Shown: positions 1 through 14,367 of the stretch, one piece after another | How positions within the stretch are numbered: position 1 is the first letter of the stretch | How the letters are laid out: each line of letters opens with the position of its first letter | IMG/VR virus record: IMGVR_UViG_2654587792_000011 | DNA length: 14,367 nucleotides | Reading direction: 5' to 3' (one strand) | Source: a virus | Taxonomy: Duplodnaviria; Heunggongvirae; Uroviricota; Caudoviricetes | Notes under the pieces: generated by a model | What the model was told of the DNA's origin: nothing | What the model saw: only the letters and a program-made list of their open reading frames with translations | The model's database searches: none | Program-made: the position numbers and the translations under genes

Positions 1-34
1 CCGCCCTGACAACATCATAGTGTTTAAATGCCAT
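1..34 (-). CDS. 5' end of an unidentified gene leaving the left edge (MAFKHYDVVRA...)
   Basis: ATG at 34..32 is preceded by GGGAGGA (44..38). The frame stays open to position 1. Only 11 codons are visible, so no family call is possible. Confidence 0.3.
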   Translation of the reverse strand, partial: MAFKHYDVVRA

Positions 35-186
35 GAATCCTCCCGGCCGGGATAATATTGTGAGTAAAATGAGGAGCGGGCTGAAGTCCGGAAGTTACAG
101 GACAATGGCAGAAGAGAGACAACAGCCCGCAATACGAAAAAGGCCGCGCTATTGCGCAGAGTGATTACTGTCGGATATTATTCGCC

Positions 187-256
187 AGCTGAAATATTAC
201 TTCACGTTTTGTTGTTTATTCCTTGCCGCCCGCGTCTCCCTGCGCGGGCTTTTTTT
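187..256 (+). ncRNA. candidate ~70-nt terminator-defined small RNA
   Basis: Promoter-like pair TTGCGC (152..157), 18 bp, TATTAT (176..181). No SD or credible ORF. Contains a G/U-rich stretch GUUUUGUUGUUUAUU and ends at the intrinsic terminator 228..256. Confidence 0.25.
228..256 (+). terminator. rho-independent terminator (plus orientation)
   Basis: GCCCGCG (228..234) pairs with CGCGGGC (243..249) across an 8-nt loop, followed by T7 (250..256). There is no U-tract in the minus orientation. Confidence 0.6.
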
Positions 257-260
257 GTCC

Positions 261-286
261 ATAAGAAAGCCCCTCCGGAGAGGGGC
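261..286 (-). terminator. rho-independent terminator (minus orientation), convergent with 228..256
   Basis: On the minus strand: GCCCCUC-UCCG-GAGGGGC followed by UUUCUUAU. The stem is a perfect 7 bp; the U-tract is moderate. Confidence 0.45.
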
Positions 287-483
287 TGGAGAGTGGCGCT
301 ATGTGCCATTGCATGGTGCCGGGTGCCTCCCGGTGAATTCAGTACCAGCACCTGAATCCGCGATTATCCCATATACCTACTCGCTGATTGCCCCTCCGCA
401 CAGGGGGATTCACCATGCCAGTTTCTTTTAACAAACTCCCCGCAAAACAGACAACAGTCAACCGCCTGAATTGTGAGACATTT

Positions 484-509
484 AAAAAAAAGGCCCGCAA
501 AAGCGAGCC
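484..509 (-). terminator. rho-independent terminator directly after the tRNA cluster
   Basis: On the minus strand: GGCUCGC-UUUU-GCGGGCC (one C.A mismatch) followed by U8 (491..484). It starts 15 nt after the CCA end of the last tRNA. Confidence 0.6.
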
Positions 510-523
510 AGGGAAAATAAGTG

Positions 524-600
524 TGGCGCGTTGTACTGGATTCGAACCAGTGACCGATTGCTTAGAAGGCAATTGCTCTGTCCGGCTGAGCTAACAACGC
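524..600 (-). tRNA. argO: tRNA-Arg (anticodon UCU, reads AGA/AGG)
   Basis: 77-nt cloverleaf read by eye: GCGTTGT acceptor, GCTC/GAGC D-arm, ATTGC-CTTCTAA-GCAAT anticodon arm, ACTGG-TTCGAAT-CCAGT T-arm, encoded CCA. Confidence 0.92.
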
Positions 601-613
601 ATGATGCAGATAA

Positions 614-690
614 TGGACCGCCATCGGGGACTTGAACCCCGCGCAGCCAGCTTCGAAGGCTGGCGCTCTTTCCTGATGAGCTAATAGCGG
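614..690 (-). tRNA. argN: tRNA-Arg (anticodon UCG, reads CGA)
   Basis: 77-nt cloverleaf: CCGCTAT acceptor (one G.U pair), CCAGC-CTTCGAA-GCTGG anticodon arm, CGGGG-TTCAAGT-CCCCG T-arm, encoded CCA. Confidence 0.9.
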
Positions 691-697
691 TATGTGA

Positions 698-773
698 TGG
701 TGGCCCTTGCTGGATTTGAACCAGCGACCTGGCGATTATGAGTCGCTCGCTCTCACCACTGAGCTAAAGGGCC
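698..773 (-). tRNA. ileZ: tRNA with CAU anticodon, ileX/ileZ-like (Ile2, AUA after lysidine modification); Met by anticodon alone
   Basis: 76-nt cloverleaf GGCCCTT...AAGGGCC-A-CCA with anticodon loop CTCATAA. The body closely resembles the E. coli ileX sequence as I recall it. Confidence 0.88.
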
Positions 774-822
774 GGAAGCAGAATAATAATGGTGCGTAAT
801 TAATTCTGCAATCTCATCCGTT

Positions 823-1872
823 TCAAACGATTAAATCCTGAACTTCCCTGACTGTCTGCTCAAAACGTCCGGTCTCCAGCTCAACACCAATCGCACGACG
901 CCCCAGTGCCATCGCCGCTTTTACCGTTGAACCCGACCCCATGAAAAAATCCGCAACCAGATCACCAGGACGACTACTTGCGCTGATTATCTGCTGCAGC
1001 ATTTCTGCCGGTTTTTCGCACGGATGTTTCCCTGGATAGTACTGCACCGGTTTATACGTCCACACATCGGTGTACGGCACCTGCACCGTCACACCGAAAT
1101 ACCGCCGCAAATTTTTATATTCACTCAGCAGTTCCATATACTGCCGGTTCAGCTCACTGTATGTGCTGACCAGCTGGTGGTGTGGCTTTTCCAGTTCCCC
1201 GCGCTGATGTTTCTCTTCTGCCACCCGGGCAAACAACGCCTGCAATTTGTTGTAATCACCCTCGTTCGGTAACTGCCACTGACTGGTACCAAACCAGTGC
1301 GAAGCCATGTTTTTCTTTCCGGTGGCTTCCGCTATCTGTTTTGACGTTATTCCCAGTGATTTACGCGCATCACGAAAGTAAGAAATCAGCGGGGCCATGA
1401 CGTGCTGTTTTAGCTCGCGCCCCTGTGCCACATAGCCATCATCTTTCGGGCGATACGGTCCCTGATAATGTTCTGCAAACAGAATGCGCTCTGTTGCCGG
1501 AAAATACGCCCGCAGACTTTCCTTATTGCACCCGTTCCAGCGTCCGGACGGCTTCGCCCAGATAATGTGGTTCAGCACATTAAAGCGCTCACGCATCATG
1601 ATTTCGGTGTCAGATGCCAGGCGATGACCACAGAACAGGTAAAAACTTCCGGCAGGCTTCAGTACCCGCCAGAACTGCGCCAGACACTGGTCCAGCCATT
1701 TCAGGTAATCATCGTCGCCCTCCCACTGGTTATCCCAGCCCTCGGGCTTCACTTTAAAGTATGGCGGGTCTGTGACTATCAGATCGACAGAGTTTTCCGG
1801 TAAGGTCTGGATAAATTCCAAGCAATCAGCGTTGATTAACTCACAACTGGATATTTTTACAGTATTAACCAT
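823..1872 (-). CDS. orphan phage DNA N6-adenine methyltransferase
   Basis: 349-aa ORF with the catalytic DPPY motif (VTDPPYF) near the N-terminus and an AdoMet-binding FxGSGS motif (DFFMGSGST) near the C-terminus. No adjacent nuclease. Confidence 0.9.
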   Translation of the reverse strand: MVNTVKISSCELINADCLEFIQTLPENSVDLIVTDPPYFKVKPEGWDNQWEGDDDYLKWLDQCLAQFWRVLKPAGSFYLFCGHRLASDTEIMMRERFNVLNHIIWAKPSGRWNGCNKESLRAYFPATERILFAEHYQGPYRPKDDGYVAQGRELKQHVMAPLISYFRDARKSLGITSKQIAEATGKKNMASHWFGTSQWQLPNEGDYNKLQALFARVAEEKHQRGELEKPHHQLVSTYSELNRQYMELLSEYKNLRRYFGVTVQVPYTDVWTYKPVQYYPGKHPCEKPAEMLQQIISASSRPGDLVADFFMGSGSTVKAAMALGRRAIGVELETGRFEQTVREVQDLIV

Positions 1873-2022
1873 AGATCAATAAGCACTTCTCTGATAGGCT
1901 CATACCGCTTTTGCGCAAAGCAGATGGGCCTGAGGTTTGCTTGTGACCCCAACGCATGAGCAGATGGCTGGCAGGTGCCGCTAACACCCACCAGCCGCCC
2001 ATTACCACAAATTAAAAAACCT

Positions 2023-2220
2023 TCACTGAGGAAGGCGTCTGTAACAACCGAACTGATAATCTGCCAGACCCGCCATAACAAGCTGAGTCAGTATTAACTG
2101 GCAGCGTTCGCGTGAAAGGTAAGTATTCTGCGCAATTTCCCCGACGGTCGCCGGTTCGGTGACGCTTAATTCATTAAACACCACTCTGGCGGTTTCGGTC
2201 ATATCCTGCTGTTTTAGCAT
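2023..2220 (-). CDS. small (65 aa) winged-helix-like protein
   Basis: Internal ATG at 2220 is preceded by AAGGGAAAAAGG. The upstream part of the 106-aa ORF starts at the terminator U-tract, so the long form is rejected. HTH-like segment ATVGEIAQNTYLSRERCQLILTQL. Confidence 0.5.
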   Translation of the reverse strand: MLKQQDMTETARVVFNELSVTEPATVGEIAQNTYLSRERCQLILTQLVMAGLADYQFGCYRRLPQ

Positions 2221-2343
2221 GCCTTTTTCCCTTTTCCGGTTAACGTGACATACCAATACCTCTTGTCGAAAAAGCCAGCAAGCTGAAAGACCGGCATTCG
2301 CAACCACCAGCGCATTTAACGTCCTGTACCGCTTTTCGGGCAC

Positions 2344-2367
2344 AAAAAAACCCGCATAAAGCGGGTT
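2344..2367 (-). terminator. tR'-like rho-independent terminator downstream of Q
   Basis: On the minus strand: AACCCGC-UUUAU-GCGGGUU followed by a U-run (7 A on the plus strand at 2344..2350). Confidence 0.7.
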
Positions 2368-2426
2368 CTTTCAGGTGTCCATGTCTGCTATTCGCCTCGC
2401 GGTATAGCTTTGCGAAGCGTAGCTGG

Positions 2427-2455
2427 ATTGAAACAGTTTATGCGTAAAAAATCAA
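2427..2455 (-). promoter_or_regulatory. candidate PR'-like late promoter
   Basis: On the minus strand: TTGATT (2455..2450, overlapping the Q stop), 17 bp, TTCAAT (2432..2427). With the terminator at 2344 it would give a ~77-nt leader RNA, analogous to lambda 6S. Confidence 0.3.
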
Positions 2456-3006
2456 GACATTTTTTGAGCAAACGATTCTCGCATAGGGATGTATAGCGCA
2501 TATTCAGCAACAGCCAACCAATTAGCAATTCGCTTTTCGCATGTACTAAAACACCATTCCGGGTGCACCTCATTCAACAATTCAGCCATTTTGCGTTTAC
2601 TCATCCCCCGCCCTTCGTATCTTTGCCGCAGGATATCAATCAATCCAGGATAACGTGCAAGCGCTTTACTTATCACCCCATCAATGCGTAACGCCTCTGC
2701 ATCAGTACAGTGAGACAACCAGCTCTTCTGTCTGCCAGCGATCATCTCTCGCAAGAATGCTTCCAGCTCTGGTTTATCAATCCCTGACTCCCTGATTCTA
2801 CGCAGGGCTTCATTGATCGCGGTTTTTGTCAGTTTTTTGGATGTCAGCAACTGATTGAACATATTTCCTGGTTTGCCACCACCTATGTACGACCAACGCC
2901 CCCACATCCGTAATTTCCCCTGGATCCAGACGGCTTCCAGCGTTTTTAGACGTAAATGCTCGCCGCTTTTGCCTGTAATTTCCGGGTATATCATATTTAC
3001 GATCAC
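2452..3006 (-). CDS. late antiterminator Q-like protein (933W-Q type, no zinc finger)
   Basis: LRMWGRW...MFNQLLTSKK parallels the LERWGAW...FKGLITSK segment of 933W-type Q as I recall it. Has a C-terminal sigma-region-4-like HTH. GTG start at 3006 overlaps the rusA stop (GTGA); an alternative ATG lies at 2994. Position is between rusA and a promoter/terminator pair. Confidence 0.75.
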   Translation of the reverse strand: MIVNMIYPEITGKSGEHLRLKTLEAVWIQGKLRMWGRWSYIGGGKPGNMFNQLLTSKKLTKTAINEALRRIRESGIDKPELEAFLREMIAGRQKSWLSHCTDAEALRIDGVISKALARYPGLIDILRQRYEGRGMSKRKMAELLNEVHPEWCFSTCEKRIANWLAVAEYALYIPMRESFAQKMS

Positions 3007-3362
3007 TCACTCTCAATTTTGTAAATCTTCACGCCCAGCCGCCCCCCAGGAACGAGCTGACCGCGCACAATATTAATTTCATCAAACTGCTCGTCGTCTA
3101 TGAGAAGTCCGGCATGCGTCAGCGCATCCAGTGGTGCTTTCAGGATATTGTCCAGGTCACGACGACGCTTATCCGGTGGCTCTGCAATAATCTTTATCGC
3201 CAGCCGTCCGGACAGGTTTAATTTCAGCCGCTGCTCGCGAACAATTAGCGCCACATCCCGGCGATAACGCTCACCGGCTTTTGATACAAAATATGTGTTG
3301 TCACGACGTCGCCAGTAGGTGTTCACCGTTGGCGGGTAAGGCAAAACAAACTCTATACGCAT
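3003..3362 (-). CDS. rusA: Holliday junction resolvase RusA
   Basis: 119 aa. LPYPPTVNTYW...DLDNILKAPLDALTHAGLLIDDEQ is typical RusA. SD AGAGG lies 7 nt before the ATG. Confidence 0.9.
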   Translation of the reverse strand: MRIEFVLPYPPTVNTYWRRRDNTYFVSKAGERYRRDVALIVREQRLKLNLSGRLAIKIIAEPPDKRRRDLDNILKAPLDALTHAGLLIDDEQFDEINIVRGQLVPGGRLGVKIYKIESE

Positions 3363-3374
3363 CAGTAACCTCTT

Positions 3375-4370
3375 TTACCCAAGCACGCCGGTTGCAAAGG
3401 CGTGATCAAGAAAATGAAAAATTAAATCAACCTGGGAACCATGCTTTTCTTCGAATGCCAGCGGATCCGCATGAAGCTCGTTGTGATGTTCCCGACACAG
3501 CGGTAGTGTGAAAATATCGTGGGATTTTGTTCCCATTCCACCCTGACCGTGGCCTATCAGGTGGTGGGCATCATCAGCAGGCTTTCCGCAACATGCGCAC
3601 GGCTGCGTCTTAACCCAGCGCGTGTACTTTTCATTAACCCAGCGGCGACGTTTTGGGCGTAACATAAAAGACTCCGGCGACTCCGGATCCACTTTCAGCG
3701 CCAGCACCTTTTTCGCCTTATCCTGGATGATGCTGGTGGCAGTAACCGAAGGCACAAGGTCACTTTCCCGGGTAACAGACGGCACAACAGGCTTCGGTAA
3801 TCTCAGTGCCTTACGGGCTGCACTTTCCGATAAGGCATCCGCCAGATCATTACGAATCAGCCACCAGCACAGTTCCGGCATTGTCACAACGTGACTGTCG
3901 TCAAAACCGAGCTCCCGACGCACAACAGACAACACCCAGCGGGCACAGTTATCCGTTGCCATTGATTCCAGCCGTTCCGTGAACTGATCGCGCAGCTGGT
4001 TATCGCAGTGCCAGCACAGACGGATTGCGCCCGGAGCGTGTCGCATTGTGGTCATGTTCTCGCTGTGCCAGTTGGAATGAGGCCACTGACAGCCCTTTTC
4101 ACGAAGTAACCAGCTTTCAAGACATTCCACGCCACCAGCACGACGGATCACTGCCTCATTGCGGAACACGGCCCGAACGGCAGGATCATCCGCCAGCGGT
4201 TGTGATGCCGCCGGAACGGCACCACTGGCAAAAGATGAATAACGTTCCGGCTCAGGCTCCAGCAGGACACGCCCCTGCATAAACAGGGGCATCAGCTCTG
4301 AACCGGGCCTGAACAATACGATCCCCATACGCGGGGCAATTTCAGGGGTCAGTAGTGCTCTCACGGTCAC
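3375..4370 (-). CDS. DUF968 (YdfU-like) nin-region protein with C-terminal HNH/zinc-like motif
   Basis: 331 aa. The C-terminus CACCGKPADDAHHLIGHG...LCREHHNELH is a Cys/His motif. GTG start; the start assignment is uncertain. Confidence 0.75.
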   Translation of the reverse strand: MTVRALLTPEIAPRMGIVLFRPGSELMPLFMQGRVLLEPEPERYSSFASGAVPAASQPLADDPAVRAVFRNEAVIRRAGGVECLESWLLREKGCQWPHSNWHSENMTTMRHAPGAIRLCWHCDNQLRDQFTERLESMATDNCARWVLSVVRRELGFDDSHVVTMPELCWWLIRNDLADALSESAARKALRLPKPVVPSVTRESDLVPSVTATSIIQDKAKKVLALKVDPESPESFMLRPKRRRWVNEKYTRWVKTQPCACCGKPADDAHHLIGHGQGGMGTKSHDIFTLPLCREHHNELHADPLAFEEKHGSQVDLIFHFLDHAFATGVLG

Positions 4371-4415
4371 CTCAGCGAACGGTATTGCATGAACGCAGAA
4401 GAAAAAATTCAGCCA

Positions 4416-4673
4416 TCACGCAGTAAACTCCTTCACCAGTATTTCAAACTGGCTTACCTGGCCTTCCAGTTCCGCCACGCAATCCACCAGCTCATCCACC
4501 GCCTTTTGTGTGCGGTGTTTTGCCAGCAGCAGATCACGCAGCGCCGGAGTAAGCTGCTTGCGGAGCGTATCCTTTGCCACGCTCGTTTTTTCCATCTGTT
4601 CAGCACAACGAAGCATCTCCTGCGCCTGCCGACGAAGTTGTTCCGGTGAAACAGTGATTGCTCTGTTGTTCAA
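4416..4673 (-). CDS. small coiled-coil protein, unknown function
   Basis: 85-aa heptad-rich ORF. The TTG start overlaps the helicase stop (TTGA). The only internal ATG (4616) lacks a properly spaced SD. Confidence 0.45.
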   Translation of the reverse strand: MNNRAITVSPEQLRRQAQEMLRCAEQMEKTSVAKDTLRKQLTPALRDLLLAKHRTQKAVDELVDCVAELEGQVSQFEILVKEFTA

Positions 4674-6070
4674 AATAAACGCTCCGTTTTACTGCCCGAC
4701 ATGCGGTTATTGCTGTATCTGCGCGGATTGCCCGGCGTCATGGGTGTGGAAAGAACCCGGGCACTCTCCTGGTCCACAGGCAGAAAATGTCCGTTATGAA
4801 AACGCCGGTAAATGGTCCCGAGCGTGCCATTACGCTGTTTCGTGATGTTGATTTCTGCTATGCCTCTGGCCTGAGTTTCCGGGTTGTATACCTCATCCCT
4901 GTAAAGCATCAGAATGATGTCGGCATCCGCCTCGATTTCCCCGGAGTTTTTCAGGTCCGAGTTCATTGGGCGTTTATTGGGTCTGGATTCCACGCCGCGG
5001 GAGAGTTGGCTCAGAGCAATCAGCGGAAAACCGCCGGATTTTGCCAGGCTTTTAAGTCCCTTTGAGATTTCCCCCACAGCAAGGTCGTGACGCCCCGTGC
5101 TGCGGGTTTTAATCAGGCCGAGGTAATCGACCACAACCAGCGCCGTTTCCGGGTGTTTCATCCGGTGGTGCTTCGTGGTTGCACATATCTCATCAATGGT
5201 CAGGTTTGCCTGGTCCACCATCCAGATATTACGCCCCGTCATTCGTCCCACGCCCTGCGAGAAACGCGCCCAGTCTTCATCTTCAAAACGGGCAACAGAC
5301 TTAAGACGGGATACCGGCATTCCACCGGCAGCAGACACCATACGTTCACCAATCTGGATGTTCGCCATCTCCATGGTGAACAGAAGCACGCCATGCCCCT
5401 GCTCAGTCACCTTGTCGATGATGTCCAGCGCAAGTTCGGTTTTCCCCATCGAAGGACGGGCGGCAATGAATACCAGGTCTCCGGGCTCCATACCGCCCGT
5501 TTTTGCGTCCAGTTCATCAATACCGGTCATCAGCGCCCTGGATTTCTCCAGTCCCTGATTGCGGCATTCAACACGGTCGACCACTTCCGGAAGGACATCA
5601 TCAATGTGAACCGGCTGAATGACGCCCTTTCCGGTCGACAGTGAGGCCATCATGTTCTGCGCATCCTTCAGGGCATCCTCGGCTGCTTCACAGGTATACG
5701 CATCACGTAAATTCTGTAATGCTTCAGTCAGTGTTTTTTCTGCATCGCGCAGTGCGGCATTGCGCCGCAACGCTGCGACATAGTGCTCCAGTGAAGACTT
5801 CACCCAGGTTTTGCGTCCGGTGTCGGTAATCACCGGGGCAAGTTCCGGCATCTCATTGCACAGCAGTACGGGGTCAATGACGCCGGATATGCGAGCCTGT
5901 CTGCAAATCCCCGCGTAAATATCCCGGTACTGACGCACAAAAAATACATCCGCCGGAAGTGTGGCCAGAATATCCATCACTTCCGGATCGGCCCCACGCA
6001 GAAAAAACGCACCGATGACAGCGCCTTCCAGGTCATCGTTACGCCATGCCGGGGTGTTCTGGCTGGTCAT
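4670..6070 (-). CDS. DnaB-family replicative DNA helicase
   Basis: 466 aa. Walker A ARPSMGKT, RecA-like core with Walker B VVVDYLG, DnaB-like N-terminal domain. ATGA overlap with the loader gene. Confidence 0.9.
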   Translation of the reverse strand: MTSQNTPAWRNDDLEGAVIGAFFLRGADPEVMDILATLPADVFFVRQYRDIYAGICRQARISGVIDPVLLCNEMPELAPVITDTGRKTWVKSSLEHYVAALRRNAALRDAEKTLTEALQNLRDAYTCEAAEDALKDAQNMMASLSTGKGVIQPVHIDDVLPEVVDRVECRNQGLEKSRALMTGIDELDAKTGGMEPGDLVFIAARPSMGKTELALDIIDKVTEQGHGVLLFTMEMANIQIGERMVSAAGGMPVSRLKSVARFEDEDWARFSQGVGRMTGRNIWMVDQANLTIDEICATTKHHRMKHPETALVVVDYLGLIKTRSTGRHDLAVGEISKGLKSLAKSGGFPLIALSQLSRGVESRPNKRPMNSDLKNSGEIEADADIILMLYRDEVYNPETQARGIAEINITKQRNGTLGTIYRRFHNGHFLPVDQESARVLSTPMTPGNPRRYSNNRMSGSKTERLF

Positions 6071-6945
6071 GCGGCAACACCTCCGATACGAGAACGGTAG
6101 CTGGGCCAGTTAAACGACAACCAGTTGCGCCCGCCATCGGTGATCCTGTCGGCAATCCGGGGACTGATGAACGCCCACAATTCTTCCGGTGAAAGGTTGC
6201 TGATCAGGATAGTTGGCAAAATACCCTCATACCGGGCATTGATAATTTCCTGCAAAATGGCCATTTCAGCCGCACTGCCAAACTGAACGCCGACTTCGTC
6301 GACAATCAGCAAATCCAGTGACGCATAATGCTCAATGACGTCATCCGCTGTTTTTTCACTGTCATTCCGCCAGCAGTTTTTCACAGCCCGGGTAAGGCGC
6401 ATCACGTCGGTGATCTCCACACTGGCCAGATAGTTACGGATGATGTGTTTTGCCATTGATACCGCCAGATGATTTTTCCCGGTACCGCAACTGCCGGTCA
6501 TAACAAGACTGGTACCGTTCTCCAGCATATCTGGCCAGTTCTCCGCATAGCGGCGACAGGCCGCAAGATTTCTGGCTGCGTCAGGATTAACCTCCAGATA
6601 ATTATCAAACTCGCAGTCCCGAAAACGCAGAGCAATTCCGGCGTTATCAGTCAGTTCTTCCGCCTTGAGGGACGACAGTTCCATGGTCAAATCACTGGCC
6701 TCAGCGATCAAGCAGTCAGGGCAGCATGAAATTTTTTCTCTGTCCTCGCCATTACGATCGATCCACACCAGTATATGCGTACGATATTTACCGTGTTTTT
6801 CGCAATATCCGCGACCTTCACGCATCAGGCAGGAACGATAAGGCCATGGCTTTTCGCCCTTCTGAGCAAATGCAATCTCTGCCCGTAACTCATCCATTCG
6901 CGCCTGTAGTCTTGTTTGTTTCTCACGTTGGTCAATCGTCATCAT
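6067..6945 (-). CDS. DnaC/IstB-like AAA+ helicase loader with N-terminal Cys-rich region
   Basis: Walker A GSCGTGKNHL and Walker B LLIVDEVG. N-terminal Cys/His cluster (CEKH...CCPDC). ATG at 6945 with GAGGTG SD is preferred over the GTG at 6954. Confidence 0.85.
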   Translation of the reverse strand: MMTIDQREKQTRLQARMDELRAEIAFAQKGEKPWPYRSCLMREGRGYCEKHGKYRTHILVWIDRNGEDREKISCCPDCLIAEASDLTMELSSLKAEELTDNAGIALRFRDCEFDNYLEVNPDAARNLAACRRYAENWPDMLENGTSLVMTGSCGTGKNHLAVSMAKHIIRNYLASVEITDVMRLTRAVKNCWRNDSEKTADDVIEHYASLDLLIVDEVGVQFGSAAEMAILQEIINARYEGILPTILISNLSPEELWAFISPRIADRITDGGRNWLSFNWPSYRSRIGGVAA

Positions 6946-6955
6946 CGCTGTCACC

Positions 6956-7948
6956 TCAGAATGTCAATTTGTTACTGGATTTACCGAATTTGTCAGACAT
7001 GGCTCCCAGGCCAGCCAGGACATCGACCTGTCGCTGTCGCCCACCTCCGTGAGCGGCTGGCTGTTGCCAGTAATCTTCGAAGTGACGATCGGGTCCAAAG
7101 AACGTCGCAGCCTGCTTCACGAACTGTGTGCCGATATTTCCTGTAGCACGTACCCAGGCGGCATACCGCTTCACGCCATCAAGCATGGTCTCCGGTTTTA
7201 TTCCCTCCCTGATACGGGCTTTCCAGGCTTTGAAGGCTGCTGACTTGGAATTGCCACCAGCACGTTTGGGATATTCCTGCCAGGCCTGTTCAAATTCCGG
7301 TGAATATTCCTGTCGGGCAGAACGCGCTGGCGCAGACGCGTCAGCGGATGCATCAATAGTGTTTTTAGTCTCCGTTGTAATCTCTGTAGTAATCTCTGTA
7401 TTTGTATCAACATTCGGCGTATCCCCTGTTCCGTTATGACGTCGGGGGGTGTTCCGTTTTAACGTAATAGCTGTATCGCTGATTGCATTATTGCTGTTAC
7501 TTTCTGGCGAAACAGAAGAAGGTGTGGTGATGGCCGCAATTGCCTGTGGGTTGATCCCGACAAACAAAATATTGCTGCATTTCACCCCATCGAGCATTTC
7601 CACCGTGCGTAAATCCAGAGTAATAAACCCTGCATCGCGCAGACGCTTCAGCGCATCTGCGGTTTCCCTTTTCCCGAAACCAAACTGCTCAGCAAACGCC
7701 TGGTAGCTTCTTTGCAGTTTGTCGCCCTGAAAACGCTTGCGATATCCCAGCAACGCTCCGGTGTGCTCATCCCTGACCTCTGTCGGGCGGTACCAGTAAA
7801 CGATCTCTGAAAGCAGAGCGATAGCCGTCGCATCCGGACGCCCACTGGGTAGTCGAATATATTTCCACCAGTTCGCAGGTGTAACATTGCCGGAAATATT
7901 AATTTGACCAATAGCCATAACTTCCGGTGTGGGGGCGTAACGGCTCAT
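6956..7948 (-). CDS. replication initiator / replisome organizer (O-analogue)
   Basis: 330 aa located upstream of the loader and helicase. N-terminal wHTH-like domain, low-complexity linker (TEITTEITTE, DASADASA), conserved-looking C-terminus YSPEFEQAWQEYPKR. The family is not firmly recognised. Confidence 0.65.
   Translation of the reverse strand: MSRYAPTPEVMAIGQINISGNVTPANWWKYIRLPSGRPDATAIALLSEIVYWYRPTEVRDEHTGALLGYRKRFQGDKLQRSYQAFAEQFGFGKRETADALKRLRDAGFITLDLRTVEMLDGVKCSNILFVGINPQAIAAITTPSSVSPESNSNNAISDTAITLKRNTPRRHNGTGDTPNVDTNTEITTEITTETKNTIDASADASAPARSARQEYSPEFEQAWQEYPKRAGGNSKSAAFKAWKARIREGIKPETMLDGVKRYAAWVRATGNIGTQFVKQAATFFGPDRHFEDYWQQPAAHGGGRQRQVDVLAGLGAMSDKFGKSSNKLTF
7377..7400. repeat. 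perfect tandem 12-mer (GTAATCTCTGTA x2) inside the initiator linker; iteron candidates nearby
   Basis: Two adjacent exact copies. TGTTCCGTT occurs at 7427..7435 and 7450..7458 (23-bp phasing), with a TCTCCGTT variant at 7369..7376. Confidence 0.9.
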
Positions 7949-8244
7949 ACAACCTCCTTCCGCGGCATGAGAATTGTGTAGCCACGCGCAGGTTGTAGTC
8001 TGGCTTTTGCATCAATAGTAAGCGTTGCAATTTTTCGGATATGAAGATAACCAGCTCTTTCCAGTGCCAGGGTTTCCCTGAATATCGCTTGCTTAGAACA
8101 ACAGCAGAAATCAGCAAGCACCCGATGATCAATAACTCTCTCGCCTTCACCGTCTGAAGAACCCGACATCAAAACACGCAACATAATCAGGCGCTGAATC
8201 GGGTTATCGAAAGCACATCCGCACACAAACTGAAAACAGTTCAC
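7945..8244 (-). CDS. small winged-helix-like protein, unknown function
   Basis: 99 aa. Segment VLADFCCCSKQAIFRETLALERAGYLHI looks like a wHTH. GTG start overlaps the upstream stop (GTGA), and ATGA overlap with the initiator gene. Confidence 0.55.
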   Translation of the reverse strand: MNCFQFVCGCAFDNPIQRLIMLRVLMSGSSDGEGERVIDHRVLADFCCCSKQAIFRETLALERAGYLHIRKIATLTIDAKARLQPARGYTILMPRKEVV

Positions 8245-8465
8245 GCCACACCTCCCAGACGCTTAAACATTTTTCCAGACAGAAATACCGCCAGAGGGTA
8301 ACTGATGGTGTAGCTACGCCCCTGTAGTTCGCACACGACTTTCTGGCTTTCAGCGTTGACTAGGCAAACCCGCAGAACGTGACCGTTGCTGGTGGCGAAC
8401 CACTGCCCCACACGGGGGCAACGGTTGTATCGGTGATACAGGGAATTAACGATGTGGCGGATCAT
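8241..8465 (-). CDS. hypothetical protein (74 aa)
   Basis: ATGA/GTGA-coupled on both sides within the early-right operon. No recognisable motif. Confidence 0.5.
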   Translation of the reverse strand: MIRHIVNSLYHRYNRCPRVGQWFATSNGHVLRVCLVNAESQKVVCELQGRSYTISYPLAVFLSGKMFKRLGGVA

Positions 8466-8656
8466 GGACGCACCTCCGCCGTAGTTACGTATTTAACCGG
8501 GCTACCTTTCATTGAGATGGTTTCACACATCTCTGCCGCTTTCAGTTCCGCTGTTTTTCTGGATTTATAGCGACGGTGCCAGACAGATACATCCGTGCAA
8601 ACTGATACATCGTTTCTGTATTCCGTAGTGGAGATGATGATTTCGTAACTAATCAT
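8462..8656 (-). CDS. hypothetical protein (64 aa)
   Basis: ATGA overlap with the rha stop and with the next gene. No recognisable motif. Confidence 0.5.
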   Translation of the reverse strand: MISYEIIISTTEYRNDVSVCTDVSVWHRRYKSRKTAELKAAEMCETISMKGSPVKYVTTAEVRP

Positions 8657-9204
8657 GGGCGAACCTCCTTGTCAGAACCATTCAGCCTGGAATCAACAAG
8701 TGCAGCGCCAAAAACAGCATCACCAACACGGTCGTACAGTTTGCTAGCCAGCGGAGATTCAACGGCCTTAAGCATTGGATAAAGCTGGCTTGTCCAGATT
8801 TGATGGATTTCACGCAAATGCAGGTATACGCCTCTGGCGTTTCGTGCGACAGCTGACATATCAACCGCGTCAGCACCAGATAAATTCTTCTCCATCTGGT
8901 TAAAGGCGTTGATGTATGCCTCTTTGAACCGGGCTGCACGTTTGCCAGTAAAGCCCATAGCAAGGAACGCGAAGCCATCGCGGGTGATTTGATAGCAAGG
9001 TAGTTTGCGGCCTGTGCAATCGGTGTAATCACTGGGCTGAAAATTCAGCTCAGTGAATTCAACAGAGCACTCAAGCGTCTGGATTTTTTGAATAACGTTT
9101 TTGTGCTGCTTGCAGAAATATTCGGCAACGGCCAAAGAAGAGGTAACAGCCTTCCCATGGATAACATCAATTTTAGGGTGAGTTTGGGTAGGGGTGGTTG
9201 CCAT
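8653..9204 (-). CDS. rha: phage regulatory protein Rha (183 aa, shortened from the 282-aa ORF)
   Basis: The Rha signature starts right after the internal Met: AVTSSLAVAEYFCKQHKNVIQKI...ITRDGFAFLAMGFTGKRAARFKEAYINAFNQME. ATG at 9204 with GAGGA SD at 9216..9212. The upstream 297 nt carry a terminator and RNA structure. Confidence 0.8.
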   Translation of the reverse strand: MATTPTQTHPKIDVIHGKAVTSSLAVAEYFCKQHKNVIQKIQTLECSVEFTELNFQPSDYTDCTGRKLPCYQITRDGFAFLAMGFTGKRAARFKEAYINAFNQMEKNLSGADAVDMSAVARNARGVYLHLREIHQIWTSQLYPMLKAVESPLASKLYDRVGDAVFGAALVDSRLNGSDKEVRP

Positions 9205-9214
9205 AGTGACATCC

Positions 9215-9256
9215 TCATGTGCGAATTTTGAAAACTCACCACATGGGACGCCAATC
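9215..9256 (-). promoter_or_regulatory. antisense target site pair (a2/b2-like) at the rha ribosome-binding site
   Basis: Minus RNA reads GAUUGGCGUCC (9256..9246), N17, AAAUUCGCACAUGA (9228..9215). The last two nt are the first two nt of the GAGGA SD. Both halves are complementary to loops of the 9262..9340 RNA. Confidence 0.55.
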
Positions 9257-9261
9257 ACAGA

Positions 9262-9340
9262 GGTGGTGAGACGTACAGGGTTGGCGTAACCGGTCGCACA
9301 TGACCCCGGCGCATCTTTCGATGCCCCTGCACGCCCCACC
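9262..9340 (-). ncRNA. c4-like antisense RNA (79 nt)
   Basis: 10-bp closing stem GGUGGGGCGU/ACGUCUCACC leaving a 3' ACC. GAAA-tetraloop hairpin (9327..9308). Large loop carrying UCAUGUGCGA (9303..9294) and ACGCCAA (9287..9281), complementary to the flanking repeated motifs. Confidence 0.6.
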
Positions 9341-9367
9341 ATAATTTGGATGTGAGGAAACGTGCGC

Positions 9368-9390
9368 AAAAAAACCGCTGAAGCGCGGTT
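9368..9390 (-). terminator. rho-independent terminator/attenuator between the upstream target copy and the c4-like RNA
   Basis: On the minus strand: AACCGC-GCUUCA-GCGGUU followed by U5 (7 consecutive A on the plus strand at 9368..9374). Flanked by palindromic TGCGCA arms (9363..9368 and 9392..9397). Confidence 0.6.
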
Positions 9391-9395
9391 ATGCG

Positions 9396-9421
9396 CATGT
9401 GCGAATTTCAGGACGCCAATC
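9396..9421 (-). promoter_or_regulatory. upstream copy of the antisense target pair (a1/b1-like)
   Basis: Minus RNA reads GAUUGGCGUCC (9421..9411), UG, AAAUUCGCACAUG (9408..9396). Both halves are identical to the copy at the rha RBS. Confidence 0.55.
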
Positions 9422-9450
9422 CCGGCACCCGCTTTATAAGGTGCGGAGAC

Positions 9451-9479
9451 AGTGTAACGTCCCGAAATTGCAGAATCAA
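9451..9479 (-). promoter_or_regulatory. candidate promoter for the antisense-RNA cassette
   Basis: On the minus strand: TTGATT (9479..9474), 17 bp, TACACT (9456..9451). Back-to-back with a plus-strand promoter candidate. Confidence 0.3.
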
Positions 9480-9523
9480 TATTTGGTCTTGAAATGATCA
9501 TATAGCTGCTGATATCTTTAGAA

Positions 9524-9610
9524 CTGTTCTTGGATGTTTCGGAGCCGTTTTATGCGAAACAGCTCCCCGTTATTGATGTTGAGTGAGCCGGGTTACTCCC
9601 GGCTTTTTTT
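9524..9610 (+). ncRNA. oop-like convergent small RNA candidate (~85 nt)
   Basis: TTGAAA (9489..9494), 18 bp, TATCTT (9513..9518). Hairpin GGAGCCGUUU...AAACAGCUCC (9541..9566). Plus-orientation terminator 9585..9610 ending at the stop codon of the convergent gene. No ORF. Confidence 0.35.
9585..9610 (+). terminator. rho-independent terminator, plus orientation only
   Basis: GCCGGG (9587..9592) pairs with CCCGGC (9598..9603) across a 5-nt loop, then T7 (9604..9610). In the minus orientation the hairpin is followed by CUCACUCAAC, which is not a U-tract. Confidence 0.65.
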
Positions 9611-10317
9611 CATCGCTGCCAACCAATAACCTGAAATAACCCCATTTTCGGGTGATACCAGCGAGTCCCTCGCGGTTCTGCTTCCTCCATAACCCGATAA
9701 AAAGCAGCCATAAACGGTTCCACAGCAACAATTGCGCGACGTGACAACAATCCGTCCGGCGTCATGAACTCATGTGTGTCTGTAGGAATTTGATAGGCGT
9801 TCACCAGATTGCGGCATTTATCATCTGACAAACCGGTTTTTGCTTTCAGTTGGCGATATCCGGCATAGCCCTCACGAATAGTGCCCTTTTTAATTTGCTC
9901 GACTGTTTCAGCAACGTGGCTGACTTTTTCTTCCACCTGAGTGATCCGTTTCTGTTGGCGAACGGCTTCAAGAGCCATCGCGGCAACCATTTCGATTTCG
10001 CTCATTGGCTTACGGATCTGTTCTTCCAGTTCGCGCCAGCGATCTACCAGGCGAGCTGTGAATTCAGGACAGAGCTGTGCGACGACAATGATGCTGTCGC
10101 GCTTACCTCGTTCACCTTCGAATACATACGCGCTAGAAAATCGGCGAGGCCCAAGTGATTGTTTATTCTCAATTTCCACAGTCTGTGGAAATTGGATGAT
10201 TCCCTTTTTAGCCAGTGTTTCAATAGTTCTCTTAACACTATCTGGTCGGCTTCCCACCAGCTCTGCGATCTCAACGCTGGTCATGGATGCTTTGCCGTTA
10301 AAAATTGCGGTGTTCAT
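9610..10317 (-). CDS. Rha-like / antirepressor-like phage regulator in the cII position
   Basis: 235 aa. N-terminus MTSVEIAELVGSRPDSVKRTIETLAKKG...VVAQLCPEFTARLVDRWRELE follows the Rha-family pattern. AGGAG SD. ATGA overlap with cro. Confidence 0.7.
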   Translation of the reverse strand: MNTAIFNGKASMTSVEIAELVGSRPDSVKRTIETLAKKGIIQFPQTVEIENKQSLGPRRFSSAYVFEGERGKRDSIIVVAQLCPEFTARLVDRWRELEEQIRKPMSEIEMVAAMALEAVRQQKRITQVEEKVSHVAETVEQIKKGTIREGYAGYRQLKAKTGLSDDKCRNLVNAYQIPTDTHEFMTPDGLLSRRAIVAVEPFMAAFYRVMEEAEPRGTRWYHPKMGLFQVIGWQR

Positions 10318-10604
10318 TGTTTATCTCCTGCGTGTATTCCATCCGCTCTGTGTGGTGAACTTGGATTTAGGCTTTTGCGTAACAAGTTAGGAATTCCATC
10401 TTCAGGGTGAGGATAAAGATCTGGCCTTAAGCCATGAGGCGTAACCTTCCATGCAACTACTTCACATACTCGTAAAACGAAACGAGCAGGAATTGTGCTT
10501 TTTGAAAACCACTGATTCACCGCTTGCGGCGTCACACCAAGATTTCGCGCTATGGCATTTTGCGCAATTAATGCACGAAGTTTGTCGTAATCATTTCCTT
10601 CCAT
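10314..10604 (-). CDS. cro: Cro-like HTH regulator (YdaS/Cro family)
   Basis: 96 aa. ARNLGVTPQAVNQWFSKSTIPARFVLRVCEV...LRPDLYP matches the YdaS/Cro-type HTH. Divergent from the repressor gene. Confidence 0.75.
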   Translation of the reverse strand: MEGNDYDKLRALIAQNAIARNLGVTPQAVNQWFSKSTIPARFVLRVCEVVAWKVTPHGLRPDLYPHPEDGIPNLLRKSLNPSSPHRADGIHAGDKQ

Positions 10605-10737
10605 AACAAAGCACCAATATTAACTTTATAAATCAAGAATACATCAAGTTTAAATTAACATGCAAATTACAAAAGGATCGAATACACTAAAATCAAGTAA
10701 AGATTTATCCTTGTAAAGAAACCCACAGGATTTGGTC
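10605..10737. promoter_or_regulatory. divergent PR/PRM-type control region with ATCAAG-type operator half-sites
   Basis: AT-rich 133-bp spacer. ATCAAG occurs at 10632, 10643 and 10692. The 17-mer ATCAAGTAAAGATTTAT (10692..10708) resembles the PL palindrome. Several -35/-10-like hexamers on both strands are not resolved. Confidence 0.5.
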
Positions 10738-11427
10738 ATGAAGAACGTCAAAAACACGGAAAATCGAATAGCCGCGATGCTGAAAGCAAAAGGATGGACT
10801 CAGGCTCAACTGGCCCGCAAGTTAGGTGTGAGTGCGCAATCAGTGCAGTACTGGACAACAGGAAAAACATTTCCACGGAGTGATAAGCTCGCGCATTTAT
10901 CAGAGATTAGCGGTTATCCACAATCCTGGTTCTTAGGTGAAGACTCCTCACCAACCTTTTCCTCGCAAGAGAAACACCAGACAAGAACAGATAGCGTCGT
11001 ATTTAATGTCCTTGATGTTGAGTTTAGTTGCGGTGATGGAACTCATGTCCGTGGTGACTTGATAGATGTAGTGCGCTCAATAGAACTTGATCCTGAATAT
11101 GCCCGACGTCTTGTTGGAAATCGGGCATTCAAAAATATAGAAATAGGTAACGCCAGAGGAGACAGTATGGCTCCCACAATCTCACCTGGCGACCTTCTTT
11201 TTCTTGATAAGACAGTAACTTATTTTGATGGCGATGGTATTTATGCATTTTGTTTTGATGGAGAATGCTACGTGAAAAGGCTTCAAAAAATTGGAAGCAA
11301 AATCATGGTGTTATCTGATAACCCCAATTATCAACCATGGAGCATCGAAAAAGAGGGGTTAGCTCTGCTTTATATCCAGTCTAAAGTGATCTCATCAGTA
11401 CCATTCAACATAAACAGATTTGGTTAG
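10738..11427 (+). CDS. cI: cI-type prophage repressor (XRE HTH + S24/LexA-like autopeptidase)
   Basis: HTH WTQAQLARKLGVSAQSVQYW. GDSMAP Ser143 and YVKRL Lys180 are 37 residues apart, as in LexA. Putative cleavage site Cys98-Gly99. ATG at 10738 with AGGA SD is preferred over the TTG at 10732. Confidence 0.9.
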   Translation: MKNVKNTENRIAAMLKAKGWTQAQLARKLGVSAQSVQYWTTGKTFPRSDKLAHLSEISGYPQSWFLGEDSSPTFSSQEKHQTRTDSVVFNVLDVEFSCGDGTHVRGDLIDVVRSIELDPEYARRLVGNRAFKNIEIGNARGDSMAPTISPGDLLFLDKTVTYFDGDGIYAFCFDGECYVKRLQKIGSKIMVLSDNPNYQPWSIEKEGLALLYIQSKVISSVPFNINRFG

Positions 11428-11438
11428 TCTTTGATTTT

Positions 11439-11461
11439 AACGGGCTTTGCCCGTTTTTTTT
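11439..11461 (+). terminator. rho-independent terminator after the repressor gene
   Basis: AACGGGC-TTT-GCCCGTT followed by a T-run of 8, 12 nt after the stop codon. Confidence 0.75.
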
Positions 11462-11491
11462 CTGCCTGAAATATACGATATCAATTTTTTC

Positions 11492-11520
11492 TTGACAGCC
11501 TGTTTCCCAAAACATAATAT
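11492..11520 (+). promoter_or_regulatory. PL-like early-left promoter
   Basis: TTGACA (11492..11497), 17 bp, TAATAT (11515..11520). The -35 is overlapped by ATCAATTTTTTCTTGAC (11480..11496), an operator-like 17-mer. Confidence 0.6.
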
Positions 11521-11526
11521 CGCACC

Positions 11527-11543
11527 ATCAATTATAACTTGAT
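11527..11543. promoter_or_regulatory. palindromic operator at the PL start site
   Basis: ATCAATTATAACTTGAT has perfect ATCAA/TTGAT arms and starts 7 bp after the -10 hexamer. It shares its half-site with the cro/cI intergenic repeats. Confidence 0.5.
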
Positions 11544-11573
11544 TTGATTCAATTTAAAATTGTTGGCGGATAT

Positions 11574-12122
11574 ATGAAGACACTAAAAGCAACTCCAGAA
11601 ACAACTAATTTTATCAACTGCGGCTGTGTTACGCTTAAGGGCTTAGAACTTGATTCCTTTGCATTAAATATTGCAAATTTGCTAAGTGCTGTACGCACAT
11701 TCCATCTTCTGGATTGTGCTCGCTCAAAGGAACTGGGCATTGAGGTAATGGAATTTATCCATGAATATGCTCTATCTGCTGCTTCTCCTGCACAACAAAA
11801 ACAATCCTTCCCTGAAAGCTGGCTGGTTAACCTTCGCACCCAACGCGAAGCCTGCGGCTTAACAACCGCCGAACTCGCCAGGCTGCTCGATCTCGATGAA
11901 GAAATTATCATCCAGTGGGAGAGCGGAGAGTATGAACCAACTATCAGTATGCTTATCCCACTGGCAAATATTCTTGGCTGCGATCCGATGTGCCTGTTAA
12001 CTGGTGAGGTTACTCCTCCGGAGCAACCAAAAAGTGAGGAGCAGCAACACCATGACGCATCTCAACAAGTTTGCCCCTTATCTCGCGAAGCTCTTCTGCG
12101 GAAGAACCAATACCAATGGTGA
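11574..12122 (+). CDS. first PL-operon gene: novel N-terminal domain + XRE-type HTH + disordered tail
   Basis: 182 aa from ATG 11574 (the track TTG at 11544 is less likely). HTH GLTTAELARLLDLDEEIIIQWESGEYEPT. Residues 24-70 are paralogous to the C-terminus of the 12251..12616 product. Confidence 0.7.
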   Translation: MKTLKATPETTNFINCGCVTLKGLELDSFALNIANLLSAVRTFHLLDCARSKELGIEVMEFIHEYALSAASPAQQKQSFPESWLVNLRTQREACGLTTAELARLLDLDEEIIIQWESGEYEPTISMLIPLANILGCDPMCLLTGEVTPPEQPKSEEQQHHDASQQVCPLSREALLRKNQYQW

Positions 12123-12270
12123 CATAATCGCCGCTTCGCCCTTCAAGGTACATGCGAACATTTTTATCAATCATTGCGGAAACAGTCTCAATATGAAAAC
12201 ACTTCTGAGACTCGCTATATAGCAGAACATATAAGTCAGCTGAGGAAGCCATGAAAAAGTTCGAAAACAT
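12010..12270 (-). CDS. antisense-embedded small protein (86 aa), unknown function
   Basis: GGAG (12281..12278) lies 7 nt before ATG 12270. Perfect TATAAT at 12302..12297. Globular-looking sequence (LYVLLYSESQKCFHIETV...). Fills the 128-nt gap between plus-strand genes. Overlaps neighbours by 113 nt and 20 nt. Confidence 0.45.
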   Translation of the reverse strand: MFSNFFMASSADLYVLLYSESQKCFHIETVSAMIDKNVRMYLEGRSGDYVTIGIGSSAEELREIRGKLVEMRHGVAAPHFLVAPEE

Positions 12271-12616
12271 AACTGTTCTCCATGTTGATGACTTTGATTA
12301 TACAAACCCGGAACTTCTCCCGGAGGTTGTAAAGGCAATGGATGTTGCCGATATAGTGATTAGAGAAAAGAGAATTGTCAAAAACAGGCTCGCATGCACT
12401 TCAGGAGCAATGACAGAAACAACCTCACAGCAAGATAATTACGAAGGCATTTGTCTGGAGCCTGATTCATTTGCGGTAAATGTTTATCATTTATTGCATG
12501 CAACACAGGTATTACATATGTCCAGTAATCACGAAACGAAAACACTCGGCAGCGAAATTCTGAGTTTTGCATGTGAGTATACAAAAGCTGCTGCCGAAAA
12601 AGAATTAGCGCAATAA
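12251..12616 (+). CDS. orphan protein (121 aa) sharing a domain with the HTH protein but lacking an HTH
   Basis: GAGG SD 5 nt before the ATG. Residues 69-115 align ungapped with residues 24-70 of the 11574..12122 product (20/47 identical by hand count). Confidence 0.65.
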   Translation: MKKFENITVLHVDDFDYTNPELLPEVVKAMDVADIVIREKRIVKNRLACTSGAMTETTSQQDNYEGICLEPDSFAVNVYHLLHATQVLHMSSNHETKTLGSEILSFACEYTKAAAEKELAQ

Positions 12617-12694
12617 CAACAAATATGCCCTGAACGTTTATTGCGGTTTTATCGCCGGGGATTGTTACAACCTTAATCCACAGGAGGCTTTATT

Positions 12695-12808
12695 GTGACT
12701 TTTATAAAGAATATGGCATCACACAAGACCGCCTGCCTTATTGCACAATACGGTGAAAATTACATGCATATTGCCTGCTTATTTCTGCGTAAAGCATACG
12801 GGAGATAA
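12695..12808 (+). CDS. 37-aa micro-ORF (below the ORF-track cutoff)
   Basis: AGGAGG (12682..12687) lies 7 nt before GTG 12695. Product MTFIKNMASHKTACLIAQYGENYMHIACLFLRKAYGR. Its stop is 2 nt before the next ATG, and its 3' end supplies that gene's GGGAGA SD. Confidence 0.35.
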   Translation: MTFIKNMASHKTACLIAQYGENYMHIACLFLRKAYGR

Positions 12809-12810
12809 TA

Positions 12811-13023
12811 ATGCATCAGAAAACAGCAGAACACGAACAAACCAGAATATTGCTGACCATCAAAAACGGGAAAGTAATATTCATTCTCCATGTTCATGAC
12901 GATGAACTTGTAGGAACTCTTTCAACATTCCTGTTTATTGCAGAAAAGGCAGGATATGACGTTATTGCACCAGCAGATGAAGATGAAGATGAAGATGAAG
13001 ATGAAGATGAAGATGAGGAATAA
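12811..13023 (+). CDS. 70-aa protein with a poly-(Asp-Glu) C-terminal tail
   Basis: GGGAGA SD. Compact core followed by the tail ADEDEDEDEDEDEDEE. No recognised family. Confidence 0.65.
   Translation: MHQKTAEHEQTRILLTIKNGKVIFILHVHDDELVGTLSTFLFIAEKAGYDVIAPADEDEDEDEDEDEDEE
12976..13017 (+). repeat. in-frame hexanucleotide microsatellite (GATGAA)x6 + GATGAG
   Basis: Six exact tandem GATGAA units (12976..13011) plus one variant unit, encoding the acidic tail. Confidence 0.97.
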
Positions 13024-13028
13024 ATATC

Positions 13029-13610
13029 ATGCAATACGATGAATTCCAGGCTGAAGCAACAGCCAATGGTATACGAACTGGCAGTATGACGATTGATTAT
13101 CACGACGCCATACGTCGTCTGGATGCCGGAGAATTCGATACTCCTAATGTGCGAGGTTTACGTATCCTTCAGTGTCTGGCGCAAGCCGACGAAGCAGGAT
13201 TACTGGGTAAACTTCCGGTTGAGATGAAGGTTGCTCAGTGGCGATGGTTGTATGTGACGACATTCATCAACGAAGAAGAAGACAAGAACGGCACAATTGA
13301 TATCCTGAATGAACACGGAACAACTGAACACGCCGTGGTATATAACGGGATGTATGGGTTTATGACGATATATCCCGGCCCCATTCGATTTGCCTTACAA
13401 CAGTATATTGAATGGAATTTAATTCAAAAATACGGCGAAGCTGAAGGAATGGGAAGAGCGCTGTTTCTTTATCAGAAAATGCTCACTACTTCCCCTGATA
13501 AAGGTTTCATTCTTTCAGATATGGGTCGAGAAGGGCTTGAAATCCTTCTGGATGAAATTATTAACGAAATGAATACTCATGGCATGCAATCCGAAACAGA
13601 TATTAAGTAA
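13029..13610 (+). CDS. orphan acidic protein (193 aa), unknown function
   Basis: Starts 5 nt after the previous stop, with GAGGAA upstream. No motif I recognise. Confidence 0.65.
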   Translation: MQYDEFQAEATANGIRTGSMTIDYHDAIRRLDAGEFDTPNVRGLRILQCLAQADEAGLLGKLPVEMKVAQWRWLYVTTFINEEEDKNGTIDILNEHGTTEHAVVYNGMYGFMTIYPGPIRFALQQYIEWNLIQKYGEAEGMGRALFLYQKMLTTSPDKGFILSDMGREGLEILLDEIINEMNTHGMQSETDIK

Positions 13611-13620
13611 AAGGGACCAC

Positions 13621-13806
13621 ATGACCGTTATCGAGTATATCCAGGAAAATCCAGATTGCAGTAGAGAAGATATATCCCTCGCACTTGGAAGAAGCGCAAC
13701 TTCTATCAGTAATGAATTATCACGGTTATTGTGGAATGGGTTAATAGTACGAACTGGAGAAAAAAACAAAATGATTCTGTACTGCGTAAACAATCTGCCG
13801 TTTTGA
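13621..13806 (+). CDS. small winged-helix protein (61 aa) whose stop codon lies in the IS end
   Basis: ATG 13621 lies 10 nt after the previous stop. wHTH-like REDISLALGRSATSISNELSRLLWNGLIVRTG. The TGA (13804..13806) is the first three bases of the IS terminal repeat. Confidence 0.6.
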   Translation: MTVIEYIQENPDCSREDISLALGRSATSISNELSRLLWNGLIVRTGEKNKMILYCVNNLPF

Positions 13807-13875
13807 AGTGGCACACTGAATTTGGCCACCTGAACAGAGGTGATATGCTCACCTCAGAACAACACAGGTGCTCCA

Positions 13876-14367
<492 letters not shown>

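What the first reader, a model, noticed from the sequence alone, without database searches (positions are those of the whole stretch)
9205..9480. P1 c4/immI-style antisense-RNA switch hidden in the apparent N-terminal extension of the rha ORF
The 282-aa ORF 8653..9501 is better read as a 183-aa Rha CDS (ATG 9204, SD GAGGA 9216..9212) plus a ~300-nt structured leader. On the transcribed minus strand the leader contains, in order: (1) a bipartite motif GAUUGGCGUCC-UG-AAAUUCGCACAUG (9421..9396); (2) an intrinsic terminator hairpin (9390..9368); (3) a 79-nt element (9340..9262); (4) a second copy of the motif, GAUUGGCGUCC-N17-AAAUUCGCACAUGA (9256..9215). The 79-nt element is closed by a 10-bp acceptor-like stem with a 3' ACC tail and has a GAAA-tetraloop hairpin. 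Its large loop carries UCAUGUGCGA (9303..9294) and ACGCCAA (9287..9281). These are exact complements (9-10 nt and 7 nt) of the two motif halves, in the antiparallel-colinear order. The 3' end of the second motif copy overlaps the rha SD. This is the a1 b1 - c4(a' b') - a2 b2(RBS) logic known from the P1/P7 immI operon. There, the ~77-nt RNase P-processed c4 RNA blocks icd translation and, by polarity, ant expression. An extra 8-bp alternative pairing, CUCACCAC (9270..9263) with GUGGUGAG (9242..9235), competes with the closing stem and encloses a2. rha is ATGA-coupled to the whole replication module. Blocking its translation could therefore impose Rho polarity on the initiator, loader and helicase genes, giving a second, RNA-based immunity layer in a cI/Cro phage. 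That last step is inference.
Basis: partly seen in the sequence, partly recalled or inferred. Interest (0 to 1): 0.85.

Follow-up and report, generated by a model that had tools for sequence, protein, structure and literature searches.

The report
Known C4/IsrK RNA switch in rha

Summary
Rfam C4 antisense RNA hits 9346..9259(-) at 75.1 bits (cut-off 45). Rfam isrK hits 9444..9368(-) at 62.3 bits (cut-off 50). In 41 distinct homologous leaders the C4 loops a'/b' co-vary with both target pairs (a1b1, a2b2). There are 4 a-types and 7 b-types, reassorted, and b':b2 always runs into the rha Shine-Dalgarno. One amendment is needed: the 282-aa ORF is not a plain artefact. Its frame has no stop in 41/41 leaders, against 35 distinct stop sites in the other two frames, and indels are compensated. 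Yet substitutions show no codon periodicity (57/64/58, versus 42/38/97 inside rha). This is the nested layout known from satellite P4: a long ORF (eta) starts upstream of an internal promoter and spans seqA-CI-seqC, with a shorter in-frame gene (kil) inside. The Pfam "Ash" hit is the conceptual translation of this RNA region; in P4 it lands on the CI RNA gene. IsrK-C4-antirepressor loci were dissected in Gifsy-1. Verdict: real, correctly read, new member of a known kind, modest interest.

The parts
9451..9479 (-). Promoter-like element of the small-RNA unit: -35 TTGATT (9479..9474), 17-nt spacer, -10 TACACT (9456..9451). The predicted transcription start is G 9444.
   Evidence: Read from the sequence. 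It is invariant in 40 of 41 homologous leaders. It occupies the same position relative to isrK-model position 1 as the Gifsy-1 isrK promoter TTGACA-17-TATATT. At 8 of 12 consensus matches it falls below the threshold of the consensus scan. The start site is inferred, not mapped.
9368..9444 (-). IsrK-like small RNA unit (the P4 seqA and P1 a1b1 equivalent): two 5' hairpins, with a1 in the loop of the second, then b1, then an intrinsic terminator.
   Evidence: Rfam isrK RF01394 scores 62.3 bits against a cut-off of 50. The sub-threshold c4-a1b1 model RF03163 overlaps it at 23.9 bits, E 7e-4.
9411..9421 (-). a1 target site GAUUGGCGUCC (core UUGGCGU pairs with a').
   Evidence: The homologous bases G28 and G31 in Gifsy-1 were shown by compensatory mutation to pair with C162 and C159 of a'.
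9396..9408 (-). b1 target site AAAUUCGCACAUG (9 nt pair with b').
9368..9390 (-). Intrinsic terminator of the IsrK-like unit (AACCGC-GCUUCA-GCGGUU followed by U7).
   Evidence: 6-bp stem with T-run. It forms the 3' hairpin of the isrK model.
9259..9346 (-). C4/CI-type antisense RNA gene. The predicted mature RNA is about 9340..9262: a 16-17 bp closing stem, a GAAA-tetraloop hairpin, a second hairpin carrying b', a 3' junction carrying a', and a CCACC 3' end.
   Evidence: Rfam C4 RF01695 scores 75.1 bits against a cut-off of 45. The fold is -46 kcal/mol, z = -5.3. On 20 diverse homologues 99.4% of cells are paired and 12 of 27 pairs show compensatory change. Slid controls give 33-47% paired.
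9294..9303 (-). b' antisense loop UCAUGUGCGA.
   Evidence: Exact complement of b2 (10 nt) and b1 (9 nt). It co-varies with both across 7 b-types.
9281..9287 (-). a' antisense segment ACGCCAA.
   Evidence: Exact complement of a1 and a2. It co-varies with both across 4 a-types.
9340..9342 (-). In-frame AUG at the 5' edge of C4, at the same position as the first AUG of Gifsy-1 orf45. Here it is in phase with rha, 138 nt upstream.
   Evidence: Its use in this phage is inferred from Gifsy-1.
9246..9256 (-). a2 target site GAUUGGCGUCC.
9215..9228 (-). b2 target site AAAUUCGCACAUGA. Its 3' end overlaps the rha Shine-Dalgarno.
   Evidence: In all 13 loop combinations the b':b2 duplex (10-12 bp) reaches the GAGG/GGGG of the SD.
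9207..9255 (-). Local hairpin in which the a2-side strand pairs with b2 and the SD, burying the rha ribosome-binding site.
   Evidence: Predicted at -26 kcal/mol, z = -3.4. An equivalent SD-burying hairpin is predicted in 12 of 12 specificity types despite different sequences.
8653..9204 (-). rha CDS, short form: 183 aa, SD GAGGA 9216..9212, ATG 9204.
   Evidence: The Pfam Rha domain begins 20 residues after this ATG (residues 120-205 of the long ORF). The SD and ATG are conserved in all homologues, and tblastn similarity begins at residue 1. Substitutions show coding periodicity, 42/38/97.
8653..9501 (-). Long 282-aa ORF (eta-like). It starts upstream of the internal promoter, spans the IsrK-like unit, C4 and a2b2, and continues in frame into rha.
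   Evidence: RefSeq annotates it as WP_000587264.1. The frame is free of stops in 41 of 41 leaders, against 16 and 19 distinct stop sites in the other two frames. There is no codon periodicity (57/64/58). P4 eta has the same layout.
9235..9270 (-). Candidate alternative helix CUCACCAC (9270..9263) with GUGGUGAG (9242..9235). It would present a2 in a loop and would compete with the C4 closing stem.
   Evidence: Present in the sequence and retained with wobble pairs in the other types. It is not in the minimum-energy fold. The CACCACC strand hardly varies, so covariation cannot decide.

Best explanation
What it is. Positions 9204..9501 on the minus strand hold a C4/CI-type RNA immunity module. 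It belongs to the same kind as satellite P4 seqA-CI-seqC, P1/P7 a1b1-c4-a2b2 and Gifsy-1 isrK-orf45(STnc1160)-anrP. Here it is embedded in frame in the 5' part of a Rha-family gene of an E. coli lambdoid prophage.

Shown here:
- An internal promoter-like element lies just upstream of a 77-nt IsrK-like unit. That unit carries the target sites a1 and b1 and ends in an intrinsic terminator.
- Twenty-one nt further downstream lies a C4 RNA gene.
- The C4 loop b' and junction a' are complementary to a1b1, and also to a2b2 just upstream of rha.
- b2 overlaps the rha Shine-Dalgarno.
- The a2..SD stretch also folds into a conserved hairpin that buries the Shine-Dalgarno.
- One reading frame is kept open from ATG 9501, upstream of the promoter, through all of this into rha. 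The encoded peptide is not conserved as protein.

Inferred by homology to P1, P4 and Gifsy-1:
- In the lysogen the internal promoter produces mostly terminated IsrK-like RNA.
- Read-through transcripts are processed (RNase P at the 5' end) to a stable C4 RNA of about 79 nt.
- C4 pairs with a2b2 and keeps the rha start closed. Untranslated RNA is then open to Rho, which limits the ATGA-coupled genes downstream, among them the loader and helicase genes.
- The IsrK-like RNA carries the same a1b1 sites, so it competes for C4. When abundant it relieves the block, as in Gifsy-1.
- Transcripts that arrive from upstream (PR through cro and roi) carry the long ORF's start. Ribosomes reading through the module would prevent the terminator and C4 structures from forming and would open the SD hairpin. 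Expression would then be insensitive to C4, as P4 eta translation is from the P4 late promoter.
- Two Rha isoforms are therefore possible: a long form of 282 or 229 aa, and the 183-aa form.
For: Family membership:
- Rfam C4 scores 75.1 bits and isrK 62.3 bits, both above their gathering scores. c4-a1b1 is sub-threshold.
- The isrK + C4 tandem recurs upstream of antirepressor-like genes in Gifsy-1, VT2-Sakai, ST64B, Hafnia phage yong2, Stx1_699 and phiV10. It occurs twice in one E. coli prophage and in P4 itself.

Antisense/target pairing:
- There are 13 loop combinations built from 4 a-types and 7 b-types. Every one pairs 6-8 bp (a) and 9-12 bp (b) with its own two target pairs.
- Mean duplex score is 7.1 cognate versus 3.8 non-cognate for a, and 10.1 versus 4.8 for b2.

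C4 fold: 99.4% of cells paired, 12 compensatory pairs, slid controls 33-47%.

Long ORF:
- There are 0 stop sites in phase with rha, against 16 and 19 distinct sites in the other frames.
- Of those, 34 are polymorphic.
- Indels in the alignment are 3 nt, or a compensating -1/-2 pair.

No selection on the peptide: variable columns by codon position are 57/64/58 in the leader and 42/38/97 in rha.

Pfam Ash in P4 falls on the obsolete 'cI protein' ORF over the CI RNA, not on epsilon.

P4 layout, checked on the sequence: eta ATG 8767, kil ATG 8365 in the same frame, with the C4 and isrK-like hits inside eta. The mechanism is summarised in PMC10111431.

Gifsy-1 experiments, PMC4825925:
- The isrK promoter drives anrP transcription.
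- IsrK in trans activates translation.
- orf45 translation is required.
- The G28/C162 and G31/C159 compensatory pairs map onto a1:a'.

SD-burying hairpin: predicted in 12 of 12 types.
Against: - There is no expression data for this prophage. The transcription start, termination efficiency, C4 processing and every regulatory outcome are inferred.
- In this window ATG 9501 has no recognisable Shine-Dalgarno. No upstream ORF ends at the overlapping TGA. In P4 and in several related loci the long ORF is ATGA-coupled to the preceding gene. The translation-bypass step is therefore weakest for this particular copy.
- The internal promoter matches only 8 of 12 consensus positions and is missed by the scan.
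- The three precedents differ in how C4 acts: translation block plus polarity in P1, termination control in P4, and an IsrK-driven structural switch in Gifsy-1. Sequence alone cannot say which dominates here.
- The regulated protein is a Rha-domain protein. Its role (antirepressor, regulator or replication accessory) is unknown.
Confidence: 0.8

Rival explanations
1. Positions 9205..9501 are purely non-coding leader RNA. The 282-aa ORF is a gene-caller artefact and is never translated. Only the 183-aa Rha is made, and only C4 occlusion of its SD controls it, as in P1.
For: Substitutions in the leader show no codon periodicity, while rha does. Both Rfam models hit. The SD and ATG 9204 are conserved and are the target of b'. 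ATG 9501 has no SD and no coupling partner in this window. The Pfam Ash hit is explained by conservation of the RNA.
Against: The frame is open in 41 of 41 distinct leaders, while 35 distinct stop sites all fall in the other two frames. The probability of that pattern is about 7e-7 if stop sites were equally likely in each frame. Indels keep the frame. The same in-frame layout occurs in ST64B, yong2, Stx1_699 and P4. In P4 the long ORF is reported to be translated and functionally needed. The rha SD is buried in a conserved hairpin. In Gifsy-1 such a start needs ribosomes arriving from upstream.
Confidence: 0.15
2. The 282-aa ORF encodes a genuine two-domain Ash-Rha protein whose N-terminal Ash domain has a protein function. 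The RNA-family hits are incidental to a conserved coding sequence.
For: Pfam Phage_ASH scores 53.8 bits over residues 16-110. PGAP and several PHROGs treat such long ORFs as proteins. The frame is conserved.
Against: There is no excess of third-position variation (57/64/58). The variation is instead compensatory in RNA stems and co-varies between antisense loops and targets. A -1/-2 indel pair changes 10 codons in some members. In P4 the Ash model lands on the CI RNA gene. By established knowledge (the P4 literature of Ghisotti, Sabbattini, Forti and Deho, cited) the product of that gene is an RNA. The Gifsy-1 authors report that the nucleotide sequence is conserved while the amino-acid sequence varies.
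Confidence: 0.04
3. P4-style termination control is the main output. C4 pairs with a1b1 on nascent transcripts from the internal promoter and with a2b2. This enforces termination at or after the 9390..9368 terminator. SD occlusion of rha is secondary.
For: The module is closest in layout to P4, where CI acts on transcription termination through seqA and seqC. a1b1 lies immediately 5' of an intrinsic terminator. Every downstream gene needs read-through of this terminator.
Against: The b':b2 duplex reaches the SD in every specificity type. That is the hallmark of translational control. The spacing between the isrK-like unit and C4 is 21 nt here and 108 nt in P4. In Gifsy-1 the measured effect of IsrK was far larger on translation (139-fold) than on transcription (8-fold).
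Confidence: 0.25

Closest known systems
Satellite phage P4 immunity region: PLE - seqA - CI RNA - seqC inside the nested genes eta (ORF199) and kil
   Same: The same two Rfam models hit in the same order in P4 (isrK-like 8692..8615, C4 8507..8420). In both, a long ORF starts upstream of the internal promoter and spans the whole RNA module, and a shorter gene is nested in the same frame downstream of the second target site. Pfam Ash covers the RNA region in both.
   Different: The nested gene here is a 183-aa Rha-domain protein, not the 65-aa Kil. The spacer between the isrK-like unit and C4 is 21 nt here and 108 nt in P4. The long ORF is not ATGA-coupled to an upstream gene in this window. The host element is a cI/cro lambdoid prophage, with the module between roi and the replication genes, not a satellite.
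Gifsy-1 isrK - orf45 (STnc1160) - anrP locus of Salmonella (Hershko-Shalev et al. 2016, PMC4825925)
   Same: The isrK + C4 tandem has the same spacing. The a-type is the same (UUGGCGU / ACGCCAA). An AUG sits at the 5' edge of C4. A buried SD belongs to a downstream antirepressor-like gene. The experimentally proven pairs G28-C162 and G31-C159 correspond to a1:a'.
   Different: In Gifsy-1 orf45 is a separate 45-codon ORF that stops on the anrP start (AUGA), and no long ORF spans isrK. AnrP is an ORF6N-domain protein, not Rha. The Gifsy-1 locus lies downstream of antQ, not in the early right operon. The b specificity differs.
P1/P7 immI operon: a1 b1 - c4 - a2 b2 - icd - ant (Rfam C4 RF01695; Citron and Schuster, from my own knowledge; listed in PMC12197685 and PMC2864571)
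   Same: The order of targets and antisense RNA is the same. b2 overlaps the RBS of the first downstream gene. The RNA has a tRNA-like closing stem and a CCACC 3' end. Specificity is set by a few loop bases.
   Different: There is no icd-like small ORF between the RNA and the regulated gene. Here the a1b1 unit carries its own terminator and matches the isrK model. The whole module lies inside one open reading frame.
'Rha/Ash domain' proteins of Eru6/7/9-type Shiga-toxin phages (PMC8951638), and 'Bro-network' genes with CI/seqA homologues in PICI satellites (PMC10111431)
   Same: Stx2a phages of the LC5678xx series, which includes the Eru7 representative, match this leader at about 86% identity. 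The 2023 paper already states that CI and seqA homologues sit inside Phage_ASH-containing genes and cites the P4 eta mechanism.
   Different: The Stx-phage paper treats Ash as a protein domain of unknown function and does not mention the RNAs. Neither paper analyses this prophage, the specificity types or the coding signature.

Membership tests
Rfam C4 antisense RNA (RF01695) | Covariance-model score at or above the gathering score, over the full model. | tested here: met
   75.1 bits against a cut-off of 45, model positions 1-87 of 87, at 9346..9259(-).
Rfam C4 antisense RNA (RF01695) | Long closing stem plus two internal hairpins, supported by compensatory changes. | tested here: met
   On 20 diverse homologues 99.4% of cells are paired and 12 of 27 pairs change on both sides. 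The covariation score is 0.438, against 0.05-0.08 for slid controls.
Rfam C4 antisense RNA (RF01695) | Loop segments a' and b' are complementary to one target pair upstream (a1b1) and one downstream (a2b2), with b2 at the RBS of the next gene. | tested here: met
   Exact 7-nt and 9-10-nt complements in the window. The complementarity holds in all 13 loop combinations, and b':b2 reaches the SD in each.
Rfam C4 antisense RNA (RF01695) | Processed by RNase P to a stable RNA of about 77 nt that represses in trans. | not testable with these tools
   Needs a Northern blot, RNA-seq or in vitro RNase P cleavage. Only the tRNA-like stem and CCACC 3' end are visible in the sequence.
Rfam isrK (RF01394) / c4-a1b1 (RF03163) | Covariance-model score at or above the gathering score. 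| tested here: met
   isrK scores 62.3 bits against a cut-off of 50 at 9444..9368(-). c4-a1b1 alone does not pass: 23.9 bits against 46.7.
Rfam isrK (RF01394) / c4-a1b1 (RF03163) | Own promoter and intrinsic terminator giving a short RNA, with read-through into a downstream antirepressor-like gene. | tested here: inconclusive
   A terminator is found. The conserved TTGATT-17-TACACT is at the position of the Gifsy-1 promoter, but it matches only 8 of 12 consensus positions and no start site has been mapped.
Rfam isrK (RF01394) / c4-a1b1 (RF03163) | The short RNA activates downstream translation in trans and binds Hfq. | not testable with these tools
   Shown only for Gifsy-1.
P4 eta/kil nested-gene immunity module | A long ORF begins upstream of the internal promoter and spans seqA-CI-seqC. 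A shorter gene is nested in the same frame after the second target. | tested here: met
   The long ORF is 9501..8653, the promoter -35 is at 9479, and the rha ATG 9204 is in frame. P4 has eta ATG 8767 and kil ATG 8365 in one frame. The frame is kept open in 41 of 41 homologues.
P4 eta/kil nested-gene immunity module | The long ORF is translationally coupled to the preceding gene. | tested here: not met
   No ORF ends at the TGA that overlaps ATG 9501, and no SD precedes it. Coupling-type ATGA contexts with an SD do occur in other related loci.
P4 eta/kil nested-gene immunity module | Translation of the long ORF suppresses termination and makes upstream-promoter transcripts insensitive to immunity. 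A Rho-dependent terminator lies downstream. | not testable with these tools
   Known for P4 only, as summarised in PMC10111431.
Pfam Phage_ASH (PF10554), taken as a protein domain | HMM score above the gathering score. | tested here: met
   53.8 bits against a cut-off of 26, residues 16-110 of the 282-aa ORF.
Pfam Phage_ASH (PF10554), taken as a protein domain | Conservation at the amino-acid level (purifying selection on the peptide). | tested here: not met
   Variable columns by codon position are 57/64/58 in the leader and 42/38/97 in rha. In P4 the model lands on the CI RNA gene, not on epsilon.
Rha family (PF09669 / TIGR02681) | HMM score above the cut-off. | tested here: met
   PF09669 scores 111.8 bits over residues 120-205. 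TIGR02681 scores 114.3 bits over residues 109-208.

The most novel reading that the evidence does not exclude
Two linked readings are not excluded.

(1) The 'Ash domain' of Pfam and PGAP may not be a protein domain at all. It may be a stretch kept open only so that ribosomes can run through the RNA switch, as in the P4 eta bypass. That would give long and short Rha isoforms whose N-terminal extension has an arbitrary sequence.

(2) The freely reassorting a (at least 4) and b (at least 7) specificity modules may form a combinatorial heteroimmunity code. Co-resident prophages could use it to cross-regulate or to stay insulated. Matches to this leader occur in 1170 of 5426 complete E. coli genomes, with up to 4 places per genome, and the carriers include Shiga-toxin phages. 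Tandem modules within one operon carry different types.
Probability: 0.4. Interest if true: 0.5.

Novelty: new member of a known kind. Interest (0 to 1): 0.3.

Why it matters
Practical value. RefSeq annotates this locus only as a 282-aa 'Rha family phage regulatory protein', with no RNA genes. A recent survey of Shiga-toxin phages lists 'Rha/Ash domain' proteins next to cI as being of unknown function. If these are read as C4/IsrK RNA switches in front of the replication genes, there is a testable handle on lysogeny stability and induction in a widespread group of E. coli prophages, including Stx2a phages.

Curation point. The Pfam Ash family appears to be the conceptual translation of a conserved RNA module.

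Conceptually nothing is new. The RNA families, the nested-ORF trick and the decoy role of the a1b1 RNA have all been described in P1, P4 and Gifsy-1.

Tried and rejected
I rejected that after the codon-position test. In P4 the same model covers the CI RNA gene, while epsilon belongs to PF25738.
- I rejected 'the long ORF is an artefact' after the stop-site and indel analysis.
- I looked for CI operator-like repeats in the cI-cro intergenic region, to ask whether the internal promoter is repressor-controlled. Only one weak direct repeat was found and no usable operator consensus emerged. I dropped this line.
- The consensus promoter scan does not list the internal promoter. Its assignment rests on conservation and on position relative to the Gifsy-1 promoter.
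- I tried to read Forti et al. 1999 (DOI and PMC94026). It is not held. The P4 mechanism is therefore cited through PMC10111431 and checked on the P4 sequence.
- Two literature searches returned nothing useful.
- I did not run the large protein-database searches or a structure prediction. PHROGs and Pfam already showed the N-terminal region fused to varied C-termini. A single-sequence model would not have decided between coding and RNA.
- P1 and P7 themselves were not fetched.
Full report
CONTEXT. The window is a lambdoid E. coli prophage read in reverse. The 9150..9620 stretch is 100% identical to the chromosome of E. coli O111:H8 strain 8E and 98.9% identical to phage PhiR49_2. On the minus strand the gene order is:
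- cro, 10604..10314; the cI-like repressor gene lies on the opposite (+) strand at 10732..11427
- a Roi/Rha-like gene, 10317..9610
- a 108-nt gap
- the 282-aa ORF, 9501..8653
- a chain of overlapping genes ending in a DnaC-like loader, a DnaB helicase and Q

RefSeq annotates the 282-aa ORF as a 'Rha family phage regulatory protein' and annotates no RNA gene there.

UCAUGUGCGA (9303..9294) is the exact complement of 10 nt at 9224..9215 and of 9 nt at 9404..9396. ACGCCAA (9287..9281) is the complement of UUGGCGU at 9419..9413 and at 9254..9248. TCGCACATG occurs three times against 0.17 expected. GATTGGCGTCC occurs twice against 0.01 expected. No shuffle out of 200 reaches either count. The terminator at 9390..9368 is picked up independently.

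Three details need correcting:
- The closing stem is 16-17 bp, not 10.
- b' lies in the 12-nt loop of the second hairpin, and a' lies in the 3' junction.
- The 8-bp alternative helix is not part of the predicted minimum-energy fold.

WHAT IT IS. C4 (RF01695) scores 75.1 bits at 9346..9259(-), cut-off 45. isrK (RF01394) scores 62.3 bits at 9444..9368(-), cut-off 50. The c4-a1b1 model overlaps the isrK hit below its threshold.

The same tandem, isrK followed about 20-25 nt later by C4, sits upstream of antirepressor-like genes in Gifsy-1, VT2-Sakai, ST64B, Hafnia phage yong2, Stx1_699 and phiV10. It occurs twice in one E. coli prophage. It also occurs in satellite P4. There the isrK-like hit covers the seqA region and the C4 hit covers the CI RNA gene.

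The leader has matches in 282 phage records. It also has matches in 1170 of 5426 complete E. coli genomes.

EVIDENCE FROM RELATIVES THAT IT WORKS AS AN ANTISENSE SWITCH. I collected 80 loci encoding relatives of the 183-aa Rha and aligned 41 distinct leaders. The antisense segments fall into 4 a-types and 7 b-types, which reassort into 13 combinations.
- In every combination a' pairs 6-8 bp with both a1 and a2.
- In every combination b' pairs 9-12 bp with both b1 and b2.
- The b':b2 duplex always extends into the GAGG/GGGG Shine-Dalgarno of rha.
- Cognate duplexes are much longer than non-cognate ones: 7.1 against 3.8 for a, and 10.1 against 4.8 for b2.

The C4 fold itself is supported on 20 diverse sequences that include Gifsy-1, Sakai and P4. 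There, 99.4% of cells are paired and 12 of 27 pairs show compensatory changes, while slid controls give 33-47% paired.

The SD and ATG at 9204 are conserved in all leaders, and protein similarity begins exactly there. The Rha domain starts 20 residues later. The 183-aa start is therefore real, and it is the start that b' covers.

THE TWIST: THE LONG ORF IS NOT A SIMPLE ARTEFACT. Pfam Phage_ASH matches residues 16-110 of the 282-aa ORF at 53.8 bits. That stretch is exactly the RNA module. Two tests resolve it.

Test 1, substitution pattern. Variable columns in the leader show no codon periodicity: 57/64/58 at positions 1/2/3. The adjacent rha CDS in the same loci gives 42/38/97. The peptide is not under selection.

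Test 2, where the Ash model lands in P4. It falls on the obsolete 'cI gene product (AA 1-137)' ORF, at the residues that overlie the CI RNA. Epsilon belongs to another family, PF25738. The Ash family is thus the conceptual translation of this conserved RNA region.

Even so, the frame in phase with rha carries no stop for at least 318 nt in all 41 leaders. The other two frames carry 16 and 19 distinct stop sites, 34 of them polymorphic. The probability of that pattern is about 7e-7 if each site were equally likely to fall in any frame. The indels in the alignment are 3 nt long, or form a compensating -1/-2 pair. The frame is therefore kept open without conserving the peptide. The Gifsy-1 authors made the same observation for orf45.

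THE PRECEDENT IS P4. PMC10111431 summarises it as follows:
- P4 eta contains an internal constitutive promoter.
- The transcript from that promoter is terminated through CI/seqA RNA interactions and is processed to CI.
- Kil is a truncated Eta made on read-through.
- Full-length Eta is translated only from an upstream late promoter.
- Eta translation prevents termination.

I checked the layout on the P4 sequence. The eta ATG is at 8767 and overlaps the stop of ORF88. The kil ATG is at 8365 in the same frame. Both RNA hits lie inside eta.

The window has the same anatomy. ATG 9501 lies upstream of the conserved TTGATT-17-TACACT element (9479..9451). The predicted start, G 9444, coincides with isrK-model position 1, just as the Gifsy-1 promoter does. 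The frame then runs through the IsrK-like unit, C4 and a2b2 into rha.

Type-B loci (ST64B, yong2, Stx1_699 and the tandem pair) share this in-frame design. Gifsy-1, Sakai and phiV10 instead have short ORFs or stops.

One feature of P4 is not met here. No upstream ORF ends at the TGA overlapping ATG 9501, and there is no SD before it. The bypass step is therefore least secure for this particular copy.

LINK TO THE GIFSY-1 EXPERIMENTS. With the transcription start at isrK-model position 1, the published numbering maps cleanly. G28 and G31 lie in a1. C159 and C162 lie in a'. The compensatory mutants of Hershko-Shalev et al. therefore prove a1:a' pairing. The orf45 AUGs at 107 and 119 are the AUGs at the 5' edge of C4. 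The window has the equivalent AUG at 9342, in phase with rha.

In Gifsy-1, IsrK supplied in trans raises anrP translation 139-fold, and this requires orf45 translation. The authors also detect a processed stable RNA downstream of IsrK (STnc1160) and liken it to P4 CI.

In all 12 specificity types I folded, the a2..SD stretch forms a hairpin of -20 to -31 kcal/mol that buries the rha SD. This fits the Gifsy-1 conclusion that the downstream start needs ribosomes coming from upstream.

MOST LIKELY MECHANISM. The anatomy, the complementarity, the covariation and the frame conservation are shown here. The rest is inferred by homology:
- In the lysogen the internal promoter gives mostly terminated IsrK-like RNA.
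- Read-through RNA is processed to C4.
- C4 holds a2b2 and the SD closed. Untranslated RNA allows Rho to limit the coupled genes downstream.
- Abundant IsrK-like RNA titrates C4 and relieves the block.
- Transcripts from PR that carry ATG 9501, or ribosomes starting at AUG 9342, read through the structures and deliver expression that is insensitive to C4.

Which of the three published modes dominates cannot be decided from sequence. The modes are the P1 translation block with polarity, P4 termination control, and the Gifsy-1 structural switch.

NOVELTY AND SCORE. The RNA families have been in Rfam since the 2010 comparative-genomics survey. The locus type was dissected in Gifsy-1 in 2016. The presence of CI/seqA homologues inside Ash-containing genes, with the eta mechanism, was noted in 2023.

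What is added here is modest:
- this prophage copy, including its position between roi and the replication genes
- the quantified specificity repertoire
- the explicit test showing an open frame without a conserved peptide
- the observation that the Pfam Ash hit coincides with the RNA module, both here and in P4

I rate this a new member of a known kind, interest about 0.3.

Noticed in passing
window 9489..9612 (+ strand): A strong plus-strand intrinsic terminator (GAGCCGGG-TTACT-CCCGGCTT followed by T-run, 9585..9605) overlaps the roi stop. A plus-strand promoter-like site (TTGAAA-18-TATCTT with TG, 9489..9518) lies divergent from the IsrK promoter. Together they could give a plus-strand RNA of about 85 nt in the roi-rha gap. 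The only Rfam match is a weak sroD hit (24.5 bits, cut-off 50).
   Followed up: no
window 257..773 (- strand): An STnc100 sRNA homologue lies at 447..257 (139 bits). Three tRNA genes lie at 527..600, 617..690 and 701..773. All are downstream of the Q-like region, the arrangement typical of Stx-type lambdoid late regions.
   Followed up: no
L090 (phage P4) 8168..8584 and 7888..8175: Pfam Phage_ASH (PF10554) matches the obsolete P4 'cI protein' ORF over the CI RNA gene, not epsilon, which matches PF25738. A survey of P4-like satellites (PMC8628076) used PF10554 as its epsilon marker. That survey may therefore have been detecting the immunity RNA region instead.
   Followed up: partly
L083 2620..4124 (E. 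coli S1-ISR-02-A prophage): Two complete isrK + C4 modules lie in tandem, each fused in frame to a downstream ORF ('ash family protein' of 220 aa, then Rha of 281 aa). They carry different a and b specificities (CGCAG/GTCAACGG and GGCGT/CGCACATG). This suggests orthogonal control within one operon.
   Followed up: partly
L019 (IMG/VR contig), leader region: A natural variant in which the 3' end of the roi gene runs straight into the IsrK terminator region. It lacks the internal promoter, a1 and b1, but keeps C4, a2b2 and the open frame.
   Followed up: no
window 9610..10317 (- strand): The gene just upstream is a second, divergent Rha/Roi-like protein (Pfam Rha 25.6 bits, below the cut-off; PGAP calls it 'Rha family transcriptional regulator'). 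Two Rha-type genes therefore flank the RNA module.
   Followed up: no
L003-L082 leaders (alignment): The a and b specificity segments reassort independently: 4 a-types and 7 b-types give 13 observed combinations. The upstream context of the long ORF's start also varies. Several contexts are ATGA-coupled to different preceding genes, including the 3' end of another rha.
   Followed up: partly
L036, first codons of rha: One base is missing right after the rha ATG (ATG-CTACG instead of ATGGCTACG). This would shift the Rha frame. It may be a sequencing error or a pseudogene.
   Followed up: no

What the first reader, a model, noticed from the sequence alone, without database searches (positions are those of the whole stretch)
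9489..9612. oop-like convergent small RNA abutting the cII-position gene, divergent from the c4-cassette promoter
A clean terminator (9585..9610) works only in the plus orientation, opposite to every neighbouring gene. Its U-tract ends at the stop codon of the convergent 235-aa regulator. Upstream lie a second hairpin (9541..9566) and a TTGAAA-18-TATCTT promoter candidate (9489..9518). That candidate sits back-to-back, 10 bp from the minus-strand TTGATT-17-TACACT candidate. The size (~85 nt), two-hairpin layout and position (between the cII-analogue and the replication genes, antisense to the PR transcript) mirror lambda oop RNA. Unlike oop, it overlaps only the 3' UTR and not the coding end.
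Basis: partly seen in the sequence, partly recalled or inferred. Interest (0 to 1): 0.5.

Follow-up and report, generated by a model that had tools for sequence, protein, structure and literature searches.

The report
Candidate prophage antisense small RNA gene
A short stretch between two early genes of an E. coli lambda-like prophage has the conserved hallmarks of its own ~85-base non-coding RNA gene, read against the phage's early transcript; this RNA is in no RNA database, but nobody has yet shown that it is made.

Summary
On the + strand there is a sigma-70-like promoter (TTGAAA-18-TGaTATCTT, 9489-9518), a hairpin (9541-9566) and a strong plus-only intrinsic terminator (stem-loop 9587-9603, T-run 9604-9610) whose last T is the first base of the stop codon of the convergent 235-aa gene. 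The window is an E. coli lambdoid prophage. The module lies between an Ant/Rha-family gene (not a CII homologue) and an isrK-C4-antirepressor cassette. It occurs in about 244 of 5426 complete E. coli genomes in three sequence types. All three keep the promoter hexamers, the TG, a 10-nt block at the predicted 5' end (GTTCTTGGAT), a hairpin and the terminator. The hairpin sequence itself is replaced: it is 42-46% identical between two types that are 92-100% identical everywhere else. No Rfam family, no lambda oop homology and no conserved ORF were found. Best reading: an optional, self-contained small-RNA gene, oop-like in position and architecture but not an oop homologue. It most likely acts as a type-specific countertranscript on the PR read-through RNA. 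A trans-acting role through the conserved 5' block is a serious rival. There are no expression data. Interest is moderate.

The parts
9489..9494 (+). -35 hexamer TTGAAA of the candidate small-RNA promoter
   Evidence: scanner. Identical in types A, B and C; one TTGGAA variant and one ATTGAAA context variant among 25 unique sequences.
9510..9518 (+). Extended -10, TGaTATCTT (TG at 9510-11, hexamer at 9513-18), 18-nt spacer
   Evidence: Types B and C have TGgTATTTT at the same spacing. Promoter elements differ at 1 of 14 positions against 8 of 16 in the rest of the spacer, p = 0.013.
9526..9535 (+). Conserved block GTTCTTGGAT at or next to the predicted 5' end (start predicted at about 9524-9526)
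   Evidence: Conserved in all three types although the flanking sequence diverges. No variable column among 68 type-A loci.
9541..9566 (+). Hairpin 1, the type-variable stem-loop
   Evidence: Fold results (z = -3.1). Replaced by unrelated sequences that also form a hairpin in type B (z = -3.7) and type C (z = -1.6). 31-46% identity between types.
9567..9586 (+). Linker; GTTGAGYGA (9578-9586) is conserved
   Evidence: Alignments.
9587..9610 (+). Intrinsic terminator: GCCGGG-TTACT-CCCGGC plus T7. The last T is the first base of the convergent stop codon.
   Evidence: The stem is conserved and the T-run is 6-8 in all 25 unique variants. No minus-strand terminator is called here.
9610..10317 (-). 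Convergent 235-aa Ant/Rha-family early gene. Its mRNA 3' end and the read-through RNA are the cis target.
   Evidence: phrog_63 anti-repressor Ant, 3e-46; Pfam Rha 25.6 bits, below the cutoff.
9451..9479 (-). Back-to-back promoter of the isrK-C4-antirepressor cassette (TTGATT-17-TACACT)
   Evidence: Sequence. The isrK model starts at 9444. The cassette boundary in other phages is at about 9484.
9259..9444 (-). Context: isrK (9368-9444) and C4 (9259-9346) RNAs
   Evidence: Rfam hits above gathering score, 62.3 and 75.1 bits. c4-type a/b repeats.

Best explanation
**What it is.** The segment 9489-9610(+) is an optional, self-contained small-RNA gene (a 'moron' with its own promoter and terminator). 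It sits between an Ant/Rha-like early gene and the isrK-C4-antirepressor cassette of an E. coli lambdoid prophage.

**The RNA.** An extended -10 sigma-70 promoter would start an RNA at about 9524-9526. The intrinsic terminator would end it at about 9607-9610. The product would be about 85 nt:
- a single-stranded 5' block, GUUCUUGGAU;
- a type-variable hairpin;
- a linker;
- the terminator hairpin and U-tail.

**Proposed mechanism (inferred).** The RNA is perfectly complementary to the intercistronic part of the rightward early (PR) transcript. That transcript must read through here to reach the cassette and the replication genes.
1. The RNA acts as a countertranscript.
2. Pairing probably starts at the complementary hairpin-1 loops, since both strands fold.
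3. It spreads into a duplex of about 85 bp.
4. RNase III would cut this duplex, and convergent transcription would add interference.
5. This uncouples or destabilises the Ant/Rha cistron and the downstream cistrons.

Because hairpin 1 differs between types, the effect in trans on co-resident or superinfecting phages would be type-specific.

**Shown:** the anatomy, its conservation and its distribution.
**Inferred:** transcription, RNA ends, pairing, RNase III involvement and the biological effect.
For: - Anatomy and fold.
- Positive control: the same scanner gives lambda Po/oop an equal score.
- Three types (A, B, C) in 25 unique sequences from about 130 loci keep TTGAAA-18-TGnTATnTT, GTTCTTGGAT, a hairpin, GTTGAGYGA and a terminator with T6-8.
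- Promoter elements are more conserved than the spacer, p = 0.013.
- Hairpin 1 is replaced by unrelated sequences that still fold: z = -3.1, -3.7 and -1.6.
- The 5' block and hairpin-1 segments are the least conserved part (42% and 46% in B vs C), while the flanks are 83-100% identical.
- The plus-strand fold is about 7 kcal/mol better than the minus-strand fold in types B and C.
- A terminator C-to-T variant and a type-B A-to-G variant keep pairing only on the plus strand.
- No conserved ORF: type C lacks the ATG, and the reading frames run through the terminator.
- The module is optional. The same gene end is followed directly by a DUF4222 ORF, or by a hairpin plus a Bro-N gene, in other phages.
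- Among 68 type-A loci the module has 5 variable columns in 126 nt, while the linked isrK, C4 and the Rha 5' part vary.
- No minus-strand terminator lies between the gene and isrK, so PR read-through is expected.
Against: - No transcript data of any kind. No paper or Rfam family describes it.
- The promoter match alone is not above chance in this window.
- Two type-A variants (G9541A, G9544A) break plus-strand pairing but give G-U on the minus strand.
- phiP27-type phages keep a hairpin next to the stop codon with a poor T-tract and no room for an intergenic promoter.
- A cis target that is only an intercistronic spacer gives no obvious reason for the conserved 5' block. That block fits a trans-acting seed better.
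Confidence: 0.4

Rival explanations
1. It is a real small RNA, but it acts in trans (probably with Hfq or ProQ) on a host mRNA or host sRNA. The conserved single-stranded 5' block GUUCUUGGAU is the seed. The variable hairpin is only scaffold, and the antisense position is incidental. This would resemble the prophage 'anti-sRNAs' AsxR and AgvB.
For: - The pattern of conserved 5' block, variable middle and conserved terminator with U7 tail is the usual pattern of trans-acting enterobacterial sRNAs.
- It echoes the conserved 3' / variable 5' design reported for EcOnc01-03 (PMC4104026).
- The module behaves as an optional moron.
Against: - No complementary site was found for the 5' block in the window.
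- No site above background was found in a complete type-A phage genome: best -20.5 kcal/mol, against a mean best of -22.1 for shuffled seeds.
- The host genome could not be scanned.
- In the predicted folds of types B and C the 5' block is partly paired.
Confidence: 0.25
2. The functional strand is the minus strand. On this view the two hairpins are elements of the early polycistronic mRNA. They could be a 3' stabiliser of the Ant/Rha cistron, a processing site, or a nut-like boxA/boxB. Alternatively the plus-strand terminator only insulates the immunity region from stray antisense transcription. In either case the promoter match is fortuitous.
For: - Both hairpins fold equally well on the minus strand in type A (-28.5 against -28.0 kcal/mol).
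- Hairpin 1 is a continuous 10-bp stem there.
- Two type-A variants preserve minus-strand pairing only.
- phiP27-type phages keep a hairpin after the stop codon without a good T-tract.
- The minus strand carries a boxA-like CGCUCAAC in types B and C, and A-rich loops.
Against: - The T6-8 run is conserved in every variant and is useless on the minus strand.
- The promoter hexamers and TG are conserved.
- The plus-strand fold is better in types B and C.
- No N-like protein and no second (nutL-like) copy of the hairpin were found in the leftward operon. The complete PhiR49_2 genome annotates only Q.
- Distant Rha/Ant homologues, and some close ones, have no hairpin at all.
Confidence: 0.2
3. It is a non-functional leftover of mosaic recombination between the Ant/Rha module and the isrK cassette. 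The promoter-like, hairpin and terminator features are remnants or chance.
For: - The segment lies exactly at a mosaic junction; flanks recombine at about 9445-9484.
- The promoter score is not exceptional.
- The family is narrow. Both viral-contig DNA scans recovered it only between this gene and the isrK cassette, and a GTDB-species scan with the protein found no module.
Against: - Three independent sequence versions keep the same architecture.
- Replacement is local, inside otherwise 92-100% identical DNA.
- The module is near-invariant across 68 mosaic contexts.
Confidence: 0.1

Closest known systems
Lambda oop RNA (77-nt antisense RNA from promoter Po, opposite to PR)
   Same: - A short RNA transcribed against the PR operon from a promoter in the gap after the gene that follows cro.
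- A 5' hairpin plus an intrinsic terminator, of similar size.
- A promoter of the same scanner score with an extended -10 TG.
   Different: - No sequence homology.
- The upstream gene is Ant/Rha-like, not cII.
- The RNA stops at the stop codon instead of overlapping about 55 nt of coding sequence.
- The promoter is not inside a replication gene.
- Hairpin 1 is hypervariable between types.
c4 / isrK-type antisense immunity RNAs (P1/P7 c4; Gifsy-1 IsrK, STnc1160)
   Same: - A small structured phage regulatory RNA in the same locus.
- Type-variable recognition sequences.
- It lies back-to-back with a genuine isrK-C4 cassette.
   Different: - Opposite strand, separate promoter, no Rfam C4 or isrK match.
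- Its type does not co-vary with the isrK/C4 allele: types B and C share isrK/C4 but differ in hairpin 1, and type A is linked to several alleles.
Prophage anti-sRNAs AsxR/AgvB (EcOnc01-03) of EHEC
   Same: - Short, terminator-ended, prophage-borne moron-like sRNA genes.
- A conserved 3' part and a variable part, convergent with neighbouring genes (PMC4104026).
   Different: - Those lie downstream of PR' in the late 'moron' site and are 51-60 nt with a variable 5' end.
- Here the location is the early region, the 5' end is conserved and the middle varies.
- Sequence relationship was not tested.
P22 sar RNA (antisense to the ant ribosome-binding site)
   Same: A convergent small antisense RNA in an antirepressor region.
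   Different: - sar overlaps the ant translation start. This RNA overlaps no start site.
- Only the speculative phiP27-type variant would do so.

Membership tests
Lambda oop RNA | Sequence or structure homology to oop | tested here: not met
   nhmmer with the lambda oop sequence against the window finds no hit at E <= 10.
Lambda oop RNA | Overlaps the 3' coding end of cII (about 55 nt) | tested here: not met
   The T-run ends at 9610, the first base of the stop codon 9610-12. The neighbour is Ant/Rha-family, not CII.
Lambda oop RNA | Promoter opposite to PR in the gap after the second PR gene; about 77-nt two-hairpin RNA ending at an intrinsic terminator | tested here: met
   compared. In silico only.
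Lambda oop RNA | RNase III-dependent cleavage of the target mRNA | not testable with these tools
   Needs rnc+ and rnc- hosts.
Any Rfam 15 family | Score at or above the family's gathering threshold | tested here: not met
   The best overlap is sroD at 24.5 bits against a gathering score of 50, and it covers the terminator only. Nothing was found in type B, C or D loci.
Intrinsic (Rho-independent) terminator | G+C-rich stem, short loop, and a U-tract of at least 5 directly after it on the transcribed strand | tested here: met
   8 pairs (6 G-C), loop of 5, T7. Plus strand only. T6-8 in all variants.
Sigma-70 extended -10 promoter | TTGACA-like -35, 16-18 nt spacer, TGnTATAAT-like -10; conserved in relatives | tested here: met
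   9/12 plus TG. Conserved in types A, B and C. Activity not tested.
nutR (boxA-boxB) on the minus strand | An N-type antiterminator gene and a matching nutL copy in the leftward operon | tested here: not met
   No Arg-rich N-like ORF and no family hit. No similar hairpin in 11440-12700. PhiR49_2 annotates only Q.
Prophage anti-sRNA group (AsxR/AgvB) | Located 3' of PR' in the moron site; 51-60 nt; conserved 3' ~42 nt shared by the group | tested here: inconclusive
   Location and size differ (early region, about 85 nt). Sequence was not compared because no reference sequence was fetched. Description from PMC4104026.
Hfq-binding sRNA module | Terminator hairpin preceded by a U-rich stretch and followed by at least 6-7 U; Hfq association | not testable with these tools
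   A U7 tail and a moderately U-rich linker (UUAUUGAUGUUGAGU) are present. Binding is untested.

The most novel reading that the evidence does not exclude
The hypervariable hairpin is a specificity determinant of a new RNA-based layer of immunity in lambdoid prophages. A resident prophage would constitutively make a countertranscript that cuts or blocks the early operon of co-resident or superinfecting phages of the same hairpin type only. This would act between the antirepressor-like gene and the c4 cassette. Diversifying selection would have generated types A, B and C. Alternatively, the conserved 5' block makes it a host-directed sRNA carried by about 4.5% of E. coli genomes.
Probability: 0.2. 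Interest if true: 0.6.

Novelty: new member of a known kind. Interest (0 to 1): 0.4.

Why it matters
- If it is transcribed, this would be an unannotated small-RNA family carried by about 244 of 5426 complete E. coli genomes, including Stx2-converting phages, O55:H7, O111, O145 and some ST131 strains.
- It sits at the heart of the lysis-lysogeny control region, next to two antirepressor-type genes and a c4-type RNA switch.
- It would add a third RNA regulator to that locus.
- The replaced hairpin offers a simple natural system for studying how antisense specificity diversifies.
- Current genome annotation runs a 282-aa ORF (8653-9501) across isrK, C4 and the first 13 bases of this module, which hides all of these RNA genes.

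Tried and rejected
- **Rfam.** Gathering and E-value modes on the window and on type B, C and D loci gave only isrK, C4 and c4-a1b1 near the site. The sroD, PrrF and SorX/Y hits are sub-threshold terminator matches.
- **Literature.** Searches on isrK, EcOnc, oop, c4 and exact sequence strings describe no RNA at this position. HnrS lies in late genes. STnc1160 is the processed C4 region.
- **Species-representative genomes.** A scan with the 235-aa protein found only 54-74% identical relatives, whose next gene starts within a few bases of the stop codon and leaves no hairpin.
- **Metagenome scan.** The pattern GTTCTTGGATN{25,55}GTTGAG was too loose.
- **Trans targets.** No complement of the 5' block exists in the window. 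k-mer complementarity in all loci gave only a same-sense 12-mer in cI. An RNAduplex scan of a whole type-A phage genome was at background.
- **nutR idea.** No N gene and no nutL copy were found.
- **Small ORF idea.** The ATG at 9534 is absent in type C, and the frames run through the terminator.
- **Operators.** Inspection by eye found no LexA box. The CI-operator-like half-sites (ATCAA/TTGAA) have the wrong spacing compared with the PL palindrome ATCAATTATAACTTGAT.
- **Formal covariation counts.** Not feasible, because MAFFT cannot put the three unrelated hairpins in register.
- **Sakai and EDL933.** I could not determine whether these well-studied strains carry the module.

Full report
**Context**

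The window is the early region of an E. coli lambdoid prophage, with the rightward operon on the minus strand. It is at least 98% identical over the site to several Stx2-converting phages, phage ASU11 and PhiR49_2.

Reading along the minus strand, the order is:

| Feature | Coordinates | Evidence |
|---|---|---|
| CI-type repressor (divergent) | 10732-11427 (+) | |
| Cro-like gene | 10314-10604 | |
| 235-aa gene; its start overlaps the cro-like gene by 4 nt | 9610-10317 | |
| The intergenic segment in question | about 9485-9609 | |
| isrK | 9368-9444, 62.3 bits | |
| C4 | 9259-9346, 75.1 bits | |
| Rha-family antirepressor | real start probably ATG 9204 | |
| Small ORFs and replication genes | further downstream | |
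| Three tRNAs and STnc100 | 524-773 (tRNAs) and 257-447 (STnc100) | |

- The 235-aa protein is an Ant/Rha-family protein (phrog_63 'anti-repressor Ant', 3e-46; Pfam Rha 25.6 bits, below the cutoff). It is not a CII homologue.
- A CII-like protein (phrog_4836) is encoded in the leftward operon at 11574-12122.
- The c4 architecture is complete. The a/b repeats occur once in isrK and once at the antirepressor ribosome-binding site, and C4 carries the complement.

- The scanner finds TTGAAA(9489)-18-TATCTT(9518) with a TG at 9510-11.
- It also finds a plus-strand terminator at 9585-9605 followed by T7.
- This terminator is listed third of 33 terminator-like sites, against 15.5 expected.
- The T-run (9604-9610) shares its last base with the stop codon 9610-12.
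- On the minus strand the hairpin is followed by CACTCAAC, and no terminator is called there.
- Hairpin 1 (9541-9566) and the terminator dominate the fold of the predicted RNA (-28.8 kcal/mol, z = -3.5).
- The isrK promoter TTGATT-17-TACACT lies back-to-back, with the two -35 hexamers 9 bp apart.
- The promoter match alone is not significant: 13 sites were found and 16.2 expected.
- The expected number of such a site in the 80 nt upstream of a given terminator is about 0.045.
- As a control, the same scanner scores the true lambda oop promoter identically (9/12 plus TG) and finds the oop terminator.

**Distribution**

- The 130-nt module is in 211 of 5426 complete E. coli genomes, at 99% identity or more in 204 of them.
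- A second form is in 33 further genomes.
- The 3' end of the 235-aa gene is in 277 genomes.
- The remaining genomes sampled, 3 of about 33, show two alternatives at the same position:
  - a short hairpin followed by a Bro-N gene, as in phiP27;
  - a DUF4222 ORF that follows the gene after 19 nt, with no hairpin (also Stx1 phages).
- Other phages with the same isrK promoter but a different upstream gene carry unrelated DNA from about 9484 onward.
- Distant homologues of the protein in Yersinia, Providencia, Proteus and others have no hairpin.

The module is therefore an optional insert with its own promoter and terminator. In every locus recovered by two viral-contig scans and in every E. coli record inspected, it lies between this gene type and the isrK cassette.

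**Three types**

25 unique sequences from about 130 loci fall into types A (the window), B and C.

All three types keep:
- TTGAAA-18-TGnTATnTT;
- the block GTTCTTGGAT at the predicted start;
- a hairpin;
- GTTGAGYGA;
- the GCCGGG/CCCGGC terminator with T6-8.

Between A and B, the promoter elements differ at 1 of 14 positions. The rest of the spacer differs at 8 of 16 (one-sided Fisher p = 0.013).

Segment identities are the most telling result:

| Segment | Identity between types |
|---|---|
| 3' 150 nt of the gene | 97-99% |
| Terminator | 89-93% |
| isrK promoter | 90-98% |
| 5' block (9525-9540) | 38-54% (A vs B/C); 42% (B vs C) |
| Hairpin 1 (9541-9566) | 31-46% (A vs B/C); 46% (B vs C) |
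| Everything else, B vs C | 83-100% |

- The three hairpin sequences are unrelated, yet each folds: z = -3.1, -3.7 and -1.6.
- All three share an outer GG/CC stem around different inner stems and U-rich loops.
- Among 68 type-A loci, the module has 5 variable columns in 126 nt, while the linked isrK, C4 and the 5' part of the gene vary heavily.
- The module therefore travels with the 3' part of the gene and is independent of the c4 allele.

**Which strand?**

| Favours the plus strand | Favours the minus strand |
|---|---|
| The conserved T-tract | G9541A and G9544A in type A give A-C on the plus strand but G-U on the minus strand |
| The conserved promoter | Hairpin 1 is a continuous 10-bp stem on the minus strand |
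| Lower folding energy in types B and C (-32.6 vs -25.4; -30.1 vs -23.4 kcal/mol) | phiP27-type phages keep a hairpin with a poor T-tract (CTTTCTTATTT) and only about 50 nt to the next gene |
| The type-B variant GAAGT to GAGGT | |
| The terminator variant GCCGGG to GCTGGG; both of these last two pair only on the plus strand | |

This mixed signal is what one expects if both strands must fold, as in antisense pairs that meet through complementary loops. It is equally compatible with drift.

**What it is not**

- It matches no Rfam family in any type.
- It is not an oop homologue.
- It has no conserved ORF.
- It is probably not a nutR site. No N-like protein and no nutL-like copy were found in the window, and PhiR49_2 annotates only Q.
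- It is not described in the papers searched.

**Mechanism**

I commit to an independent small-RNA gene whose product is a countertranscript of the PR read-through RNA. No minus-strand terminator separates the 235-aa gene from isrK. Early transcripts should therefore carry the exact complement of the RNA.

Proposed steps, all inferred:
1. Loop-loop contact at hairpin 1.
2. Formation of a duplex of about 85 bp.
3. RNase III cleavage of that duplex, together with collisions between convergent polymerases.
4. Separation or destabilisation of the Ant/Rha cistron and the downstream cassette and replication cistrons.
5. Type specificity when the RNA acts in trans on other prophages.

The serious rival is a trans-acting sRNA that uses the conserved 5' block as a seed. 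That would explain why the block is conserved while the hairpin is not. I found no target in the window or in a whole type-A phage genome. The host genome could not be scanned.

My estimates:
- about 0.65 that a plus-strand RNA is made at all (0.4 for the cis model plus 0.25 for the trans model);
- about 0.4 for the cis-antisense model as stated;
- 0.25 for trans action;
- 0.2 for a minus-strand or insulator role;
- 0.1 for no function.

**Verdict**

The element is oop-like in place and architecture, but it is not an oop family member and it does not sit beside a cII analogue.
- It is a new, unvalidated member of the known kind 'prophage antisense or small RNA'.
- The unusual feature is a locally replaced hairpin.
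- Interest is moderate, and one Northern blot would settle the first question.

Noticed in passing
window 8653-9501 (-): The 282-aa ORF that RefSeq and GenBank records annotate as 'Rha family phage regulatory protein' or 'ash family protein' runs across the Rfam isrK and C4 RNAs and 13 nt into the candidate promoter. The likely real start is ATG 9204 (Shine-Dalgarno GAGGA), giving 183 aa with a full Rha domain at residues 21-106.
   Followed up: partly
window 9211-9228 / 9391-9408, 9246-9256 / 9411-9421, and 9294-9303: A complete c4-type a/b target arrangement. Two repeats occur once inside isrK and once at the antirepressor ribosome-binding site, and C4 carries the complement of one of them.
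   Followed up: partly
window 9255-9398 (-): A 47-aa ORF spans the isrK terminator and C4. It may be the counterpart of Gifsy-1 orf45, which couples antirepressor translation to IsrK (PMC4825925).
   Followed up: no
L003 (phiP27) 2440-2530; same in L212 and L213: In phiP27-type phages, TTGATT-18-TGaTATTGT lies inside the 5' end of the Bro-N gene and points at the hairpin after the Ant/Rha stop codon. It would give an RNA of about 60 nt antisense to that gene's Shine-Dalgarno sequence and GTG start, in the manner of sar. It scores 8/12, below the scanner's threshold, so this is speculative.
   Followed up: no
window 9573-9584 (+) and 11012-11023 (+): The 12-nt linker sequence TTGATGTTGAGT recurs in the same sense inside the cI coding region, at a conserved offset in type-A loci. 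About 0.13 such matches are expected by chance. Because it is same-sense, it is not a pairing site.
   Followed up: partly
window 9610-10317 (-): Between types, the 3' 450 nt of the Ant/Rha gene is 95-99% identical but the 5' 257 nt only about 72%. This looks like swapping of the N-terminal DNA-binding part.
   Followed up: no
window 257-447 (-) and 524-773 (-): There is a strong STnc100 hit (139 bits) next to tRNA-Arg(tct), tRNA-Arg(tcg) and tRNA-Met. By comparison with PhiR49_2, this is the region downstream of the Q antiterminator.
   Followed up: no
L148, L142, L178 (IMG/VR contigs), just upstream of the isrK promoter: In some phages the same isrK promoter is back-to-back with a protein-coding ORF (possibly a toxin-antitoxin gene; not checked by any search) behind a palindromic operator-like sequence (CAAACATAACnATTTTGTTATGTTT). 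A divergent unit at this spot is therefore not unique to the module.
   Followed up: no
window 13840-14178 (+): A transposase-like fragment (phrog_151, phrog_17819) lies in the leftward operon.
   Followed up: no
window 9495-9502 (+): The type-A promoter spacer contains the palindrome ATGATCAT with a GATC (Dam) site. It is absent from types B and C.
   Followed up: no

Follow-up and report, generated by a model that had tools for sequence, protein, structure and literature searches.

What do the seven small genes at the head of this phage's PL operon encode, and how has the set been assembled? The genes lie at positions 11544-13806 of the window, the whole 14,367-nucleotide stretch of viral DNA that we analyzed (IMG/VR record IMGVR_UViG_2654587792_000011). 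An earlier note, made from the letters of the same stretch, had described an orphan locus at the head of the PL operon, with domains shuffled among three of its proteins and a possible decoy circuit between two of them.

Seven early genes behind a cI-controlled promoter

The locus begins immediately after the terminator of cI and a strong promoter that has cI-type operators on either side, which bears out its placement by the earlier note. The cI gene (S24 repressor, 10732-11427) is followed on the plus strand by the intrinsic terminator of its transcript (11439-11455), a 7-bp stem with 5 G-C pairs and then a T-run. The PL-type promoter region (11480-11543, plus strand) contains TTGACA-17-TAATAT at 11492-11520, flanked by two operator-like 17-mers, ATCAA-N7-TTGA(T/C), at 11480-11496 and 11527-11543, with a weaker copy shortly after them (11548-11564). 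With up to one mismatch allowed, ATCAA-N7-TTGAT is found only at OR (10692) and at PL (11480 and 11527), i.e. the promoter 3' of cI carries OR's own operators. Five other phages show that the operators at OR and PL vary jointly with the cI type, the downstream HTH gene being unchanged. We rejected the idea that the PL palindromes are operators of the first gene of the locus, g1: they differ between cI types, across which the g1 HTH remains 80-95% identical, which identifies them as cI operators. An Rfam search gave no match.

We picture the locus as the first stretch of a PL operon repressed by cI, in a lambdoid E. coli prophage of the phiP27/Stx type, from which small, mostly acidic accessory proteins would be made within minutes after derepression or infection. 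In lambda and P22, the PL-proximal accessory genes N, Ral, SieB, CIII, Kil and Gam encode small proteins that act on host targets. Their map position and cI/OL control logic are shared with our locus, but PHROG and Pfam scans detected no sequence similarity, an N-like protein is missing and one gene is embedded here on the opposite strand.

The earlier note's count of seven real genes holds, but the strand or extent of the second, fourth and seventh and the start of the first had to be revised. g1 (11574-12122, plus strand, 182 aa) occupies the slot of phiP27 L10. Its N-terminal hairpin, X, spans about nt 11643-11783 and is followed by an HTH of the XRE type (Pfam HTH_3; nt 11832-11987), and the last 37 aa (nt 12010-12122) form a tail that reads through over the antisense of the next gene. 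Its start is most likely the ATG at 11574 and not the TTG at 11544, because PGAP and the homologues use the former and the residue numbers of the earlier note imply it. The next gene, in the L09 slot, lies on the minus strand (12010-12270, 86 aa) and shares 113 nt at its 3' end with the g1 tail and 20 nt at its 5' end with the start of the third gene, g3. Its frame is open in two E. coli alleles (77% amino acid identity) and in Pantoea (62%), with a pN/pS of 0.27 and 36 of the 64 differences in third codon positions. A plus-strand ORF at 12004-12222 was discarded as a gene (no family match, a stop in the other allele, pN/pS 1.05).

g3 (12251-12616, plus strand, 121 aa) is the homologue of phiP27 L08. 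The fourth gene proper is s37 (12695-12808, plus strand), a basic 37-codon micro-ORF with a GTG start and an AGGAGG Shine-Dalgarno sequence, whose stop lies 2 nt from the start of g5; the ORF and its start codon are kept in many alleles, including those of Klebsiella, while the upstream sequence diverges. The plus-strand ORF at 12741-12899 (52 aa), without family match, was not retained. g5 (12811-13023, plus strand, 70 aa), homologous to L07, has a core of ~45 aa and a poly-(Asp/Glu) tail, for which a perfect (AGATGA)7 repeat (12975-13016) codes. The poly-acidic tail described by the earlier note thus stands, but the resemblance of the core to Y, the N-terminal domain of g3, does not (BLASTP E 13, hhalign probability 0.2%). 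Tail length is polymorphic: it is 8 codons shorter in RM12579 and absent from L07 alleles. g5 also weakly matches 'anti-repressor' PHROGs 4792 and 2379 in their C-terminal portions.

g6 (13029-13610, plus strand, 193 aa), the L06 homologue, gives a confident alpha/beta model for which no fold relative was found among PDB or viral (BFVD) models; profile searches with X and g6 against PDB sequences were likewise empty. g7 (13622-13806, plus strand), winged-HTH-like (MarR-like), is truncated by an insertion sequence to 61 of the 82 aa of the intact protein, with 21 C-terminal residues lost and the TGA stop supplied by the IS end. Its Pfam scores stay below gathering in the truncated and intact forms alike (MarR_2, 23.8 and 21.4 versus 27; HTH_24, 20.6 and 20.0 versus 21.9). 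The left end of this IS3-family element (13804-14367, plus strand; inverted repeat TGAAGTGGCAC...; orfA at 13840-14178 with HTH_Tnp_1) interrupts the PL operon and is outside the module. In RM12579 the uninterrupted locus runs on into DUF4752 and Ea22-like genes, xis and int.

None of the products matched a known fold or a characterised family. Confident hits to such families were one of three outcomes that the earlier note had said would refute it, and all three failed to appear. Pfam and NCBIfam return HTH models only, so that the statement that nothing can be assigned beyond two HTH folds holds, with the g7 models below their gathering scores. Full-length matches were found to phrog_4836 (g1, E 5e-77), phrog_6104 (minus-strand gene, 1e-49), phrog_5451 and phrog_4587 (g3, 4e-83 and 3e-28), phrog_340 (g5, 2e-22), phrog_1515 (3e-90) and phrog_1687 (g7, 2e-13), families that carry no function label save two generic regulator labels.

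The label 'orphan' was wrong as to distribution, given these six PHROGs, the homologues in the Stx2e phage phiP27 (AJ298298) and the frequency of the module in E. coli. phiP27 L06-L10 are direct homologues in the same order (amino acid identities: g3/L08 95%, g6/L06 65%, g5/L07 49%, g1 HTH/L10 77%), and since all are annotated 'unknown', the match names the genes and not their function. phiP27 differs in that L10 has another N-domain, B, where g1 has X, L07 lacks the acidic tail of g5, and of the counterpart of the minus-strand gene only the first 36 residues remain; the L09 annotated there is read in another frame and does not resemble that gene. PhiR49_2 shows 98.5% DNA identity over the entire locus, and O145:H28 Stx1a/Stx2a phages carry the same module. 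The module occurs in 372 of 5426 complete E. coli genomes (~7%), and also in Shigella, E. albertii and Stx1a/Stx2a-converting phages; a megablast query that included the IS end gave an inflated 4117. X and g6 scans of one genome per species (GTDB) found no locus, so that the module must be rare except in strain collections rich in prophages. A literature search under the protein accessions and phiP27 ORF names found no functional study.

A predicted helical hairpin used alone and in fusion

g3 consists of Y (aa 1-48), a predicted small beta-alpha-beta-beta domain, a disordered linker (aa 50-69) and X (nt about 12455-12610; aa 71-120). Y, as modelled, and g5, as read from its sequence, appear to arrange their secondary-structure elements in a different order. 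The similarity first noticed between g1 residues 24-70 and g3 residues 69-115 (20/47 identical, ungapped) was confirmed by BLASTP (E 9e-10), and profile matches are reciprocal (g1 to phrog_4587, 5e-7, and phrog_5451, 5e-6; g3 to phrog_4836, 9e-4). In the AlphaFold2 model of the g3 monomer (mean pLDDT 74), X has a pLDDT of 76-93 and forms two helices, 71-89 and 94-120. As read from the sequence, more than 50% of helix 1 is hydrophobic, exceeding what one hairpin can bury. The shared segment, in which the earlier note had seen a probable oligomerisation domain, is predicted to be a two-helix hairpin that would make a plausible interaction module; fold searches with the bare hairpin were uninformative.

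Domain shuffling proved wider than first noted, with X, Y and B each occurring free and fused, although it does not extend to Y in g5. X falls into two clades, each with free and HTH-fused members, and free X is found as 63-68-aa proteins in related phages. Pantoea encodes Y alone and then X alone as separate genes, and in Klebsiella B is found alone, matching the B-type regulators at E 8e-8. Free small proteins of the 'C-type' are relatives of B (hhalign 57%, E 1e-4); the idea that B is a diverged X found no support (hhalign 0.2-0.5%). Klebsiella-type loci have free hairpin proteins without any HTH protein, some phages have free X and B proteins and lack the HTH protein, and other enterobacterial phages carry arrays of 3-5 free hairpin proteins behind PL. 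Mosaic breakpoints coincide with domain and gene borders.

Our preferred reading, to which we give a probability of roughly 0.4, is that the locus is a recombining accessory array at the head of PL, built on X as a portable, ~50-residue helical hairpin that either pairs with itself, as a dimer of the four-helix-bundle type, or binds another protein. The block is used in three ways: free, behind Y (g3) and ahead of an XRE-type HTH (g1). B, a second, unrelated helical N-domain, is deployed likewise.

Do the shared hairpins form a decoy circuit?

The earlier note had suggested that an HTH protein and its HTH-less paralogue form a decoy or subunit-poisoning circuit: g1 would be an early transcription factor that oligomerises through X, and g3, with Y and X and no HTH, would form mixed oligomers and inactivate it. 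There is precedent in SinR/SinI (SlrR/SlrA) of Bacillus subtilis, where a two-helix oligomerisation element is likewise common to an HTH protein of the XRE type and a small partner that lacks the HTH, and where SinI binds SinR through a surface of residues conserved in both (PMC3163267). A homologous hairpin is indeed present in the XRE-HTH protein and in its HTH-less neighbour, and both X domains of this window belong to clade I, with 40% identity. The two systems differ, however, in that the hairpin is N-terminal here and C-terminal in SinR/SinI, both genes share one operon here, the partners do not co-vary, the HTH is acidic and the interaction is putative. The Pfam SinI model (E<=0.1) matches neither g1 nor g3.

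Comparative data point elsewhere. The genes co-occur in about 90 other loci, and across the 90 loci surveyed their order is fixed (cI, (X|B)-HTH, L09(-), (Y)X, s37, g5, g6, (g7)) while alleles reassort independently; the survey was seeded with X and is dominated by closely related E. coli prophages, so that locus counts are not independent events. s37 is present in 88/90 loci, and the minus-strand gene is never found without Y (both in 61 loci, L09 alone in 0). The regulator stands directly 5' of an X protein in 89/90, which would favour a poisoning pair. Yet one and the same g3-type free X is kept behind regulators whose N-domain is an X of clade I (45 loci), an X of clade II (16) or B (13), and behind regulators that have no detectable N-domain (5). 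The free X allele thus does not co-vary with the type of regulator N-domain, and X and B are not detectably related to each other. Free X and B proteins also occur in the phages that lack the HTH protein, and regulator and putative decoy share a promoter, with nothing obvious to fix their ratio.

The activity that would be poisoned is itself putative. The g1 HTH scores well above the gathering cut-off of HTH_3 (PF01381; 40.2 bits versus 23) and aligns to the N-terminal domain of P22 C2 (E 3e-5). It lacks, however, the polar or basic start of the recognition helix and the charge typical of a sequence-specific DNA binder: the domain is strongly acidic (net charge -9, pI 4.05), and its recognition helix reads Asp-Glu-Glu-Ile-Ile-Ile-Gln, with Asp-Glu-Glu opposite the Ser-Asn-Val recognition residues of P22 C2. 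DNA binding by g1 therefore cannot be assumed and is less likely, though it may still occur. Taken together, these observations weaken the SinR/SinI-like decoy, which we regard as unlikely.

A different use of SinI-like logic would work between phages. The hairpins (X, B and C-type) might be an unrecognised, fast-reassorting class of early proteins whose specificity comes from hairpin-hairpin pairing, and a free one would poison or activate the hairpin-HTH protein of a co-resident or superinfecting phage, as a trans-acting dominance system. The free X allele is never identical to the X allele of its own regulator, and such pairing would explain this as well as the hairpin arrays in regulator-less phages. 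We consider both the pairing and the dominance system improbable.

In the recombining array that we favour, the g1 hairpin would most likely give the HTH domain oligomerisation or partner binding, and g3 and the other free hairpins would be independent small binding proteins. As a mechanism the latter is a weak statement, since it names no target. Cross-association of g1 and g3 may occur, but would not be the conserved reason for their linkage.

Possible roles in immunity and defence, and the early-gene array

The N-domain of g1 could act on the phage's own immunity. X or B would then have cI, Cro or the operators as its target and might, as an early anti-repressor, commit the phage to lytic growth. 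The N-domain does track the cI type (cI-1 with the X of g1 in 45/45 loci, cI-2 with B in 15, cI-ASU with X-ASU in 8), a recombination breakpoint falls exactly between N-domain and HTH (about 11832), and an acidic HTH-like domain might act as a DNA mimic or as a partner of another HTH. The same association would follow from physical linkage to the immunity cassette alone, however, and there are exceptions, with cI-1 found beside X-ASU (8 loci) and X-Stx2 (5). Inactivation of cI by small proteins is known in other phages (PMC10432266), and in TF-smORF induction modules, too, the gene of a phage transcription factor stands with that of a small protein (Silpe et al. 2023, PMC10432266). There, however, the two proteins are not paralogues, and the modules, found at other loci of linear plasmid-like phages, do not depend on cI and act from lysogeny (PMC10432266), whereas our locus is cI-repressed. 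We give such a switch only a slim chance.

Acidity had also led the earlier note to consider anti-defence or host-takeover proteins, and its acidic members are indeed acidic (g5, pI 4.2; g6, pI 4.6), as are all products but s37 (net charge -4 to -17). g3, g5, g6 and the free hairpins would here inhibit the host's defence or its machinery, and the conserved HTH protein would be an Acr-Aca-type fusion with an inhibitor module, a tuner of the operon, or both. Precedents are the Aca proteins, which are HTH proteins, and Acr proteins that bear an HTH, such as AcrIIA1. The first position in the earliest operon, the diverse small genes that reassort round one highly conserved HTH and the variable poly-Asp/Glu tail of g5 would all fit. 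In Acr-Aca operons and Acr-HTH fusions, too, variable small early proteins stand beside or are fused to a conserved HTH (PMC9410906). The HTH gene is last there, however, and first here, where the promoter carries cI operators and not a site that tracks the HTH, and no known Acr, Aca or defence-related family was matched. Beyond generic HTH models, PADLOC gave no match, PDB and BFVD searches returned no DNA mimic or other inhibitor, and in these searches the products showed no likeness to known anti-defence proteins; acidity alone is weak evidence. This role we find doubtful.

In the set described here, a two-helix hairpin block is reused alone or fused to a DNA-binding-type domain within a conserved, recombining group of early genes. 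This makes it a good experimental lead, although the present evidence does not establish a new mechanism. g6, with a confident model and no detectable relative among PDB and viral models, is worth solving or screening. The PL-proximal slot encodes the first proteins of a temperate phage that the host cell meets, and a conserved seven-gene module without a characterised member is a well-defined functional target. If the hairpins antagonise regulators or inhibit host proteins or defence systems, they would matter for how Stx phages are induced and would make up a new family of small phage effectors.

Promoter and operators at the head of the locus

The window holds the early region of a lambdoid prophage, with the rightward operon on the minus strand. 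Besides a Cro-like gene (10314-10604), this operon contains two Rha-family genes, O-like, DnaC-like and DnaB replication genes, DUF968 and RusA genes, a Q-like antiterminator (DUF1133/Phage_antitermQ; 2452-3006), an N6/N4 DNA methylase (823-1872) and three tRNA genes. At 8653-9501 (minus strand) a single 282-aa ORF encodes a Phage_ASH domain with a Phage_pRha domain behind it; strain CUVET17-1136 has an 'ash family' gene next to a distinct Rha gene. The tRNA genes (524-773, minus strand; Arg(tct), Arg(tcg) and a Met/Ile2-type (cat)) lie downstream of the antiterminator and the methylase. In Stx-converting phages, a tRNA/antiterminator arrangement of the same kind is found just upstream of the stx genes. 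The window stops short of the stx position, and the prophage may belong to the Stx-converting phages or be closely related to them.

The S24-type cI repressor is encoded in the opposite direction (10732-11427, plus strand) and has a terminator, a hairpin with a T-run, at its 3' end (11439-11455). The top sigma-70 match in a scan of 10300-13900 is TTGACA-17-TAATAT at 11492-11520, flanked on both sides by the 17-mers ATCAATTTTTTCTTGAC (11480) and ATCAATTATAACTTGAT (11527). Allowing at most one mismatch, ATCAA-N7-TTGAT occurs in the whole window only at these two positions and at 10692, between cro and cI; copies with two mismatches at 10613, 10643 and 11548 give a 3+3 layout. Phages with another cI type (phiP27, CUVET17-1136, Stx1_14040 and loci L008 and L010) carry a different operator, AAAGTATCAA.../TTGATACCTTAG, alike at OR, the operator region between cro and cI, and at the equivalent promoter. 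Since the operators change with cI type at both sites while the downstream gene keeps an HTH of 80-95% identity, they belong to cI and not to that gene. The earlier note had placed the locus (11544-13806) at the head of PL, the cI-repressed early-left operon, and the cI terminator, the promoter and the cI-type operators common to OR confirm this placement. From these elements, the locus is repressed in the lysogen and is the first to be expressed upon derepression.

Gene order and the minus-strand gene

Seven genes make up the locus, six on the plus strand and one on the minus strand. The count given previously thus stands, while three details needed correction: the second gene lies on the minus strand, the seventh is truncated by an IS, and the proposed likeness between Y, the N-terminal domain of the third gene (g3), and the core of the fifth (g5) is false (BLASTP E 13; hhalign probability 0.2%). 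We compared 90 loci (80 IMG/VR loci seeded with X, the predicted helical segment common to g1 and g3, plus phage and genome loci), a redundant set, mostly from E. coli. Their order is invariant: cI, a regulator with an X or B N-domain and one or two HTHs, the minus-strand gene, X with or without Y, the 37-codon micro-ORF s37 (88/90), g5/L07 (89/90), g6/L06 (74/90) and, in some, g7.

The minus-strand gene (12010-12270, 86 aa) aligns with phrog_6104 over its full length (E 1e-49). Two E. coli alleles (77% protein identity) and a Pantoea prophage (62%) keep the ORF open, with a pN/pS of 0.27 and third codon positions accounting for 36 of 64 differences; the sole other low-ratio frame is full of stop codons. 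In phage ASU11 the gene occupies an otherwise empty 220-nt gap. A plus-strand ORF at 12004-12222 was rejected as a gene (stop in the second allele, pN/pS 1.05). The minus-strand gene and g3 stand back to back, and because of a 20-nt overlap between their annotated 5' ends, the ribosome-binding site and any promoter of each lie within the coding sequence of the other. At 12250-12253 one CATG is common to the g3 start codon and to Met7 of the minus-strand gene, an internal codon at which the PHROG profile starts. A minus-strand TATAAT at about 12300-12305 is conserved among E. coli alleles, a stretch also constrained by Y coding.

The minus-strand gene is never found without Y (both in 61 loci, Y only in 16, neither in 13), so that the two look like one inserted cassette. 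In phiP27-type alleles (L006 (phiP27) 3994-4173, L058, L075 and L027; about 10 loci) it is cut to 45-59 codons, so some members of the family can do without it or are losing it. That this convergent gene between g1 and g3 modulates read-through is speculation.

The first regulator and the distal genes

The first gene, g1 (11574-12122, 182 aa), starts at ATG 11574 in PGAP and in all homologues; TTG 11544, which lacks a Shine-Dalgarno and lies some 17 nt away from the predicted start of transcription, was discarded. Its C-terminal 37 residues show a pN/pS of 1.56 and are missing in regulators ending in a second HTH. This tail is read-through over the antisense of the minus-strand gene and seems to have arisen when a deletion joined two HTH repeats, each ending in CDPMxLLTG. 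Where related regulators have two HTHs, the second one resembles that of g1 (TYSDPINDWECG).

The XRE-type HTH of g1 (11832-11987), with an MBF1-like protein among its best PDB sequence matches, has a net charge of -9 and a pI of 4.05. Its recognition helix starts with Asp-Glu-Glu, and Asp-Glu-Glu-Ile-Ile-Ile-Gln aligns opposite Ser-Asn-Val-Ala-Ile-Ser-Gln of P22 C2, residues that face the operator in the C2-operator structures (2r1j, 3jxb). Given this charge and these acidic residues, DNA binding by g1 cannot be assumed. A Pantoea homologue keeps neutral or polar residues where g1 is acidic.

Further downstream, s37 (12695-12808) has an AGGAGG Shine-Dalgarno. Many alleles, that of a Klebsiella phage among them, keep its sequence and start codon but differ in the DNA upstream. 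It is followed by g5 (12811-13023), g6 (13029-13610) and g7 (from 13622), after gaps of 2, 5 and 11 nt, all on the plus strand. Modelled Y has the order strand, helix, strand, strand; the g5 core reads as strand, strand, helix, strand from sequence alone. The acidic Asp/Glu tail of g5 is encoded by a perfect (AGATGA)7 repeat (12975-13016) whose copy number varies between the window, RM12579 (tail 8 codons shorter) and an Stx1 phage, behaving like a slippage-prone tract; L07 alleles end in ...PPAKEQTL, without the acidic tail. The exact 70-aa g5 product was not found in a collection of 15 billion proteins, where g1, g3, g6 and the minus-strand product are all present.

An IS3-family element interrupts g7 after ...NNLPF, the IS-terminal TGAAGTGG providing the stop codon. 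In E. coli O55:H7 RM12579, where the locus is uninterrupted, g7 is 21 residues longer, and next come DUF4752 and Ea22-like genes, xis, and int at mlrA. In the window, the IS cuts the first part of the PL operon off from the Ea22-like, xis and int genes that such relatives have. The same g7/IS junction appeared in none of the matches listed, among 372 complete E. coli genomes with a match. The IS (13804-14367) carries an orfA with HTH_Tnp_1, and a related genome annotates an ISEc52-family element.

A shuffled, predicted helical hairpin and its possible roles

The alignment between g1 residues 24-70 and residues 69-115 of g3 (12251-12616, plus strand, 121 aa) was reproduced exactly by BLASTP (20/47 identical, ungapped, E 9e-10). 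Independent PHROG profiles concur: g1 matches phrog_4587 (a 66-aa X-only family, 5e-7) and phrog_5451 (5e-6), and g3 matches phrog_4836 (9e-4) across the same residues. In the AlphaFold2 model of g3 (37-sequence alignment), Y is a small beta-alpha-beta-beta domain (1-48), which a disordered linker (50-69) joins to a hairpin of two helices (71-89 and 94-120; pLDDT 76-93). More than half of helix 1 is hydrophobic (F73, A74, V75, V77, Y78, L80, L81, A83, V86, L87 and M89), exceeding what a lone hairpin can bury, from which we infer that X would self-associate or hetero-associate. Searched against the PDB with Foldseek, the hairpin returned nothing but generic hairpins (E>1). In RM12579, PGAP starts a 68-aa X-only product at Met54, and an X-only product may arise from this internal g3 start. 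A promoter-like ATGACA-18-GATAAT (12410-12439) lies in the linker, beside Met54.

The domain shuffling proposed earlier proved wider than reported. On one same HTH, regulators carry clade-I X (the window, Stx2 phages), clade-II X (ASU11) or B, a helical domain unrelated to X (phiP27, CUVET17-1136, Stx1 phages), and the HTH is present once or twice. Three forms of X exist: a free protein of 63-68 aa, Y-X and X-HTH; of its two clades, each holds free and fused members. Y and X are separate adjoining genes in Pantoea; B is free in a Klebsiella phage (E 8e-8) and has relatives among further small free proteins, the 'C-type' (hhalign 57%, E 1e-4). Other enterobacterial phages have three to five free hairpin genes directly behind PL. 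Mosaic breakpoints in E. coli fall at the X/HTH border (~11832), the g3/s37/g5 borders and the g6 end. Tandem hairpin genes stand directly behind the repressor gene in the loci L093/L095 (4088-4692), L091 (4205-4692) and L010 (3798-4377) of other enterobacterial phages. In L093 a free X gene comes directly after an X-HTH gene; both start MK(D/T)F(N/K)GLSL, which looks like a local duplication.

We give a probability of about 0.4 to the hairpins being portable modules for self-association or partner binding, which would serve independent early accessory proteins. The decoy suggested in the earlier note, which amounts to a SinR/SinI-like titration of g1 by g3, is plausible by analogy and predicts that free X tracks the X of its own regulator. 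Instead, the regulators ahead of g3-type X have clade-I X in 45 loci, clade-II X in 16, B in 13 and no detectable N-domain in 5, and several phages have free hairpins without any HTH gene. In addition, one promoter drives both g1 and g3, which leaves no obvious means of setting their ratio, and we consider the decoy unlikely. An array for anti-defence or host takeover, with an Aca-like fusion, seems similarly doubtful. The association between regulator N-domain and cI type could point to an immunity-linked anti-repressor, but linkage explains it, making this reading improbable. The four explanations are not fully exclusive.

The original observation was good and mostly accurate, and its main structural claim, the shared domain, is confirmed and extendable. 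The locus recurs as an uncharacterised module next to PL. It is of moderate interest and offers a sound lead for experiments rather than a demonstrated new system.

Follow-up and report, generated by a model that had tools for sequence, protein, structure and literature searches.

Why does a short reading frame run head-on against the early-left operon of a lambdoid prophage, overlapping the genes on both sides, and does it encode a protein that the phage or its host would use? The question is raised by a stretch of 14,367 nucleotides (the window), a phiP27-like lambdoid prophage with 99.4% identity to Escherichia phage PhiR49_2 over 11400-12900. An earlier note on this DNA had described an 86-aa minus-strand frame that overlaps the preceding plus-strand gene by 113 nt (12010-12122) and the following one by 20 nt (12251-12270), bridges an otherwise uncovered gap of 128 nt (12123-12250), and contains the ATG of the following gene (12251). 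All of these features are present in the sequence. Here we ask which of the overlapping frames is under selection, how the overlaps arose, and what the position of the frame suggests about its role.

Layout of the locus

The plus strand of the window corresponds to the leftward direction in lambda. The minus-strand frame, hereafter the small gene, stands second in the early-left (PL) operon, on the opposite strand, between L10 and L08 (Table 1). Operator-like repeats, ATCAA(N)TTGAT / TCAAG, are common to the cro-cI intergenic region (10633-10703) and the region of the PL-like promoter (11480-11554).

Table 1. Features of the immunity and early-left region and of the small gene, in window coordinates
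Feature	Position	Strand	Remarks
tRNA-Arg(TCT), tRNA-Arg(TCG), CAT-anticodon tRNA	524-773	-	
cro-like gene	10314-10604	-	
cI	10732-11427	+	
cI terminator	11439-11455	+	promoter/terminator scan; upstream of the PL-like promoter
PL-like promoter, TTGACA-17-TAATAT	11492-11520	+	promoter scan; predicted to drive L10 and L08 toward the small gene, head-on
L10, HTH regulator gene	11574-12122	+	first PL gene
L10 conserved part, variable N-domain plus HTH_3	11574-12005	+	ends ...CDPMCLLTG; Pfam HTH_3 at residues 87-138
L10 run-on tail, 38 codons	12006-12122	+	antisense to small-gene codons 50-86; not conserved
Small gene, ATG-start 86-codon ORF	12010-12270	-	reads 12270 to 12010; phrog_6104 member
L08 Shine-Dalgarno, GAGGAAG	12242-12248	+	inside the small gene
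L08, 121 aa	12251-12616	+	phrog_5451, E 4e-83
Small-gene Shine-Dalgarno, GGAG	12281-12278	-	7 nt before the ATG at 12270
Orphan TATAAT	12302-12297	-	upstream of the small gene
Candidate promoter, TTGACA (12381-12376)-17-CACTAT (12358-12353)	12353-12381	-	within L08 codons 35-44

Several other features of the window are recorded here for completeness. A minus-strand promoter-like element, TTTAAA-16-TATAAT (11531-11558), faces the PL-like promoter, their predicted starts being separated by a few bases, and transcription from it would run toward the 3' end of cI; the element holds the other perfect TATAAT of the window. Downstream of L08, a 70-aa plus-strand ORF (12811-13023) carries a C-terminal pure acidic run, ADEDEDEDEDEDEDEE, whose opposite strand forms a poly-Ser shadow ORF. 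Further on, an ORF at 13840-14178 (+) resembles, as we take it, an IS3-family transposase OrfA, which would suggest an IS insertion in or beside the early-left arm. The tRNA cluster at the other end of the window is presumably the ileZ-argN-argO set of Stx-type phages.

Coding evidence for the small gene

The small gene belongs to a recognizable protein family. Residues 7-86 of its product match the phrog_6104 profile over all of its 80 positions (1-80; E 1.4e-49), and all 50 diverse relatives tested match the same profile. Close homologues (n = 18, 58-97% identity, 82-88 aa) are found in E. coli, E. albertii, Salmonella and Citrobacter, and nearly all of about 80 related IMG/VR prophage loci carry the 86-aa frame uninterrupted. 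A profile search of 1.84 billion representatives returned 396 cluster representatives at E<=1e-3, most of them 60-100 aa long, and the distant relatives have in common the motif VLLWSxSQxxFHIET..M...N......DY..L.....EEA.

Selection on the frame was measured by Nei-Gojobori comparisons between diverged lineages. In codons 8-49, the part free of overlap with L10, dN/dS is 0.04-0.16. Inside the L10 overlap, codons 50-70 give 0.06-0.5 where the ratio is measurable, dS being often saturated there, and the variable C-terminal tail (codons 71-86) gives 0.2-1.0. The earlier note had proposed such a comparison of the two overlapping frames, and purifying selection is found on the minus one. It had also named the pattern that would speak against a gene, namely homologous loci with the minus frame broken by stops and the plus-strand tail conserved. 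The homologues display the reverse, with the minus frame open and the plus-strand tail shortened or replaced.

These data bear on the simplest alternative, in which the minus-strand ORF is a spurious shadow and the real content of the interval is the L10 tail together with a 72-aa plus-strand ORF (12004-12222), or a non-coding spacer. Antisense frames of coding DNA often remain open, the 72-aa ORF does span the gap, and RefSeq/PGAP annotates no minus-strand gene here. However, the 72-aa ORF matches no family and is interrupted by stops in the ASU11-type, L088 and L090 lineages; the L10 tail is not conserved; and it is the minus frame that is under strong purifying selection, with 396 distant relatives and a confidently predicted fold. 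The comparative data refute this alternative, to which we give scarcely any credence. The claim that a genuine gene lies opposite the early-left operon, conserved, under purifying selection and part of phrog_6104, is borne out, and 12010-12270 on the minus strand is almost certainly protein-coding.

The small protein is a soluble, acidic alpha/beta member of this widespread, uncharacterised and mostly phage-borne family. It has a mass of 9.7 kDa, a pI of 5.3 and no membrane segment. In the AlphaFold2 model a disordered segment, residues 1-13, precedes a beta-beta-alpha-beta-alpha domain that is predicted with confidence (mean pLDDT 86; above 93 in the core). Some relatives have Ile or Thr at residue 7, so translation must start at M1 (12270) and not at the internal M7.

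Searches for a function returned little. The small protein matches no Pfam or NCBIfam family and no solved fold, and no defence, toxin or enzyme signature was detected in it. The PADLOC defence-system models matched neither the small protein nor L08, and gave only generic HTH matches for L10. Membership in the GIY-YIG nuclease superfamily was considered and rejected, neither the profile similarity nor the catalytic Arg/Glu/Tyr set being found. When genome contigs were scanned with the family alignment, none of the 29 pattern matches was confirmed by tblastn.

The adjacent rare codons ATA-AGG that had been pointed out in the small gene are there, encoding Ile64-Arg65 on the minus strand (12081-12076). 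Their pairing with the tRNAs carried by the phage is, judging from the sequence, probably only a coincidence of content.

The overlap with L10

The most conspicuous feature of the locus is the 113-nt stretch in which the end of L10 lies antisense to the small gene, and it has the look of a designed feature. Our analysis points instead to passive run-on. The L10-type HTH domain ends in ...PLANxLxCDPMWLLTG in most lineages, and what follows differs from lineage to lineage in both length (7, 13, 20, 34, 38, 41 or 48 codons) and sequence, the tails being unrelated. The overlap between the two genes varies accordingly, at 143, 119, 113, 110, 101, 92, 59, 38, 20 and -28 nt. The last of these values comes from a locus whose truncated L10 stops 28 nt short of the small gene, and ASU11-type phages overlap by just 20-38 nt. 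Among 69 close loci, two independent nonsense alleles occur in the L10 tail (W>* at 12118 and Q>* at 12066), both of them synonymous or conservative in the small protein; the same 69 loci hold no nonsense allele in the small ORF.

The geometry of the junction suggests how the overlap arises. The stop codon of the small gene (12010-12012) lies 4 nt past the last conserved L10 codon (12003-12005), and no stop or terminator is present between the end of the HTH domain and the small gene; hence the L10 frame continues along the strand opposite the small gene to a chance stop. When the synonymous codons of the small gene were re-sampled 20,000 times, the L10 frame ran to its first stop with a median of 38 codons, identical to the length observed (P(>=38) = 0.64). 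Because the recoded median equals the observed tail, the 113-nt overlap is explained as a by-product of the missing stop. The length of the overlap is what chance gives, whereas the conservation of the small ORF exceeds chance.

An alternative is that the overlap is truly dual coding, with the L10 tail and the C-terminal part of the small protein selected together. Most lineages do overlap (by 20-143 nt), always in the same relative phase, with first codon position opposite first, and the phrog_4739 profile includes the tail. Dual coding implies that both frames are conserved and under purifying selection, yet the L10 tail is variable and tolerates nonsense alleles, its sequences are unrelated save for the composition that the antisense strand imposes, one lineage has no overlap at all and the ASU11 type very little, and the overlap length is that expected from synonymous recoding. 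Co-selection of the two frames is therefore extremely improbable. In 12010-12122 the selected frame is the minus one, and we are confident that the overlap reflects passive run-on of the L10 frame and no dual coding.

The overlap with L08 and the start signals

At its other end the small gene meets L08 head to head. The earlier note had given the small gene a GGAG Shine-Dalgarno sequence of its own, and this is indeed found in the expected place. It falls in L08 codons 10-11 and is kept in 7 of 8 aligned lineages, including the third position of L08 codon 10; the remaining lineage, L090, has GGTGGAC. Salmonella and Citrobacter loci (L084, L086-L089) encode a 121-aa L08 homologue with the same 20-nt overlap at the 5' end of the small gene. 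For L090-L092, gene calling placed the L08 start at an internal Met, and the in-frame upstream M1 restores the 20-nt geometry. The 121-codon L08 frame is open in all lineages, with pN < pS in its N-terminal half. From these alignments, the 20-nt overlap and both Shine-Dalgarno sequences are conserved in the lineages compared.

The annotation of this end is at variance with these observations in the one RefSeq/PGAP record examined in detail, E. coli O55:H7 RM12579. There L08 is a 68-aa product starting from M54, about 290 nt are left unannotated, and nothing is annotated on the minus strand (window 12251-12409; L098 2634-2920).

Two small observations concern the shared start. The palindrome CATG (12250-12253) lets the start codon of L08 and the Met7 codon of the small protein share two bases. 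In one locus (L067), a T>C change at 12251 converts Met7 of the small protein to Thr and the L08 start from ATG to GTG.

L08 also resembles part of L10. The N-domain of L10 (11574-11790) and the C-domain of L08 (12410-12616) are homologous, in that L10 residues 24-72 match phrog_4587 and phrog_5451, both of them L08 families. Variation between lineages is found in these two domains, and conservation in the HTH domain and the N-domain of L08. The homology hints that L08 could pair with L10.

Promoter, terminator and RNA signals

The perfect TATAAT that had been noted upstream of the small gene is present, although it is not conserved. No -35 hexamer lies 16-18 nt upstream of it, the promoter scan found no minus-strand promoter upstream of the small gene, and the site reads TATAAC, TGTAAT or TGTGAT in 3 of 8 lineages, with loss of A2 or T6. 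Perfect TATAAT hexamers are rare in the window, which holds two against 4.75 expected by chance.

A second element lies further upstream, within L08. TTGACA-17-CACTAT is the sole promoter-like element with a fixed position in all 8 lineages, its spacer varying in sequence and constant in length. Synonymous sites within its hexamers are nearly invariant, whereas all seven of the other L08 codons with an invariant amino acid vary (Fisher's exact test, about 0.02, calculated by hand across lineages that are not independent). The putative -10, CACTAT, is weak (3/6), and the site coincides with the conserved L08 motifs ADIVI and VKNR. We regard this element as the best promoter candidate for the small gene, not as a proven one.

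Other signals were sought around the gene. The scan gave no minus-strand terminator downstream of it, and no inverted-repeat operators were found near the candidate promoters. A terminator-like hairpin at 12324-12307, upstream of the TATAAT, was considered as a conserved attenuator and rejected, as its consensus energy is -2.7 kcal/mol and its pairs break in several lineages. Rfam returned no credible match, and no conserved RNA structure was found upstream of the small gene.

These results also bear on the idea that the locus is mainly a cis-antisense RNA controlling L10 or L08, in the manner of OOP against cII or sas against sieB, with the ORF secondary. A minus-strand transcript would be fully complementary to the translation-initiation region of L08 and to the 3' end of L10, and lambdoid immunity regions often encode antisense RNAs (PMC7067206). 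Nevertheless, selection acts at the protein level, with low dN/dS and saturated dS, distant homologues have only protein motifs in common, and neither an Rfam match nor a conserved upstream structure was found. We consider an RNA as the main product very unlikely; the transcript may have an RNA role besides that of the protein.

Distribution and dispensability

The small gene comes and goes among related phages. In phiP27, window positions 12006-12163, which comprise the 3' 158 nt of the small gene, are replaced by an unrelated segment of 520 nt (L002 1675-2194). phiP27 thus keeps L10 and L08 without an intact small gene. The replacement segment has ORFs of its own, an 82-aa frame on the plus strand and, on the minus strand, the 59-aa frame annotated as L09; L09 was considered as a homologue of the small gene and rejected, since it is a different ORF that lies in the replacement segment. 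That the junction falls inside the small gene marks a point of recombination or moron exchange. A search of the literature found nothing relevant on phiP27 L09 or on PhiR49/ECOR13.

Of 5426 complete E. coli genomes, 229 contain a match, and in 151 of these the match covers at least 80% of the query. An intact copy is missing from roughly a third of the matching genomes, and most partial matches, among the matches listed, are of the phiP27 type. Replaced in phiP27 and absent or partial in some matching genomes, the small gene is, by this genomic evidence, apparently dispensable. Its GC content (0.44, against 0.39-0.45 in the neighbouring genes) does not set it apart from its surroundings in the way that a moron of distinct composition would be.

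More distant members of the family recur in similar settings. Those at L094/L095, L099 and L103 lie head-on within an early operon, beside the repressor or cro, with the divergent neighbour starting 11-13 nt away in each case; one distant member follows ImmR/ImmA on the same strand. Some phrog_6104-family members are chromosomal and not in phages. In one such setting (L100-L102, approximately 3001-3243) the chromosomal order is conserved as lipid desaturase, family gene, methyltransferase, chorismate synthase; in another (L096/L097) the family member sits in a non-phage island with Band_7, DUF4337 and an NTP-transferase/HepT pair.

Among close lineages, the small gene is always accompanied by the HTH end of L10 and the N-domain of L08. 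This invites the proposal that the three genes form a module in the lysis-lysogeny decision, in which head-on transcription and mRNA pairing across the 20-nt overlap act as a toggle. The overlap covers the start codon of L08, and the L08 Shine-Dalgarno sequence is just inside the small gene; expression of L08 and of the small protein would then be mutually exclusive. Prophages of E. coli, Salmonella and Citrobacter retain the three segments as a block even as the flanking domains vary, the 20-nt overlap and both Shine-Dalgarno sequences are conserved, and the homology of the L10 N-domain with the L08 C-domain hints at an L10-L08 interaction. However, distant family members occur without L10 or L08, phiP27, which we take to be a viable phage, retains L10 and L08 without an intact small gene, and physical linkage alone would hold three segments together. 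A three-gene toggle is unlikely, in our judgement, though less so than the other alternatives weighed above.

Discussion

The explanation that we favour is that the small gene is its own transcription unit, read from a sigma-70 promoter that lies within the 5' half of L08. The best candidate for this promoter is the conserved TTGACA-17-CACTAT element, to which the orphan TATAAT may add in this phage. The small protein would be made in the lysogen, while cI keeps PL shut, as a dispensable accessory protein. After induction, head-on transcription from PL, together with a fully complementary PL mRNA, would shut the small gene down.

Taken as a whole, this explanation, comprising a real gene, a passive L10 overlap and a lysogen-expressed accessory role, has our moderate confidence. 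The accessory role transcribed against PL, considered separately, strikes us as an evenly balanced proposition. Since the protein matches no defence model, Pfam or NCBIfam family or solved fold, it is genomic context that points to such a role. The earlier note had already raised a lysogen-expressed moron; the position, orientation and dispensability of the gene fit that description, and its expression in the lysogen is something that we infer.

It is tempting to speculate more broadly. The phrog_6104 family could represent a new class of immunity-region factors, whose recurrent head-on insertion into early operons with zero spacer gates their expression by collision and pairing with the early lytic transcript. 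The small protein, L10 and L08 would then make up a switch of three components, hitherto unrecognised, that governs lysis-lysogeny or superinfection in the phiP27-like prophages of Enterobacteriaceae. We hold this wider scheme to be distinctly unlikely.

The small gene alone reveals no new mechanism. Its more immediate value is as a correction to annotation, as the gene is unannotated in all 16 full-length RefSeq E. coli matches listed and in the phage records PhiR49_2 and ASU11, and L08 is called too short in the one record that we followed closely. The locus also illustrates in detail how a long antisense overlap of designed appearance is accounted for by passive run-on of a frame. Finally, an uncharacterised family, with 396 cluster representatives and neither a Pfam entry nor a solved relative, recurs in a sieB-like counter-oriented slot beside phage repressors, which makes phrog_6104 a reasonable candidate for screens of exclusion, defence or regulatory activity.

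Comparison with known systems

At the level of fold, the small protein bears only a weak resemblance to the GIY-YIG nuclease fold and to MbtH-like proteins. Antisense overprinting pairs and the long 3' convergent overlaps of compact phages offer a likeness in arrangement, in that opposite-strand ORFs here share 113 nt. Unlike overprinting pairs, only one partner of that overlap is under selection. At the other end, residues 1-13 of the small protein, disordered in the model, form an N-terminal extension that shares the 20 nt with L08.

The region between the repressor and N is a known hotspot for accessory (moron) genes, which are typically oriented antisense to the lytic genes (PMC7067206). 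With moron loci such as rexAB, bstA and STMMW_20121, the last of them antisense to lytic genes, the small gene has in common its place in the mosaic hotspot beside the repressor, a direction opposed to that of the lytic genes, and a patchy occurrence among related phages. Unlike them, it has no terminator of its own that we could find, no distinct GC content and no room for an intergenic promoter, and it is wedged between two genes of lytic direction that it overlaps at both ends.

The closest parallel in position is lambda sieB. This non-essential superinfection-exclusion gene, also present in P22 and Rac, is expressed from the prophage. In the lambda annotation sieB (34482-35036, +) abuts the stop of N at 35037. 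Like the small gene, it follows the first PL gene immediately and reads from the other strand, meeting that gene convergently without a spacer and diverging from the next PL gene. The proteins themselves differ. SieB is annotated with 184 aa and is described as membrane-associated, whereas the small protein has 86 aa and is soluble and acidic, and homology was rejected when the family profile was compared with lambda SieB by hhalign (probability 0.1%). By this comparison, the small gene sits, and would work, like a counter-oriented accessory gene of the sieB type, without being a member of the SieB family.

What the first reader, a model, noticed from the sequence alone, without database searches (positions are those of the whole stretch)
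12958..13023. Hexanucleotide microsatellite encoding a (Asp-Glu)n tail on a 70-aa early protein
(GATGAA)x6 + GATGAG + GAA encodes DEDEDEDEDEDEDEE at the extreme C-terminus. A 6-bp unit keeps the frame under slipped-strand mispairing, so tail length can vary between isolates without inactivating the gene. Such charge-dense tails recur in DNA-mimic and anti-restriction proteins and in ssDNA-binding-protein interaction tails. The function here is unknown.
Basis: partly seen in the sequence, partly recalled or inferred. Interest (0 to 1): 0.5.

Follow-up and report, generated by a model that had tools for sequence, protein, structure and literature searches.

The report
Slippage-prone acidic tail repeat, prophage gene
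A perfect six-base repeat at the end of a small prophage gene of unknown function really does change copy number (2 to 9 units) between otherwise identical E. coli prophages, lengthening an acidic Asp-Glu tail, but nothing found here shows that the length matters or that the protein is a DNA mimic.

Summary
Window 12976-13011 is (GATGAA)x6, followed by GATGAG, GAA and TAA. It ends a 70-aa ORF (12811-13023) in the operon downstream of cI in a lambdoid prophage integrated at yecE.

Across 84 related loci the tract holds 2, 3, 4, 5, 6, 7, 8 or 9 units, always in frame and always in whole-unit steps. Five loci with identical 1,255-bp flanks, the window among them, carry 3, 4, 5, 6 and 7 units. All divergent lineages have two units (tail DEDEE), and two-unit haplotype groups never vary. 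So two units is probably ancestral, and the tract becomes unstable at three or more.

The last unit (GATGAG GAA) never varies. It contains the ribosome-binding site of the next gene.

The protein has a roughly 47-aa conserved core (beta-hairpin plus helix, PHROG 340) found only in enterobacterial prophages. Relatives carry short disordered tails, usually mildly acidic, but not (DE)n.

There is no sequence or fold link to DNA mimics, anti-restriction proteins, SSB tails or antitoxins. The only lead is weak homology to a C-terminal module of PHROG "anti-repressor" families.

Best reading: an ordinary, probably near-neutral, in-frame coding microsatellite. Function remains unknown.

The parts
12811..13023 (+). 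70-aa ORF of the phrog_340 family. Conserved core is residues 8-54; disordered acidic tail is residues 55-70.
   Evidence: Translation. phrog_340 at E 2.3e-22. 198 relatives, all small 'hypothetical' enterobacterial prophage proteins. AF2 mean pLDDT 81.5: strands 12-18 and 21-28, helix 37-46, tail about 53. dN/dS 0.13-0.37.
12832..12972 (+). Conserved core domain, from H8 to P54: ..LTI[KE]NGxV...DE....TF...A..AGYxVxxP.
   Evidence: Alignments A1 and A2. 35 of 38 family members also hit the C-terminal part of phrog_4792 'anti-repressor'.
12976..13011 (+). Variable microsatellite (GATGAA)x6, encoding (Asp-Glu)6. Other prophages have 1 to 8 copies of this unit.
   Evidence: TRF. Allelic ladder of 2-9 total units. 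Polymorphic on identical flanks.
13012..13023 (+). Invariant end of the gene: GATGAG GAA TAA. GAGGA at 13015-13019 is the Shine-Dalgarno for the ATG at 13029.
   Evidence: Identical in every allele, with GAG in place of GAA in Stx-type lineages. 9-nt spacing to ATG 13029. In phiP27 an AAGGAG sits at the equivalent place in the tail codons and the stop and start overlap as ATGA.
12800..12805 (+). Shine-Dalgarno GGGAGA of the 70-aa gene.
   Evidence: Sequence; 5 nt upstream of ATG 12811.
12695..12808 (+). Upstream micro-ORF (37 aa, GTG start, AGGAGG at 12683-12688). Its double stop TAATAA overlaps the ATG of the 70-aa gene.
   Evidence: Translation. Annotated in Stx1_14040. A homologous 32-aa ORF ending ...LFLRKAYGK lies upstream of the distant relative in L009.
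13029..13610 (+). Downstream 193-aa gene (phrog_1515, function unknown), apparently translationally coupled.
11439..11520 (+). Terminator-like hairpin after cI (11439-11455) and promoter-like site TTGACA-17-TAATAT (11492-11520). This is the likely early-left promoter of the operon that holds the gene.
   Evidence: Consensus scan (consensus matches only). AATCAAG half-sites cluster on both sides of cI.

Best explanation
The feature is an in-frame coding microsatellite (a VNTR). It sits in the disordered C-terminal tail of a small prophage protein encoded in the operon downstream of cI, probably the early-left operon.

The ancestral tail coding sequence GATGAA GATGAG GAA (DEDEE) already held two near-identical hexamers. 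In one E. coli prophage lineage it gained a third unit. From then on replication slippage adds or removes whole GATGAA units: 2 to 9 units, proteins of 60 to 74 aa.

The changes stay in frame. They fall in a tail that is disordered and variable in length across the family. They leave untouched the last unit, which carries the ribosome-binding site of the next gene. So the changes are tolerated and drift, most likely with little or no effect on fitness.

Shown here: the repeat, the whole-unit polymorphism on identical backgrounds, the stability of two-unit alleles, the invariant last unit, and the disordered, variable tail in relatives.

Inferred: slippage as the mechanism, near-neutrality, early expression, and translational coupling. 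What the protein does is not known. A mildly acidic tail is typical of the family, so some electrostatic role for the tail is possible but untested.
For: Perfect array with identical codons in every unit, which points to recent DNA-level expansion rather than selection for an amino-acid repeat.

Census of 84 loci: n=2 in 36, 3 in 24, 4 in 6, 5 in 7, 6 in 2, 7 in 6, 8 in 1 and 9 in 1; one further locus is cut off by its contig end. No out-of-frame variant was seen.

In an 8-sequence alignment the only indel in about 1.5 kb is the repeat.

One haplotype with 1,255 bp of identical flanks carries n=3, 4, 5, 6 and 7. Six of 16 multi-member haplotypes are polymorphic. All five n=2 groups (14 loci) are monomorphic.

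Among pairs in which at least one allele has n>=3, those with 0 SNPs share n only 52% of the time and those with 1-2 SNPs 25%, against a background of about 20%.

Exact-protein look-ups find one constant core with n=2, 3, 4 and 5 on >=1000, 432, 265 and 688 contigs, and further cores with several alleles.

Complete E. coli genomes give match lengths of 1071 to 1113 bp in steps of 6, with annotated CDSs of 183 to 225 nt.

Allele counts fall roughly geometrically with length, with no preferred long allele.

The tail is predicted disordered. Family tails are 5-22 aa and differ in sequence; 65 of 72 distinct tails are net negative, and most of those outside this E. coli lineage carry only -1 to -5.
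Against: Near-neutrality is not demonstrated. Tail charge changes from about -5 to -19, which could well alter an interaction.

Sampling is clonal (for example ST131), so allele frequencies are not a test of selection.

Mosaic recombination among lambdoid prophages could move alleles between backgrounds. It would, however, need breakpoints within about 600 bp on each side of the tract.

One five-member haplotype is uniformly n=7, so instability is not extreme; those five may be clonal.
Confidence: 0.75

Rival explanations
1. Adaptive rheostat. The poly-(Asp-Glu) tail is a functional nucleic-acid-mimicking or electrostatic arm. It would bind a basic DNA- or RNA-binding target: a repressor, a nucleoid protein, or a restriction or defence nuclease. 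Slippage would then serve as a contingency mechanism that tunes affinity in an arms race.
For: Net-negative tails are the rule in the family (65 of 72 distinct tails). The gene sits next to the immunity region, in the part of lambdoid genomes where accessory and host-interaction genes cluster. The core is homologous to a C-terminal module of PHROG families annotated 'anti-repressor' (35 of 38 members, best E 4e-6). The tract is highly mutable.
Against: There is no homology or fold match to any DNA mimic, anti-restriction, anti-defence or antitoxin family. The commonest and ancestral state is only DEDEE. Some relatives paired with the same downstream partner have neutral tails, such as phiP27 AKEQTL. 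Allele frequency decays with length and shows no favoured long allele. The PHROG label does not say which domain carries anti-repressor activity.
Confidence: 0.15
2. The repeat acts at the nucleic-acid level. It would tune translation of the downstream 193-aa gene, through ribosome-binding-site context or translational coupling, or it would serve as a protein-binding DNA array. In this reading the encoded tail is incidental.
For: The last unit contains the GAGGA Shine-Dalgarno 9 nt upstream of ATG 13029. The stop-to-start gap is 5 nt. phiP27 has the same arrangement, with AAGGAG inside the tail codons and an ATGA overlap.
Against: Copy-number changes occur only upstream of the invariant last unit. 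SD sequence, spacing and stop-start distance are therefore identical in all alleles. Relatives have no repeat at all. No inverted repeat or other structured element involves the tract, and Rfam gives no hit there.
Confidence: 0.06
3. Artefact or non-coding. The length differences would be assembly or sequencing errors, or the ORF would not be a real gene.
For: Low-complexity repeats can be mis-assembled. The exact-sequence protein collection lacks all alleles of 68 aa or more that were looked up.
Against: The tracts are only 12-54 bp, well within read length. The same alleles recur in hundreds of independent assemblies and in complete genomes. The ORF has its own Shine-Dalgarno, conserved synteny and purifying selection on the core.
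Confidence: 0.02

Closest known systems
In-frame coding VNTRs and microsatellites of bacteria, such as the hexanucleotide loci used for E. coli MLVA typing (from my own knowledge, not retrieved here)
   Same: Perfect short tandem units. Copy number changes in whole-unit steps between near-identical strains. The reading frame is preserved because the unit is a multiple of 3. Instability rises with tract length.
   Different: This one lies in a prophage ORFan, at the very C-terminus. It creates a pure poly-(Asp-Glu) tail, and its last unit doubles as the next gene's ribosome-binding site. A literature search for the motif as a VNTR found nothing relevant.
Simple-sequence contingency loci (phase-variable genes of Haemophilus, Neisseria and Campylobacter)
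   Same: Slipped-strand mispairing in a coding repeat generates heritable, reversible variation at high rate.
   Different: Those switch genes on and off by frameshifting, with units of 1, 2, 4, 5 or 7 nt. A 6-nt unit cannot do this. Only tail length changes here, and no out-of-frame allele was seen among the 83 complete loci.
Acidic C-terminal tails of ssDNA-binding proteins (E. coli SSB, T7 gp2.5, T4 gp32) and other disordered acidic tails that compete with nucleic acid (HMGB1, Hfq C-terminus); from my own knowledge
   Same: A disordered, strongly negative C-terminal tail attached to a small folded domain.
   Different: No OB fold or any nucleic-acid-binding domain was detected. There is no hydrophobic or aromatic tip; the tail ends ...DEE. 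The core is not basic (net -1 to -2).
DNA-mimic anti-restriction proteins (T7 Ocr, ArdA, lambda Gam, T7 gp5.9)
   Same: Phage-encoded, early, acidic.
   Different: Those display their charges on a folded surface that imitates B-DNA. Here the charge is in a disordered homopolymer-like tail. No sequence or structural similarity was found.
PHROG 'anti-repressor' families phrog_4792 and phrog_2379
   Same: The ~45-aa core aligns to a C-terminal segment of these profiles (positions 199-240 of 268 and 127-175 of 187). This holds consistently across the family.
   Different: Only that module is shared; the N-terminal two thirds of those proteins are absent. The matches are weak (E 1e-4 to 4e-6). The annotation is by family label and has not been tested for this module.

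Membership tests
In-frame coding microsatellite / VNTR generated by slipped-strand mispairing | Perfect head-to-tail copies of a short unit inside an ORF, with unit length a multiple of 3 | tested here: met
   TRF: period 6, 7.0 copies, 100% matches. The tract lies within ORF 12811-13023.
In-frame coding microsatellite / VNTR generated by slipped-strand mispairing | Copy number differs by whole units between otherwise near-identical sequences | tested here: met
   Alleles of 2-9 units. Five alleles on identical 1,255-bp flanks, and 6 of 16 multi-member haplotypes polymorphic. The repeat is the only indel in about 1.5 kb.
In-frame coding microsatellite / VNTR generated by slipped-strand mispairing | Instability increases with tract length | tested here: met
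   All five n=2 haplotype groups (14 loci) are monomorphic, and every divergent lineage has n=2. Six of the 11 groups with n>=3 are polymorphic. The sample is small and partly clonal.
In-frame coding microsatellite / VNTR generated by slipped-strand mispairing | Length heterogeneity arising within a single clone or culture | not testable with these tools
   Needs deep sequencing or fragment sizing of one lysogen.
Phase-variable contingency locus (on/off switching) | Repeat changes shift the reading frame or promoter spacing and switch expression | tested here: not met
   The unit is 6 nt. All 83 complete alleles are in frame. The downstream Shine-Dalgarno and its spacing do not change.
DNA-mimic anti-restriction proteins (Ocr, ArdA and the like) | Sequence or structural homology to a known mimic family | tested here: not met
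   [not shown]
DNA-mimic anti-restriction proteins (Ocr, ArdA and the like) | Folded domain with a dense, ordered array of surface carboxylates (very low pI for the fold itself) | tested here: not met
   Core net charge is -1 to -2. All the extra charge lies in the low-confidence, disordered tail.
SSB-type acidic C-terminal tail | OB-fold ssDNA-binding domain upstream of the tail | tested here: not met
   The AF2 model is a beta-hairpin plus one helix. There is no SSB Pfam hit.
SSB-type acidic C-terminal tail | Acidic tip ending in hydrophobic or aromatic residues (for example DDDIPF, or the terminal Phe of gp2.5) | tested here: not met
   The tail ends ...DEDEE in every allele.
Type II antitoxin with disordered acidic C-terminus (MazE/CcdA-like) | Adjacent cognate toxin gene and a DNA-binding dimerisation domain of a known antitoxin class | tested here: not met
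   [not shown]
phrog_340 (some relatives tagged PF27490) small enterobacterial prophage proteins | Significant full-length match to the family profile, and the conserved core motif LTI[EK]NGxV...AGYxVxxP | tested here: met
   phrog_340 at E 2.3e-22; all 38 aligned members match. Invariant I17, N19, G20, V22, E32, G48 and P54. PF27490 is not in the local Pfam copy, so it could not be tested directly.
Phage anti-repressors (phrog_4792 / phrog_2379) | Full-length similarity to the family, or demonstrated binding to a repressor | tested here: inconclusive
   Only a C-terminal ~45-residue module matches, at E 1e-4 to 4e-6 in 35 of 38 members. The rest of the profile is absent. Activity cannot be tested here.

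The most novel reading that the evidence does not exclude
The 70-aa protein would be a stand-alone version of an anti-repressor-type interaction module. Its poly-(Asp-Glu) tail would act as a nucleic-acid mimic against a DNA-binding target: a phage or host repressor, or a defence nuclease. The hexanucleotide tract would be a genuine phage-borne contingency locus that tunes tail length, and so affinity, at a rate far above point mutation. That would make it a graded rheostat rather than an on/off switch.
Probability: 0.1. Interest if true: 0.6.

Novelty: new member of a known kind. Interest (0 to 1): 0.3.

Why it matters
As it stands, this is a well-documented example of a hypermutable in-frame microsatellite in a widespread family of E. 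coli prophages. Carriers include ST131, O55:H7 and O111 strains; relatives in Stx-converting phages have the stable two-unit form.

It could serve as a fast-evolving marker for sub-typing otherwise identical prophages.

It also gives a natural allelic series, with tails of 5 to 19 acidic residues on an identical core. That series is ready-made for asking what the tail of this uncharacterised protein family does.

It shows that a 3' coding repeat can vary freely while its last unit is pinned by the downstream gene's ribosome-binding site.

If tail length proved functional, it would be an unusual graded contingency mechanism in a temperate phage. Nothing here shows that.

Tried and rejected
Family scans of the 70-aa protein in Pfam, NCBIfam and PADLOC found nothing.

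Sequence searches against PDB chains also led nowhere. The single-sequence search gave only a spurious chloroplast uL4 match driven by its acidic tail, and the profile search gave nothing below E 0.2.

The first homologue search with the full protein was swamped by DEDED words, with only 8000 candidates scored. It was repeated with the core alone and with a core profile.

Giant proteins with several 'stretches' (for example P0039) are low-complexity beta-repeat proteins and were judged spurious.

Toxin-antitoxin idea: prompted by a precomputed 'ParE_like' tag on a 72-aa ORF downstream of a distant relative. Rejected, because that ORF is not called in sister loci, the window has a different, acidic 193-aa neighbour, and no toxin family matches.

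Structure and fold search of the 193-aa neighbour gave a confident model but no informative match.

A local HMM search for the core domain in all ORFs of the fetched phage regions, including the Rha and Ant proteins, found only the orthologues.

The attempt to catch within-clone change (strains S4 and S5 from one study, n=5 versus n=2) failed. They carry different mosaic prophages at the same site.

Literature searches for the motif as a VNTR, for hexanucleotide repeats in prophages, and for PF27490 returned nothing relevant.

Full report
1. The observation.

The region was read directly and translated. ORF 12811-13023 on the + strand encodes a 70-aa protein: MHQKTAEHEQTRILLTIKNGKVIFILHVHDDELVGTLSTFLFIAEKAGYDVIAPADEDEDEDEDEDEDEE. 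The tract is (GATGAA)x6 at 12976-13011, then GATGAG (13012-13017), GAA (13018-13020) and TAA (13021-13023).

Tandem Repeats Finder reports period 6, 7.0 copies and 100% matches, the only perfect array in the window.

Every Asp is GAT and every Glu in the variable part is GAA. The repeat is therefore a DNA-level repeat, not just an amino-acid one.

2. Context.

The window is part of a lambdoid prophage integrated next to the yecE-type DUF72 gene.

The leftward half of the window holds replication and late-regulation genes on the minus strand: a DNA methylase, a Q-like DUF1133 protein, RusA, DUF968, DnaB, a DnaC-like protein and Rha/Ash proteins.

A LexA/S24-type cI repressor lies at 10732-11427 (+). 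It is followed by a terminator-like hairpin (11439-11455) and a promoter-like TTGACA-17-TAATAT (11492-11520). Four of the window's five AATCAAG heptamers flank cI on both sides, which suggests operator half-sites.

From that promoter a tightly packed + strand operon runs towards xis and int:
- an HTH protein (11544-12122);
- a 121-aa ORF (12251-12616);
- a 37-aa micro-ORF (12695-12808);
- the 70-aa gene;
- a 193-aa gene (13029-13610);
- a small MarR-like gene, cut by an IS3-family insertion.

'Early gene' is therefore a reasonable inference, but it is not shown.

The micro-ORF's TAATAA overlaps the ATG of the 70-aa gene. The 70-aa gene's last codons contain GAGGA (13015-19), 9 nt before the ATG of the 193-aa gene.

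3. The decisive test: does copy number vary?

It does.

Megablast of 12600-13700 against 5,426 complete E. coli genomes found 203 near-full-length matches. Their lengths fall at 1071, 1077, 1083, 1089, 1095, 1101 and 1113 bp, in steps of exactly 6.

Fetching one genome of each class showed annotated CDSs of 183 to 225 nt. The difference lies entirely in the number of GATGAA units. In an 8-sequence alignment the repeat is the only indel in about 1.5 kb.

A scan of IMG/VR added 74 close loci. Over 84 loci the counts are n=2 in 36, 3 in 24, 4 in 6, 5 in 7, 6 in 2, 7 in 6, 8 in 1 and 9 in 1; one further locus is cut off by its contig end. The structure is always (GATGAA)n-1 GATGAG GA[AG] TAA, and no allele is out of frame.

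Exact-sequence look-ups in a 15-billion-protein collection found a single constant core with n=2, 3, 4 and 5 on >=1000, 432, 265 and 688 contigs. Other core haplotypes also carry several alleles each.

4. Recurrent change rather than inheritance.

I took 665 bp to the left of the tract (including the gene's core) and 590 bp to the right. The 81 loci with complete flanks form 53 haplotypes.

One haplotype, which includes the window, has five members carrying n=3, 4, 5, 6 and 7. Six of 16 multi-member haplotypes are polymorphic: 3/4/5/6/7, 4/5, 3/9, 5/6, 3/4 and 3/5.

All five groups with n=2 (14 loci) are monomorphic. Every divergent lineage is n=2, including the Stx-converting phages and the S36 and most N36 core variants; one N36 locus has n=5.

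Consider pairs in which at least one allele has n>=3. With zero SNPs in 1,255 bp, only 52% share the same n. With 1-2 SNPs it is 25%, already close to the background of about 20%. So the tract changes at least as fast as the whole 1.25 kb around it accumulates substitutions. That is roughly three orders of magnitude above the per-base rate. This is a rough inference, and recombination is not excluded.

The pattern fits established microsatellite behaviour, which I state from my own knowledge: slippage needs a threshold tract length and its rate rises with length. Here n=2 is ancestral and stable, and n>=3 is unstable.

The number of distinct haplotype-allele combinations falls roughly geometrically with n: 27, 17, 6, 6, 2, 2, 1, 1. 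No long allele is favoured.

5. The protein.

It matches phrog_340 (function unknown) at E 2e-22 and has no hit in Pfam, NCBIfam or PADLOC.

An exhaustive phmmer search with the core, followed by a profile search, found about 200 relatives. All are 54-85-aa 'hypothetical proteins' of prophages in Escherichia, Shigella, Klebsiella, Raoultella, Salmonella, Citrobacter and Lelliottia. One 120-aa protein carries two tandem copies of the domain.

Relatives occur in phages phiP27, phi467 and ASU11 and in Klebsiella temperate phages, always unannotated. They always sit at the same place: after the repressor, a second HTH gene and a ~120-aa ORF, on the way to xis/int.

Against distant relatives the core has dN/dS of 0.13-0.37 where synonymous divergence is not saturated.

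AlphaFold2 with a 38-sequence alignment gives a confident small core: strands 12-18 and 21-28, helix 37-46, block pLDDT 89-94. The tail is low-confidence, at about 53.

The conserved core ends at AGYxVxxP. After it, relatives carry 5-22 residues of variable polar sequence. Of 72 distinct tails, 65 are net negative, 5 neutral and 2 positive; most of those outside this E. coli lineage carry only -1 to -5. The (DE)n tail is confined to one E. coli lineage.

6. Tests of the functional analogies.

No PDB chain is related by sequence. The uL4 'hit' is just another acidic tail.

The folded part is almost neutral (net -1 to -2), so it is not an Ocr- or ArdA-style mimic with an ordered acidic surface. 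There is no OB fold, and the tail ends in DEE rather than a hydrophobic tip, so it is not an SSB-type tail. The antitoxin idea also fails, as set out under what was tried and rejected.

The single positive lead is the PHROG comparison. Of 38 family members, 35 hit the C-terminal ~45 positions of phrog_4792, and 24 hit phrog_2379. Both are labelled 'anti-repressor' (best E 4e-6). So the core is a module that also occurs fused to larger regulatory proteins. This says nothing certain about activity.

The Rha and Ant proteins of these same prophages do not contain the module.

7. The neighbour.

The 193-aa downstream protein (phrog_1515) is paired with the family gene in the window, in phiP27 (65% identity) and in phi467 (48%). 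In other lineages it is replaced by unrelated genes.

In phiP27 the two genes overlap as ATGA, and the tail codons contain AAGGAG 8 nt upstream of the downstream ATG. This mirrors the GAGGA in the window. The 3' end of the tail-coding sequence is thus constrained by the next gene's ribosome-binding site. That explains why the last unit is GATGAG and never varies (inference).

The phiP27 tail (AKEQTL) is not acidic, so pairing with phrog_1515 does not require an acidic tail.

8. Verdict.

The mechanistic suggestions (DNA mimic, anti-restriction, SSB-like tail) fail every test that could be run here. They survive only as an untested possibility.

The best-supported account is an ordinary, probably near-neutral coding microsatellite. 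It arose from an ancestral DEDEE-coding dimer in a disordered tail that tolerates length change, and it is bounded at its 3' end by a functional Shine-Dalgarno.

It is a new member of a known kind and of modest interest. Its main value is the natural allelic series it provides for an uncharacterised, widespread prophage protein family.

Noticed in passing
window 13621-13806 and 13806-14367: An IS3-family element is inserted at the 3' end of a small MarR-like winged-helix gene. Its OrfA (13877-14178) matches PF01527, and its end begins 'TGAAGTGGCACACTG' at about 13804. The gene is 61 aa here against 84 aa in Stx1_14040, and the stop codon is supplied at the junction. The closest complete genome (L001) has an IS903B at about the same place. 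These prophages may therefore be decaying.
   Followed up: partly
window 12695-12808: A 37-aa micro-ORF with a GTG start and a strong AGGAGG site. Its double stop overlaps the start of the 70-aa gene. A homologous 32-aa ORF (shared ...LFLRKAYG[KR]) lies upstream of a relative that is only about 44% identical (L009:4541-4639). It is probably a real, conserved small gene, but PGAP does not annotate it in the RefSeq genomes examined.
   Followed up: partly
window 12251-12616 and 11544-12122: The 121-aa ORF matches phrog_5451 over its full length (E 4e-83), yet PGAP calls only its last 68 codons. Residues 33-82 of the upstream HTH protein hit the same PHROGs (5451 and 4587), so the two neighbouring genes share a domain.
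   Followed up: no
window 9259-9346 and 9368-9444 (minus strand): Rfam finds a C4 antisense RNA (75 bits) and isrK (62 bits) inside the Ash/Rha gene 8653-9501. This resembles the P1/P7-type antisense immunity module sitting next to a lambda-type cI.
   Followed up: no
window 257-447 and 527-773 (minus strand): An STnc100 sRNA (139 bits) and three tRNA genes lie at the left end of the window. This matches the tRNA cluster annotated in the closest genome (Arg, Arg, Ile).
   Followed up: no
window 10631, 10691, 11538, 11649: Four of the window's five AATCAAG heptamers lie in the two intergenic regions flanking cI. They are candidate operator half-sites, and they would place the promoter-like site at 11492-11520 under repressor control.
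   Followed up: partly
L015 and L016 (E. coli strains S4 and S5): Two strains from one study have identical chromosomal flanks, integrase and excisionase proteins at the yecE site, but different immunity and replication modules. They carry n=5 and n=2. This is mosaic prophage replacement at a single attachment site.
   Followed up: partly
protein P0036 (120 aa): A relative with two tandem copies of the core domain in one chain. This hints that the single-domain proteins work as dimers.
   Followed up: no
Every allele of 68 aa or more that was looked up is absent from the exact-sequence protein collection, although RefSeq complete genomes encode 68-, 70- and 74-aa alleles. Absence there is therefore not evidence that long alleles are rare.
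   Followed up: no
[not shown]
   Followed up: partly
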